DNA from: Obrimoposthia wandeli | Lineage: Eukaryota | Reading direction: 5' to 3' | DNA length: 64,000 bases | Assembly: GCA_977020255.1 (NCBI GenBank) | Contig: CDROCS010000410.1 | Span: forward strand, 434,001-498,000 | In this document: positions 1-64,000 of the stretch, piece by piece | How the letters are laid out: each line of letters begins with the position of its first letter | Position numbering within the stretch: the stretch's first letter is position 1 | The notes under the pieces: model-generated | What the model saw: only the letters and a program-made list of their open reading frames with translations | Told to the model about the DNA's origin: nothing | Database searches by the model: none | Position numbers and translations under genes: made by a program

Positions 1-102
1 GTAACAATATTAAACGAGACTATACCACCAACAACCAAATACACCAATAGGAAATCTAATTCACCAAAAAGAAACGAGGTATGTAAAAAGGCTAAAGGAA
101 GA

Positions 103-999
103 TCAACTAGCTAAATGCTGTTGCATAATATCTCGCAATCGTTGTAGCCCTTTACCCTTGTTCACTGTTTTCCAAGCAAGATAAATACCCGATATTTTTT
201 CGGCTTCGTTTAACTCGACTTCGATCAGTGCCCCCGACGCTAATTGTGATTGAATTCGAGACTTCGGCAGATAACCAACACCAATACCTGCAACGATGGC
301 TTGGATCTTGTGTTCAACAGCATTGACATAAAAGTGTCGACTTTGCTCAATGATGTTATTTGACCAAGGTATCGCATTTTGGGCTGAATCATGGACAATC
401 ACAGTGCGGTAGTTATCAATTTCTGATTTATTGACCGGCGATTGAAAGCTGGCTAGCTCATGCCCTTTCGGTACAACAAAAACCTGCTTTAGATTATCTA
501 AGGCAATAACACTGATCCCTTGTTGATTAGGTACTGGTTCTGGCGCTGCGATAAGTAAATCAGTGCGATCTTCAATTAAGGCTTCCCACGAACCATTCAT
601 GACTTCTTCATTTAAGTCTATTTCAATGTTCGGGTGTTCCTGTAAGAACTGCGCGAGTGGCGCAAGCAATAGCTGCATATCAAAAATAGAATCGAAGGTA
701 ATATTAATTTTCGGTTCCCAACCATGAGAAATGGTCTGCGTTTGTTCGGTTAACTTACTTACTGCGCCAAGTACCTTGCGCCCTTCATCCAATAAATGAC
801 GACCCGCAGGCGTTAACACCGAGCGTCTGCCCTGCCGAACAAACAAAGTCACTGTTAATTGCTCTTCTAATTTCTGCACTATGTAAGAGAGCGCTGAAGG
901 TACTTTGTTTAACTGCTCAGCCGCTGCCGCGAAACTGCCACGGCGGTCAATTGTATCGAGCACTTGTAATGCTTCGATAGTAATTGGAGATTTATACAT
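103..999 (-). CDS. yhaJ: LysR-family transcriptional regulator, YhaJ-like
   Basis: N-terminal LysR HTH (IDRRGSFAAAAEQLNKVPSALSYIVQKLEE); divergent from DoxX/yqjG/pirin, like the E. coli yhaJ-yhaK/yqjFG arrangement. Confidence 0.8.
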   Translation of the reverse strand: MYKSPITIEALQVLDTIDRRGSFAAAAEQLNKVPSALSYIVQKLEEQLTVTLFVRQGRRSVLTPAGRHLLDEGRKVLGAVSKLTEQTQTISHGWEPKINITFDSIFDMQLLLAPLAQFLQEHPNIEIDLNEEVMNGSWEALIEDRTDLLIAAPEPVPNQQGISVIALDNLKQVFVVPKGHELASFQSPVNKSEIDNYRTVIVHDSAQNAIPWSNNIIEQSRHFYVNAVEHKIQAIVAGIGVGYLPKSRIQSQLASGALIEVELNEAEKISGIYLAWKTVNKGKGLQRLRDIMQQHLAS

Positions 1000-1197
1000 T
1001 TATGCCTCTCTTATCATTTAGCTGGTCATGAAACTTGTTATGAGACTTGTTATGAGATTAGTATAAAAATAACGCCGCTATCAATTGTTCAAATATTTTG
1101 AACATACTAAACAAATTTCAGCGGTTATTCCATTCGATTTAAGCGCATACAATGGATCCATACTGAAAAAACATTAACGAACCCAAGAGAGAACAGC

Positions 1198-1644
1198 ATG
1201 AACATCGCAACAATCAAACAAGTATTAACATCAGAAAACAGCTTTTCAGCATTACCACTACGCTTAATAGCAGGCATCATATTCACTGCTCACGGTTCGC
1301 AAAAGCTATTTGCTTGGTTTGGTGGTTATGGCCTAGAAGGTACCGGTCAATGGATGGAGTCAATCGGTCTAGCACCAGGTTACTTAATGGCGATGATGGC
1401 AGGTAGTGCCGAGTTCTTTGGTGGTTTATTACTTATCTTAGGCTTATTGACTCGACCTACTGCATTGGTTTTAGCCGTTACTATGCTGATTGCTATCTTT
1501 AGTACCCATTTTGCTAATGGTTTATTCATGAGTAATAACGGTTATGAATTTGCATTATCATTGTTTGCAATCACGCTTGCACTCATGTTCCAAGGCGGCG
1601 GCAAGCTTTCATTAGACCGTATTTTAGTAAGCAAACTTAACTAA
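1198..1644 (+). CDS. DoxX-family membrane protein (YqjF-like)
   Basis: LRLIAGIIFTAHGSQKLFAWFGG, AEFFGGLLLILGLLTR, NNGYEF motifs; hydrophobic helices. Confidence 0.9.
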   Translation: MNIATIKQVLTSENSFSALPLRLIAGIIFTAHGSQKLFAWFGGYGLEGTGQWMESIGLAPGYLMAMMAGSAEFFGGLLLILGLLTRPTALVLAVTMLIAIFSTHFANGLFMSNNGYEFALSLFAITLALMFQGGGKLSLDRILVSKLN

Positions 1645-1761
1645 TCAATAAAATTCACATTTTTAATGGTTGTTCGAATTACTAGCATAGTAAGTCCTAC
1701 AACTGTTAACACACAACGGTTAACACACAAAAATTGCACAGCATCAGATAGGAGTAGTCTC

Positions 1762-2748
1762 ATGGGATTAATCGTCAACGGCCAGTGGCATGATCAATGG
1801 TACGAAACCAAAAGTAGTAAAGGTCAATTTGAACGTCAAGAGAGTCGGTTCAGAAACACTATTTCCAATGCTGAAGGTAGCCGCTATCCAGCCGAAGCAG
1901 GTCGCTACCATTTGTATGTGTCGTTAGCTTGCCCTTGGGCACATCGAGCATTGATTTTTAGACAACTCAAACAGCTCGAAGACATTATTACTGTCAGCGT
2001 CGTAAAACCAGAAATGCGCAGCAATGGTTGGGAGTTTGACGCCAATAGCGCTATTAACAATACAAGTGATTATAACGATTCTCTGTATCAAAGTGATTAT
2101 GTCTACCAGCTTTACCTGAAAGCTGCGCCTGATTATGAAGGCCGCGTTACTGTGCCAGTATTGTGGGACAAACAAACGCAAACCATCGTCAACAATGAAT
2201 CGAGTGAGATCATTCGCATTTTCAATACCGCGTTTAATGATTTAACGGGTAACAACGATGACTATTACCCAGCAGATTTACGACCTGAAATTGATACGAT
2301 TAACGAGCGTATTTATCACAGCATCAACAACGGCGTATATCGCGCTGGATTTGCCACGACGCAAGCGGCATACGATGAAGCATTCGACGCACTTTTTAGT
2401 AGTTTAGATTGGTTGGAAACACATCTGAGCACGCACCGTTATTTAGCTGGTTCACAACTAACGGAAGCAGATTGGCGCTTGTTCACCACATTAATCCGTT
2501 TTGACGCGGTTTATCACGGTCACTTTAAATGTAACCGCAATAAATTAACTGAGTTCCACCATATCAGTAACTATGTACGCGAGCTATTTCAGGTTAAAGG
2601 CATCGCCAGCACAGTTGATTTGGAATATACCAAGATCCATTATTATGCGAGCCATGACACCATTAACCCGACTTTAATTGTACCCCGTGGACCAGTACAC
2701 AATTTTACTGCTGCGCACGATAGAAATAGCCTAGCAAGCAAAGCTTAA
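1762..2748 (+). CDS. yqjG: Glutathionyl-hydroquinone reductase (GST omega-like, YqjG)
   Basis: MGLIVNGQW start with GGAG RBS at 1751; GRYHLYVSLACPWAHR, TVPVLWDK, IVNNESSEI motifs. Confidence 0.92.
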   Translation: MGLIVNGQWHDQWYETKSSKGQFERQESRFRNTISNAEGSRYPAEAGRYHLYVSLACPWAHRALIFRQLKQLEDIITVSVVKPEMRSNGWEFDANSAINNTSDYNDSLYQSDYVYQLYLKAAPDYEGRVTVPVLWDKQTQTIVNNESSEIIRIFNTAFNDLTGNNDDYYPADLRPEIDTINERIYHSINNGVYRAGFATTQAAYDEAFDALFSSLDWLETHLSTHRYLAGSQLTEADWRLFTTLIRFDAVYHGHFKCNRNKLTEFHHISNYVRELFQVKGIASTVDLEYTKIHYYASHDTINPTLIVPRGPVHNFTAAHDRNSLASKA

Positions 2749-2772
2749 AAGATAACAGCAGAGGAACACACC

Positions 2773-3504
2773 ATGATAAAGCATTATCCTTTCCAACAGC
2801 TTGGCAAAGCAAACCATGGTTGGTTGAAAGCCAATCACCACTTTAGTTTTGCTAATTACTACAATCCGAAAAGAATGGGTTTTGGCTCATTACTCGTGGT
2901 GAATGATGACTGGGTTGCCGCTGGAACTGGGTTTCCTGCGCATCCACATCGTAATATGGAGATTATTACCTTTGTACGTTCTGGCGCTGTTACTCATAAA
3001 GACAACGCGGGTAATACAGGCGTAACCCTTGCAGGTGAAGTACAAGTCATGAGTGCTGGTAAGGGCATAACCCATTCAGAATACAATTTATCCAAAGAGC
3101 CATTAACGCTATATCAAATTTGGATCGAACCGAACAAGCACAACATAAAACCAAGATGGGACAGTAAGGTTTTTTCAGATAACGTAGACATGGTTAATCA
3201 TGCTAATAAAGAGAAAGCCAGCCTTCCCCTACTCGTTTCCGGTTACCCAAACGAGCAAGACGATGCCCTGTTTATCAATCAAACGGCACGGATCTATGGC
3301 GGTAAAATCAAAGCAGGCGCGCAGTTTAATCACGCCATTGAACATCAAGCCTATGTGTTAGCATCTTATGGTGAGTTTGAAATTATCGATAATCAGCAAG
3401 TCGTTGTGATGGGTAAAGGCGATGGTGCGGAAGTGACGAAGCAACACAAGATTACGATAAAAGCATTATCCGATGCTGAGATCATTATCATTGATGCGCC
3501 CTAG
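2773..3504 (+). CDS. Pirin-family bicupin protein
   Basis: HHFSFANYY, GFPAHPHRNMEIIT, VQVMSAGKGITHSE, QIWIEP motifs. Confidence 0.92.
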   Translation: MIKHYPFQQLGKANHGWLKANHHFSFANYYNPKRMGFGSLLVVNDDWVAAGTGFPAHPHRNMEIITFVRSGAVTHKDNAGNTGVTLAGEVQVMSAGKGITHSEYNLSKEPLTLYQIWIEPNKHNIKPRWDSKVFSDNVDMVNHANKEKASLPLLVSGYPNEQDDALFINQTARIYGGKIKAGAQFNHAIEHQAYVLASYGEFEIIDNQQVVVMGKGDGAEVTKQHKITIKALSDAEIIIIDAP

Positions 3505-3529
3505 CGGAAACTTTAAGTGTCCAAAGATC

Positions 3530-3566
3530 AAAAAAGCCTTTAATACTAAATTATCAAAGGCTTTTT
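3530..3566. terminator. Bidirectional intrinsic terminator between pirin and treC
   Basis: AAAAAGCCTTT...AAAGGCTTTTT inverted repeat between convergent genes. Confidence 0.75.
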
Positions 3567-3587
3567 AACTATTTACGTCTCATTATG

Positions 3588-5276
3588 TTATTCGTGTTCT
3601 AGCAGGAAAACGCGACATTCATAAGGCTTTAATTTAACTAAATGCGTCACTTCACCAATTAATAGCTCAGGGAAATTACCGAGTATATACTTTCCTTTTT
3701 TAACATCTAAATCTGCTGGAAATTCATATTCAGCAGCTTCGCCATAATAGTTATTAATACAGATCAGCGTTTGCTGTTCACTACGACGTCGGTAGCAAAA
3801 TAGCTGCGAATGTTCAGGGGCTAAATCGGTATAATCGCCAGTCGTGATAACCTCAACTTCTTTGCGAAGCGCAATCAGACGCTGATAATAATAAAAAACT
3901 GAATTTTCGTCTTTCAACGCTTGCGCTACGTTGACGTCTCTGTAATTTCCAGCAACCTGTAACCACGGCGTACCACTTGTAAATCCAGCATTTTCATCGC
4001 TGTTCCATTGAACTGGTGTACGAGAATTATCACGTGATTTCTGAGCTAGAATGGCCAGAACATCTTCTTCATTTTTACCTTGATGATTAAGCATAATATC
4101 GTGCATGTTAATACTTTCAAGATCTCGATATTGCTCAATTGACGTATAAGCTGGGTTCGTCATGCCAATTTCTTCACCTTGATAAATATAAGGCGTTCCC
4201 TGCATCATATGTAAAGAAGTGGCCAACATCTTAGCGGATTCAACACGATACTCCTTATCATTACCTAATCGAGTAACGATACGCGGCTGATCATGGTTAC
4301 ACCAAAACAGCGCAGACCAACCGTTACCAAACATGCCTTGCTGCCAATGACTAAAAATTGATTTCAGCTGTAAAAAATCAAACGGTATTTCAGACCATTT
4401 TTCACCATCTTGATAATCAATTTTTAAATGATGAAAGTTAAACACCATCGATAATTCTTTTCCATCAAGTGATGAATATTGCTGGCACTGCTCTAGTGAA
4501 GTAGAAGACATTTCACCAACGGTTACCGAGCCGTATTTATTAAACACGGCATCACTGATCTCTTGTAAATACTCATGTACGCGCGGTCCATCAGTATAGA
4601 ACCGACGTCCATCACCTTGGTGGTCATTTCGATAGTCCATCGGCTTTGAGATCAAGTTAATCACGTCAAGTCGAAAACCATCTACGCCTTTCTCAGCCCA
4701 AAAGCTGATGATTTTTTTTACTTCTTCACGAACTTTAGGGTTTTCCCAATTCAAGTCTGCTTGTTCTTTAGCAAAAAGATGCAGATAATATTGATTGGTT
4801 TTTTCATCCAATGCCCATGCATTGCCACCAAACTTTGACTGCCAGTTTGTCGGCGCTTTATCGTCGATTGGATCTTTCCAAATATAGTAATCTCGGTATT
4901 CACTGTCTTTGTTACCCAAAGCAGATTGGAACCAATTATGCTCTGTCGAGGTATGATTAACGACTATATCAAGGATAATACGGATCCCTTTTTGGTGCGC
5001 TATTGCCAACAGTAAATCAAAGTCAGCCATACAACCAAAGTCAGGGTTAATATTGTAATAATCAGAAATATCATAGCCATTATCAATCATAGGTGATTGA
5101 TACATTGGGGTAAGCCAAATCGCATCAATACCCAACGCTTTAAGATAATCAAGTTTAGAGATAATACCTTTAATATCTCCTATGCCTTTATCTCCACTAT
5201 CACAAAAACTTTTCGGATAAATCTGATAAATCGTAGCCGTGCGCCACCATTCTTTGTGTATTTTATTCATATACAT
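3588..5276 (-). CDS. treC: Trehalose-6-phosphate hydrolase (GH13)
   Basis: WWRTATIYQIYPKSF, GFRLDVINLISK, TVGEMS, WCNHDQPR, QGTPYIYQGEEIG; downstream of treB. Start may be 5270. Confidence 0.95.
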   Translation of the reverse strand: MYMNKIHKEWWRTATIYQIYPKSFCDSGDKGIGDIKGIISKLDYLKALGIDAIWLTPMYQSPMIDNGYDISDYYNINPDFGCMADFDLLLAIAHQKGIRIILDIVVNHTSTEHNWFQSALGNKDSEYRDYYIWKDPIDDKAPTNWQSKFGGNAWALDEKTNQYYLHLFAKEQADLNWENPKVREEVKKIISFWAEKGVDGFRLDVINLISKPMDYRNDHQGDGRRFYTDGPRVHEYLQEISDAVFNKYGSVTVGEMSSTSLEQCQQYSSLDGKELSMVFNFHHLKIDYQDGEKWSEIPFDFLQLKSIFSHWQQGMFGNGWSALFWCNHDQPRIVTRLGNDKEYRVESAKMLATSLHMMQGTPYIYQGEEIGMTNPAYTSIEQYRDLESINMHDIMLNHQGKNEEDVLAILAQKSRDNSRTPVQWNSDENAGFTSGTPWLQVAGNYRDVNVAQALKDENSVFYYYQRLIALRKEVEVITTGDYTDLAPEHSQLFCYRRRSEQQTLICINNYYGEAAEYEFPADLDVKKGKYILGNFPELLIGEVTHLVKLKPYECRVFLLEHE

Positions 5277-5356
5277 TGACTCTTAGATGTCTCCGGCGAT
5301 TAAATAGTTGAGCAACACAAGTTACTCAACTATCAACGTTTTTTAATAAATAGTAT

Positions 5357-6811
5357 TTAGTTACTTACGGTACTAAGTTGATCTTCAATTAACGCAGCAT
5401 CCTCAAGTTCGCCTTTTTTCTGAGCGCGATTATAAAGTATAATTGTTAATACAATCGGCACGACGATAGCTGCCAACATAGCCAGTGCATACACAGCCCA
5501 ATATTGTGGTTGAATGGACAAGATACCAGGTAACCCACCAACACCAATGCCGTTAGACATAACACCTGCCATCCCACAAATACCAGCCGCAACAGCAGAA
5601 CCTATCATTGCGCATAACATTGGAAATTTATATTTTAAATTGATGCCGTACATAGCAGGTTCGGTTACGCCTAAATAGGCCGATATTGCAGCTGGTACAG
5701 AAATTTCACGTTCATTATGTTTTTTACTGATCCAGATAATACCGACAACAGCAGAAGCTTGAGCAATATTAGACAAGGCAATGATCGGCCAGATTGGTGT
5801 CCCGCCCATATCTTGCATTAACTGTAAATCAACCGCATTGGTGGTGTGGTGAATACCAGTCACAACCAAAGGCGCATAAAAGAAACCAAAGAGCATTGAC
5901 CCTAAAATGGCAAAATCACCCGTCATTGCAGCTTTAGCAATATAACCAACACCATTACCGATTTCACGCCCGATTGGACCAATGATTGCGTGCGCTAAAA
6001 CAACGGTAACAAGCAGTGAAACAAACGGTACAATCACTAAATACAAATATGCAGGGATGATTCTTTTCAGGTTAGTTTCAATCATTGCTAGTACAACACC
6101 AGCCAAGATGGCAGGAATAACTTGCGCTTGATAACCGACTTTCTCCATCACAAAATAGCCAAAGTCCCATACTTCTGGAGTGCCAGAACCGATACCATAA
6201 GCATTCATTAACTGTGGTGAAACGAGTGTAATACCCAGCACGATACCAAGGATTGGGGTTCCGCCTAGTTTTTTCACTGTCGCCCAACAAACACCAACAG
6301 GCAGGAAGTGGAAGATTGCTTCACCAAGTAACCACAGGAATGAATGAACACCCGCCCAGAATTGGCTAATTTCAACCAAGGTTTTACCATCGAACATGCG
6401 AATATCGCCGATCACGTTGCGGAAACCTAAAATCAGACCACCGGTAATAATCGCAGGTAACAATGGCACGAAGATTTCAGCCATATGCGAAATACCGCGT
6501 TCAAGCAAATTCATATTTTGTCGTGCAGCCAGTTTTGTGGCTTCTTTATCAGCTTCTTTCGTACCCGTCATCTTAGTTAAGATTTTATAAACTTCATCAA
6601 CTTCTATGCCAATAACAACCTGAAACTGGCCAGCATTAGTAAAGCAGCCTTTTACCATCGATATCTTTTCAATGTCGTTAATGTGCGCTAACTCAGGATT
6701 GACTAAAGCAAAACGTAAGCGTGTTAAACAATGGCTTACACTGGCTATATTCCCTTCCCCCCCAATAAGTTCTATCAAGCGTTTAACTTGTTTGTGATCA
6801 ATTTTACTCAT
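5357..6811 (-). CDS. treB: PTS trehalose-specific EIIBC
   Basis: EIIB motif SHCLTRLRF, GQFQVVIG, GIHHTTNAVDLQLMQ, GVTEPAMYG. Confidence 0.95.
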   Translation of the reverse strand: MSKIDHKQVKRLIELIGGEGNIASVSHCLTRLRFALVNPELAHINDIEKISMVKGCFTNAGQFQVVIGIEVDEVYKILTKMTGTKEADKEATKLAARQNMNLLERGISHMAEIFVPLLPAIITGGLILGFRNVIGDIRMFDGKTLVEISQFWAGVHSFLWLLGEAIFHFLPVGVCWATVKKLGGTPILGIVLGITLVSPQLMNAYGIGSGTPEVWDFGYFVMEKVGYQAQVIPAILAGVVLAMIETNLKRIIPAYLYLVIVPFVSLLVTVVLAHAIIGPIGREIGNGVGYIAKAAMTGDFAILGSMLFGFFYAPLVVTGIHHTTNAVDLQLMQDMGGTPIWPIIALSNIAQASAVVGIIWISKKHNEREISVPAAISAYLGVTEPAMYGINLKYKFPMLCAMIGSAVAAGICGMAGVMSNGIGVGGLPGILSIQPQYWAVYALAMLAAIVVPIVLTIILYNRAQKKGELEDAALIEDQLSTVSN

Positions 6812-6843
6812 TTCATTACCTTTCCGTTGTTCGATTTAAGTAA

Positions 6844-6858
6844 ATGGGAACATTCCCG
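6844..6858. promoter_or_regulatory. TreR operator (proximal) upstream of treB
   Basis: GGGAA-CA-TTCCC palindrome at 6846-6857; LacI-type operator. Confidence 0.7.
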
Positions 6859-6893
6859 ATGACAAAAAGCATAACGTAAACCTGATTGACCGT

Positions 6894-6913
6894 AAATGGG
6901 AGCGCTCCCATTT
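6894..6913. promoter_or_regulatory. TreR operator (distal) upstream of treB
   Basis: Perfect 20-bp palindrome AAATGGGAGCGCTCCCATTT. Confidence 0.8.
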
Positions 6914-6929
6914 TGCGACTAAAATCACA
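6914..6929. promoter_or_regulatory. CRP site upstream of treB
   Basis: TGCGA-N6-TCACA against consensus TGTGA-N6-TCACA. Confidence 0.65.
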
Positions 6930-6991
6930 GATTGATACTAATAACTTACTCATAAATATTAGCAAAAACCTGTAAATGCAGCAGAGTAGAA

Positions 6992-7942
6992 CTAATCTAC
7001 TAGAGATACTTCCTGTGTTAAATGAGTCACCTCATGTTCTCCTCGTAGCTGTTTAATCAGTAGGTTAGCTGAGGTTTTACCAACAGAATAGTAGCCGGGA
7101 TCAATACTGAACGTATTAGGGAACACAAAGGCTAATAACTCTGTAGATCCAACGCCAGACACTAATATATCATTACGTTCTAGCACCTGAAGACGTTTCG
7201 CGACACCCATCGCTAGCGTATCACTGGCACAAACAATCGCCTGCGTTTCTGGCGTCAGTACCTTATCAGTCAGATCATAGGCACTGGTATAACTAAGCTG
7301 CCCAGTTTGAAAATTAGGTTCTATATTTGCTGATTTACAACAATCTAAATAAGCATTAAGACGCATTAAGCCCGTCGTTTTATCCTGCACATCTACACCG
7401 ATGTAACTGATATGCTGCTTGCCTTGCTCTTGAATGTGGGTCATTGCCTTTTCAATCAGTCCGTAATTATCATAACCAACAGATGAAACACACTGAGTGT
7501 CAACGGCAATCACAACCGCTCGATGTGCTAGCTTTTCGACTGCAGATAAATCGCATCCTGTAAAACCAAATAATATCACGCCATCGACATCTCTTTTTTT
7601 CAGTACAGCTAAATGTTCATTGGTCTTTTCAACGTCAAACTGACCTTCCATAATCAAAGCGTCATAACCAGCAGCATAAATAACTTCTAAAATACCACTT
7701 ACGACTCTGTTTTCAGACGCAGAATCTAGGCGTGATAAAATAATACCGATAACTTTAGCACTCCCGCCCCCCAGCACTTGCGCCGATTTAGACGGTACAA
7801 ATCCAGACTCCTGAATCACCTGTTCGACTTTTTCTCTTGTGCTGTCTTTTACTTTAGGATCATTGGTTAATACACGTGATACGGTCGATTTTCCAACCCC
7901 AGCCAGTTTTGCGATATCAAGAATAGTGAGTTTTTTTGTCAT
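6992..7942 (-). CDS. treR: Trehalose operon repressor (LacI family)
   Basis: LTILDIAKLAGVGKSTVSRVL HTH; RDVDGVILFGFTG; DKTTGLMR; adjacent to treBC. Confidence 0.93.
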   Translation of the reverse strand: MTKKLTILDIAKLAGVGKSTVSRVLTNDPKVKDSTREKVEQVIQESGFVPSKSAQVLGGGSAKVIGIILSRLDSASENRVVSGILEVIYAAGYDALIMEGQFDVEKTNEHLAVLKKRDVDGVILFGFTGCDLSAVEKLAHRAVVIAVDTQCVSSVGYDNYGLIEKAMTHIQEQGKQHISYIGVDVQDKTTGLMRLNAYLDCCKSANIEPNFQTGQLSYTSAYDLTDKVLTPETQAIVCASDTLAMGVAKRLQVLERNDILVSGVGSTELLAFVFPNTFSIDPGYYSVGKTSANLLIKQLRGEHEVTHLTQEVSLVD

Positions 7943-8036
7943 AAATTTATTGGCCTAATAGATACTTTTTATTATCGCTATCAGCGGGTTATTTCAATTA
8001 TTTAGCCTTGATTATTTAAGGTGATTCCCTCAGATC

Positions 8037-8073
8037 AAAAAAGCCCTTTCACTTTACAATGATAAGGGCTTTT
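8037..8073 (-). terminator. Intrinsic terminator after glk
   Basis: AAAAAAGCCCTT...AAGGGCTTTT hairpin with U-tract on the minus strand. Confidence 0.65.
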
Positions 8074-8147
8074 ATTAACTATAATCTTGTCTGTATTAAG
8101 AAATTAAAATCCAGCCTTATTAGTTATGATTGTACCGTAAAGCATTA

Positions 8148-9107
8148 TTATTTAATAGACTCTAGCTCTTGACGAAGATAAACACTTGCCCCTAATAACC
8201 CAGGGTTATCATGCTTAATTAAAAAAGTTGGAATCGAGGAAAGGTAACTTTTAAAACGCCCTTTTTCTTCAAAGAAATACCTGAAATCGCTAGATTGAAA
8301 TAAATCTGTAAAGCGTGGCACAATACCACCAGCTATGTAAACGCCGCCTGTACAAGCGAGGTTTAATGCAAGGTTACCAGCAAAGCTCCCCATCACTTGG
8401 CAGAAAATATTTAGGCTGCGAATCGCGATATCACAACTACCATCTAATGCAGCTTTAGATACATCTTTAGGTTGGTCAAACTTGACGCGCTGATCAGATA
8501 AAGTACACAGACTTGTATATACATTAACTAACCCCTGCCCCGACAGAATACGTTCTGCAGAAACGTGACCGAATTGTGCTTGCAATAGGAATAAAATATC
8601 AGCTTGTTCTCGTGTATTCACAGTAAAGCTAACATGACCCCCCTCACCATCTAAACTGACCCATTTACCAGCCGACTTAACGATGTGTGAAACACCAAGC
8701 CCCGTACCGGGACCAAACACAGCGGTTGTGCCATCAGCTTGACTTTCGCCACCACCAATTTGTATTTTCTCTTCAGAAGAAAGAAATGGTACTGCTAATG
8801 AAATCGCGGTGTAGTCATTAATGACATATAGCGATGATAACTGAAATGTATCTTGAAGCGCTTGTTTAGAAAACGCCCAACTTAAATTAGTCATCGCCAC
8901 GTGATCATTTTCAACTGGGCATGCAATACCAATACAAAGATGTTTTACTTCTCCTGGTAATATTTCAAAGTATTGAACAAGTGCAGCTTCAAGTGTTGTA
9001 AATTCTGCACACGCAAACTCATGTAATTGACTCAACATCCCCGTTTCAACGTCACAAACAGCAAGTCGAATATTTGTACCACCAATATCAGCAACAACAG
9101 ATAACAT
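8148..9107 (-). CDS. glk: Glucokinase
   Basis: VADIGGTNIRLA, INDYTA, GPGTGLG, GEGGH, SAERILSGQG, GGVYIAGGI. Confidence 0.95.
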   Translation of the reverse strand: MLSVVADIGGTNIRLAVCDVETGMLSQLHEFACAEFTTLEAALVQYFEILPGEVKHLCIGIACPVENDHVAMTNLSWAFSKQALQDTFQLSSLYVINDYTAISLAVPFLSSEEKIQIGGGESQADGTTAVFGPGTGLGVSHIVKSAGKWVSLDGEGGHVSFTVNTREQADILFLLQAQFGHVSAERILSGQGLVNVYTSLCTLSDQRVKFDQPKDVSKAALDGSCDIAIRSLNIFCQVMGSFAGNLALNLACTGGVYIAGGIVPRFTDLFQSSDFRYFFEEKGRFKSYLSSIPTFLIKHDNPGLLGASVYLRQELESIK

Positions 9108-9174
9108 TTTATCTCCTTAAATAATTTATAGTCATACCAAATCCATTAAATATGTGTCCAGCCTCAAGCTTATC

Positions 9175-9207
9175 TTACTCGCACAGTTACTCGCACGTTA
9201 CTCGCAC
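9175..9207. repeat. Three copies of TTACTCGCAC
   Basis: Copies at 9175, 9187 and 9198. Confidence 0.85.
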
Positions 9208-9213
9208 AACAAG

Positions 9214-9229
9214 AAATGGGAGCGCTCCC
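9214..9229. promoter_or_regulatory. TreR-type operator in glk/porin intergenic region
   Basis: AAATGGGAGCGCTCCC, identical core to 6894-6913. Confidence 0.75.
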
Positions 9230-9326
9230 TAAAAGATAACTATAACATAAGTGTTTATAGTTATCTTGATCACAGTATTCATGAAGGTGACTTTATTCCT
9301 AGTAATTTACATTGCACCATAACGGC

Positions 9327-9344
9327 AATGGGAGCGCTCCCATT
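9327..9344. promoter_or_regulatory. TreR-type operator upstream of the porin
   Basis: Perfect palindrome AATGGGAGCGCTCCCATT. Confidence 0.78.
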
Positions 9345-9384
9345 TGTATTGAATAATAAATAAAATAATAAATAGCGCAACTAA

Positions 9385-10617
<1,233 letters not shown>

Positions 10618-10665
10618 AATTCAGATCACACTACGATAATCGCTATTGATTCAGGCTTAGAAAAT

Positions 10666-10692
10666 GCGCCCAAGGTTATTCGCTTTGGGTGC
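10666..10692. repeat. Hairpin element GCGCCCAAGGTTATT..., copy 1
   Basis: Inverted repeat after lamB sharing a CGCCCAAGGTTATT core with 17643-17675. Confidence 0.55.
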
Positions 10693-10802
10693 TAAAGTCG
10701 CATTTATCAGGATAAGCTAAGGTATAAATCTGCTATTCTCAATGGACATGGTATCATTCACTTCTTTAGTTCCAATCCCCAACCAGTTTAATTTGATAAC
10801 CT

Positions 10803-11726
10803 ATGCCTTTATCCAAATTTAATAGTAAAACCTCCCATGTTTCTGCACACCAGAAGGGAATCATAGCGTCAGTAATAGCGTCTTGCTTATTTGCATTACT
10901 GCCCCTGTATGTCCAGTTTCAACCGACTTGGCCAGATACAGCTGTTGCCGAAGGCGCTGGTCATTGGCTCACTGGGCAAAGGATTTTGTGGAGCTCGGTA
11001 ATTATGCTATTGGGTTTAACCTTAGTTGGCCGGATCTCAATGTTGTGGGAACAATTAAAACAATGGCGATTGTGGCCTAGATTCTTACTTTCCGCTTGTT
11101 TAATTGCGCCACAATTTTGGCTGTTTATCTGGGCGCCGCTACAAGGTGAAATACTCTCGGTTGCATTGGGTTATTTTGCGCTGCCGCTAGTCTTGGTTGC
11201 CGTGGGTTATTTTGTCTATGGTGAACAGTTAAGCCGTGTACAGGTAATCGCATGCATCATTGCTGCCTGCGGTGTTGCTTATGCTTATGTCATTGCCGAT
11301 GGCATTTCTTGGATTGTGTTTTTGATTGCTTTAGGGTATCCACTGTACTTTATGAATCGCCGACGTCACCCAATGGCGAGCGACCTGGTATTCACCTTAG
11401 ATAACCTGTTTTTACTACCGTTCGCACTGCTTGCTATGCTTTATTTACAACCCTTTAGTGATTGGCAACACATCGAAATCTCATCTTGGGCTTATTACCT
11501 AGGACTCGGACTAACAGGCACACTGCCTATGCTATTGTTTTTATATGCATCACAAATGCTACCACTTAGCCTGTTTGGTTTATTAACCTATTTAGAACCG
11601 ACATTGGTTTTCTGTGTAGGGTTATTACTAGGTGAACGTGTTGAGCTAATCCAATGGCCTATCTATGGCGCTATTATGCTGGCATTGGTATTAATCGCGA
11701 TAGACAGTTATAAACGACGCGGTTAG
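10803..11726 (+). CDS. EamA/RarD-family transporter
   Basis: RILWS, VALGYFALPLV, GLLTYLEPTL; about 10 hydrophobic helices. Confidence 0.85.
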   Translation: MPLSKFNSKTSHVSAHQKGIIASVIASCLFALLPLYVQFQPTWPDTAVAEGAGHWLTGQRILWSSVIMLLGLTLVGRISMLWEQLKQWRLWPRFLLSACLIAPQFWLFIWAPLQGEILSVALGYFALPLVLVAVGYFVYGEQLSRVQVIACIIAACGVAYAYVIADGISWIVFLIALGYPLYFMNRRRHPMASDLVFTLDNLFLLPFALLAMLYLQPFSDWQHIEISSWAYYLGLGLTGTLPMLLFLYASQMLPLSLFGLLTYLEPTLVFCVGLLLGERVELIQWPIYGAIMLALVLIAIDSYKRRG

Positions 11727-11771
11727 TACGTATTGGTAATCATCAAGATTCGCAGGCTTAGTCCGACCACT

Positions 11772-11795
11772 CTAAGCCTAAGTCTAAGTCTAAGT
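11772..11795. repeat. (CTAAGY)x4 tandem repeat inside a GTCCGAC/GTTGGAC stem
   Basis: Direct reading of 11761-11800. Confidence 0.8.
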
Positions 11796-11867
11796 TGGAC
11801 AGAAGTGTTACCTGCTTTTATTGATTCGATTATTAACAAAGCTTACTCTACAAGTTATTTTTACAGC

Positions 11868-11905
11868 GGCGACGTGTTATATAGGCTCTCGTATAACACG
11901 CTGCC
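11868..11905. terminator. Hairpin between convergent rarD and GFA genes
   Basis: CGTGTTATA (11873-11881) / TATAACACG (11892-11900). Confidence 0.55.
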
Positions 11906-11919
11906 AAACTCCAACTTAA

Positions 11920-12342
11920 TTACATTTGAGCTTCAAAATAAGCCATTATTTCAGCTGTAGTCATTTCTTTTGTTTCATTTGAAAAACAGTAATAACTAGG
12001 ACGCATGTCACTAAAATACTGCATATCCATTTCCAGCCCTTTCAGGTTTGGAAACAGACCTACTGGCATATTATATTCACCTGTTGCTTTAAATTTATAA
12101 AATAGATGTGTTCCGCATTCAGTACAAAAACCACGAGATGCCCAAGATGATGACTCGTACATCTTAACTTTATCTTCACCTTCAATTTTCACTTTAGTAC
12201 CGCATTTCACTGCAAAAAATGGAGCCCCGCCCCAAGTTCTACATGATTGGCAATGGCACACGGTAAACTTAGGATCCACTTCTTCTGCAATAATGCTCAC
12301 AGCACCACAAAGGCAATTTGTTTCTGAGTTAGTCATTTTCAT
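11920..12342 (-). CDS. GFA family (CENP-V-like) Zn-binding protein
   Basis: CLCGAV, CHCQSCR, YESSSWASRGFCTECGTHL motifs. Confidence 0.9.
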   Translation of the reverse strand: MKMTNSETNCLCGAVSIIAEEVDPKFTVCHCQSCRTWGGAPFFAVKCGTKVKIEGEDKVKMYESSSWASRGFCTECGTHLFYKFKATGEYNMPVGLFPNLKGLEMDMQYFSDMRPSYYCFSNETKEMTTAEIMAYFEAQM

Positions 12343-12448
12343 AACACCTTAATTTATATAAATATATAAAAGTCTATTTCCTTTAATACAGTGAAGCGTT
12401 AAACAATTAAGCAAAGTACTAAACTGATTTATCTATAATAAACATATA

Positions 12449-12464
12449 CTGTATATAAATACAG
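12449..12464. promoter_or_regulatory. LexA (SOS) box
   Basis: CTGTATATAAATACAG matches CTGT-N8-ACAG with AT-rich core. Confidence 0.75.
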
Positions 12465-12544
12465 CTTAATTTGTGAGGGACCATAAAAATGATAACGCGC
12501 ATAACGATGTTCTAATTTTAACACTCTAAGTGTATTCTGCTATC

Positions 12545-12835
12545 TCAAACGCCCTCAAGTACCTCATGATTTTCGATATTTGGCGCTTGAGTCAGAAAGC
12601 TAAGTAAGATGGCAAAGTCGCCTTTTTCTTCTCTCCAGTTTAGATATTCACCTAAATTTTCTTCACGTTCCCAATGCGCTGTGATCATGAATTCATGTTC
12701 AGACAATCTCGACAATTCAGTATTTTGATTCCCTGTACAGTTTCTAGTTTCAGGTAATATTCGTTTAAAGAATGATACTAACGCGTCTGATTGACCTTCT
12801 TTTGCTTGAAACTTAAATATGGTGATGTAACTCAT
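12545..12835 (-). CDS. Antibiotic biosynthesis monooxygenase (ABM) domain protein
   Basis: 96 aa; F-x-AKEG, ETRNCTGN, W-ERE...YLNWR pattern typical of ABM/YgiN-like proteins. Confidence 0.75.
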   Translation of the reverse strand: MSYITIFKFQAKEGQSDALVSFFKRILPETRNCTGNQNTELSRLSEHEFMITAHWEREENLGEYLNWREEKGDFAILLSFLTQAPNIENHEVLEGV

Positions 12836-12941
12836 GATAATTGTCCTATCGTGGGAACTATATTTTTAATGGGACAAAGAGTATTTCTCTTCTTTAAATC
12901 CCATTTTCAATGTATTTAAAATAATGTATTTAAAAATATGA

Positions 12942-13505
12942 TTAACGTATTATTTCTAATAACTTATCAGTACTATCAACATTACAATAACCAAAGCTTA
13001 ATGCTGCCATAAAGGCATTATGTACTTGCTTGGCTGGTACGATAACGCCGTTGAATTCTAGATCTAAAGTAGCGCATGCATCGTGAGCTACATGGCAGTC
13101 GTAACCAAAATCAACTGCAGCGCGGGTAGCGGCATCTATACACATATGGCTCATTGCTCCTACAATGATGAGTTTGTCGACGGCTAGTTCATCTAAGACA
13201 TTTTTTAGATCCGTATCGCGAAAACTGTTGATTTGATGCTTCAAAATAACAGGTTCATCATTTTGCGGTGCAACGCTAATGTGTATTTGAGCGCCTTCTG
13301 ATTCAGGTAAAAAGAAAGGTGCTTCATTTGTTGGGAATTCATGACGAATGTGTATTACCGGTAAGCCTTGCAAACGAAACTCTGCGAGTAAAGTTGCGGC
13401 ATTGTCAGCGGCTTTTTCGGTATCAGAAAGAGCCCATTTTGCACCGTTAAATGTTGAATAATAGTCGTTTTGAAAGTCGATTAATAACAAAGCTGTTTTA
13501 GACAT
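12942..13505 (-). CDS. Isochorismatase-family cysteine hydrolase
   Basis: Start MSKTALLLIDFQNDY at 13505; KHQINSF, GAMSHMCIDAATR, HDACAT. Confidence 0.92.
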   Translation of the reverse strand: MSKTALLLIDFQNDYYSTFNGAKWALSDTEKAADNAATLLAEFRLQGLPVIHIRHEFPTNEAPFFLPESEGAQIHISVAPQNDEPVILKHQINSFRDTDLKNVLDELAVDKLIIVGAMSHMCIDAATRAAVDFGYDCHVAHDACATLDLEFNGVIVPAKQVHNAFMAALSFGYCNVDSTDKLLEIIR

Positions 13506-13598
13506 AATAAGTTCTCTTGTGTTGTTGGATATGTTGTTGAATATGTTGTTTGAATGTTTTGTTGAGGCTATTATGCAACATGCTCCGTAATCATACCC

Positions 13599-14552
13599 AT
13601 GGCGAAACTGACACAAATGAGTGTAAAAGTGACAAAATTTGTTAATGTACTTATTATCGACTATCCCAATTCATCACAAAGTGCTGTTCATGGCCTAAAT
13701 GAGCTACTTTTAATGGCGAATACGATTGTCAGCGAGCATCAACTAGATATACGTTTTGCTGTCAATATCGCTCAGCCAACTGATGTATTACGCACACTTG
13801 ATCCTGTTGATATTGTCATTTTACCGCCATCATTGGGAGGGGATTATTACAGGTCACCACAACCTTTGTTATCAAGCTTCTTGATTGATGCTCATCGGGC
13901 TGGCGCTATTTTATGTTCCGCTTGCGCTGGCGCATTTCTACTAGCGAACACGGGACTGTTAAACAATCGTCAAGCAACAACCCACTGGCAACTCGCCGAT
14001 ACTTTTGTCGAGAAGTTTCCTGATATTTCCTTAAAAATAGATAGTCTATTGATTAATGATGGCGATTTAATCTGCGTTGGCGGGTTAATGTCGTGGATTG
14101 ATTTGGGGTTGGAAATAGTAATGCAGTTCACTAGCCTTCATATAATGCGTGCACTTGGAAAGTATTTGATTATTGATACCGGTAAACGAGAACAGCGTTA
14201 TTACAGTAGCTTCAAACCTAAATTTAACCACGGTAATCAACAAATCATTCATGTTCAACAGCATATTCAAACCCACTATAATCAGCCTTTATGCATTACA
14301 AGTTTGGCGGCCTTAATTCACATGAGCGAACGCACTTTTTTACGCCATTTTACCAATGCGACAATGCTAAAACCTGTGCAATATATTCAACGAGTAAGAG
14401 TACAGAAAGCCTGTGATTTATTAGAAAGTACGACTCAAAGCTTTGAGGAAATAGCGTTAAGCGTGGGCTATGGTGATGCTAATAGTTTTAGAAAAGTGTT
14501 TATTAAAGTCATAGGACTGAGCCCAACGGAATTTAAAGCTCGATTTGTTTAG
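13599..14552 (+). CDS. GlxA-family AraC regulator with DJ-1/PfpI-like domain
   Basis: SACAGAFLLANTGLL, ATTHW, MSERTFLRHF, VGYGDANSFRKVF; divergent from the hydrolase. Confidence 0.9.
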   Translation: MAKLTQMSVKVTKFVNVLIIDYPNSSQSAVHGLNELLLMANTIVSEHQLDIRFAVNIAQPTDVLRTLDPVDIVILPPSLGGDYYRSPQPLLSSFLIDAHRAGAILCSACAGAFLLANTGLLNNRQATTHWQLADTFVEKFPDISLKIDSLLINDGDLICVGGLMSWIDLGLEIVMQFTSLHIMRALGKYLIIDTGKREQRYYSSFKPKFNHGNQQIIHVQQHIQTHYNQPLCITSLAALIHMSERTFLRHFTNATMLKPVQYIQRVRVQKACDLLESTTQSFEEIALSVGYGDANSFRKVFIKVIGLSPTEFKARFV

Positions 14553-14633
14553 TTGGACTGACGGTGTACATTAACTATAGTGGTTTATTGAATGCCCCCT
14601 CCTAATTACTGAATCGCGGTGCCAATCATATTT

Positions 14634-14684
14634 AGCTTTGGTTCGTCTCATCGAATGCGTGCCATATAAGTTATCACCTAGTCC
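14634..14684 (-). pseudogene. Fossil fragment of a tyrosine recombinase/integrase
   Basis: Minus-strand frame reads GLGDNLYGTHSMRRTKA, the H-x-x-R box; flanking sequence no longer matches. Confidence 0.65.
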
Positions 14685-15109
14685 CCTGTCATGATGATTA
14701 TAGAATGACACAGGGACGGATCTTGGAAATGGACAGAATGGGTAGAGATTAAACTCAACAAACTAGGTTCGCATTACAAGATCTAATAAATTAAATTCAT
14801 CTATGCTGAATATTAAAGACTCATAATTATTTTTTATTACTATATTAAGGTTATTTTAATAACTACAAACTGTTAAATATATGTAAAATACGCTTGTTTT
14901 CACTCTCTTTAGAATATGGATTCTAATTTAAATGCAATTAAAGTGAATGATTATTTATTAAGCAAATGATTACGTTTAATACATTATAAAAACTAATGCA
15001 TTGTGGTATTTTTTGTCATTATTACATGGTTATTTAATACGCTATTATGCTCACCAGATAGACATCACCCAGTTAAAACATAAATTATTAAATTCAGGTA
15101 GAGGCTAAT

Positions 15110-15304
15110 ATGGCACACGCAGCGCACATCAATATGATCCCACAAGATTTGGCTTTAGATAAAAAAGCTTATGCTGTTTCTATCAAAGGACTGATTAAAC
15201 ATACGAAAGACATTTTATTTAGTGATAAAAAAGAAACATCACCAGATATTCAATTAAGTGGATTATCACCGCATATCCTACGTGATATAGGCATGATGCG
15301 ATAA
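15110..15304 (+). CDS. Small DUF1127 (YjiS-like) protein
   Basis: GAGG RBS upstream; C-terminal LSGLSPHILRDIGM; terminator immediately after. Confidence 0.75.
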   Translation: MAHAAHINMIPQDLALDKKAYAVSIKGLIKHTKDILFSDKKETSPDIQLSGLSPHILRDIGMMR

Positions 15305-15319
15305 TTGACATCCAACTTT

Positions 15320-15345
15320 AAAACGCCAGCATTTGCTGGCGTTTT
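15320..15345. terminator. Bidirectional intrinsic terminator
   Basis: AAAACGCCAGC-ATTT-GCTGGCGTTTT. Confidence 0.85.
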
Positions 15346-15455
15346 TGTTTCTAATAAATACTCACTACCAAAGAGTAGATTTTTATCTATTGCCGTATCG
15401 ACAAAATAATATATTGCGATAATAAAGGTCATTCACTATTTATGTGGACCTTGGT

Positions 15456-16538
15456 TTAATCTACTACTGATTTATCTTTATCTCTGGTTTCATTATCTAG
15501 CCAAACGGTGAACAACTGGTACGTTAAACTCAATATCACTGCACCGACAAATAAACCGATGATACCTGACATTACCATACCGCCAAGCGCACCCAATAAA
15601 ATAACCAATACAGGCGTATCTGAACCACGACCTAATAACATAGGTTTAAGCACCGCGTCACTTGCACTTACCACAACACACCATATTAAAAATATAACGG
15701 CTGTTGTTGTAGTGTCTACTGTGAATGCATAAATGATAGCTGGCAGTAATGCTAGGATTGGCGGAAGCTGAATGATCGCCACGATCAATAACAATAACAT
15801 CCATATAGCAACACCCGGGATACCTGCAATTGCTATACCTACCCCTGCCATAATTGATTGAATAACAGCTACACCGATAACGCCTTGTACAACTCCCCTC
15901 ACCGTTATTTTAGATATGCTTGTTAACTGTTTACCTTGTTCGTCACCTGTTAAACGACTTGCGACAAGTACGAAAGCTCGCTCACATTTATCAGCATTCA
16001 TCATGAATCCACCCGCGATGACCGTTGAGATGATAAATTGAATAAAACTGCCCCCAAGACTGCCGAGTAATGAGGCTATTTTAGTTATTGTACTTTTCAC
16101 TTCGTCACTGTAATTGATTAACATGCTTTCTAAGTTTGATGATGCTTGTAGCGCAAAAGCATATACTTTGTCACCAATGAGAGGCCAATCTTTGATACTG
16201 ACATTTGGTGTTGGGAGTACTATCGTTCCAGCTTGAACACCTGAAACTAATGCTGAACCGCCTGTATATAATCCTGTTGAGAGTGCAATGAGGGGGATGA
16301 ATAGTAATAATACACCGACAACCGAAAGCACTATACTTGCCTTAGACTTACTGATCCCAAACTTATTATTTGCCCAAGTCGCTATCGGGTATAATGCCGT
16401 TGCGATGATACCGCCCCAGACCACCATTAGAAAAAATGGCTGTAGGATAGAATAACACGAGTATATTAGTAGCGAGATGGCAGCTATTTTAATATATGCA
16501 TCAATTGCTTGCGTAGAAAACTTAGTGTCATTTGACAT
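15456..16538 (-). CDS. AI-2E family transporter (YdiK-like)
   Basis: Multi-TM; DAVLKPMLLGRG, LGALGGM...GIIGLFVGAVIL. Confidence 0.9.
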   Translation of the reverse strand: MSNDTKFSTQAIDAYIKIAAISLLIYSCYSILQPFFLMVVWGGIIATALYPIATWANNKFGISKSKASIVLSVVGVLLLFIPLIALSTGLYTGGSALVSGVQAGTIVLPTPNVSIKDWPLIGDKVYAFALQASSNLESMLINYSDEVKSTITKIASLLGSLGGSFIQFIISTVIAGGFMMNADKCERAFVLVASRLTGDEQGKQLTSISKITVRGVVQGVIGVAVIQSIMAGVGIAIAGIPGVAIWMLLLLIVAIIQLPPILALLPAIIYAFTVDTTTTAVIFLIWCVVVSASDAVLKPMLLGRGSDTPVLVILLGALGGMVMSGIIGLFVGAVILSLTYQLFTVWLDNETRDKDKSVVD

Positions 16539-16937
16539 GAACTGTCCTTGTTATATAAAAGTTGAGGCTGCACTTGTTATTGCTTGGATTGTCGTAATAA
16601 AGACAAATAAAAGCACTTAACTTTAACATCATCTACGAACTAACAATGTCATCCTCGATAATTGCAGTAATACAAAACGTATACCAGCTAAAAATTAAAT
16701 AATCTTACATATTAATTTAACGTTATGAATTTACTATAGGAGAGTATATTCGTTTTGGTTTTTATTTTTTTGGAAGTGTGGTTAATACACTGCTTTCAAA
16801 GCCTTAATGTAACAATTCAGAAAAGCCATCACGGGGAATCGGGAATAAATAGCTTAGCGCTAAAAGACATTCTTAACATAACAAAAAACATAAGTACTTT
16901 TTTGTCATGCTAACTAATTTTTGAATGGATAACTAAA

Positions 16938-17603
16938 CTAGCGCTTGTTTGCCATTTCGTTGAGATGAGAAAGGGTGAAGTCTGATAACCGCCTAAGTTT
17001 AAAATCAGATATTTCAAACTTGTCGTCTGTAAATTCTAACTCCGATGGTACCGCTATCGTTTTAATGTTGGCCGCTTTTGCCGCCATGATGCCTGACACT
17101 GAATCTTCAAAGGCGATACATCTTGCAGGATCTACGTTTAATTTATTCGCAGTCGACAAATATACCGCGGGATGAGGTTTTCCTTTGGTTTCATGTTCCG
17201 CAGAGGAAATAGCTTGAAAGTAGTGAGCAATATCGAGCTTATCCAGTACTACCGATATTAATTTAAACGGCGCATTCGTTGAAAGACCTATTTTAAGATT
17301 TTGATGGTGGAATAAATCTAAAATTTCTTTCACACCCGCCATCGGCTTCCCCTTTTCGGAAATCAGAAACTCCACGCGCTCAACAACTTCATTTTCGACG
17401 TCTTCTAAGCTTTTACCTGACCAAGGGAAGTGACTATACCAAAACTCAGTCACTTCTCGCGTCGTCATTGATGCTGTATAAGCCGATAGTGAATCACTCA
17501 CTTCAACGCCAACAGAAGTAAAAACGTCCTTCTCAGCTTCTTTCCACATGGGTTCTGAATCAATAAGAACGCCATCCATATCAAAAATTACAGCTTGTAT
17601 CAT
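16938..17603 (-). CDS. hxpB: HAD-family hexitol/sugar phosphatase (HxpB/YniC-like)
   Basis: VIFDMDGVLIDSEPMW, GKPHPAVY, CIAFEDS. Confidence 0.8.
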   Translation of the reverse strand: MIQAVIFDMDGVLIDSEPMWKEAEKDVFTSVGVEVSDSLSAYTASMTTREVTEFWYSHFPWSGKSLEDVENEVVERVEFLISEKGKPMAGVKEILDLFHHQNLKIGLSTNAPFKLISVVLDKLDIAHYFQAISSAEHETKGKPHPAVYLSTANKLNVDPARCIAFEDSVSGIMAAKAANIKTIAVPSELEFTDDKFEISDFKLRRLSDFTLSHLNEMANKR

Positions 17604-17642
17604 AACGATCCATTTAGAGTTTAATAGAGGGGATTTATAACG

Positions 17643-17675
17643 GAAACGCCCAAGGTTATTGGCCTTGGGCGTTTC
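17643..17675. repeat. Hairpin element, copy 2 (probable terminator)
   Basis: GAAACGCCCAAGG-TTATTGG-CCTTGGGCGTTTC. Confidence 0.65.
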
Positions 17676-17707
17676 TTCTAGCAGAGTTGGTTATGACGAA
17701 CCAAGAC

Positions 17708-18139
17708 TTATAACTTCATGTGTAAAATCGGAAATGGCTTACCCATATCATCAAGCGGTGAGCGTGATACCACGTTAAACCCCATATGCTGATAAAAACC
17801 AACAGCTAACGGATTTTGTTCGTTTACATCAACGCTATTTACGTTCAATACACCAATGGCATATTCTAGCAGCAACTTACCAACGCCTTGCCCTCTCGCT
17901 TTATCAGCGATAAACAGCATTTCAACTTTCGCACTGTGGACTCCCACAAAGCCAATAATTGCACCGTTTGCATCTTTGATACACTTCAAGGTAACCGCTG
18001 GAAAAGCCTGCTCAATGATAATAGGCTTAAAAAAAGCGATATCTTCTTCACTAATGAAGTCATGAGTTGCTCGGACTGAGTTTTCCCAAACATCTAACAT
18101 TTCAGCATAATTGTCAGGAAAAACATTTTCTACAATCAT
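17708..18139 (-). CDS. GNAT acetyltransferase (YjaB-like)
   Basis: WENSVRATHDFI, LFIADKARGQGVGKLL, VDVNEQN..AVGFY. Confidence 0.9.
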   Translation of the reverse strand: MIVENVFPDNYAEMLDVWENSVRATHDFISEEDIAFFKPIIIEQAFPAVTLKCIKDANGAIIGFVGVHSAKVEMLFIADKARGQGVGKLLLEYAIGVLNVNSVDVNEQNPLAVGFYQHMGFNVVSRSPLDDMGKPFPILHMKL

Positions 18140-18317
18140 AATTATCTCACTTAAGTTTTTTGCTTAAATACTTTCTGATTACAGCGCAACCGCGACAGCA
18201 CATCATAGCAAAAAAAGTCTCTGGAGTAGACCTAAAACGAAAGGTACCCATCAACCACGCTATTTTGTACACTATCAGTCTATTAGAATTAGTTAACCTA
18301 TTTAAATTAATGAGTCA

Positions 18318-19355
18318 GTGATGAGTATACCTACAGACGTTTTACAAGCCGTTGCTAAGGCCATGGCTGCAGAGCATGTTGTCAGCACCCAGTTAATCCA
18401 ACCATTATGGGGAGGATACGGCGAGCTGTTTCGTGCCACATTGAGCGGTAGTCAGTATACTTCAGTCATTGTTAAACACATTAAACTCCCCCAACCAAAA
18501 GTTCATCCTCGCGGTTGGAATACGTCACTCTCTCATCAACGAAAGTTAACATCATATCAAGTAGAACTGCATTGGTATCAGCATTACGCCAATAGCTGTC
18601 TACCGCAATGCCCTGTGCCTAAATGTCTGTATGTTAACGAACAAGACGATGAGATATTACTGATCATGGAAGACTTAGCGACGCTAGGATTTACACAGAC
18701 ATTCACCAGCTTTGAACCTAAATCAATTCCATATAAACAAACTTCAAATAAGCAGTCGCATGATAAAAAAATAGAATCTTGCTTGTCTTGGTTGGCTTAT
18801 TTCCATGCTCAGCACCTTGCTATTGAACCCGATGGTCTGTGGGAATGTGGCAGCTACTGGCACCTGGCGACTCGCCCTGACGAACTAACAAAACTAACCG
18901 ACATACCATTGCAGCAAGCAGCTAAGCAAATAGATAACGCATTACAGCAATGCCCGTTTCAAACCCTTATTCATGGCGATGCGAAGTTGGCTAATTTCTG
19001 CTTCACTGCAACAGGCGATCGCGTGGCGGGTGTTGATTTTCAATATGTCGGTAAAGGCTGCGGCATGAAAGATGTGATCTTGTTGTTCAGTAGCTATATA
19101 CCACATCAACAGTGCGATCAAGATGTACCTGAGCTGCTCAATTATTACTTTAGTAAATTACAACAAGCGCTATCCGAGCTACAACCAGATATCAACCCGC
19201 AAGCTGTGGAAGATGCATGGCGACCACTTTATTGCATCGCTTGGGCTGATTTCCAACGTTTCATGAAAGGCTGGAGTCCGACGCACTGGAAGATCAACAA
19301 CTACACTGAAGCGTTGACTAAGCAGGCTCTGGCACAGTTAAAACAGTACCGTTAA
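18318..19355 (+). CDS. APH/choline-kinase-like phosphotransferase (ecdysteroid kinase/DUF1679-like)
   Basis: IHGDAKLANF (Brenner motif), VDFQYVGKGCGMKD, SYQVELHWY. Confidence 0.85.
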   Translation: MMSIPTDVLQAVAKAMAAEHVVSTQLIQPLWGGYGELFRATLSGSQYTSVIVKHIKLPQPKVHPRGWNTSLSHQRKLTSYQVELHWYQHYANSCLPQCPVPKCLYVNEQDDEILLIMEDLATLGFTQTFTSFEPKSIPYKQTSNKQSHDKKIESCLSWLAYFHAQHLAIEPDGLWECGSYWHLATRPDELTKLTDIPLQQAAKQIDNALQQCPFQTLIHGDAKLANFCFTATGDRVAGVDFQYVGKGCGMKDVILLFSSYIPHQQCDQDVPELLNYYFSKLQQALSELQPDINPQAVEDAWRPLYCIAWADFQRFMKGWSPTHWKINNYTEALTKQALAQLKQYR

Positions 19356-19422
19356 AACTGCCAGTTAAAATAGTACAGTCAAAAATGCCATTAAATTAAT
19401 CCGATAAAGGTCTATCAACACA

Positions 19423-20343
19423 ATGAAACTAAGCGCTTGTCAGTTAGAACAACTATTACAACTCGCCTCCGATGCGGCATTAAAAGCAGGCGACTTCATC
19501 AATAGCGTGGATAGATCTTCACTGCAGGTACAGAGTAAACAAGCCGGTTCGAGCTTAAGCGCACAAGTCGTCACGCAAGTAGATTTGGATAGCCAAGCTA
19601 TTATATTAACGATACTAGAACCAACTATCGCACAATATGATATTGCCTTGTTGACTGAAGAAAATGCCAGCGAAGAAGATGTCGCCACTCACGCCCGTTT
19701 TCATAAAGACTATTTCTGGTGTATAGACCCACTCGATGGCACCCTGCCCTTTATTGAAGGTGGTGATGGCTTTGCCGTATCTATCGCGTTGGTGGACATT
19801 ACAGGTAAACCGATTATTGGTGTGGTTTATAACCCAAGTACCAATGATCTTTATCAGGCCATTAATGCCCAACCACTGCTATCAAGCGTAATGAAGAATG
19901 GATTACCTTGGCAGCCGGAGAAAAATAATTCGCTATTAAGCTTGTATATAGATCGCAGCTTCCAGCAAGACGCTCGTTACCCAGCAGTGCTTGAACAATT
20001 AACAACACAGGCTGTGCAACAAGGATTGAAATTACAGGTCATCAAAAATAGTGGTGCTGTCATGAATGCGATTGGCGTACTCGAAAATCCACCAGCTTGT
20101 TATGTTAAGTTACCTAAACCACAACTCGGCGGCGGTAGCTTATGGGATTTCAGTGCCACAGCCGCGATCACCGATGCACTGTCTCATCAGTATTTTACCT
20201 CATCTTCAGAAGTGTTATGCAGCGTCAGTGATTACCAAGGCGCACCTTTAGATCTTAACCGCGTGGACTCTAATTACATGAATCACAGAGGTGTGTTATA
20301 TCGCTGTGGGATGAGTGCTCGAATTTTGTCTAAGGAGATGTAA
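19423..20343 (+). CDS. Inositol monophosphatase / CysQ-family phosphatase
   Basis: LLTEE, WCIDPLDGT, SLWDFSATAA motifs. Confidence 0.88.
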   Translation: MKLSACQLEQLLQLASDAALKAGDFINSVDRSSLQVQSKQAGSSLSAQVVTQVDLDSQAIILTILEPTIAQYDIALLTEENASEEDVATHARFHKDYFWCIDPLDGTLPFIEGGDGFAVSIALVDITGKPIIGVVYNPSTNDLYQAINAQPLLSSVMKNGLPWQPEKNNSLLSLYIDRSFQQDARYPAVLEQLTTQAVQQGLKLQVIKNSGAVMNAIGVLENPPACYVKLPKPQLGGGSLWDFSATAAITDALSHQYFTSSSEVLCSVSDYQGAPLDLNRVDSNYMNHRGVLYRCGMSARILSKEM

Positions 20344-20365
20344 TGAACGTACTAGAAAAAAAGGT

Positions 20366-20400
20366 AAAAAAAGAGGAAGCTGAAGAACTTCCTCTTTCTT
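20366..20400. terminator. Bidirectional intrinsic terminator
   Basis: AAAGAGGAAG (20370-20379) / CTTCCTCTTT (20388-20397), A-tract on the left and T-rich on the right. Confidence 0.8.
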
Positions 20401-20600
20401 AATACAGGACGTGAGGATCACTGTAATATTCTTTATATGGAGAGAGGGCTCCCCATATTTTTAACACTAACTATTAATATATTAGCTAGCATCTTTTGCA
20501 TTGTCATCCAAAGGAGCATTAGCCTACTCTTCTGGATTTAAGTCTGCACGTGAGAGCTGTTTAGAATACTCTGTTACGCTTTGAGTGGTATTCTAATGAA
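20366..20600 (-). ncRNA. Candidate TorR-regulated small RNA
   Basis: Tandem tor boxes upstream, 5' hairpin, anti-SD motifs, U-tailed terminator, no long ORF; purely predicted. Confidence 0.35.
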
Positions 20601-20625
20601 ATATTAAGAATGACATTAGCGTGTA

Positions 20626-20646
20626 ATGTGAATGGAATATGAACAG
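20626..20646 (-). promoter_or_regulatory. Tandem TorR boxes
   Basis: Minus strand CTGTTCATAT (20646-20637, exact tor-box consensus) then CCATTCACAT 11 nt later. Confidence 0.65.
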
Positions 20647-20757
20647 ATAATTAAGCGCCACCTACATTTACAAAGAAGCGCGTGAAAAATCGTTAAACAA
20701 ATTTCACATTAACATTTATAAACAACAACTTAAAATCAAACCATATTGTTTTAGGTA

Positions 20758-23691
20758 TTATTCCCGCTCAGAAAGTTGCTGCATATAATGTTGTAATTGG
20801 CAGGTAGAATCGTGAATTAATAAATCTAATGCGATTAATTCTGACTCAGATAACGCTGTAGTCTTACAAGATAGTTCAAGTTGCTGACAAAGTGTGTACA
20901 ACGCAGTTAATCCCAACCCGACAGCCGCACCTTTTAATTTATGCAGTAACTGTTCTTGCTGCTCTGCATCCAATGCAGCAAAGTCACTGTAATCCGATAA
21001 CGTCTGCTCACAAAATAGCTGACCCAACGCAATGATCTTATCTTTCCCTAAATATTGCAGGTCTTGCTCGAGTGTTGACGTGTCCAATAATGGAAAGCCT
21101 AATAATGGAGAGTCTAACAATGCAGAGCCTAGCCCCCTCTCATCATCAACAACCGCCGCAGATGGTTCATACTCATCGATACACACGACATTCGCCATTA
21201 CCTTATAGATAGCTCCTTTCAGGCGTTTCATTTGGACTGGTTTCGCAATAAAACCATCAAAGCCTGAATCAATGAACTTAGTAATATCGTCTTTAAATAC
21301 ATGAGCAGATACCGCAATGGTTTTTAATTGTCGCTGCTTACATTCGGCCATGTCTCGTAACTGTGCAGCCAGTACTACGCCATCAATATCCGGCAGGTTA
21401 ATATCCAACAAGGCTAAATCAACATCCTGATTCTCATACAGCTTAAGTGCTGAAGCACCATCACAAGCGGTATAAACATCATGACCTAGTTTTTTAACCA
21501 GTTCATATGCAACATCTCGATTAATTAGATTGTCTTCAACAATAAGAATGCGAAAGCGGTTTGTTGTCTCGACCACGGTTGACACGATTGCTAACTGTTC
21601 GTCAATCAAGCCTTGTGGTGCAGCTTCTAATGGCATAGTAAAGTAGAAACAACTCCCCTGCGCCTCAATACTGGTTAACGATAACGTTCCTTGAATAGCG
21701 GATACTAAGCGTCGACTAATAGCGAGCCCTAACCCAGTCCCAGCTGCGCAACTTGGGTTCTTGACTTGCGCAAAGGCTTCGAATATCTCTTCCTGTTTAT
21801 CTTGTGCAATACCACATCCGGTATCATGGATACTAAAACGAAGTTGCCCCTCTTCTTCAGCAATCACAAGTGAAACACTGCCTGAATGGGTAAATTTAAT
21901 CGCATTACTCACCAGGTTAAGAATAATTTGACGCAGTTTACCTAAGTCAGCAAGCACCCAAGTATCTCGTACAACATCAAGTTCAAAGGTTAACTGCAAG
22001 CCTTTGCTTTCCGCCCTCGCACGCATCAGTTCAATGACATTATGACCTAGGCTATCGAGGTTAACGGCACGTTTAGATACCTCAATATGACCGGCCTCAA
22101 TTTTAGAATAATCAAGAATATCATTGAGAATATCTAACAGGTCTTCACCCGATGTCAGAATTGTTTGCGTATACGCCTGTTGCTTGGTCGACAGCGAGGT
22201 ATCAGAGAGCAGTTCCAATGTCCCCAGCATACCACTCATGGGCGTTCGGATTTCGTGACTCATGTTCGCGAGGAATACCGACTTGGCATTATTAGCATCT
22301 TCCGCTTGTTTCTTGGCGACAGCATGACCAATGGATTCGCTATTCAGCTTCTTGTTAATCTGCATTAACTGCTCTGTTCTTTGCTTGACGAGCAACTCTA
22401 GGTTTTCTTTATGTAGGCGTAACTCTTTTTCAATTTTGATTTGCTCTTGTTCGAGCTTTTGCTTTTTCAGTGCATTGTCACGAAAGACATCCAACGCTAA
22501 TGCCATTTGTTTTAGCTCTAAATCATCCGACGGTTCGACATTAATTTCGAGATCGCCCTCAGCCAGCTTTTTAATCACTTGGGTATGCTTCGATAATTTA
22601 AATACAATACCTTGATATACAATTTTCCACATCACGCCAATGATCACAATTAATGACAGCAAGGTAACGAAAATAAGGATACGCTGCGACCAAGCAACCA
22701 ACTTTTGATGCTGCTGGCTAGTCTGCTGTGCTTGCAGCGTTTGTTCATCAACAAGGACGCGGATACCTTGGTTCAGTTCACTGAGTTGCGTGGAAATATA
22801 CAGGTGTAAAAGGTTCTGTTTTTCTTCTAATATGAGGTACTCACGTTGCTGAATAATCAGTACGTTAAAGGAATTCAAGCTTACTATTGCAGATTGAACC
22901 AACTCTAAACGGTAAGGGTCTTCGATTGAATCCACCAGCTGATTGATGATGTATAAGAGTTCATCTTTTTGCTGCGTTAATATAATAAGTTGAGTAGGCT
23001 GCGAAGTATTGATGATCAAGTTCGCAATTTTTCCCAGTTGTAAGCTGTACCTTTCCAAGGCGGTCATTTTATCTAATAAATTAAGATCTTCGTCAATAAC
23101 AAGATCTATGTCCTGATAGATAATAGCTTTATCAGTGTCCTGTTCAATTAAGTCATAAAGCCCACCGAGCCTCACTAGCGTAAAGGTACTTGCGTTAGCG
23201 ACTTGAGATTGTGACAATTGGAAAATATTATGTACACCCTCTGTGACCTGTTGAAACAATACTTGGCGTTGCTGTTTACCCTTAATTTGTAGCTTAGCAT
23301 TGTCATTTAGCTGGCGAATATTGTTAATAATACTTATTTTTTGGGCGACTAAGTGACGTACATTATTGCTGGCGAATTCAGATATATCAAAAGCCTGAAA
23401 CTTTTTACCAATGGCGCTATTTAACTGAGTCAGTTCAGCATTAATTTGTTGGCGTTCGGCATCATTCGAGGCATTTTTGAGCACGGTTGTACGGTTAGTT
23501 ATTTGTAAACTTATATTTGCTAACTCACGTGCGCTTGATAAAGTTGGTAAGGTTTGTTGGGTGATCTGCTTACCCGTATCAGCAATAAGGCTTAAACTAT
23601 ACCAAGACACAGTGCTGATAATAACCAATAAGCTGGCAACAAAGCTAAACGCAAACAATAGTTTGTTCCCAATACTTTGACGAAATCGCAC
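20758..23691 (-). CDS. torS: TMAO hybrid sensor kinase TorS
   Basis: Two TMs with periplasmic domain, HAMP, H-box [14 protein letters not shown], receiver LLDINLPD, HPt LHKLKGAA; next to torT/torR. Confidence 0.92.
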
Positions 23692-23812
23692 GGTAATCTC
23701 CTATGACTATTTTTAGTATTATTAAAATCGTAATCACAACAAGTACAAAAATAGCGTCGGTGATAGACTACGGCAACGAGCAAATATAACTTATCGACTG
23801 GTATCATTTATT

Positions 23813-24880
23813 GTGAAATATATTATTAAATCTTTGTTTTTATTCATGACGTTACTGTTCATTACATTACGATTCAGCTTACCCGCGTGGGCAACAGATA
23901 ACGAGCCATTAGATGCTATTCCGCCTCAAAGCATTACTCAAGATATTGCTCAAAATATGATTCAAGGTAAGCTGCGACTTTGTGCCGTCTATCCCCACCT
24001 TAAAGACTCATACTGGCTAAGTATCAATTTTGGCATGACTGAGCGTGCAAAACAAAGAGGTATATCATTAAAAGTGCTGGAAGCAGGTGGTTATCAAAAT
24101 AGTCACGAGCAATGGGCACAAATTCAACAATGCCTGACGTGGCAAGCCGATGCGATATTAGTCGGTGCCGTTTACTATGATCAACTCAGTGCCAAACTCA
24201 CCACACTCAACAAAACAGTGCCTTTGTTTGGTCTAGTCAATGAAATATCCACACCGAATCTCACCGCTAGTACAGGCATTTCTTGGTACAAGATGGGGGA
24301 AGAACTCGGACATTACTTGAGTCGTAAACACCCAAAAACAGCCAACAACACCAAGTTAAAACTAGCTTGGCTTCCCGGCCCTAAATCGGGTGGTGGCAGC
24401 GAGCAAGCAACATTAGGACTAAAAAATGCATTGAAAGACAGCGACGTTGAGATCGTCTCCATTAAATACGGCCTTAATAACAAGATGCATCAGTTTTCAC
24501 TCATTAACGAAACCCTCGCTGAATTTTCAGACGGTGAACTCGACTATCTTGCGGGAAACGCGATAATGGCTGAGATGGCAATCAATGAACTGGGAAAATT
24601 AGAACAAGACAAGCGTCCGCAAATTGTCAGTCATTACCTCAGTCACGGTGTGTATCGAGGTATCAAACGTGGCAAGATCCTAATGGCCAATTCAGATCAG
24701 ATGGTATTACAAGGCGCGATGGCGATAGATCAAGCTGTTGACTACTTATTAAATAAACCCTATGTATTGCATCAAGGGCCTGAAATACTCACAGTCACCC
24801 AAGATTTGTTGTCCGAATTTCCGACAGCACAATCGTTATCACCGAGTAATTTTAAACCTATTTATTCTGTGACACCTTAA
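23813..24880 (+). CDS. torT: Periplasmic TMAO-binding protein TorT
   Basis: LCAVYPHLKDSYWLSINFGM, LEAGGY, SHYLSHGVYRG. Confidence 0.93.
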   Translation: MKYIIKSLFLFMTLLFITLRFSLPAWATDNEPLDAIPPQSITQDIAQNMIQGKLRLCAVYPHLKDSYWLSINFGMTERAKQRGISLKVLEAGGYQNSHEQWAQIQQCLTWQADAILVGAVYYDQLSAKLTTLNKTVPLFGLVNEISTPNLTASTGISWYKMGEELGHYLSRKHPKTANNTKLKLAWLPGPKSGGGSEQATLGLKNALKDSDVEIVSIKYGLNNKMHQFSLINETLAEFSDGELDYLAGNAIMAEMAINELGKLEQDKRPQIVSHYLSHGVYRGIKRGKILMANSDQMVLQGAMAIDQAVDYLLNKPYVLHQGPEILTVTQDLLSEFPTAQSLSPSNFKPIYSVTP

Positions 24881-24904
24881 GTTAATGGGCTTTTATGACT
24901 GCTT

Positions 24905-25636
24905 TTATGACAGCTCTGCTGCAAATAAATAACCTTCGCCATGCACGGTAACAAAATAGGCTGGGTTTTTAGGGTCCGATTCTATTTTGTTACGCAAGCG
25001 ACGTACTAATACATCTATCGTGCGATCATTCGGTGCTTCAACCCGATGGTTGATTAAATTAAGTAATCGATCTCGAGATAAAACTCGTTCAGGATGTGTA
25101 ATGAAAGCCACCAGCATTTCAAATTCAGCTTTGGTTAACTTAACCTGCTCACCGAATCGGCACAGCTTGCGTTTAGCTATGTCAAAAGTACAGTCACCAA
25201 AATGAAATAGTTCATCATTTTCGGCGCTTTTAATCGCATGTGCTAATTCATTGTTTGCTTGAGTTGTTAACGAAATACGCCACAGTAAATTCTTTACTCG
25301 TACTAACAACTCACGAAATTCAAATGGCTTGGTGACATAGTCATCTGCGCCCATTTCTAGACCGACAATTCTATCAATCGCATCTGTGCGTCCAGTCACT
25401 AAGATAATACCGATATTTGATTGGCTACGCAGCGTCCGAGTGATCATCAAGCCATCTTCATCGGGCAAGTTAATATCGAGCATCACAAGATCGATGTGAT
25501 GATTATTGAGTACGATATTCATTTCGGCCTTACTCGCAGCCTCACTCACTTGGTAACCCTCATGCTGAAAGTAACCAACAAGCTTAGCACGGGTTATTGC
25601 TTCGTCCTCAACAACCAGAATATGCTTATTTTTCAA
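24905..25636 (-). CDS. torR: Response regulator TorR
   Basis: HILVVEDE, LDINLPDEDG, DRIVGLEMGADDY, winged-helix RTIDVLVRRLR. Confidence 0.92.
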   Translation of the reverse strand: MKNKHILVVEDEAITRAKLVGYFQHEGYQVSEAASKAEMNIVLNNHHIDLVMLDINLPDEDGLMITRTLRSQSNIGIILVTGRTDAIDRIVGLEMGADDYVTKPFEFRELLVRVKNLLWRISLTTQANNELAHAIKSAENDELFHFGDCTFDIAKRKLCRFGEQVKLTKAEFEMLVAFITHPERVLSRDRLLNLINHRVEAPNDRTIDVLVRRLRNKIESDPKNPAYFVTVHGEGYLFAAELS

Positions 25637-25776
25637 ATTAAATTCCTTAACAACTCTCTACTAGCTAGCGAAATGACAATAGAGCATTAATCGCCAACTT
25701 TTGCAATTGATGTTAGCTAGAGCCGTTTATAAAAAGCGCTAATTGCCCACGTTAGGAGTTAAGTTGAATAAGTATT

Positions 25777-27105
25777 TTACGTAGCAATTGGCGAATTTGA
25801 TGATTGTGCGGTTAAAAAGGGCAGCAGTAATAAACCCACCCCCCCTGCAGCGCAGGAGATAACCGTAAAAAAGCCATTCCAATGATACTGCTCCATTATC
25901 AGGGCTAAGGGATAACCAGCCAACGCTGCCCCCATGTAAGCAAATAATCCGACGAAACCAGTCGCAGCTCCCACTGAATCTTTATGTGAGCATTCAGCCG
26001 CCGCCATACCTATTAGCATCTGCGGCCCAAATACAAAAAAGCCAATCGCAAAAAAGCAGGCAGCTTGGAGCACAAAATTTATCATCGGCATTAACCATAA
26101 AGCAGCAACAGCTAAAAATAGCCCGAGGGAAAATATTAGATTCATGGGTCCTCGATTCCCACCAAAAATCTTATCAGACCCCCAACCAGCGACCAATGAC
26201 CCAATAAAACCACCGATTTCAAATAGCGATAAAGCGCTGTTAGCTGTAATTAAGCTGTAATGATACTGTTCGGTAAGATATAAGTTGCCCCAGTCGTTAA
26301 TAGCTGTACGGACAATATAAACAAGTACATAACTGCAAGCTAGCAACCATATGTATTTATTATTTAAGACGTATTTTTTCAGTATTTGCTTGTAATAAAG
26401 TCCCTGCCCTTCATTTTCATGGCTAAGTTCGAGCGTGTCATTACGCCAATATCCTACAGTCGGTAGCCCCATAGACTCGGGTTTATCTCGTAACCGCCAA
26501 CAGATAAACAACCCGACCACCACCGCCAATATACCAGGGATAATAAAACCGTAACGCCAATTATAATGCAAGGTAACAAAACCAACTAACAACGGGATCA
26601 ATGCCCCGCCTACATTATGCGCAGTATTCCATAGCGACCACCAGAAACCGCGTTCCGAACGAGAATACCAAGTAGTAAGCAGCTTTGAACAGGAAGGCCA
26701 GCCCCAGCCTTGAAATAAAGCGTTAAGCATCCATAATGCAGTCAACATCAGTACACTGCTTGAAAAACCGAACAAAATGTTAATAATACCAGTCATTATC
26801 AGGCCTAATCCCATAAAATAACGCGGGTTAGAACGATCTGAAACAATACCAGAAAAGAATTTCGAGAAGCCGTAAGTAATATAAAATAGCGTGCCCATCA
26901 TACCTATATCAGCTTTATCTAAACCAAGATCTACGATCATCGCTGGCATTGCATAGTTAAAGCTTTTACGCGTAAAGTAAAACATCGCATAGCCAATATA
27001 CATAGTAAACATTATATGCACGCGCCAGTATTTATACAGTGCATCAACCTGTTTAGGATCATCAACCTGCGGGCTATTTGACTCTGATTTTAAAAAATGG
27101 ATCAT
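25777..27105 (-). CDS. uhpC: Hexose-phosphate sensor/MFS protein UhpC
   Basis: YFTRKSFN, WYSRSERG, FVFGPQMLIGMAAAE. Confidence 0.93.
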   Translation of the reverse strand: MIHFLKSESNSPQVDDPKQVDALYKYWRVHIMFTMYIGYAMFYFTRKSFNYAMPAMIVDLGLDKADIGMMGTLFYITYGFSKFFSGIVSDRSNPRYFMGLGLIMTGIINILFGFSSSVLMLTALWMLNALFQGWGWPSCSKLLTTWYSRSERGFWWSLWNTAHNVGGALIPLLVGFVTLHYNWRYGFIIPGILAVVVGLFICWRLRDKPESMGLPTVGYWRNDTLELSHENEGQGLYYKQILKKYVLNNKYIWLLACSYVLVYIVRTAINDWGNLYLTEQYHYSLITANSALSLFEIGGFIGSLVAGWGSDKIFGGNRGPMNLIFSLGLFLAVAALWLMPMINFVLQAACFFAIGFFVFGPQMLIGMAAAECSHKDSVGAATGFVGLFAYMGAALAGYPLALIMEQYHWNGFFTVISCAAGGVGLLLLPFLTAQSSNSPIAT

Positions 27106-27147
27106 CGCTTAAAGTCTTTCATTATTAATAAATAGATAACGGCGGTT

Positions 27148-28659
27148 TTACAGGATCGGTAAAATCACCTTCAATTCGGTTCCGGGTTGTTGGCTATCAG
27201 ACTGCGTTGTTAATATGAATTTTCCACCCAGTACTTGTACCCGCTCGCTAATGCCGCGTAAACCCAATCCGGTTAAAGTATCTTCCGGTTTAAATCCAAT
27301 GCCGTTATCTTTAACTGTCAGGTGAGCTTCCTCCTGAAATGTTAACGTGATAGTTGCTTCGGTAGCTTGCGCATATTTGACCATATTATTTAACGCTTCC
27401 TGGCAGATCCGGTACAGAGTGATATTCGTGGCATCGCTAAGTTCGGTATTCACTGGTTCCGGTTCATTCCAAATAATGGTAGTTTTTATCCCGTTAGCTT
27501 CACATTCTAACTCGCGTACAAGCTCCTGAACTGCTTGCTTAAGGCCGAGATCATCTAAGGTTTTTGGGCGCAAACGAGTTAGTAGGTCTTTAGTGGTATC
27601 GTAAATATTAAGGGATAACGTTTCAATCGTTGTAGCGCAGCGTTCCCCCACCAGCGTATTTTCAACACGCTTGATGATACTCGCTTGAGTACGGATCGCT
27701 GTAATGTTTTGGCCAATTTCATCGTGTAATTCTCTGGCAATATCACGGCGCACTGATTCTTCTGCTTTAATAAGCTCTCGGGATAAACTGTGATTCCGAT
27801 CTAACTCGTGACGTAGTTGTTGATTCAGTTCCCGCTGGCGCTGAATACCCATCCCTAATAATATACCAGTCAAGCTTTGTGCCAAAAGAGACAGCAGCAG
27901 ATCTGTGATTTCCATATGACTAGTACCGTTACGCGCGGCAATTAATGCGATGCTGTTAAGCAAGGTGCCGAGCAGCGCCCCCTTCCAGCCGTAGCGAAAC
28001 GCCAACACTATGATAGGAATGGCTAAACAAAAAGGGGCAAAACGACGCAATTCATCCGGTAGACCGAGCTGCACAATAATATTAAGTGCAAATAGCAGCA
28101 TATAAAAAATAATATGACGACTGCGCAGTTCCACGGGTTTGGCGATTAACTCGGCCGTTAACGGGGTCCAAACATTTTGGAACAAATAACTCCATAATAA
28201 ATAGCAAGTTGGAACCAGCATTAAACCACCCGTAACGCTGACTAAAAACACCATACCAACAGAATCGACCCAAAATCCTAGTATCAAGGTATTCAACAAA
28301 GCAGCAATTAATATCACAGCTCCCATCCCGCTTAACCTGCGTAACTGCGAACCATAATAATATTGTTGCGCCCACCACACTAAAGGAATACTACAGATAC
28401 TAGCAACGATAACCGCGAACCACTGCGGTTGCTCAAGTAAGAGCGCTAATGACACCATTAACCATAATTCTGCGCTGTATATTGCAGGCCAAAATCGTTT
28501 AGCTGCATGCAAAGAGATACCAAGACGAAGCGCAAAGGGAAAAAATAAAATAGCCAATTCTGGCTCAGAAATAAAAGAATAAGACAACACCCACAAACAG
28601 AACCAACTGCACGATACCAGCAGCCAAGTGCATAATGATGTTACCCAAATATTAGGCAT
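27148..28659 (-). CDS. uhpB: Sensor histidine kinase UhpB
   Basis: MASE1-like TM region, IARELHDEIGQ, RICQEALNN, DNGIGF, GLGLRG. Confidence 0.93.
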   Translation of the reverse strand: MPNIWVTSLCTWLLVSCSWFCLWVLSYSFISEPELAILFFPFALRLGISLHAAKRFWPAIYSAELWLMVSLALLLEQPQWFAVIVASICSIPLVWWAQQYYYGSQLRRLSGMGAVILIAALLNTLILGFWVDSVGMVFLVSVTGGLMLVPTCYLLWSYLFQNVWTPLTAELIAKPVELRSRHIIFYMLLFALNIIVQLGLPDELRRFAPFCLAIPIIVLAFRYGWKGALLGTLLNSIALIAARNGTSHMEITDLLLSLLAQSLTGILLGMGIQRQRELNQQLRHELDRNHSLSRELIKAEESVRRDIARELHDEIGQNITAIRTQASIIKRVENTLVGERCATTIETLSLNIYDTTKDLLTRLRPKTLDDLGLKQAVQELVRELECEANGIKTTIIWNEPEPVNTELSDATNITLYRICQEALNNMVKYAQATEATITLTFQEEAHLTVKDNGIGFKPEDTLTGLGLRGISERVQVLGGKFILTTQSDSQQPGTELKVILPIL

Positions 28660-29268
28660 CTATAGCGTTTCACAAGCAAAGTGTCTTGCCAATTCAACAT
28701 TGTTTTTGACGTTAAGCTTATCCATGGCATTAGCACGATGTACGTGCACCGTTTTATGGCTTAAACCAAGACGCGCCGCCGCTGTTTTTACATCCAAGCC
28801 TTGGGCCAACATTTCTCCGACTTGATGCTCACGCTTGGTCAGTTGAGTGATTGATTTTCTTCCACGGTCTGGTTTCACTAGCTGCATAGTTATATCCGGA
28901 GTTAAATAACAACCACCACTGGACACAGTGCGCACAGCCTGTACTAGTTCATCAGGGCTACAGCGCTTAGTTAAATAACCGCGTGCTCCCAGCTCCAACG
29001 CTTTTTCTACAATAGCAACAGAATCGTGCACGCTAAGCATTATGCAGGACACGCCCTTAGGTAGATCGGCTAATAAGGAAAGGCCACTCTCATTGGGCAT
29101 GGAAATATCAATAATACATACGTCCGCATTCAGGCCAGGTAGACCGTTACGCGCTTCTGCTGCAGAGCTGAACTCTCCGCTAATCTCGATATCGGTTTCC
29201 AGTGACAGCAGCTGTGCAAATCCAGAACGCACAATGACGTGATCATCAACAAGGGCGACTTTGATCAT
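28660..29268 (-). CDS. uhpA: Response regulator UhpA
   Basis: [30 protein letters not shown], Lux[16 protein letters not shown]. Confidence 0.95.
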
Positions 29269-29352
29269 ATTGATATATCCAAAGAAAATGATAAAAACGT
29301 AAATTACCCCTATACAACCACGTAAGCAATAGCAGAGAGGTAAACTGAATGA

Positions 29353-30759
29353 TTAAACAGCATCACCTGCCGCTAACATATCGCGATGTATACGTTTTTC
29401 ATGGCGGATCTTCTTCTCTTCAGCAATTGCAACAAACAGTAGTAAAACAATACAAGCAACAGCCGAAGCATCTAATGCGGCAAATGTACCAGCCCAACCA
29501 GTAAGACCGAAGATAGGAGTGCCATCGGCAATCATACCTAGCCCTAGTTTGGCAAAACTATCACCGATAAGGTAAGCAAATGTACCTTTCACACCATCGG
29601 CTACGCTGATTGCTTTTTTCGGCACAAAACCAACAGCAGCAACACCAATTAGCAACTGCGGACCAAATACCAAGAAACCAAGTACAAACAGTGAACCCAG
29701 GTACATATATTCATTGGCTGCAGTTCGGTAAAATTCTAAAGCAAAAATAATGAGGACTAAAGATACACAAGCAACAATCGCGCGACGGCCGTTAGCGAGG
29801 TCAGAAAGATAACCCCACATCAATGTGCCTACTAGCGCCCCGACCTCAAACAAGGTAAAACCGGTAATAGCAACTTCTTTAGAAAGACCAAGTTCTTGGA
29901 ATGCATATACCGTAGACCACTGATCGATACCAATACGCACGATATACAGGAAGATATTCGCAAAACATAATAGCCAAATCACTTTGTTTTTCAGTACGTA
30001 TTTAACGAATATTTCACGTTTAGTCATCTGATTTTCTTCAGCTTCAATATCTTCAGCGCTGATTTCTTCATCAAATAGTTCTTCAACTGTACCTAAACCG
30101 TAAGCTTCTGGAGAATCATTACCGTAACGTAGGCCAATAAAACCAATCACGATGGCAATGATAGACGGGAAGATAAACATACCAATAACGTGACCACCAA
30201 ATAGGTAGTTAGAGCCGAATAGTGCAACACCCGCTGCAGCCGCCCCACCAACGTTGTGTGACATGTTCCATAAACCCAAATAAGAGCCGCGTTTGTTACG
30301 TGGCGTCCATTTAGTAATGGTTGAATAACTTGACGGTCCACCAGTACTTTGAAAGAAACCGCTTAAACCATAAAAAGCCATCATTAAGAATAAGCTGACA
30401 CCTGAACCGCCCATGCTAACACTGAAACCTATCATGGCAATACCGGATAAGATCAACATAAATGGTAAAAACTGTTTAGTATTTTTACCGTCAGCATAAT
30501 AGGAAACCACTGTTTTCCCAATACCGTAAGTGATAGAAAAGCCCAGACCGATCATACCCAGCTCAGTCATTGATAAACCATAAGTCGTGATCATGTCATT
30601 TTGAGCAATGTTAAAATTCTTGCGAATTAAGTACATAGCCATGTAACCGATAAACACCACTAGGTATGACTGAATGAATGGTTTGAACCACATTTTACGA
30701 CGTTCTTCGACGGGCAGATTAAGGGTCGGTTTTCTGACCTGGTCTAACAGCTTAAACAT
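29353..30759 (-). CDS. uhpT: Hexose-6-phosphate:phosphate antiporter UhpT
   Basis: [41 protein letters not shown]. Confidence 0.95.
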
Positions 30760-30866
30760 ATGAAATCCTCAATAGGTTTATTAGATGCATGTTTATCGAA
30801 AGCTGCTCATGATTGCACTCGATAAACGGAGACCGGTTGAGTTTCGTTCAACCAGATATGCCACAA

Positions 30867-30931
30867 AGTTTAAAGGGTTAATGTTGCAGAGGCTTGAGAA
30901 GCCGGCTTATTGCTATTAGGAAAAATTCCTA
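30867..30931 (-). promoter_or_regulatory. UhpA-dependent promoter of uhpT
   Basis: TAGGAA-AAA-TTCCTA palindrome (30917-30931), TTCTCAAGCC, then 18 nt to the -10 TAAACT (30872-30867). Confidence 0.7.
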
Positions 30932-30955
30932 GCTTTAGTCTTTCTGTTTCAGAAC

Positions 30956-30971
30956 TGTGGTCAAGATCATG
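30956..30971. promoter_or_regulatory. CRP site upstream of uhpT
   Basis: TGTGG-N6-TCATG centred about 103.5 nt upstream of the predicted start, the CRP position known for E. coli uhpT. Confidence 0.55.
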
Positions 30972-30989
30972 TTTTCCAAACCGCAGGAG

Positions 30990-32186
30990 TTAACAGTAAG
31001 CTCTTGCCAGTGTACCGCTAGTGCTGATACAGAATTCTTGTGCATATGCTGGGATAAACACGGCTTGGCCTTTATTAAAGACCATCTCTTCACCAGAGCT
31101 ATGCTCTAACGATACCGAGGCGTCAAGGGCAAATAGTATTTCAGCTGTATCAACTTTAAGTGGTTTTTTTTGCGGTCGTTTATAAACTGAAAAGCAGAAA
31201 TCAGCCACTGGTACCTGATAGTGCTCACTGTTATGATCGATAACTGGATCTAGGCATAATGTCTCGTACTTAAGCGCTTTAAAACTGGTTTTATCGATAA
31301 GTTCAGCGATATCTATATATTTAGGGGTTAAGCCCGCACGTAGTACATTATCTGAGTTAGCCATTATCTCTAATGCCGTACCGTGAATATAAGCGTGAGG
31401 AGTACCAGCATCTAAAAACATTGCTTGACCCGGTTGCAGAGTCACCGTGTGCAAAAATAATGGTGAAAATAGGCCTATGTCTTCTGGGTACTGGTCTTTT
31501 AGCTGCCGAATTAACTGAAAACGCGTGCCAATCTGCTGCTCTGCATAATGCAATAGATTCGCTACAGCCCGGTCTTTCTGTGTTCCTTTCTGGCTTAATA
31601 CCGAGGAAAAAAATTGTGCCAATCCCAGCTCAGATAAGTCGGCTTTAAAAATGTGAAGCGCGGTATTTAAACTGCTGCTATCTAAAGTGGTAAAGTCATC
31701 AGCTATCGCTTGTAGGTCTCTAAAACCGTTCATAGCCTGATACTCAGTTAACGCAAATACTAGTTCTGGTTTATGATTTGCATCGCGATAATTACGGTTA
31801 GGATCGTTTTGAGCAATACCTGATTTCTGCTCCAAAGCAAAACCAGTTTCTGCCTGTTGTTTATTCGGATGTACTTGTACTGACAACGCTTTTTCGGCTG
31901 CTAATACTTTAAACAAAAAAGGCATCGCTTTAAAAGCTGCAGACCGACCTAGAATAGCCTCAATATCTGAAGCTATAAAATCAGAAAGAAAAATTTCATG
32001 ATCACCTTGGTGGATCTTGGAACAGCCGTTAGGGTGATCACCCATCCACATCTCTGCCTGTGGTAGCTGCTGGGGATTAGCCGTATCAAAAAGTTCTGTC
32101 ATTGAATCAGTGCTTCCCCAAGCGTAATTTTGAATTGTATTGTTCATTAGAAAGAAGTTTGATTGCGGGTGTTTCATGAGGTTCAC
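30990..32186 (-). CDS. manA: Mannose-6-phosphate isomerase, class I
   Basis: IQNYAWGS, AEMWMGDHP, PFLFKVLAAEKALSVQVHP, NHKPEL, EIMANSDNVLRAGLTPK. Confidence 0.95.
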   Translation of the reverse strand: MNLMKHPQSNFFLMNNTIQNYAWGSTDSMTELFDTANPQQLPQAEMWMGDHPNGCSKIHQGDHEIFLSDFIASDIEAILGRSAAFKAMPFLFKVLAAEKALSVQVHPNKQQAETGFALEQKSGIAQNDPNRNYRDANHKPELVFALTEYQAMNGFRDLQAIADDFTTLDSSSLNTALHIFKADLSELGLAQFFSSVLSQKGTQKDRAVANLLHYAEQQIGTRFQLIRQLKDQYPEDIGLFSPLFLHTVTLQPGQAMFLDAGTPHAYIHGTALEIMANSDNVLRAGLTPKYIDIAELIDKTSFKALKYETLCLDPVIDHNSEHYQVPVADFCFSVYKRPQKKPLKVDTAEILFALDASVSLEHSSGEEMVFNKGQAVFIPAYAQEFCISTSGTLARAYC

Positions 32187-32229
32187 GGCCTTAGCTGCGC
32201 AGATGCAGATAGTTGATCAGGAACGTGAA

Positions 32230-32288
32230 ATTTTAAATTTTATATCTCAGTTTGGCTTGAGAAAGGTGCCTAAATCCATTAGGAAAAA
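32230..32288 (-). promoter_or_regulatory. UhpA-type promoter upstream of manA
   Basis: Same TTTTTCCTAAT-N14-TTCTCAAGCC-N18-(-10 TAAAAT) layout as at uhpT. Confidence 0.6.
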
Positions 32289-32456
32289 GGCTTAGTTTTT
32301 GATGGTTTATGTATAAAATGAGGAGCTGGAATGAATGTAATTGACGTTATCACCGAAAGCGTACTCGGTAATAAGTTATTACCAGAGTACACCTTTAGGT
32401 CTTAATCTAAATGAACTTGCGTTATATAGAAGCCAGGTGAAGTAAATATGAATGCA

Positions 32457-33122
32457 TTATACCCTGCTAACTTTTGCACTGTAAATTGAATAAGAAAATG
32501 CCAATAGCAAACAAATACCTGCGGGAATATATAGAGCATAAAAATCTAACTGACTGAAAAAGTATGCCCCTAATGAACCACCTGAAATGAAACCGATTAT
32601 GATGAGGATAAACAAAGATGCCTTTCTTTTATCAAACCCTTCACCTCTTAATCTTGCTCCCAGCATAATACCCAAATCCGTAAATATACCGGTTAAATGT
32701 GTTGTACGGATCACCGCGCCACTGTAAGTCGTGACCAGTGCATTTTGTAAGCCACACGCCGCTGAAACCAAATAATTGCCCTGCACTGCACCGTCAACTA
32801 AGAAATATATCGACCCCAAGATAAGCATGCCCTCTAAAACAAGCAGACCACTGTAGTTACGCCCCAGTTTTAATGCGCCACTACGCAGGAAATAACCCGA
32901 TATAACAGAGCCAACAAGGAAACTAAGAATAACGAACGCTAAATGCAGCACATCAGAACCATTGGCGTTAACAAAACCAGTGCCAAGCAGTGTCGCGGTA
33001 CCAGATAAATGGGAAACAGCTTGGTGTTTGAAACCTAATAAACCAATGGAATTAATCAGCCCAGCAACCAGTGCCAACACAAACGAACCATATTCTACCC
33101 AGCGCGGTAATTTTGTAATCAC
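32457..33122 (-). CDS. YoaK/DUF1275 family membrane protein
   Basis: VSHLSGTATLLG, CGLQNA, VIRTTHLTGIFTDLG. Confidence 0.88.
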   Translation of the reverse strand: MITKLPRWVEYGSFVLALVAGLINSIGLLGFKHQAVSHLSGTATLLGTGFVNANGSDVLHLAFVILSFLVGSVISGYFLRSGALKLGRNYSGLLVLEGMLILGSIYFLVDGAVQGNYLVSAACGLQNALVTTYSGAVIRTTHLTGIFTDLGIMLGARLRGEGFDKRKASLFILIIIGFISGGSLGAYFFSQLDFYALYIPAGICLLLAFSYSIYSAKVSRV

Positions 33123-33388
33123 GACTATCCTTTAAGCCTCTAACAGCTTGTTAAATGGAATAGCGTATACCGTCAATTCCACTGTCACTTTATTACCCTG
33201 AACAGTAACAAATTTAGTGCTAATTACCAATTGAGAGTCGAATATCCCTATCTTAAATCAAACAAAACACAGGGAAAAGTACAAGGCTAGTAATACTGTA
33301 TATAAAATTAGCAGGTCTATTGGTACATCTCGTTATCATGGTTCCAAAAATGCAGCACTGATCTTGTCCCTTATCCACTTATGCAACA

Positions 33389-33642
33389 AATCGTTTTGGT
33401 GCCTTTCATGCCATTAACGCTCTCCAGCCTCGTTATTTTCTTTTAGAACGAAGAACATAATGACGCTCGCGATACTGCCAACGATTGTTAATACCCAAGT
33501 AAATCGTGATGCAATGCCAGATGCTGACCATTCGACCTGGGTAGATCCAGCTGAAATGGCCGAGTTAATGATTGAGCTGACTCAACCAACAAAAACTAAT
33601 CTAAGTGGTTCGCTTATCGCGTTTAACGGTAAAATGCATTAA
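33389..33642 (+). pseudogene. Degraded short-chain dehydrogenase (SDR) remnant
   Basis: Two frames: NRFGAFHAINALQP (33389) and LAILPTIVNTQVNRDAMPDADHSTWVDPAEMA (ORF 33460-33642); no N-terminus or YxxxK. Confidence 0.6.
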
Positions 33643-33664
33643 CACCTTCGCTTAGCTATGATAA

Positions 33665-33717
33665 AGAGCCTCTAATCGATATTCTATACTCGGAACCGGA
33701 ATAAGAGTCGAGGCTCT
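33665..33717. terminator. Hairpin between convergent genes
   Basis: AGAGCCTC / GAGGCTCT inverted repeat. Confidence 0.55.
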
Positions 33718-33725
33718 CTACTTAC

Positions 33726-34622
33726 TTAAAACATGCCGTTATCATGTTCCATGTCGTCAGGAATTTCTTGAATAACATCCCAATGTTCAACTATCTTACC
33801 GTCTTGAATCCGGAACAAATCGTAAAAAACCTGTGCTTTACTGTTCCAGCGACCTTCACTTTGCGCTAATACAAAATTACCCTCACCTAAAATACGGTGG
33901 ACCTTATTGTATTCAAACATATTGTCTTGAGATGTAAGGTAGCTAAACGAATCCGTCAAACCACTTAAACCGTCCTTAACCATCGCATTATGCTGATCAT
34001 ATTGTACAGTGCTGATGTACTTCGTTATCTTCTCTGGCGCTTGAGCAAGTAAAACATCATTCATGAAGTCTGCGACAAGTTGTTTATTCTCTGCTGTTTT
34101 ATCTATATCAGTCACTAGTGTCGGGCCATCAACCTGACTACGCCCACTCGCGGTTTGCTTTATAACAGGCGTAACTGCATCCCAATGTTCTGCGACTTGT
34201 CCGTCCTGCATACGCCATATATCAAATGTAACCACTTCTTTAGCACCGAATGATTCCGCATTATCGTAGGTATTGTGCATGATAATAAAATCACCATCTT
34301 CCAATAACCTGTGTACTTTGTAAGTCACCCCATCCTCTTTTAATATGGGTAAAAAACCAAGTACTGGGGCTAACCCAGTTGGCACGTGAGGATTATGCTG
34401 AATATAATCTTCCCGAAAATACTTTTGCATTGCCTTAGCATCAAAGTCTTTAAAAAATGCACTCTGTGCTTCCATGGCGGTTACTTTCATCGGACTGTTT
34501 ACCTTAGGATCATCTACCTTTGGCGCACTAGTCTGAATGTTGGTGTTATCGCACCCACTGAGTATTGTCATCGAGGTAAGTATTACGGTGGTGATAAAAG
34601 CTGTTTTCAATGTCATGTTCAA
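33726..34622 (-). CDS. Lipoprotein with tandem SnoaL/NTF2-like domains
   Basis: Lipobox LSGC; two repeats YIQHNP...DIWRMQDGQVAEHWD and YDQHNA...DLFRIQDGKIVEHWD. Confidence 0.85.
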   Translation of the reverse strand: MNMTLKTAFITTVILTSMTILSGCDNTNIQTSAPKVDDPKVNSPMKVTAMEAQSAFFKDFDAKAMQKYFREDYIQHNPHVPTGLAPVLGFLPILKEDGVTYKVHRLLEDGDFIIMHNTYDNAESFGAKEVVTFDIWRMQDGQVAEHWDAVTPVIKQTASGRSQVDGPTLVTDIDKTAENKQLVADFMNDVLLAQAPEKITKYISTVQYDQHNAMVKDGLSGLTDSFSYLTSQDNMFEYNKVHRILGEGNFVLAQSEGRWNSKAQVFYDLFRIQDGKIVEHWDVIQEIPDDMEHDNGMF

Positions 34623-34734
34623 GATCCCTATGGATAAGTTTCACTGTAGGAAGCAAATATATCACTTAGTCATTGATTGATAATTAGCATTAAAATAAAC
34701 TCATCGTTAACTCTGACTAAACAAAGAACGTGAA

Positions 34735-35625
34735 ATGATATCAATAGATGACATGATGGTATTTACCAAGGTAGTCGAAACCCAATCTTTCACCAAAGCC
34801 GCAGAACAGTCAGGCATTGGTAAAGCACGCGTATCTCAGATAGTGACCAAGCTTGAACAAGCATTAAATACACGGTTACTTCGCCGTACCACACGATCTT
34901 TATCACTCACATATAGTGGACTTTGTTATTACAACAAGTGCCAGATGATTCAGGAGTTAGCCACACAAGCCAACAATGAAGCGCAAAAGCTAAGTAGTGA
35001 ACCCAGTGGCCTCATTCGAATTTCAATACCGTTTGGCAGCCCTGCATACATTAATCTGTTAATTAAATTTATTAACACATACCCTAAAATACAGCTCGAT
35101 ATTATGGAAAGTGACCGCTATAGCGACTTGATAGAATCACGTTGTGATATTGCGATCCGCGCTTCATCAGCACTTGAAGACTCGACCCTGTATGCGACAA
35201 AAGTCGGTGAGTTTGACGATATACTTTGCGCATCAGCCGAATATTTAAAAGGGTTTAATACGCTAGAGTCAGCGCAAGACCTGCTTGCACTCGATTGGAT
35301 AAGCCATGAGATCGTACACGGAGATAAACAGCTCGTGTTAAAGTCATCGCAAGGAAAAGTGACAAAACTGAGTAAAAAACCGAAAGTGCAGGTACGCACG
35401 ACAAATTCGCTTAAAGCGTTCCTTAAAAACCACGTCGGTTTTGGTATATTGCCAAGCTCAAGCGTAAAAGACGAACTGACAAGTGGAGAGTTAGTAAGAC
35501 TTCTGCCTACAGTACATAATATCTCTATACCATTATACGCTGTGTATCAAAACAAAGAATTAATGCCGCTGAGAACACGGACCTTAATCGATTTCATCAA
35601 GCAAGAAGGCTTACAGCTTAATTAA
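34735..35625 (+). CDS. LysR-family regulator
   Basis: FTKVVETQSFTKAAEQ, LLRRTTRSLSLT; divergent from the SnoaL gene. Confidence 0.92.
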   Translation: MISIDDMMVFTKVVETQSFTKAAEQSGIGKARVSQIVTKLEQALNTRLLRRTTRSLSLTYSGLCYYNKCQMIQELATQANNEAQKLSSEPSGLIRISIPFGSPAYINLLIKFINTYPKIQLDIMESDRYSDLIESRCDIAIRASSALEDSTLYATKVGEFDDILCASAEYLKGFNTLESAQDLLALDWISHEIVHGDKQLVLKSSQGKVTKLSKKPKVQVRTTNSLKAFLKNHVGFGILPSSSVKDELTSGELVRLLPTVHNISIPLYAVYQNKELMPLRTRTLIDFIKQEGLQLN

Positions 35626-35673
35626 TAGTAGCGCTTAATCACTACAGCTAACCATTATAGTAAATCGCAATCG

Positions 35674-36288
35674 TTAATCCGGTCTTTGCAGGCTAAACGG
35701 TGCAGTAATTGATGCATACTCCCCGCCGCCTAATCGAGCAAGCGGCTTCACTTTATCGGCATCTACTTTCATACGATCTTTAGCATCCTTAACCACAACT
35801 GAATCGCCAAGGTAAAGTTGTTTCACTTCAACAAAGATAAGCGTTTGCGGTACATCACCCAGCTCTTTAATTTCATATAGCTCGCAGCCATAGGCAATAT
35901 CACATTGCGCAAGTCGCGGTAATGGAAAATCTTCAAACGCTGTCGTTGTTAAGCCTGAGTCTGCAAGTTCTGATTCGCCATGTGCTAATGTCGCCGCGGT
36001 TTTAGTCACCAGTTCGGCTTGATCTGCTGACGCAATGTGAATAACCATTTTCTTGTTTTTAAGGATATTAGTCAGAGTATCTTTGTTGTCACCATTAGGC
36101 TTTTTACCAACAGAAATCATCAACAAGGCTGGATCACTCGACACAGCAGTGAAATAAGAAAATGGCGCAAGGTTGTAGTTTTCGTCACCGGAATCGGTAA
36201 GTGCCCACGCTATCGGGCGGGGAATAATCGTTTGTGTCATCAAGTGATAACGTTGGCTGGCTGAAAAGTCGGAAAAATCTAATTGCAT
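35674..36288 (-). CDS. Flavin reductase family protein (DIM6/NTAB-like)
   Basis: IIPRPIAW, NLAPFSYF, KDTLTNI, PLARLGG..Y. Confidence 0.9.
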   Translation of the reverse strand: MQLDFSDFSASQRYHLMTQTIIPRPIAWALTDSGDENYNLAPFSYFTAVSSDPALLMISVGKKPNGDNKDTLTNILKNKKMVIHIASADQAELVTKTAATLAHGESELADSGLTTTAFEDFPLPRLAQCDIAYGCELYEIKELGDVPQTLIFVEVKQLYLGDSVVVKDAKDRMKVDADKVKPLARLGGGEYASITAPFSLQRPD

Positions 36289-36411
36289 GTCATTAACTCC
36301 TTGTTATAACAAAGTAGCATCGTGACATATTGGGGCTTTAATTGTTGATGTTTTATCAACTAAAACGGCTTACAGAGCGATAGGTCTCACAAATAACTTA
36401 TTATTCTTCCA

Positions 36412-36438
36412 AAGTAACAGAAGTAACAGAAGTAACAA
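36412..36438. repeat. (AAGTAACAG)x3 tandem repeat
   Basis: Direct reading. Confidence 0.85.
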
Positions 36439-36519
36439 GCACGGCGGTTCAATAGTACGAATGGAAGAATAGAATCATCGATTCACTTGAGGATCCTTGA
36501 CGAACAAAAAAGCGAGGGG

Positions 36520-36554
36520 GATAGAAGACTGAAGATAGAAGATAGAAGATAGAG
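36520..36554. repeat. (GATAGAA)x5 tandem repeat
   Basis: Direct reading; one variant copy GACTGAA. Confidence 0.85.
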
Positions 36555-36626
36555 CAGTAATGACCGCCCTATCTCCTTGTACTTTCTATTTCTTTCTGGT
36601 GCTTTCTAGTACTGAATCATTAACTA

Positions 36627-37067
36627 TTAATATTTTTTATACAGACTTAAATTACCGTTTTTATCAAACGCAATTACGTTAAAGTCTTTGTATTCCTTGC
36701 CTGGTGCAGCCATACCTGGTGAGTGCTGTGGCATGCCTGGAGCAGAAAGACCGGTGATATCACTTGGTCGTTCGCTAAGTAAACGAGCGATGTCTTCTTC
36801 TGGCACATGTCCTTCAACCATATAACCGTCGATAACAGCTGTGTGGCAAGACTGTAAATTACTCGGCATACCGAACTTCTGCTGTACCGCTGACCAATCA
36901 CGTTGATGGTGCACATTCACTTTATAACCTTTCTCTTCCATGATATCGGACCATTCAACACAACAACCGCATGCAGGTGATTTGTATAACTCAATCGTTG
37001 GTTTGGCGAATGCGATAGCACTAAAGCTGAATGCTAGTATTGCAATTAATTTGGTGATTGTTTTCAT
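36627..37067 (-). CDS. DUF411 secreted metal (copper)-binding protein
   Basis: Signal peptide, YKSPACGCC, SCHTA, VEGHVP, APGMP. Confidence 0.9.
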   Translation of the reverse strand: MKTITKLIAILAFSFSAIAFAKPTIELYKSPACGCCVEWSDIMEEKGYKVNVHHQRDWSAVQQKFGMPSNLQSCHTAVIDGYMVEGHVPEEDIARLLSERPSDITGLSAPGMPQHSPGMAAPGKEYKDFNVIAFDKNGNLSLYKKY

Positions 37068-37281
37068 GTTTAATTCCCTAAATATCTATTACTTTCTATA
37101 TAACTAACTGTATATGACTAATTCTATACGAGTGCTATATGACTGATTTTTATTATTTATTTTGATAACTGATTTTGTTATCGAACACACTCTGCTGACA
37201 GCCTAGCTCAATCGTTGCTCTTTTGGCATTGATTGCACAGATTAGGATCCAGTAACAAGGAGTGTGTGGTATTAACAAATA

Positions 37282-37653
37282 TTAGACGATGGGAGGTCGA
37301 TACAAGAGATCTGGAATAGTAAAACTAGCTGGGGATGAATCACGGTGGATCAAACTTAATGTGTTCGGCTGACGAGAATGCAAAGAGGAAAGTGAAATAA
37401 TGGCGTAGCTTGTCGTCGCATTAGAGAAACAACATTGATTTTCAACATTAGTGTCCAAAGGAGCGCAGCAATTATCTTCAGCGTCGATAGCCATCATATG
37501 CCCGATATCACAACGCATTGCATTATCGGAGGCTACCATTTTATTTGACAGTTCATGAGCAGAAAGTGGCGCATAGGCAAGCTGGCTCGAGAGTACAAGA
37601 CTCACAAGTAATAGACAGATCACCTTGATTACACGCGTTGATACCAGCATCAC
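37282..37653 (-). CDS. Cys/His/Met-containing secreted hypothetical with C-terminal YRPPI (DUF2946-like leader candidate)
   Basis: Hydrophobic N-terminus, C-x3-HMM, two CC pairs, C-terminal LLYRPPIV; upstream of DUF411 on the same strand. Confidence 0.65.
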   Translation of the reverse strand: MMLVSTRVIKVICLLLVSLVLSSQLAYAPLSAHELSNKMVASDNAMRCDIGHMMAIDAEDNCCAPLDTNVENQCCFSNATTSYAIISLSSLHSRQPNTLSLIHRDSSPASFTIPDLLYRPPIV

Positions 37654-37782
37654 AAACTCTTCTAACTAGATTACAACGAATTATCTATAAGACCTGTTGT
37701 ATTGTCAATATGTACTCAATTAATAAACTGTCCAGCAAACTAATCAGAGCAAGATTAAAGCACTGCTAACATTAAAGTAAAA

Positions 37783-38424
37783 TTAAAGCTTATCATCCGA
37801 CAACAATAACTTCGCGCCTAATGCTATTAATACCACACCGGTGACGCCTTCCATCCAATTCATCATTGCACTGCTTTTAAACAGTTTTTTGGCTGAATTA
37901 ATGGTAAAAGCCAAGCTACATTGCCAAACCATGGCGATTAAGAAGTGAATACTCGCCATGGTAAAAGATTGTACGATTGGTGAATGATTCAGATCGATAA
38001 ATTGCGGTAAAAATGCGAGGTAAAAAATCGCTGTTTTAGGATTTAACACGTTCGATAGAAAACCTTCACGTAATGAACGTTTTGAGCTGGATAAGTCATT
38101 ATCTTCCGCAAGCATAGCGACTTTATTACTGCCTTTATAAATAGCACGAAGACTGCCTAGGCCTAACCAAATTAGGTATGCCGCACCAACCCATTTGACT
38201 AATTGAAACAGGTCTGCCGATTGTAACAAAATGGCTGAGATGCCGAGTGCCGAGAACATCGCATGCACAAATAATCCCGAGCAAATGCCTAGACTCGTGA
38301 CACACCCATCCATGAATCCTGAACGGCTACTATTACGGATCACCAACGCGGTATCAAGGCCAGGTGTCAGTGTCAAAATGGTTATGGCGATCAAGAACGC
38401 TTCGAAATTTAAAATATGCATCAT
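37783..38424 (-). CDS. LysE-family translocator
   Basis: Start MMHILNFEAF; LTPGLDTALV, GAAYLIWLG, GFLSNVLNPKTAIFYLAFLPQF. Confidence 0.9.
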   Translation of the reverse strand: MMHILNFEAFLIAITILTLTPGLDTALVIRNSSRSGFMDGCVTSLGICSGLFVHAMFSALGISAILLQSADLFQLVKWVGAAYLIWLGLGSLRAIYKGSNKVAMLAEDNDLSSSKRSLREGFLSNVLNPKTAIFYLAFLPQFIDLNHSPIVQSFTMASIHFLIAMVWQCSLAFTINSAKKLFKSSAMMNWMEGVTGVVLIALGAKLLLSDDKL

Positions 38425-38590
38425 TTTTACTCGATTAGGCAAAGTACATATATAGCAAGAAACCAAGCCCTGAGTAAAACCCTATTAGTGATTACTTGGA
38501 AACCCGTCACGTATTAGCCAAATTCAGGAAAGTAGCTAATCTTAATAATAAGCTAAACGATGGATAAATCTGGTAAAAATAGATAACCTA

Positions 38591-38635
38591 TTCTGATAAG
38601 GCTGGTTCTGATGAGACAAGTTCTAATGAGATAGC
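38591..38635. repeat. Degenerate 15-bp tandem repeat x3 (TTCTRATRAG...)
   Basis: Copies at 38591, 38606 and 38621. Confidence 0.65.
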
Positions 38636-38741
38636 TATAATCGCAACTCGCCTTTTTACCCCGTATGCCTCATTTATACGGCTAAATTGGATTTTAATTT
38701 TACCCGCAATACGATTACTAAAAAAGTTTAAGGATGAAACG

Positions 38742-39596
38742 ATGGACGAAACAGGATTACAAGAAGACTTGCAACAAGAGTTCGCGCAACTACAAAACGT
38801 GTACAACATGCTCACTGAATTTGTGGTGCAATACAGCTTTCAAATTCTTGGTGCCATGGTCATCTTCATCATTGGCTTGTGGGTGGCGAGTAAAGTACAG
38901 CGCTTTATTGCAGCCCTGTGTATAAAGCATGATGTTGACGTGACCCTAAGCGGATTTATTTCCAATGTAGTGCGCCTACTCGTCATTATGATGGTCGCTG
39001 TGATCGCCTTGGGTAAACTTGGGATCAGTGTGGCACCATTTATCGCCGCCGTGGGTGCTTTGGCATTGGGTGCTGGTTTAGCCTTACAAGGTATGCTGTC
39101 AAACTACGCAGCTGGCGTGACCATTATTCTGACCCGCCCGTTTGTGGTAGGCGATACGGTCAAGATCCAAGGTGTTATTGGCGTGGTTAAGGTGATCACT
39201 CTGGGCATGACTATCCTCACCAATGAAGACGGTGACGAGATCAGTATTCCGAACAAGCACATCGTTGGTGAAGTGTTGCATAACTCTTTCGAGTACATGT
39301 TAGTAGAATCGACTATCGGCATTAGTTATGACGATGATCCAGAACAAGCCGTGAAAACCTTGGCGGCGGCACTGGCGAGTATCGATGTTGTCGCGACAGA
39401 ACCTGCCGCACAAATAGGCATTGAAGCCTTTGGCGATAGCTCTATCAATTTGGGTGTGCGTTTCTGGGTACCAACCAAGAACTATTATGAAGTGAAATAC
39501 ACGGCTAACTTAAAGATGTTTCAGGCATTGAAACAAGATGGTATTACCATACCCTTTCCACAACGTGAAGTACGGTTATTGTCAGACACTGTTTAA
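38742..39596 (+). CDS. mscS: Small-conductance mechanosensitive channel MscS
   Basis: GALALGAGLALQGMLSNYAAG, RPFVVGD, IPNK, GITIPFPQR. Confidence 0.9.
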   Translation: MDETGLQEDLQQEFAQLQNVYNMLTEFVVQYSFQILGAMVIFIIGLWVASKVQRFIAALCIKHDVDVTLSGFISNVVRLLVIMMVAVIALGKLGISVAPFIAAVGALALGAGLALQGMLSNYAAGVTIILTRPFVVGDTVKIQGVIGVVKVITLGMTILTNEDGDEISIPNKHIVGEVLHNSFEYMLVESTIGISYDDDPEQAVKTLAAALASIDVVATEPAAQIGIEAFGDSSINLGVRFWVPTKNYYEVKYTANLKMFQALKQDGITIPFPQREVRLLSDTV

Positions 39597-39757
39597 ACAT
39601 ACTGACTATTTAAAAAACCGACTATCTCCATAAAATGTGACTCATTCGCATAGTCCTCCTGCAACCAAGCTGCCACTAATCATGTGCTGGCTTGGTTGCT
39701 GAAACTCCAACTATACTTATACGTTACAGATGCGATTACCAACCTAGGATCCAATCG

Positions 39758-40963
39758 ATGAGAACAAAAGTTGAATTTCCGAGTCAAGGACAAAACCTAG
39801 CAGGCTTGCTTGAGACGCCCGATCAACCAATACGAGCCTACGTATTATTCGCCCACTGTTTTACCTGTGGTAAAGACGTAGCCGCCGCGTCGCGAATTAG
39901 TCGATTCCTAGTGCAACATGGATTTGCAGTGTTCCGCTTTGACTTCACCGGATTAGGTAACAGTGATGGCGATTTTGCTAATACCAATTTTTCGTCCAAT
40001 ACCGAAGATCTCCTTGCCGCAGCAGCGTTTCTTGAACAACAGTATCAAGCACCACAGTTATTGATTGGTCATAGCCTCGGTGGCGCAGCCGTTTTAGCGA
40101 TGGCAGGCAAACTCCCCAAAGTAAAAGCAGTCGTCACCATTGCAGCCCCGTTTGAAGCAAGTCATGTGATACACAACTTTGATGCCCACCTTGACACAAT
40201 AGAACAAAGCGGCAGTGCCAAAGTTAGTTTAGGACCGCGAGAATTCACCATTAAAAAACAATTTATCGATGACTTACGTAATCAAACTACAGCACATATA
40301 CAGCATCTGAATAAGGCGTTACTGGTCCTACACTCACCTATTGATTTAACCGTCGATATTGCCGATGCCGAGAAAATCTATAAAGCGGCCAAACACCCGA
40401 AAAGTTTTGTTAGCTTAGATACCGCCGACCATTTGTTATCAAAATCAATAGACAGTGAATATGTCGCGCAAACAATTTCAGGATGGGCAAGTCGCTATAT
40501 CCCCGCTGCCGATATCCCCCGTCCAATCGTGACGAAAGGACACATTACCGTTGCAGAATTAGATCATAAATTTCAGCAATCCGTTTTTAGTGATCACCAT
40601 AGCTGGTATGCCGATGAACCCACACAGGTCGGAGGCCAGAATACAGGTCCAGATCCCTACGAGCATTTATTGGCCGCTTTGGGGGCTTGCACAGCCATGA
40701 CAATTAGGATGTATGCGGATCATAAAAACATCCCACTTGAGCATGTCGAAGTGTCTTTATCTCACGAGCGTGATTATATAAAAGACGCTAGTAATGTGAG
40801 CGAACCGAACCAAAAAATAGAATTGTTAATCCGTAAAGTACAGTTATTAGGACCATTAAGTAATGCCGAAAAAACACGGCTTATGGAGATAGCAGACAGG
40901 TGTCCAGTACATCGAACATTACACAGTAACCCACAAGTCGTCACGACCTTGATTGATGAGTAA
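39758..40963 (+). CDS. Bifunctional alpha/beta hydrolase - OsmC family protein
   Basis: Start MRTKVEF; [16 protein letters not shown] nucleophile motif; C-terminal OsmC with ACTAMT and RCPVHRTL. Confidence 0.9.
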
Positions 40964-41024
40964 GCAGCATATTCTACAAAACGGTAGATGAATAACGGTG
41001 CGATACGCAAAGTTCATAAGAACA

Positions 41025-41076
41025 CTTTAATAAACAACTCTGATAAACAACTCTAATGAACAACCTTGATAAACAA
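41025..41076. repeat. 13-bp tandem repeat x4 inside a GGTGCGATA/TATCGCACC stem
   Basis: CTTTAATAAACAA, CTCTGATAAACAA, CTCTAATGAACAA, CCTTGATAAACAA; stem arms at 40997-41005 and 41105-41113. Confidence 0.8.
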
Positions 41077-41154
41077 AAAATAAAAGCGTACGACATAGAC
41101 AGCCTATCGCACCAGTCTTTTTTTTAGCCACTCTATCCTCATTGTTTACATTAA

Positions 41155-41180
41155 AATAGTTATTGGTTATCATTCGCATT
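41155..41180. promoter_or_regulatory. Overlapping Fur boxes upstream of the iron ABC operon
   Basis: AATAGTTATTGGTTATCATTCGCATT resembles AATGATAATNATTATCATT (about 14/19). Confidence 0.65.
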
Positions 41181-41202
41181 ACCGTTCTCATATTGATGTA
41201 TT

Positions 41203-41979
41203 ATGACTCTCAAAATCGATAACGTTAGCTTTGCCTATCAAGCTGAACGTAAAATATTAGATGCTATCTCACTGAATTTTGAATCAGGAAAATTCTATGT
41301 GATCATCGGTCAAAATGGCTGTGGTAAAAGCACCCTATTCAATTTAATCATGCGTCACTTATCCTTGTCATCAGGGCAGATAAGTATTAACGGCAAAGAC
41401 CTACAGCGACTTTCCTTTAAAGAACAAGCACAGAGCATTTCAGTATTATCGCAGTCCATGCCATTACCAGAATTCATGACGGTTGCGGATATGGTGATGC
41501 AGGGGCGTTTTTGTTATCAAGGGTTTTTCTCTCGGTTCAGTACAGAAGATCGTGCCATAGCTCAGCAGGCGATGCAAAAAATGCAACTCACTGAACTGGC
41601 AAATAAACGCTTATCGGCACTGTCTGGCGGTCAACAACAACGCGCCAGAATGGCCATGTTACTCACCCAGGAAACGGACATCGTATTGCTAGATGAACCC
41701 ACCACACACTTAGATTTAAAACATCAATACATGCTGTTAGACCTAGGTAAAGAACTGGCAGAAAAAGGAAAAACGGTGATTGCCATCTTGCATGATATGA
41801 CTCAAGCAGCACTATATGCAGATCACGTTATCGTCCTCGCCGAGCAAAAAGTATATGCACAAGGTCCAGCCCAGTCTGTGATCACCGATACTATGATGCA
41901 GCATGTTTTTCATGTAAACACCTCACGTGTTGGTAACGAAAAGGTAGGCCTCCATGTTCCAACGCACCTCATTGCCTAA
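41203..41979 (+). CDS. Iron-siderophore ABC transporter ATPase (FhuC/FecE-like)
   Basis: GQNGCGKST, LSGGQQQR, LLDEPTTHLD, ILHD. Confidence 0.93.
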   Translation: MTLKIDNVSFAYQAERKILDAISLNFESGKFYVIIGQNGCGKSTLFNLIMRHLSLSSGQISINGKDLQRLSFKEQAQSISVLSQSMPLPEFMTVADMVMQGRFCYQGFFSRFSTEDRAIAQQAMQKMQLTELANKRLSALSGGQQQRARMAMLLTQETDIVLLDEPTTHLDLKHQYMLLDLGKELAEKGKTVIAILHDMTQAALYADHVIVLAEQKVYAQGPAQSVITDTMMQHVFHVNTSRVGNEKVGLHVPTHLIA

Positions 41980-43054
41980 TTCGCTACCTAACGCTAAACC
42001 TAACTCTGTACCTAATTCGTCAACTCATTCATTATTGCGTTTATTACCCAGTTATCGTTTCCTCGGAGCGGTATTATTATTGACGCTAACATTATTATTG
42101 GTCGCGTTAACTCACATAAGTATTGGCGCTCGTCCAATAGTTTGGGCTGATATTTTTCAGGCTATTTTCGCTTTTGACAGCCAACAATTTGTACACCACA
42201 TCGTGATAAAACAAAGGCTACCACGTCTGATAGTCGCACTGAGCTGCGGAGCAATGTTAGGTCTTGCCGGCTTTAGTGCTCAAAAAATGTTTCAGAACCC
42301 ACTAGTCTCATCTTCTACGCTTGGAGTGAGTAGTGGTGCAGTATTTTTCAGTTTGTGTGCCATTTATTTCTTTAATGTATCTGAAAATGATATTTTTATT
42401 CCGGCTTTTCTCGGAGCCTCAGTAGCCGGACTTTTTACCCTGTCGATGACAGAAATGATGAACCGCTCGAGTATTTCTAAAAACTTACATATTGTGTTGG
42501 CGGGCAGTCTTGTGTCTATGCTGTTTTCCTCACTCAGCAGCTTTTTAATGCAGCTCGACCCACTACGTTTTGCCAATGTCCAAGACTGGTTGTTGGGTGA
42601 TATTAGTCCCGCTGACTTCACCGATCTCAGTCGAGTTTATCCTCTGGCATTATTGGCGATCGGGGTACTGTTATGTCAGGGCCGATCCCTAGATGTAATG
42701 ATCATGGGGGAAAAGCAGGCGCACAGTGCTGGGGTTAATGTCACCCGAACGCGAAACATCACCTTGCTGTGTATTTTTTTACTGGCTTCATTAGTTGTTT
42801 CGATTGTCGGTCCTATCGGTTTTATAGGCTTGGTGGTACCCCATATCAGTAAGCTTTTTGTCAGCGAGGTGGGTAATAAAGGCGCTTGGTTATCTATGCT
42901 CATCGGGGGACTATTACTGAGTCTATCGGATTTACTCGCTCGTATCATCATTGCCCCCAAGGTGTTAATTGTCGGCGGCGTCAGCGCATCTATTGGCAGT
43001 ATTGTCTTTCTATGTTTACTGTATTTGATGGTTCGGGATAAACGCATATCATGA
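41954..43054 (+). CDS. FecCD-family iron-siderophore permease
   Basis: RLPRLIVAL, QNPLVS, VGPIGFIGLVVPHI; start uncertain. Confidence 0.9.
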   Translation: MFQRTSLPNSLPNAKPNSVPNSSTHSLLRLLPSYRFLGAVLLLTLTLLLVALTHISIGARPIVWADIFQAIFAFDSQQFVHHIVIKQRLPRLIVALSCGAMLGLAGFSAQKMFQNPLVSSSTLGVSSGAVFFSLCAIYFFNVSENDIFIPAFLGASVAGLFTLSMTEMMNRSSISKNLHIVLAGSLVSMLFSSLSSFLMQLDPLRFANVQDWLLGDISPADFTDLSRVYPLALLAIGVLLCQGRSLDVMIMGEKQAHSAGVNVTRTRNITLLCIFLLASLVVSIVGPIGFIGLVVPHISKLFVSEVGNKGAWLSMLIGGLLLSLSDLLARIIIAPKVLIVGGVSASIGSIVFLCLLYLMVRDKRIS

Positions 43055-44097
43055 ATATATTTAACGATCAAAATGTGATAATCAGCCCCGCTAAAGGGAT
43101 CAGTTTACCCATTTATAGACGCACATGCTGGGTACTTTGTGCATTATTGGCATTGTTAAGCTTGAGTTTTATTTGTAGCCTTAAACTAGGTTCTGTCAGT
43201 GTTTCTTGGTCTGATGTGTACGCGGTGGTGGGGTTTGATATAGCGCTTAATGACGCCACTTCAACCATCTATGAACTGCGGTTACCTCGTATCATGGGCG
43301 CAATTTCTGCTGGAGCATTGATGGCGTTATCCGGTTATTTATTACAAACTGCCGCACGTAATGCCTTGGCTGATCCTGGTGTATTAGGGTTATCTGACGG
43401 CGCAGCGCTGTCAGTCATTGTGCTGTATGTCATTTTTTCACAGGTCTCATTAACAGCGAGTATTATTGCCAGCTTCTTGGGGGTATTCGTTACCGCACTC
43501 GTGGTGCTTTGGTTTGTTCACAAAAACCTAAACGGTACATTTATCGTATTAGTCGGTATTGCTGTCGGCGCGGTTATGTCTGCGTTCAGTGATTTACTTT
43601 TGTCATCCGTTACCATCGAAGATATGGCTTTTCTAATGGCTTTTTTATCTGGCAGTTTTGTCTCTTTAGATCTGGCTAGCGCTGGCTTTCTAAGCGTTTG
43701 GATGACGCTGGTTGTTGCGGTATTTTTATCATTAAGCCGTTATATTAATCCGCTCAATTTTGGTTATCAACACGCCATGTCATTAGGTGTTGATGCCAAA
43801 AAGTATTACATCTTTATTATCATACTCGCCGTATTTGCGATGGCACCTGTGATTGCATTGGTTGGTTCTATCGGTTTTATTGGTCTTATCGCTACTTTCT
43901 TAGCAAAAAATATTATTGGTTATCGCGGTACCGAATTAGGTATTGTCAGTATGCTATTAGGGTCAATCATGACGCTTTGGGCTGACACGCTTGGACGGAC
44001 ACTATTTGCTCCCATCATGATTAATGCCGGTGTATTCATCGCGTTAATCGGTGCGTTATTTTTTATTCTCATGACGCGTTACATTGTTAGGCAATAG
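43051..44097 (+). CDS. FecCD-family iron-siderophore permease
   Basis: RLPRIMGA, RNALADPGVLG, VGSIGFIGL, ADTLGR. Confidence 0.9.
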   Translation: MNIFNDQNVIISPAKGISLPIYRRTCWVLCALLALLSLSFICSLKLGSVSVSWSDVYAVVGFDIALNDATSTIYELRLPRIMGAISAGALMALSGYLLQTAARNALADPGVLGLSDGAALSVIVLYVIFSQVSLTASIIASFLGVFVTALVVLWFVHKNLNGTFIVLVGIAVGAVMSAFSDLLLSSVTIEDMAFLMAFLSGSFVSLDLASAGFLSVWMTLVVAVFLSLSRYINPLNFGYQHAMSLGVDAKKYYIFIIILAVFAMAPVIALVGSIGFIGLIATFLAKNIIGYRGTELGIVSMLLGSIMTLWADTLGRTLFAPIMINAGVFIALIGALFFILMTRYIVRQ

Positions 44098-44120
44098 CCT
44101 GAACACTATTTAGGATAATA

Positions 44121-45089
44121 ATGAAATTATTAACATTTGTGCAAGGCGCGTTGTTGCTTAGCTTATCGCTACAATCAATTGCTGGCGATACCATGATGAT
44201 CACAGATCATGCCGGTAACAAGGTCGAGATATTAAAGCACCCAAAACGCATTGCATCACTGCACGTGATGTCGGCAACGTCTATTTTATTAGATGTCGAT
44301 GCGCCAATAGTCGGCACATCTACCTATATTAAATTACCTGAAAACATACCCTACATTCGCGGAGGTGAAGAAGTATTTGGTATCAAGTTTGCCGATACGG
44401 GCTACTTCAATTACGGCAATAAAGGCAGTGATATTGAACAGATAAAAGCATCGAAACCGGACTTGATCATCGGTACGGTCAAATATCAAAAAAAACTATT
44501 TGATAAACTATCTAAAATTGCCCCCACCGTTTTGATTCAGCGTTATACACCGAATATTTTTGATGCTTACCGTGATGTAGCCACCTGGGTTGGTAAAAAA
44601 GATTTGTTCGAACAGAGTTATAGCGACTACCAACAAAAAATAGCTCGCTTCAAAGTTAAATACGCTGATGAATTAGCCGGTAAAACATTTATCTATGCTG
44701 TACCGAAGAAAGGTCAGGCAGAAATTAAGATCCGACAAAATTCGGGAGTAATCACTCAGGTATTATTTGATTTAGGCTTAACTCGACCACCATTTTTAAA
44801 AGATAATTTTGCAGCAGAAGATGCGGGAGCAGAAGTGAGTTCGGAACTGATTGAATCATTAGATGCAGATTGGTTTTTTAGTACTTACACATCGCAGTCA
44901 GGCGCAGGCCCACAATCGATAGACACAGGTTTTGATGATGTCGCACCGGGTTGGCAATTTGCCTTAACGGCTTATCAGAACAACCAATTTATCCGCTTAA
45001 ATCGAGAACAAGCATATACGCCGACGTTTGTTTCTGCCGATTATGTTTTGGCTGCATTAGAACAGCAGATCTTACAAAATAGAAAATAG
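44121..45089 (+). CDS. Periplasmic iron-siderophore binding protein
   Basis: Signal peptide, PKRIASL, EQIKASKPDLII, LSKIAPTV. Confidence 0.9.
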   Translation: MKLLTFVQGALLLSLSLQSIAGDTMMITDHAGNKVEILKHPKRIASLHVMSATSILLDVDAPIVGTSTYIKLPENIPYIRGGEEVFGIKFADTGYFNYGNKGSDIEQIKASKPDLIIGTVKYQKKLFDKLSKIAPTVLIQRYTPNIFDAYRDVATWVGKKDLFEQSYSDYQQKIARFKVKYADELAGKTFIYAVPKKGQAEIKIRQNSGVITQVLFDLGLTRPPFLKDNFAAEDAGAEVSSELIESLDADWFFSTYTSQSGAGPQSIDTGFDDVAPGWQFALTAYQNNQFIRLNREQAYTPTFVSADYVLAALEQQILQNRK

Positions 45090-45245
45090 GAAAGATCGGG
45101 TCGAGATGGCCCTTTCGTTTTCTTTTCTCCACTACTTTTCGTTTTACTCACTGCTTTTCATCAATAGTGAACATTTAAAAGTTCACTATTAATTGGTATT
45201 TTTATCATTTAACGCCTTCCTTGCTTAAAATCCATACAGCTCAAC

Positions 45246-45299
45246 TTGACATACATACACATCTTTATAGAATGAACGCAAATAAGAATGATTCCCAAT
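45246..45299 (+). promoter_or_regulatory. Sigma70 promoter with Fur box for the TonB-dependent receptor
   Basis: TTGACA (45246)-N16-TAGAAT (45268); AATAAGAATGATTCCCAAT (45281-45299). Confidence 0.7.
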
Positions 45300-45398
45300 T
45301 AGATTTACCTTCTAGCTTGGGTGATTAAACTTCCATGCAAAATATGTTAGCGATTAATATATTCAATTGATGTATTAAGCTACAAAGGTTTTATTTAC

Positions 45399-47498
45399 AT
45401 GCAAACTCAAGTCAAATTTATATCTGCCGTTATTGCGACAATCCTTTATTCACAATCGAGTCTAGCCCAGACAACGCCTGCGACTAGCATAGAAACTCCC
45501 CCAGCTGATAGTACAGAAACAATGACAGTGATCGGGTATCAGCAGCACTATAAAATCGATCAGGCACATGCTGCTATGCGCTCGGACGTCTCCTTGTTAG
45601 AAACTCCGCAAATGGTAACAGTGATCCCTGCTGAAGTATTAGAAGATCAGCTAGTCGTGACTTTAGGCGATGCATTAAGAAATGACGCGAGTGTGTCACT
45701 GGGCCGAGTAACGTCAGATCGAGAACGCTTTAGCTTGCGTGGTTTTAGCTTGGAAGAAAATACGAATATCCTAAAAGATGGACATCAGCATTTTGCTAAA
45801 TACCGGATGCCAATGGCATTGATCGATAATGTTGAGGTATTAAAAGGACCATCAAGTTTATTATACGGTCAATCAACACCCGGCGGCATAGTTAACTTAG
45901 TCACGAAAAAACCATCGAATGAAAGTTCGGTTAAATTCGCAGTTAAAGGGGATGACCACGGCTCATTCCGTAACTCAATTGATGCGACGGGCAGCTTAAA
46001 CGAGAATAAAACCATTCGTTACCGCGCTATTTTCGAGCAACAAAACAATAATAGCTGGCGTGAATACCAAGACGGCAGCAACCTAGAAAGTGAATCAGTC
46101 GTTGGTAGTTTAGTGACTGAGTTTGATGTAACAGATGCACTAACGATTGCCTTACATTACGATAAATTAGACGATGTTTCTGGTCAGGACAGTGGCGCGT
46201 TGATTGATGATAATGGCAATGTAATCGGTGGCGATGACACTATTTGGGATATGCCTTGGACTAAGGTCGATGCTCAAAGTGAAAACTACGGTATCGATTT
46301 GACCTATCAAGTGAATTCATATTGGCAAGCCTCGACCGGTTATAACAACCAGCATAACGAACGGGAACGTTGGGAAAGTAAACCACAGACGGGTAAGTAT
46401 GACCCCGCTGATGGCAGTTATGGAAACAAACCTTATAACAAATTAGAAGACTGGCAACAGCAGTCATTCTACTTTGATTTGATGGGTTCACTGGCCACGG
46501 GTAGTATTAGTCATGAGCTATTATTGGGTGGTAACTATCTTTCTTATGAAAAAACATCCTTAAAAGTGAAGGATAAAAATAAGCTCGATGGCAATATTAA
46601 TAATGGCACCATTATTGACCAACCGGTATTAGATTATGCCGATGGTGATGCAGAGAGCGAAGACTATAAATACTATGGTATTTATGTTCAGGACTTAGTG
46701 ACATTAAATGATCAATGGCAGGTATTAGCAGGTGTGCGTTATGACCGTCAGGATAAAAAGAATGCCAATAACAATGCGGTATTACCGAAATTTGGCATCA
46801 TTTATCACCCACAAGACAATGCCTCGATTTATGCTAATTATAGCGAAAGCTTTGAACCACAAGGCCGTGTACTTGATAGTGATGATGCAAATAATAATAT
46901 GGAGTTAGACCCAATTAAGGGTGAAATGTATGAGATTGGTACAAAATGGGAAATATGGGATAATAAGTTAGGTCTTAACGCGGCTATCTTTGATATTACT
47001 CGCAGCAATATTTTACTTAATGAAGGCACAAAAGATAATCCGATCACCACTCAGGGTGGAGAGCAGCATCATCAAGGTGTTGAGCTTAGCGCAATCGGTA
47101 AGGTTAGCTCTGATTTGTCTCTAATCACGTCTGTAATGTATCTCGATGCTAAATATGCGGAACATAATGAATTTGCAGGCAATCGTCCTGAAGATGTGCC
47201 GGAATGGACAGCATCAATTTGGAGTAAATATGCATTCACCGAACAGCTTTCCGTTAATTTAGGTGCTTATTATGAAGGTGAACGTTATGGTGATGCTAAG
47301 AATGAATTCTTAAAAGAGAGTTATATCCGCATTGATTCTGGGATTAATTACCAGACATCAGTTGCCGGTAACGAACTGCAACTTCGTCTTAATGTCGATA
47401 ACCTGTTTAATACCGATTATCTTGGTGGCGGTGAAAATGGCGAGGTTAATGTGGGTGAACCCAGAACCTTTAAATTTGGCGTTAGCTATACGCTCTAA
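45399..47498 (+). CDS. TonB-dependent siderophore receptor (FhuA-like)
   Basis: TonB box ETMTVIG, ETPQMVTV, VEVLKGPSSLLYG, GGIVNLVTKKP, NVDNLFNTDY, GEPRTF. Confidence 0.92.
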   Translation: MQTQVKFISAVIATILYSQSSLAQTTPATSIETPPADSTETMTVIGYQQHYKIDQAHAAMRSDVSLLETPQMVTVIPAEVLEDQLVVTLGDALRNDASVSLGRVTSDRERFSLRGFSLEENTNILKDGHQHFAKYRMPMALIDNVEVLKGPSSLLYGQSTPGGIVNLVTKKPSNESSVKFAVKGDDHGSFRNSIDATGSLNENKTIRYRAIFEQQNNNSWREYQDGSNLESESVVGSLVTEFDVTDALTIALHYDKLDDVSGQDSGALIDDNGNVIGGDDTIWDMPWTKVDAQSENYGIDLTYQVNSYWQASTGYNNQHNERERWESKPQTGKYDPADGSYGNKPYNKLEDWQQQSFYFDLMGSLATGSISHELLLGGNYLSYEKTSLKVKDKNKLDGNINNGTIIDQPVLDYADGDAESEDYKYYGIYVQDLVTLNDQWQVLAGVRYDRQDKKNANNNAVLPKFGIIYHPQDNASIYANYSESFEPQGRVLDSDDANNNMELDPIKGEMYEIGTKWEIWDNKLGLNAAIFDITRSNILLNEGTKDNPITTQGGEQHHQGVELSAIGKVSSDLSLITSVMYLDAKYAEHNEFAGNRPEDVPEWTASIWSKYAFTEQLSVNLGAYYEGERYGDAKNEFLKESYIRIDSGINYQTSVAGNELQLRLNVDNLFNTDYLGGGENGEVNVGEPRTFKFGVSYTL

Positions 47499-47519
47499 CA
47501 GCTTCCTACCTTGTTAGCC

Positions 47520-47551
47520 ACGAGGAGGTTAATTTAAATTGACCTCCTCGT
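47520..47551. terminator. Hairpin terminator between the receptor and LysR genes
   Basis: ACGAGGAGGT / ACCTCCTCGT. Confidence 0.75.
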
Positions 47552-47585
47552 TTCCCTTAAGCACTAAGCCAACTCTCAGACTTGT

Positions 47586-47617
47586 TACATCCCTACATCC
47601 CTACATCCCTACATCAC
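47586..47617. repeat. (TACATCCC)x4 tandem repeat overlapping the LysR stop codon
   Basis: Direct reading; stop at 47609-47611. Confidence 0.85.
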
Positions 47618-48511
47618 CGCACTTTTCTGGCAAAGGAAATCAACTAATACACGCACCCTGCGTGCTTTTTGCGAGTGTTGTGGAAAGTAAATATATAGAC
47701 CTGGATAATCAACCCAGCACTCTTCTAGTATCGGGATAAATTTACCAGACGACAGACCGTCTTGGATCATAGGCGCAACAATTCTGCCAATCCCCAAGCC
47801 TTTTGACGCGGCATCAATCATTAAATCGGTATCATTAACGATCATACTCAATGGCGGAGCTACCCGTATCGTTTCTCCTTTATAATTCAATTCCAAGGGC
47901 GCTAGCTGATTTGAAGGCATATAGCGGTACTGGATTAATTTATGCTGCTGCAAATCTTGCGGGCAACGAGGCATGCCAAAGCGCTCTAGATAATCGGCAG
48001 TAGCAAAAAGAGCCTCTTTCATTTTAGGCATTAATGGCCGTGCAACCATACCCTCTTCGATGCGATGACCAAAGCGTATTCCCGCGTCATAACCTTCCTT
48101 GATGATATTAATTGAAGTATTCGAAACAGATATTTCTAGCTCGATCTCTGGATATAGCGAACAGAATTCGGCATAAATTGGCTCGACAATAAGTTGGTAG
48201 GCAAAACGAGGTACCGTTATACGTACCTTGCCTGAAGGCACTTGACTCAGATCTTTAACGCTCTCTAATGCTAGATACAAAGCATCCATTGCAGGGGAAG
48301 CCTGTCCCATAAGACATCTTCCCGCTTCGGTGAGTTCAATGGTTCGAGTAGTTCGAGTGAACAGCGGCAGACCGAGATGAGATTCAAGCTGCTTTAGCGC
48401 ATTACTCACTGCAGGAGGCGATAATTCAAGTTTACGCGCAGCCCCGCGAATACTGCCTTCTTGGGCAATAGCGAGAAATGTATCTACTTGATTGAAAAGC
48501 GAACCTTTCAT
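47609..48511 (-). CDS. LysR-family regulator
   Basis: FLAIAQEGSIRGAARKL, LFTRTTRTIELTEAG, GYDAGIRFG. Confidence 0.92.
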   Translation of the reverse strand: MKGSLFNQVDTFLAIAQEGSIRGAARKLELSPPAVSNALKQLESHLGLPLFTRTTRTIELTEAGRCLMGQASPAMDALYLALESVKDLSQVPSGKVRITVPRFAYQLIVEPIYAEFCSLYPEIELEISVSNTSINIIKEGYDAGIRFGHRIEEGMVARPLMPKMKEALFATADYLERFGMPRCPQDLQQHKLIQYRYMPSNQLAPLELNYKGETIRVAPPLSMIVNDTDLMIDAASKGLGIGRIVAPMIQDGLSSGKFIPILEECWVDYPGLYIYFPQHSQKARRVRVLVDFLCQKSAVM

Positions 48512-48690
48512 ATTTACGTCCTTATTGTTTCGTATAGCTTAACAGTGCATTCATTATTACCTACCTTATCATTACCAATACATTAATGTAATCTTAGTCA
48601 CAGTTATCTGATGGCCATCAGGACTATAAGCAGACCAAACGTCCCAAGAATAATGGGCATCAATATTAGCTAAAGGCAAAAGGTAATTTT

Positions 48691-49593
48691 ATGAATATCA
48701 ATAATCAATCTGTAACGGTAATCGGTTTGGGCGGAATGGGATCAACGCTGGCATCAGCGTTTCTTAAGGCTGGACACAAGGTGACAGTATGGAACCGAAG
48801 TACTGAAAAGGCGCAAGCATTGGTCGCCAAAGGCGCAGATCTAGCGGAGTCACCAGCAACTGCTATTTCCGCCAGTTCATTGACTATTCTTGCCGTGGTA
48901 GATTATCCCGCAGCGCATGCCATATTAGAACAAGAAGGTGTCGCGAGAGCATTGGAAGGCCGCACTTTAGCTATGATGAGTACTGGCACGGGTGAACAAG
49001 CGAAAGATCTTGCTGAATGGGTACAAAACCAAGGTGCAGAATACCTCGATGGCGGCCTGCTAAGCTATCCGCGTGCTATTGGTGACCCGAGTACTGGCAT
49101 GCTATATAGCGGTAGTAAGCTTGCTTTCGAACAGCATGTTCAAACTTTATCTGCGATGGCGGGTGCACAACAATTTATCAGCGACGATGTGACGGCATCT
49201 AACACGATTGGTTTTGGACTATGGAGTTTCTATTTCGGCTCGCTTGCTGCTTTTTTTGAAGGTGCCGCTTGGGCAGATCGAATCGGTAATATGAATATGC
49301 CCGACTTTTTACCGTCAGCCAAAGCCATGATGGCGACGTTACTTGATGGTATGGAAGATGCTGCAACCCGTATCAGTTCTGAAGATTATTCAGGAGACCA
49401 AGCAAGCGTAGATCTTCACTTACACGGTATGGAACTACTGTCTGGGGCATACTCGGCAGCTGGTTTACCGGCAAAAGTTTCTGACGCTTTTGTGGACTAC
49501 TTGCACATGGCTCGCAAGGCTGGTGATGGCAGTAAAGATGTGGTGACAACCTTTAACGCACTTCGTCAATCTCAAGGTAAGTTAGATCTGTAG
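48691..49593 (+). CDS. NAD(P)H-dependent oxidoreductase, imine-reductase (IRED)-like
   Basis: VIGLGGMG, VWNRS, YLDGGLLSYP..IG, LYSG, C-terminal GDQAS..H. Confidence 0.75.
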   Translation: MNINNQSVTVIGLGGMGSTLASAFLKAGHKVTVWNRSTEKAQALVAKGADLAESPATAISASSLTILAVVDYPAAHAILEQEGVARALEGRTLAMMSTGTGEQAKDLAEWVQNQGAEYLDGGLLSYPRAIGDPSTGMLYSGSKLAFEQHVQTLSAMAGAQQFISDDVTASNTIGFGLWSFYFGSLAAFFEGAAWADRIGNMNMPDFLPSAKAMMATLLDGMEDAATRISSEDYSGDQASVDLHLHGMELLSGAYSAAGLPAKVSDAFVDYLHMARKAGDGSKDVVTTFNALRQSQGKLDL

Positions 49594-49748
49594 GATGTCC
49601 CCTGACCGTAAGTCAGATTAAACATAATATGAAAATATAAGGATACTAAAGAGTCGCTAAAATCATCCGCCCATTACAGACACTAAGTCGCAATGGGCTG
49701 ATGATGGTATTCGAATTGATACTGATACAGCTAATAGTTAACCAATAA

Positions 49749-50858
49749 CTAGCTTTGTAATATCATCAATGGCATAGCAAGTAATTCATCGCCCATACCT
49801 GCAAAGTACCAAATCACGCCAATAAGTGCGCCGACAGTTGTCATATACCAGATAGCAGAAAACAGCTGTCCGTATTTATCCAGCGGTAATAAATGACTCT
49901 GATGACGGTTACGCCATTCAAATATGATCTCGACACTACCGATTAACAGCATGAAACCAAGCAGCGCTAGTCCTAAGCTATAACTGATAAATATCCCCGC
50001 TACTGCACCAGCGATACAAGCCACCAGCCCAACAATACTGTTCATCGAAAAGCTAATACTTTTAAGGATATGACCACCATCGAGCGGTAAAATCGGTAAC
50101 AAGTTAAAGAGATTCAGTAAGGCGTTAAAGCTCGCGAGTCCAGCAAAGAATATTTCCCCTGTTGCCCAGTAAGCTATAAGTGATAACAGCGACATGAGCA
50201 AGCCAAAAGTCGGTCCCATGATCGAGATCACAACATCTTGCCAGCGCGTATTAATCTTGTCATCGCCTAAGGCTAAACCACCCATAAACGGGATCAGGTA
50301 AATGCCTTTGGTCTTCATGCCAAAATATTTCATCGCTTTAACATGTCCGTACTCATGAAATACTAAGCAAGCGATTAAGGAGAGTGCGAATTCCCATGAA
50401 AATAACCATGAGTAAGCCGCTAGACTCGCACCAGCTAATACGACCTTGATAACCTTGGCACTTTTTAATAACTTCAGCGCCAATGAGCCTAAGCCAATTA
50501 AGCTAAACTTTTTCTGTACGGCAACCGGATGTTGCGGGGTTTGTCGTTCAATATCTTTGGTGTCGCGCTGACCTTCGGTAATAAGCTGTTCGTTCACGTA
50601 CAGCGCATAATCGATTTTAAACGGTTGCCAGAGCAGATCAGTGGTGAGCTTGACGATAATGTTAGCAGGCGGCTGCGAGTCTAATGCCTCATTACTATGT
50701 TGCATGAGTTCAAACTCGTGGGTTTTACTGCCCTCGTTATCACTAGAAGCGTTGATTACTGAAACGAGTTTGTCGCCCCAAAATACTTGTTGCCAGCCCG
50801 CTAACGAGCCTTCTAGCCGTAGCGGTTTGCCAAGGCAGTCAATGTTTAATAATTCCAA
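49749..50858 (-). CDS. Site-2 protease (M50 family)
   Basis: HEYGH zinc motif, NLLPILPLDGGHI, multiple TMs. Confidence 0.9.
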   Translation of the reverse strand: MELLNIDCLGKPLRLEGSLAGWQQVFWGDKLVSVINASSDNEGSKTHEFELMQHSNEALDSQPPANIIVKLTTDLLWQPFKIDYALYVNEQLITEGQRDTKDIERQTPQHPVAVQKKFSLIGLGSLALKLLKSAKVIKVVLAGASLAAYSWLFSWEFALSLIACLVFHEYGHVKAMKYFGMKTKGIYLIPFMGGLALGDDKINTRWQDVVISIMGPTFGLLMSLLSLIAYWATGEIFFAGLASFNALLNLFNLLPILPLDGGHILKSISFSMNSIVGLVACIAGAVAGIFISYSLGLALLGFMLLIGSVEIIFEWRNRHQSHLLPLDKYGQLFSAIWYMTTVGALIGVIWYFAGMGDELLAMPLMILQS

Positions 50859-51082
50859 GTTAAGCCTTTGTATTTATGCGGCGGTAAGGCCGAGTAAATA
50901 GAATTTAAGTTACTGCCGTGACAGTATGTTTGTCGATGGCCGAGTATAACAAAAACCCACTTAAATCCCAATGTAGCTTGGTCGTCATAACGCGATTAAC
51001 AATGGCTATAAATCACAAATAGATGATTCTAAGCCTTCTAATACATGCGATCTGTGTTTGATTTTACCAGCCATTACAAAGG

Positions 51083-51364
51083 GCCTTCTTTGATAAAGCG
51101 ATAGGCAGTAGTGGATTACCAAGTAAAGTTGTTATCGATAAAAGTGAAAGGTAAAATGCATCAATGTTTAGGATGGAAGTCTTGGATTGGTGCAGAATCA
51201 ACCTTGGCAGGTGTTTAAGTCTGCGCCATGATTAAGCAAGGACAGATGATTAACTCAGAAGAAATTACATCATGGGTGCAGTTTTATGCTTTAGCTGCAT
51301 AATTGTATCTGAGGAAAAGTGCCACTTTAATTTAGAGCCCACAATCGGAGTTTGCAACAGAACC
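51083..51364 (+). mobile_element. Truncated, degenerate IS6-family element (3' part plus right inverted repeat)
   Basis: AFFDKAIGSSGLPSKVVIDKS (51083-51145); after a deletion LGWKSWIGAESTLAGV*VCAMIKQGQ...QFYALAA* (to 51302); TTTGCAACAGAACC at 51351-51364 is an IS6-type terminal repeat. Confidence 0.85.
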
Positions 51365-51489
51365 CTATTTTGGACGCTTACCCACCAATACCGCCGAAAC
51401 AGGTTACGGTTAGTTGTGTACATCTCCCTTCGTCAGGGTGATTTCACTTTCTTGCAAGTGAACGGGTTTACCAGCTTTTCTGGGCAAAC

Positions 51490-51524
51490 AAAAAAGACAG
51501 CCTCAAGAATGGGGCTGTCTTTTT
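51490..51524. terminator. Intrinsic terminator downstream of rtxA
   Basis: AAAAAAGACAGCC...GGCTGTCTTTTT. Confidence 0.85.
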
Positions 51525-51585
51525 ATCATATTAAAAAGGTTGTATGCTTAACAGCGCAATAAATTACACTGCTAATAATATAAAG

Positions 51586-64000: not shown

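What the first reader, a model, noticed from the sequence alone, without database searches (positions are those of the whole stretch)
20366..20646. Candidate TorR-activated small RNA downstream of torS
Seen: an exact tor box CTGTTCATAT (20646-20637, minus strand) with a second box CCATTCACAT at 11-nt periodicity, a -10-like TAATAT (20606-20601) and a hairpin TTAGAATAC/GTATTCTAA (20561-20596). The minus strand then carries several anti-Shine-Dalgarno-like tracts (CUCCUU at 20516-20511, CUCUCUCC at 20446-20439, CCUCAC at 20416-20411) and ends in a U-tailed terminator (20397-20366). No long ORF lies there; only a 28-codon ORF (20519-20433, MLLWMTMQKMLANILIVSVKNMGSPLSI). Established: TorR activates promoters through CTGTTCATAT direct repeats. 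Inference: a TMAO-responsive base-pairing sRNA or small protein encoded at the tor regulatory locus. I know of no described equivalent.
Basis: partly seen in the sequence, partly recalled or inferred. Interest (0 to 1): 0.75.

Follow-up and report, generated by a model that had tools for sequence, protein, structure and literature searches.

The report
Reductase deletion scar kept as TorR-driven RNA
The stretch after torS is what remains of a deleted TMAO-type reductase gene (its TorR-controlled promoter joined to its tail and terminator), and because it changes far more slowly than its surroundings it is probably still used as a small TMAO-responsive regulatory RNA, though no expression data prove that.

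Summary
The window comes from a Moritella close to M. marina.

**What it is.** In sister Moritella (sp. 5, PE36 and others), a homologous tor-box promoter after torS drives an 883-aa Tat-exported S/N-oxide reductase. Here a deletion of about 2.6 kb removed that gene. It joined the promoter plus about 35 nt of leader (20646 to ~20563) to the last ~76 nt of the coding sequence, the full 3'UTR and the terminator (~20557 to 20366).

**Why it is not a dead relic.**
- From tor box 1 to the terminator it is 99.3% identical to M. marina. torS third codon positions are 88.6% identical and the adjacent spacer 78.6%.
- The same pattern holds for sp. F3 and sp. 24.
- The former 3'UTR forms three hairpins supported by compensatory changes in 13 sequences. 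One carries a nearly invariant CCUCAC loop.
- No small ORF is conserved, and Rfam has no match.

**Reading.** The best explanation is a TorR-driven non-coding RNA of about 230 nt born from an mRNA, as proposed for OxyS. This scan's notes held no earlier look-alike.

**Limits.** RNA evidence was uninformative: only low-depth, unstranded metatranscriptome contigs. Function and targets are inferred. The anatomy is about 0.95 certain and a functional RNA about 0.55.

The parts
20758..23691 (-). torS, intact hybrid sensor kinase (977 aa). No terminator-like site lies between its stop and the element.
   Evidence: NCBIfam TIGR02956 scores 1012 bits against a cut-off of 676. The terminator scan is.
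20647..20757 (-). Fast-evolving spacer between the torS stop and tor box 1. It serves as an internal near-neutral control.
   Evidence: Identity to the window is 89.2% (L016), 78.6% (M. marina), 59.5% (sp. F3) and 53.8% (sp. 24), with indels.
20637..20646 (-). Tor box 1, CTGTTCATAT, an exact match to the enterobacterial consensus.
   Evidence: The TTCATA core is invariant across the scar clade. Consensus as quoted in PMC9239176.
20626..20635 (-). Tor box 2, CCATTCACAT, 11 nt after box 1. It would sit at about -41 to -32 of the predicted start.
   Evidence: Its distance to the -10 element (19 nt) is the same as for the last box in sp. 24, and in the reductase-bearing loci except L001, which has a 10-nt insertion there.
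20597..20620 (-). Conserved promoter core, including the -10 hexamer TAATAT (20606-20601).
   Evidence: Nearly identical in most of the scar-type and reductase-type loci aligned; L001 departs most just upstream of the -10.
20563..20594 (-). Remnant of the reductase mRNA leader. The predicted transcription start is near 20594 (inferred, not mapped).
   Evidence: Aligns with the leader of L017, L003 and L001. 79.5% identical in sp. F3 and deleted in sp. 24.
20556..20565 (-). Deletion junction (about 20560 +/- 5) where the leader meets the 3' end of the coding sequence. A short ATT(A)C-like microhomology lies there.
   Evidence: Local alignments to the L017 leader and to the L017 coding 3' end.
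20482..20557 (-). Pseudogene fragment: about the last 25 codons of the reductase (its TorC-like haem domain), with an in-frame stop and a frameshift. The ancestral stop position is 20484-20482.
   Evidence: Aligns with L017:10720-10823 and with the L003 3' end. Domain assignment.
20435..20458 (-). 3'UTR hairpin 1: a 10-bp stem with a CCCU loop. The CUCUCUCC tract largely forms its paired 3' arm.
   Evidence: Helix 1: 92% of cells paired, 4 pairs with changes on both sides. MFE fold.
20403..20425 (-). 3'UTR hairpin 2 with the CCUCAC loop (20416-20411), the most likely seed.
   Evidence: Helix 2: 93% paired, 3 pairs with changes on both sides. The loop is identical in 12 of 13 sequences and UCUCAC in one.
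20362..20397 (-). Rho-independent terminator (stem 20397-20387 with 20380-20370) plus U tail. This is the predicted 3' end of the RNA.
   Evidence: helix 3. 97-100% identical across the scar clade.
19423..20343 (+). Convergent inositol-monophosphatase/CysQ-like gene. It marks the far side of the deleted segment.
   Evidence: In L017 the reductase gene and a cytochrome b561-like gene lie between torS and this gene.

Best explanation
**Shown.**
- The element is the scar of a deletion of about 2.6 kb. The deletion removed a TorR-activated, Tat-exported S/N-oxide (TMAO-type) reductase gene that lies directly after torS in sister Moritella.
- What remains is that gene's promoter (two tor boxes and a -10 element) and about 35 nt of leader. 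These are fused to the last ~76 nt of coding sequence, the complete 3'UTR of about 85 nt (two hairpins) and the terminator.
- The whole unit, from box 1 to the terminator, is under purifying selection in at least five Moritella lineages. No ORF in it is conserved.

**Inferred.**
- TMAO sensed by TorT/TorS phosphorylates TorR. TorR binds the two boxes, which overlap the -35 position, and starts transcription near 20594.
- Transcription ends at the terminator, giving a non-coding RNA of about 230 nt (about 150 nt in sp. 24).
- Its working part is the former 3'UTR. The single-stranded CCUCAC loop most likely pairs with Shine-Dalgarno-like GUGAGG sequences of target mRNAs, with help from Hfq or ProQ.
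- The RNA thereby stays in the TorR regulon after its parent protein was lost. Read-through from torS may also feed it.
For: **Synteny.**
- L017, L003 and L001, and as far as their contigs reach L101, L070 and L064, have torR-torT-torS, then tor boxes, then an 883-aa reductase. In L017 a cytochrome b561-like gene and the cysQ-like gene follow.
- The window, L016 and L012 (M. marina) go from torS straight to the cysQ-like gene.

**Homology of both halves.**
- Promoter and leader align with the reductase promoter.
- 20557-20366 aligns with the reductase 3' end and 3'UTR.

**Selection.** Percent identity to the window:

| Locus | Element 20366-20646 | torS 3rd positions | cysQ-like 3rd positions | Spacer |
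|---|---|---|---|---|
| L016 | 98.9 | 92.7 | 92.8 | 89.2 |
| M. marina | 99.3 | 88.6 | 79.7 | 78.6 |
| sp. F3 | 91.1 | 83.0 | 73.5 | 59.5 |
| sp. 24 | 3'UTR 92, terminator 97 | 70.1 | 61.8 | 53.8 |

- Conservation begins a few bases before box 1 and ends at the U tail.
- In sp. F3 the hexamer cores TTCATA and TTCACA and the -10 element stay unchanged while the bases between them change.

**Structure.**
- The 235-nt fold has a z-score of -6.8.
- The three 3' hairpins are 92.4% paired, against 42-54% for the slid controls. Eight pairs changed on both sides.

**Single copy.** The covariance model finds one copy in the window and one per tor locus, and none elsewhere.

**No coding signal and no known family.**

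**Precedent.** OxyS arose from the last ~65 nt of a peroxidase coding sequence plus its 3'UTR and terminator, and kept OxyR control (PMC8825220).
Against: - **No transcript evidence.** Four metatranscriptome runs were available only as low-depth, unstranded contigs. They cover torS, the gap and the cysQ-like gene alike.
- **Nothing measured.** The transcription start, TorR binding and TMAO induction are untested.
- **No target.** Only 64 kb of the genome is visible, and the duplex scan was uninformative.
- **Terminator function may explain part of the conservation.** A second, independent scar (L019/L020) lost the promoter yet keeps hairpin 2 and the terminator almost unchanged.
- **The ancestral 3'UTR is not clearly constrained overall.** In reductase-bearing species the whole downstream stretch is no more conserved than third codon positions; only the hairpins are.
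- **Possible leader role in two species.** In sp. F3 and sp. 24 further ORFs follow the terminator on the same strand.
- **Weaker U tail in relatives.** The tail is interrupted by C in M. marina, sp. F3 and sp. 24.
Confidence: 0.55

Rival explanations
1. Inert relic. The promoter and gene tail were simply left behind by the deletion and do nothing. Their similarity between species reflects a young deletion, a local mutational cold spot, or recent recombination.
For: - The locus is a deletion scar.
- This reductase gene was lost repeatedly, and the region after torS turns over fast: L019/L020, L021/L022, L018 and L002 all differ.
- No expression is shown.
Against: - The element evolves several-fold to about 30-fold more slowly than the adjacent spacer, and more slowly than third codon positions, in four independent comparisons.
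- The boundaries of conservation coincide with box 1 and the terminator.
- A recombination tract would have to match those limits three times.
- Changes in the stems are compensatory.
Confidence: 0.22
2. A cis-acting DNA or RNA element only. The hairpins and terminator end torS transcription and shield the convergent cysQ-like gene. The tor boxes persist as a TorR binding (titration) site or as an insulated promoter without a trans-acting product.
For: - No terminator lies between the torS stop and the element.
- The promoterless scar in L019 keeps hairpin 2 and the terminator almost unchanged, ahead of a same-strand gene.
Against: - A terminator role does not explain conservation of the box cores, the -10 element, hairpin 1 and the coding remnant in the window, L016, M. 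marina and sp. F3.
- An invariant six-base loop is not needed for termination.
Confidence: 0.15
3. A TorR-controlled leader or attenuator for downstream genes. The promoter's real cargo is the 156-aa secreted protein and 89-aa membrane protein seen after the terminator in sp. F3 and sp. 24. The window has lost that cargo.
For: Same-strand ORFs follow the element in L013/L014 (both ORFs) and in L015 (the 156-aa ORF).
Against: - The window, L016 and M. marina have no same-strand ORF after the terminator. Only 22 nt separate it from the convergent gene's stop.
- Those three nevertheless show the strongest conservation.
- The terminator is strong, with 15 pairs.
Confidence: 0.05
4. A small protein. 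Candidates are the 28-codon minus-strand ORF, the 34-codon hydrophobic plus-strand ORF, or a 17-codon plus-strand ORF.
For: - All three ORFs exist in the window, L016 and M. marina.
- The 17-codon ORF is open in all five scar-clade sequences.
Against: - The 28-codon ORF is frameshifted to 12 codons in sp. F3 and deleted in sp. 24.
- The 34-codon ORF stops after 8 codons in sp. F3.
- The 17-codon ORF starts with GTG, has no usable Shine-Dalgarno sequence, lies beyond a terminator hairpin, and its stop is not conserved in sp. F3.
Confidence: 0.03

Closest known systems
OxyS and its origin from a peroxidase mRNA (Krieger et al. 2022, PMC8825220)
   Same: - A regulator-controlled protein gene next to its regulator was replaced by a small RNA gene.
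- That RNA gene consists of the last tens of nucleotides of coding sequence, the 3'UTR and the intrinsic terminator.
- It is still driven by the ancestral regulator-dependent promoter, so the RNA stays in the parental regulon.
   Different: - The regulon is TorR/TMAO, not OxyR/peroxide.
- Ancestral and derived states coexist within one genus, and the junction is still readable.
- A piece of the 5' leader is retained.
- The structured 3'UTR already exists in the intact gene.
- OxyS is experimentally proven; this RNA is not.
3'UTR-derived sRNAs of two-component or respiratory regulons (CpxQ from cpxP, NarS from narK; review PMC9438474)
   Same: - The regulatory RNA is the 3'UTR plus terminator of an mRNA.
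- That mRNA is induced by a response regulator or by anaerobic respiration, so the RNA forms the non-coding arm of the same response.
- In reductase-bearing Moritella the same three hairpins sit in the reductase 3'UTR.
   Different: - Here the parental ORF is gone, so the RNA would be a primary transcript and would not need RNase E processing.
- There is no evidence yet that the 3' fragment accumulates in reductase-bearing species.
- There, only the hairpins are conserved above the synonymous rate, not the whole UTR.
E. coli/Salmonella torCAD promoter with tor boxes
   Same: - Decameric CTGTTCATAT-type direct repeats.
- The proximal box overlaps the -35 position relative to a recognisable -10 element.
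- Intact torS, torT and torR genes lie alongside.
   Different: - There are two adjacent boxes rather than four; sister Moritella have three or four.
- The promoter lies downstream of torS rather than divergent from torR.
- It no longer drives any protein gene.

Membership tests
TorR-dependent (tor box) promoter | Direct repeats of the decamer CTGTTCATAT at a spacing of about 10-11 bp. | tested here: met
   One exact box and one 7-of-10 box, 11 nt apart. The core hexamers are conserved in relatives while the bases between them vary. Consensus as quoted in PMC9239176.
TorR-dependent (tor box) promoter | Drives a TMAO-type reductase gene and sits beside torS/torT/torR. | tested here: met
   This holds for the homologous promoter in six sister loci (883-aa BisC/TorA-family reductase). 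In the window the reductase gene itself is deleted.
TorR-dependent (tor box) promoter | TorR-P binding and TMAO induction. | not testable with these tools
   Needs a footprint or EMSA, and a reporter or Northern blot with and without TMAO in wild type and a torR mutant.
Trans-acting base-pairing sRNA (Hfq/ProQ type) | A discrete, abundant small transcript with defined 5' and 3' ends. | tested here: inconclusive
   Only unstranded, low-depth metatranscriptome contigs were available. One covers 20306-20532 and one covers 20612-20762. No ends or strand can be read.
Trans-acting base-pairing sRNA (Hfq/ProQ type) | A Rho-independent terminator with a U tail at the 3' end. | tested here: met
   15-pair stem followed by a U7 tract. 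The stem is supported by one pair changed on both sides. The tail is interrupted by C in three relatives.
Trans-acting base-pairing sRNA (Hfq/ProQ type) | A conserved single-stranded seed and no conserved ORF. | tested here: met
   The CCUCAC loop is identical in 12 of 13 sequences. All small ORFs are broken in at least one relative or lack translation signals.
Trans-acting base-pairing sRNA (Hfq/ProQ type) | Identified target mRNAs with complementary sites. | tested here: inconclusive
   Only 64 kb of the genome is available. The duplexfold scan of window start regions gave no meaningful ranking.
Gene-remnant-derived sRNA (OxyS model) | The locus is occupied by a protein gene in relatives, and the RNA aligns with that gene's 3' end, 3'UTR and terminator. 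| tested here: met
   The definition is taken from PMC8825220.
Gene-remnant-derived sRNA (OxyS model) | The ancestral regulator-binding promoter is retained. | tested here: met
   The promoter core and proximal box are homologous to, and spaced like, those of the intact gene.
Neutral pseudogene or deletion relic | Decays at about the neutral rate after inactivation. | tested here: not met
   The element has 0.7-12% differences, against 7-38% at third codon positions and 11-46% in the adjacent spacer.
Any Rfam family | A covariance-model match. | tested here: not met
   Only three chance-level snoRNA-type matches below their gathering scores in 19000-22000, at E-values up to 10.

The most novel reading that the evidence does not exclude
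A small-RNA gene caught shortly after its birth. Excision of the ORF fused a TorR-dependent promoter to the structured 3'UTR of its own reductase mRNA. That would create the first known TMAO/TorR-regulon sRNA, one that selection has kept after the enzyme was lost. Ancestral, derived, further-trimmed (sp. 24) and promoterless (L019) states all still exist within one genus and its close relatives, so the steps of sRNA origin could be tested directly.
Probability: 0.4. Interest if true: 0.75.

Novelty: new member of a known kind. Interest (0 to 1): 0.6.

Why it matters
How new bacterial small RNAs arise and join existing regulons is largely unknown. OxyS is the one worked example, and it was inferred across whole families of bacteria.

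In Moritella the intact gene, a clean promoter-to-3'UTR fusion, a shorter derivative and a promoterless scar coexist in close relatives. The fusion is under clear purifying selection.

If the RNA is expressed under TMAO, it would:
- add a non-coding arm to the TorS/TorT/TorR system, for which the literature searches here found none;
- show that a 3'UTR element can outlive its protein;
- offer a tractable natural series for testing sRNA birth.

If it is not expressed, the unusual conservation of a promoter with nothing to drive still needs an explanation.

Tried and rejected
- **Small proteins.** The 28-codon minus-strand ORF, the 34-codon hydrophobic plus-strand ORF (briefly considered as a type I toxin) and a 17-codon plus-strand ORF were rejected from the comparison across relatives.
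- **Known RNA family.** Rfam gives nothing.
- **Repeated or mobile terminator element.** The covariance model finds one copy in the window and one per tor locus. It finds nothing in about 390 kb of other DNA.
It is not conserved, and the 235-nt MFE fold does not form it.
- **Target prediction.** RNA.duplexfold against window start regions produced long non-specific duplexes and no usable ranking.
- **Expression.** The single run search and single read-laying run gave only Logan contigs, so strand, ends and level are unreadable.
- **Metagenome pattern search.** The degenerate pattern mostly returned chance hits. Only L041, L064, L070, L101 and L123 were real, and L123 is the same contig as L019.
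- **Earlier notes.** Searches of the scan's notes by sequence were blank, which per the operators means nothing.
- **Second reductase copy.** Whether this organism has one elsewhere could not be determined.

Full report
**1. Observation**

- Tor box CTGTTCATAT lies at 20646-20637 on the minus strand. A second box, CCATTCACAT, lies at 20635-20626.
- TAATAT lies at 20606-20601.
- The 9-bp hairpin arms are at 20596-20588 and 20569-20561.
- The three C/U-rich tracts and the 28-codon ORF are as described.
- A 15-pair minus-strand terminator at 20400-20367 is followed by a U tract.

The neighbours are intact torS, torT and torR, all above NCBIfam's curated cut-offs. A convergent inositol-phosphatase/CysQ-like gene ends at 20343.

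Box statistics alone are not significant: 5 near-matches against 6.2 expected, and 2 two-box matches against 2.7 expected. The site is validated by homology, described below.

**2. Organism**

The best TorS relatives are Moritella: two unnamed proteins at 97%, M. marina at 93%, sp. F3 at 90% and sp. 24 at 87%. The whole neighbourhood is syntenic with an M. marina contig. Two earlier notes call other pieces of this assembly Photobacterium. That label does not fit this window.

**3. What relatives carry at this spot**

- **Reductase present.** In Moritella sp. 5 (L017), PE36 (L003) and DT_65 (L001), torS is followed on the same strand by three or four tor boxes. Three metagenome contigs (L101, L070, L064) show the same boxes and reductase gene as far as they reach.
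  - After the boxes come a conserved -10 region, a leader of about 100 nt and an 883-aa Tat-signal molybdoenzyme. This enzyme belongs to the BisC/TorA S/N-oxide reductase family and carries a C-terminal TorC-like haem domain.
  - In L017 a cytochrome b561-like gene and the same cysQ-like gene follow.
- **Reductase absent.** The window, L016 and M. marina lack the reductase and cytochrome b genes. torS is separated from the cysQ-like gene by only about 400 nt.
- **Extra ORFs.** sp. F3 and sp. 24 have the same short element, followed by one or two unannotated ORFs.

**4. Anatomy of the scar**

- The window's minus strand from 20646 to about 20563 aligns with the reductase promoter and the first part of its leader.
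- From about 20557 to 20366 it aligns with the last ~25 codons of the reductase, its stop, its 3'UTR and its terminator.
- The junction is at about 20560, at a short microhomology.
- The coding remnant has an in-frame stop and a frameshift.
- The reductase was lost more than once.
  - L019/L020 carry a different scar: no promoter, a piece of the 5' coding sequence, then the 3' end and 3'UTR.
  - L021/L022 have lost everything.
  - L018 and L002 have other genes at this position.

**5. It is not decaying**

Percent identity to the window:

| Locus | Element 20366-20646 | torS 3rd positions | cysQ-like 3rd positions | Spacer 20647-20757 |
|---|---|---|---|---|
| L016 | 98.9 | 92.7 | 92.8 | 89.2 |
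| M. marina | 99.3 (2 differences in 281 nt) | 88.6 | 79.7 | 78.6, plus a 12-nt indel |
| sp. F3 | 91.1 | 83.0 | 73.5 | 59.5 |
| sp. 24 | 3'UTR 92, terminator 97 | 70.1 | 61.8 | 53.8 |

- Conservation starts a few bases before box 1 and stops at the U tail.
- In sp. F3 the TTCATA and TTCACA cores and the -10 region are unchanged, while bases between them differ.
- sp. 24 keeps three boxes, the -10 element and the 3' 140 nt. It lacks 79 nt of leader and coding remnant. The indispensable parts are therefore the promoter and the former 3'UTR.

**6. Structure**

- The predicted 235-nt RNA folds with a z-score of -6.8.
- Thirteen sequences were aligned: six scar-type, six reductase-type and one second scar (A6). 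In this alignment the 3'UTR forms three helices:
  - hairpin 1 (20458-20435);
  - hairpin 2 (20425-20403), with loop CCUCAC at 20416-20411;
  - the terminator.
- 92.4% of cells are paired, against 42-54% when partners are slid. Eight pairs changed on both sides. The covariation score is 0.23, against 0.05-0.09 for the slid controls.
- Many of these changes separate just two clades, so the number of independent events is small.
- A covariance model finds exactly one copy in the window (113 bits) and one per tor locus, and nothing elsewhere. Rfam has no match.

**7. Coding potential**

- The 28-codon ORF becomes 12 codons in sp. F3 and is largely deleted in sp. 24.
- The 34-codon plus-strand ORF stops after 8 codons in sp. 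F3.
- A 17-codon plus-strand ORF stays open but lacks translation signals and a conserved stop.

**8. Expression**

- Runs holding the stretch include marine and fish metatranscriptomes, but all are served as contigs.
- They lie at low depth on torS, the gap and the cysQ-like gene alike. No strand or ends can be read.
- This neither supports nor refutes a small transcript.

**9. Interpretation**

The anatomy (deletion scar) is secure. The most economical reading of a promoter-to-terminator unit under purifying selection without an ORF is an RNA gene.

Steps that are inferred rather than shown:
- TorR-P activates transcription from the two boxes. They would sit at about -52 to -32 of a start near 20594.
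- The terminator defines the 3' end.
- The CCUCAC loop acts as a seed on GUGAGG-like ribosome-binding sites.

Rivals:
- **Inert relic.** It fits poorly with the substitution rates.
- **Terminator or insulator plus a TorR site.** It explains hairpin 2 and the terminator, which also survive in the promoterless L019 scar. It does not explain the promoter and hairpin 1.
- **Leader for downstream ORFs.** It is possible only in sp. F3 and sp. 24.
- **Small protein.** Rejected.

**10. Comparison with what is known**

- The origin mirrors OxyS, which derives from the last ~65 nt of a peroxidase coding sequence, ~25 nt of 3'UTR and the terminator, and kept OxyR control (PMC8825220).
- Functionally it would resemble CpxQ or NarS, 3'UTR RNAs that form the non-coding arm of a two-component or respiratory response (PMC9438474).
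- No paper found here links TorR or TMAO respiration to a small RNA.

**11. Verdict**

It is a leftover promoter after a deletion, but one that selection keeps together with the gene's 3'UTR.
- It is best filed as a candidate new member of the gene-remnant-derived sRNA kind.
- Interest is 0.6, pending a simple Northern blot or dRNA-seq with TMAO.

Noticed in passing
L017:8172-10823; also L003:9157-11808, L001, L101, L070, L064: The reductase after torS in sister Moritella is a single 883-aa chain. It has a Tat signal, a BisC/TorA-family molybdopterin domain and a C-terminal ~60-aa match to the last haem domain of TorC. Its own tor boxes show it is TorR-controlled.
   Followed up: partly
L019:7464-7809 (same in L020); L021:6312-6373: There is a second, independent deletion scar of the same reductase gene. 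It has no promoter and keeps a piece of the 5' coding sequence joined to the 3' end and 3'UTR, with hairpin 1 eroded. In L021/L022 the whole region is gone. The segment after torS is a hotspot of gene loss and replacement.
   Followed up: partly
L014:8426-9198 and L015:8428-8898: In Moritella sp. F3 and sp. 24 a 156-aa protein that looks secreted from its N-terminus follows the element's terminator on the same strand. In sp. F3 an 89-aa hydrophobic, membrane-like protein follows as well. Neither has any NCBIfam hit. They could be read-through cargo of the TorR promoter.
   Followed up: no
window 19915-20426 (run X5, record 25): A fish metatranscriptome contig matches the cysQ-like gene, the terminator and hairpin 2 at about 97%. 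It then continues with unrelated sequence from 20426 on. This suggests yet another arrangement of the locus in a fish-associated relative.
   Followed up: no
window 18000-25700 versus L012, L016: Earlier notes label other pieces of this assembly Photobacterium. This window is syntenic with Moritella contigs, at 89-98% nucleotide identity in the genes compared. Either the assembly holds more than one organism or the earlier genus label is wrong.
   Followed up: partly
window 20625-20746 (run X3, record 18): One contig of a run whose RNA status is only guessed joins 20546 to 20625 on opposite strands. It is most likely an assembly artefact at the promoter-proximal inverted repeat.
   Followed up: no

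What the first reader, a model, noticed from the sequence alone, without database searches (positions are those of the whole stretch)
30867..32288. manA appears to be a second UhpA-regulated gene: mannose-6-phosphate scavenging module
Seen: upstream of both uhpT and manA the minus strand reads TTTTTCCTAAT-N14-TTCTCAAGCC-N18-(-10) with identical spacing (uhpT: 30925-30915, 30900-30891, TAAACT 30872-30867; manA: 32288-32278, 32263-32254, TAAAAT 32235-32230). This matches my recollection of the E. coli uhpT promoter (TTTTCC-N18-ATCTCAGGCC-N18-TACAAT), and a CRP-like site lies at -103.5 for uhpT only. The distal half-site at manA is degenerate. Established: UhpT imports G6P, F6P and M6P, and uhpT is the classical sole UhpA target in E. 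coli. Inference: manA was recruited into the Uhp regulon so that imported mannose-6-phosphate is fed into glycolysis, possibly with altered UhpC specificity.
Basis: partly seen in the sequence, partly recalled or inferred. Interest (0 to 1): 0.7.

Follow-up and report, generated by a model that had tools for sequence, protein, structure and literature searches.

The report
Second UhpA-type promoter drives manA
In this Psychromonas-like bacterium, and in many Vibrio species, a mannose-6-phosphate isomerase gene beside the sugar-phosphate uptake genes has the same activator-dependent promoter as the transporter gene uhpT, so it is very probably switched on together with uptake; this is a tidy but modest extension of a regulon thought to have one target.

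Summary
Window 32288-32254 and 30925-30891 (minus strand) share TTTTTCCTAAT-N14-TTCTCAAGCC exactly, each followed 18 nt later by a -10 hexamer; shuffles expect 0.

[quoted passage not shown] A weight matrix built only from nine uhpT promoters scores the manA site 30.7 bits. The next best of 127,916 window positions scores 7.2, and E. coli's own uhpT promoter scores 19.4.

The window is from a Psychromonas with gene order manA > uhpT > uhpA > uhpB > uhpC.
- P. aquimarina keeps the manA site; in P. ossibalaenae it has decayed.
- In a Vibrio group including V. splendidus, V. crassostreae and V. chagasii the order differs (uhpT-uhpABC-manA). There manA again has a UhpA-type site, plus a CRP site.
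- 28 of 301 Vibrionaceae genomes have exactly two sites.
- In three whole genomes the only exact matches lie before uhpT and manA.
- Fourteen manA copies not linked to uhp lack the site.

Altered UhpC specificity is untested. I found no paper describing this. The scan's earlier notes did not hold it. Modest interest: a new member of a known kind.

The parts
30990..32177 (-). manA, class I mannose-6-phosphate isomerase (395 aa from the ATG at 32177; the ORF lister starts it at GTG 32186)
   Evidence: TIGR00218 289.5 bits against a cut-off of 116.2. Full-length match to Salmonella PMI 2WFP, E 2.4e-95, with the QVHP, KPE and TPHAY motifs kept. The ATG and the AAGGCCGTGAAC stretch before it are conserved in P. 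aquimarina and P. ossibalaenae.
32254..32295 (-). Predicted UhpA-binding region of the manA promoter. Four half-sites: CTAAGC 32295-32290, TTCCTAA 32285-32279, TTTAGGC 32274-32268, TTCTCAAGCC 32263-32254.
   Evidence: Exact shared boxes with the uhpT promoter. [quoted passage not shown] 30.7 bits on the uhpT-only matrix against 7.2 for the best background position. Conserved in P. aquimarina.
32230..32235 (-). -10 hexamer TAAAAT of the manA promoter, 18 nt after the last box; predicted start near 32223
   Evidence: Sequence. Same 18-nt spacing as E. coli TACAAT. No -35-like hexamer: the sigma-70 scan does not call a promoter here.
32290..32318 (-). 29-nt block directly upstream of the UhpA boxes, identical in all three Psychromonas manA promoters; function unknown (UP element or second factor?)
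   Evidence: Alignment A2.
30891..30932 (-). UhpA-binding region of the uhpT promoter: CTAGGAA 30932-30926, TTCCTAA, ATAAGCC, TTCTCAAGCC 30900-30891
   Evidence: Leave-one-out matrix score 44.6 bits.
30867..30872 (-). -10 hexamer TAAACT of the uhpT promoter; predicted start near 30860
   Evidence: TTAAAcT is conserved in five uhpT promoters.
30956..30971 (-). CRP-like site CATGA-N6-CCACA, centred about 103.5 nt upstream of the predicted uhpT start
   Evidence: Sequence. It aligns with better CRP cores (GTGA-N6-TCAC) in related uhpT promoters.
29353..30759 (-). [quoted passage not shown]
   Evidence: NF007107 815.8 bits, cut-off 497.
28660..29268 (-). uhpA, response regulator
   Evidence: NF007685 284.8 bits, cut-off 258. 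Recognition helix KTVHVHR-N-M-KL identical to E. coli UhpA.
27148..28659 (-). uhpB, sensor kinase/phosphatase
   Evidence: NF008649 729 bits, cut-off 408.
25777..27105 (-). uhpC, glucose-6-phosphate receptor
   Evidence: NF008661 827.1 bits, cut-off 564.

Best explanation
manA in this Psychromonas-like genome has its own UhpA-dependent promoter, built like the uhpT promoter. It has four UhpA half-sites, arranged as an upstream pair and a downstream pair that takes the place of a -35 element, then 18 nt and a -10 hexamer. Inferred mechanism: external hexose-6-phosphate is sensed by UhpC/UhpB; UhpA is phosphorylated, binds both promoters and recruits RNA polymerase; the antiporter UhpT and a dedicated ManA paralogue are then made together. 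ManA converts imported mannose-6-phosphate to fructose-6-phosphate, which feeds glycolysis and prevents build-up of a sugar phosphate. In the window, manA is not followed by the terminator hairpin seen in relatives, so transcription from the manA promoter may also read into uhpT. Shown here: the sequence architecture, its specificity, its conservation and the gene identities. Inferred: UhpA binding, induction and the physiological role.
For: The shared boxes are exact and not expected by chance. [quoted passage not shown] On the uhpT-only matrix the window manA site scores 30.7 bits and P. aquimarina manA 26.3; the best background position in the window scores 7.2 and the E. coli uhpT promoter 19.4. 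All 12 uhp-linked Vibrio manA loci found through the manA query score 34-44 bits and have a TGTGA-N6-TCAC core 40 nt upstream. G100, G104 and G108 have the site as well. Five manA loci not linked to uhp and nine further paralogue loci have none. The derived pattern matches exactly only before uhpT and manA in Vibrio sp. F13 and P. aquimarina, with 0 hits for the reversed control. Among 301 Vibrionaceae genomes, 90 have a site and 28 have exactly two, 26 of those about 5.3 kb apart on one strand; the reversed control gave 2 hits in all. High-information uhpT positions are the ones kept among manA sites: 4 of 25 against 13 of 18 differences, p 0.0004. The UhpA helix-turn-helix is invariant. UhpT carries G6P, F6P and M6P (PMC10352792; PMC9306846). 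Relatives hold 3-4 manA paralogues, so this copy is a specialised one. The relatives have a terminator hairpin after manA (z -4.8 and -3.3); the window has none.
Against: There is no expression or binding evidence. No public RNA run holds the stretch, and the four RNA runs laid gave 0 reads, which is no test. In P. ossibalaenae the manA site has decayed to 0.9 bits, so the control is dispensable there. Contig C2170 of the same assembly has manA next to uhpT without any site before manA. A strong sigma-70-like match (TTTACA-18-TATAAT, 32485-32456) upstream could give UhpA-independent transcription. One V. splendidus transcriptome lists a manA up and uhpT down in the same contrast, but the paralogue is not identified (PMC13303043). 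The search pattern was derived partly from the manA sites; the matrix was not.
Confidence: 0.78

Rival explanations
1. The manA-proximal element is an inert relic of an old duplication of the uhpT promoter, made when manA was inserted next to uhpT. It no longer controls anything, and manA is expressed from another promoter.
For: The site decayed in P. ossibalaenae. A sigma-70-like promoter match lies at 32485-32456. C2170 has the same gene adjacency without a site.
Against: The spacers have diverged (5 of 14 identical) while the boxes are exact. Core positions are kept between the window and P. aquimarina, and between Psychromonas and Vibrio manA sites. About 28 Vibrionaceae species keep a full site plus a CRP site before manA. 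The sigma-70-like match is not conserved in relatives, whose upstream gene differs.
Confidence: 0.1
2. The shared motif is bound by a regulator other than UhpA, for instance another NarL/FixJ-type or sugar-phosphate-responsive factor, which co-regulates manA and uhpT.
For: No binding data exist for these organisms. A 29-nt block just upstream of the manA boxes is perfectly conserved and unexplained.
Against: The motif aligns base for base, with equal spacing, to the E. coli region described as the UhpA sites. The UhpA recognition helix is identical. The motif is found only at the uhp locus in whole genomes. Psychromonadaceae genomes without this uhp module lack it.
Confidence: 0.05
3. UhpA does control manA, but the purpose is anabolic: making mannose-6-phosphate from imported G6P or F6P for GDP-mannose and surface polysaccharide, not breaking down imported M6P.
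For: The isomerase is reversible (established biochemistry). Nothing in the sequence fixes the direction.
Against: No manB or manC-type genes lie beside it in the window or in relatives. The pairing with a transporter that carries M6P, and the several other manA paralogues, fit a catabolic, substrate-specific copy.
Confidence: 0.07

Closest known systems
E. coli uhpT promoter (UhpA- and CRP-activated; Kadner laboratory)
   Same: Same order and spacing of elements: an upstream half-site pair around TTTTCC, a downstream pair ending in TCTCAxGCC where a -35 would be, then 18 nt to the -10. A cognate UhpABC system is encoded alongside, and the UhpA recognition helix is identical.
   Different: The promoter here drives manA, not the transporter. 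The Psychromonas manA copy has no CRP site, while the Vibrio copy has one. Half-site words are CTAGGA/TTAGG-like here and CCTGG-like in E. coli. In E. coli, uhpT is regarded as the only UhpA target (my knowledge; not contradicted by any paper found).
E. coli / Salmonella manA (class I phosphomannose isomerase)
   Same: Same family and full-length alignment; metal-ligand motifs are kept.
   Different: Enterobacterial manA is a single housekeeping gene not linked to uhp. Here it is one of several paralogues in related genomes and sits inside the uhp cluster. It scores below the enterobacterial equivalog cut-off (424 against 571 bits).
uhpT-uhpABC-manA locus of V. splendidus and related Vibrio species
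   Same: manA with its own UhpA-type site next to the uhp genes; the exact motif occurs only at uhpT and manA in the genome.
   Different: The gene order differs: manA lies after uhpC, not before uhpT. A strong CRP site is present. This manA groups with other Vibrio manA genes in the tree, apart from the Psychromonas copy, although a single origin is not rejected.

Membership tests
UhpA-dependent promoter (E. coli uhpT type) | Upstream (strong) and downstream (weak) UhpA-binding regions in fixed register with the -10 hexamer | tested here: met
   Ungapped alignment of the manA and uhpT promoters with E. coli: 18 nt from TTTTCC to ATCTCAGGCC in E. coli, the same distance in the window, then 18 nt to the -10. 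30.7 bits on the uhpT-only matrix.
UhpA-dependent promoter (E. coli uhpT type) | No usable -35 element, so the promoter depends on its activator | tested here: met
   The sigma-70 consensus scan calls no promoter at 32263-32230. The -35 position is occupied by the TCTCAAGCC box.
UhpA-dependent promoter (E. coli uhpT type) | A cognate UhpA with the same DNA-reading helix is present | tested here: met
   NF007685 scores above its cut-off. KTVHVHR-N-M-KL is invariant across the window, P. aquimarina, Vibrio, C2170 and E. coli.
UhpA-dependent promoter (E. coli uhpT type) | CRP site centred near -103.5 | tested here: not met
   Absent before manA in the three Psychromonas. Present before uhpT in the window and before manA in Vibrio. 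In E. coli CRP stimulates uhpT but is not indispensable for it, unlike UhpA (PMC5352689 abstract), so this does not exclude the promoter type.
UhpA-dependent promoter (E. coli uhpT type) | Binding of phosphorylated UhpA and induction by external glucose-6-phosphate | not testable with these tools
   No RNA data: 0 reads in 4 runs. Needs a gel shift or footprint and reporter assays.
Class I mannose-6-phosphate isomerase (ManA) | Family model above its cut-off and catalytic metal-ligand motifs present | tested here: met
   TIGR00218 289.5 bits against 116.2. Alignment to 2WFP keeps QVHP, KPE and TPHAY. Enzyme activity was not tested.
Uhp hexose-phosphate uptake system (UhpT + UhpABC) | All four components present, each above its curated cut-off | tested here: met
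   UhpT 815.8/497, UhpA 284.8/258, UhpB 729/408, UhpC 827.1/564 bits.

The most novel reading that the evidence does not exclude
Different manA paralogues were recruited independently into the UhpA regulon in Psychromonas (manA before uhpT, no CRP site) and in Vibrio (manA after uhpC, with a CRP site). On this reading, each lineage built a UhpA promoter before its manA separately. That would mark free mannose-6-phosphate as an ecologically important substrate for marine, animal-associated bacteria, and might go with a UhpC that also senses M6P.
Probability: 0.25. Interest if true: 0.55.

Novelty: new member of a known kind. Interest (0 to 1): 0.4.

Why it matters
UhpA is the textbook case of a response regulator with a single target promoter. 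A second target, conserved across species and with a clear metabolic logic, would make the Uhp system a small regulon in marine gammaproteobacteria: uptake is coupled to the one extra enzyme needed for mannose-6-phosphate. It gives a clean natural pair of UhpA promoters, one with and one without CRP help, for studying promoter architecture. It also hints that mannose-6-phosphate is a real nutrient, or a toxic hazard, in these habitats. The claim can be tested directly in culturable strains such as P. aquimarina ATCC BAA-1526, V. splendidus and V. crassostreae. It does not change how the system is thought to work.

Tried and rejected
- **Expression evidence.** No public RNA run holds the stretch. 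Four RNA runs carrying the species label of a DNA holder gave 0 reads on window 28600-33200, which is no test.
- **Primary papers.** The papers on UhpA footprints (PMC135017, PMC94613, PMC176797) are not held. The strong-site and weak-site coordinates therefore rest on a review and my memory.
- **Literature.** Seven searches found no paper that links UhpA and manA. RegPrecise-type regulon databases could not be consulted.
- **Rfam.** No hits on 29200-32600.
- **Other matches in the assembly.** The 2-mismatch match on contig C1717 lies in ORF-poor DNA and is taken as chance. The 2-mismatch match in Vibrio sp. F13 chromosome 1 breaks the last box and was not followed up.
- **Independent recruitment.** The tree splits the uhp-linked manA genes into three groups. 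The AU test does not reject joining the Psychromonas and Vibrio groups into one clade (p 0.10), so convergence is not claimed.
- **Second manA in the window's own organism.** This cannot be settled. G000 is a 1.35 Gb mixed assembly with seven full-length manA hits on different contigs. Relatives were used instead.
- **Terminators.** The simple terminator scan missed the hairpins after manA in relatives because their loops exceed 8 nt. Folding showed them.
- **Earlier scan notes.** Nothing relevant.

Full report
**Observation.** On the minus strand the window encodes, in order:
- a DUF1275 protein (33122-32457);
- manA (32177-30990);
- uhpT (30759-29353);
- uhpA (29268-28660);
- uhpB (28659-27148);
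- uhpC (27105-25777);
- a TorR-like regulator.

The Uhp proteins each score above their curated NCBIfam cut-offs, and manA passes TIGR00218. TTTTTCCTAAT-N14-TTCTCAAGCC occurs at 32288-32254 and at 30925-30891, and nowhere else in the window with up to 3 mismatches; shuffles expect none. Each copy is followed after 18 nt by a -10-like hexamer. The two 14-nt spacers agree at only 5 positions, so the likeness is confined to the boxes.

**Comparison with the experimentally studied promoter.** I fetched the E. coli uhpC-uhpT intergenic region. Eleven promoters align to it without a single gap:
- uhpT of the window, of P. aquimarina and of P. ossibalaenae;
- uhpT of two other contigs of this assembly and of three Vibrio genomes;
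- manA of the window, of P. aquimarina and of Vibrio.

Read in that frame there are four half-sites of the type CTAGGA/TTAGG/CTTGAG (CCTGG/CCTGAG in E. coli). They form an upstream pair and a downstream pair that ends where a -35 would be. This fits the published description of an upstream strong and a downstream weak UhpA site, with a single CRP site further upstream (review PMC4790336). The exact -80/-50/-32 limits are from my memory of Olekhnovich and Kadner 2002, which is not held. The sigma-70 scan calls no promoter at the manA site, as expected for an activator-dependent promoter without a -35. The UhpA proteins of the window, P. aquimarina, Vibrio sp. F13, contig C2170 and E. coli share an identical recognition helix.

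**Specificity.** I built a weight matrix from nine uhpT promoters chosen by gene position only. The scores are:
- window manA site, 30.7 bits;
- next best of 127,916 window positions, 7.2 bits;
- the true uhpT site, 54.2 bits, or 44.6 when left out of the matrix;
- E. coli's own promoter, 19.4 bits when left out.

A pattern distilled from the sites matches exactly only before uhpT and manA in Vibrio sp. F13 and P. aquimarina, and only before uhpT in P. ossibalaenae. The reversed-pattern control gave no hits.

**Relatives.** The manA protein is 83% and 82% identical to those of Psychromonas aquimarina and P. ossibalaenae, so the window is from a Psychromonas. Both species have the same order manA > uhpT > uhpA > uhpB.
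- P. aquimarina keeps the manA site (26.3 bits), with all high-information positions intact.
- In P. ossibalaenae the site has decayed to 0.9 bits. It differs at 12 of 35 positions from P. aquimarina, against 20 of 171 in the flanks (Fisher p 0.003).
- Only 4 of 42 Psychromonadaceae genomes have uhpT at all. The two outside this small clade have other arrangements, no adjacent manA and no such site.

**An independent replicate in Vibrio.** Twelve loci from a related Vibrio group (V. splendidus, V. crassostreae, V. chagasii, V. atlanticus and others) have the order uhpT > uhpA > uhpB > uhpC > manA. Between uhpC and manA lie a CRP core (TGTGA-N6-TCAC) and, 40 nt further on, a UhpA-type site of 34-44 bits. 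I then scanned 301 Vibrionaceae genomes with the pattern, allowing up to 1 mismatch.
- 90 genomes have a site.
- 28 have exactly two sites and none has more.
- In 26 of the 28 the two sites lie about 5.3 kb apart on one strand.
- The reversed control hit twice in all 301 genomes.

I checked three atypical cases, G100, G104 and G108. In each, the second site lies before manA. Five manA genes not linked to uhp and nine further manA paralogue loci have no site. Positions that are conserved among uhpT promoters are the ones conserved between Psychromonas and Vibrio manA sites: 4 of 25 against 13 of 18 differences, p 0.0004.

**What the gene is.** ManA aligns over its whole length with Salmonella phosphomannose isomerase (2WFP, E 2.4e-95) and keeps the QVHP, KPE and TPHAY motifs. 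P. aquimarina and P. ossibalaenae each hold four class I manA genes, and Vibrio sp. F13 holds three. The uhp-linked gene is therefore a dedicated paralogue, not the only isomerase. UhpT is reported to carry G6P, F6P and M6P (PMC10352792; PMC9306846).

**Mechanism proposed.** External hexose phosphate acts through UhpC/UhpB on UhpA. Phosphorylated UhpA binds both promoters, so the antiporter and ManA are made together, and imported M6P is turned into F6P. This chain is inferred from homology; nothing here measures binding or transcription. Two local details are worth noting.
- The Psychromonas manA promoter lacks the CRP site that uhpT has. It would therefore respond to UhpA without catabolite control, unlike the Vibrio version.
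- P. aquimarina and P. ossibalaenae have a hairpin plus U-run after manA (z -3.3 and -4.8). The window has lost that stretch and shows no terminator between manA and uhpT, so transcripts from the manA promoter may continue into uhpT.

**Origin.** In a maximum-likelihood tree of 30 ManA sequences, the uhp-linked genes fall in three places:
- the Psychromonas trio;
- seven Vibrio genes nested among other Vibrio manA genes (support 95/93);
- contig C2170, which groups with another contig of this assembly.

The AU test does not reject one clade for the Psychromonas and Vibrio groups together (p 0.10). One recruitment followed by rearrangement remains possible, as do two independent recruitments.

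**Limits.** No RNA run holds the stretch, and four RNA runs laid on it gave no reads. A strong sigma-70-like match at 32485-32456, inside the end of the DUF1275 gene, could supply UhpA-independent transcription, though it is not conserved in relatives. Contig C2170 shows manA next to uhpT without a site, and P. ossibalaenae has lost the site, so the control is not universal. A V. splendidus transcriptome lists a manA and uhpT moving in opposite directions, but the paralogue is not identified. I found no paper reporting UhpA control of manA; curated regulon databases could not be checked.

**Verdict.** This is a new member of a known kind, a second UhpA-type promoter and regulon member, and is of modest interest.

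Noticed in passing
L019:3880-3920 (P. ossibalaenae manA upstream) against L018: The UhpA boxes before manA in P. ossibalaenae differ from P. aquimarina at 12 of 35 positions, while the flanks differ at 20 of 171 (p 0.003). The change is localised to the site, which looks more like a small replacement or selection against UhpA control than even decay.
   Followed up: partly
window 32290-32318 (-): A 29-nt A/T-rich block directly upstream of the manA UhpA boxes is identical in all three Psychromonas, even where the boxes decayed. It could be an UP element or the site of another factor.
   Followed up: no
window 30825-30860 (-); L018:5385-5480; L019:5390-5480: The uhpT leader starts with a conserved ATCTGGTTGA that pairs with a downstream TCAACC/AACCAG. 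The loop is 7 nt in the window but about 100 nt in P. aquimarina and P. ossibalaenae. This is a conserved 5' stem of unknown role. No Rfam match.
   Followed up: no
L024:5385-8303 (+), Vibrio sp. F13: A 972-aa protein with a type I phosphodiesterase/nucleotide pyrophosphatase domain follows the UhpA-controlled manA in Vibrio. It may belong to the same sugar-phosphate scavenging unit.
   Followed up: no
L092:2511-3650 (-), Vibrionaceae genome G108: A full CRP plus UhpA promoter (52.6 bits) is followed by an IS630-like transposase (HTH plus DDE_3), not by uhpT. It lies 45 kb from uhpC-manA, so an insertion sequence has split the locus.
   Followed up: partly
G000 contigs C2926:15000-24999 (L015) and C2170:84000-93999 (L017): The 1.35 Gb assembly holds at least three different bacteria with uhpT-uhpABC clusters. 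C2926 (41% GC) has no manA beside uhpT. C2170 (34% GC) has manA before uhpT, with a terminator between them and no UhpA site before manA.
   Followed up: partly
window 32456-32485 (-) and about 32355-32385 (-): A near-consensus sigma-70 promoter match (TTTACA-18-TATAAT, 11 of 12) sits in the last codons of the DUF1275 gene. It is followed by a 12-bp hairpin without a clear U-run.
   Followed up: no
G043:C1:2572292-2575735 (L094): Three identical 2-mismatch copies of the pattern, spaced about 1.7 kb apart on one strand in a Psychromonadaceae genome without uhpT. Probably a tandem repeat unrelated to Uhp.
   Followed up: no
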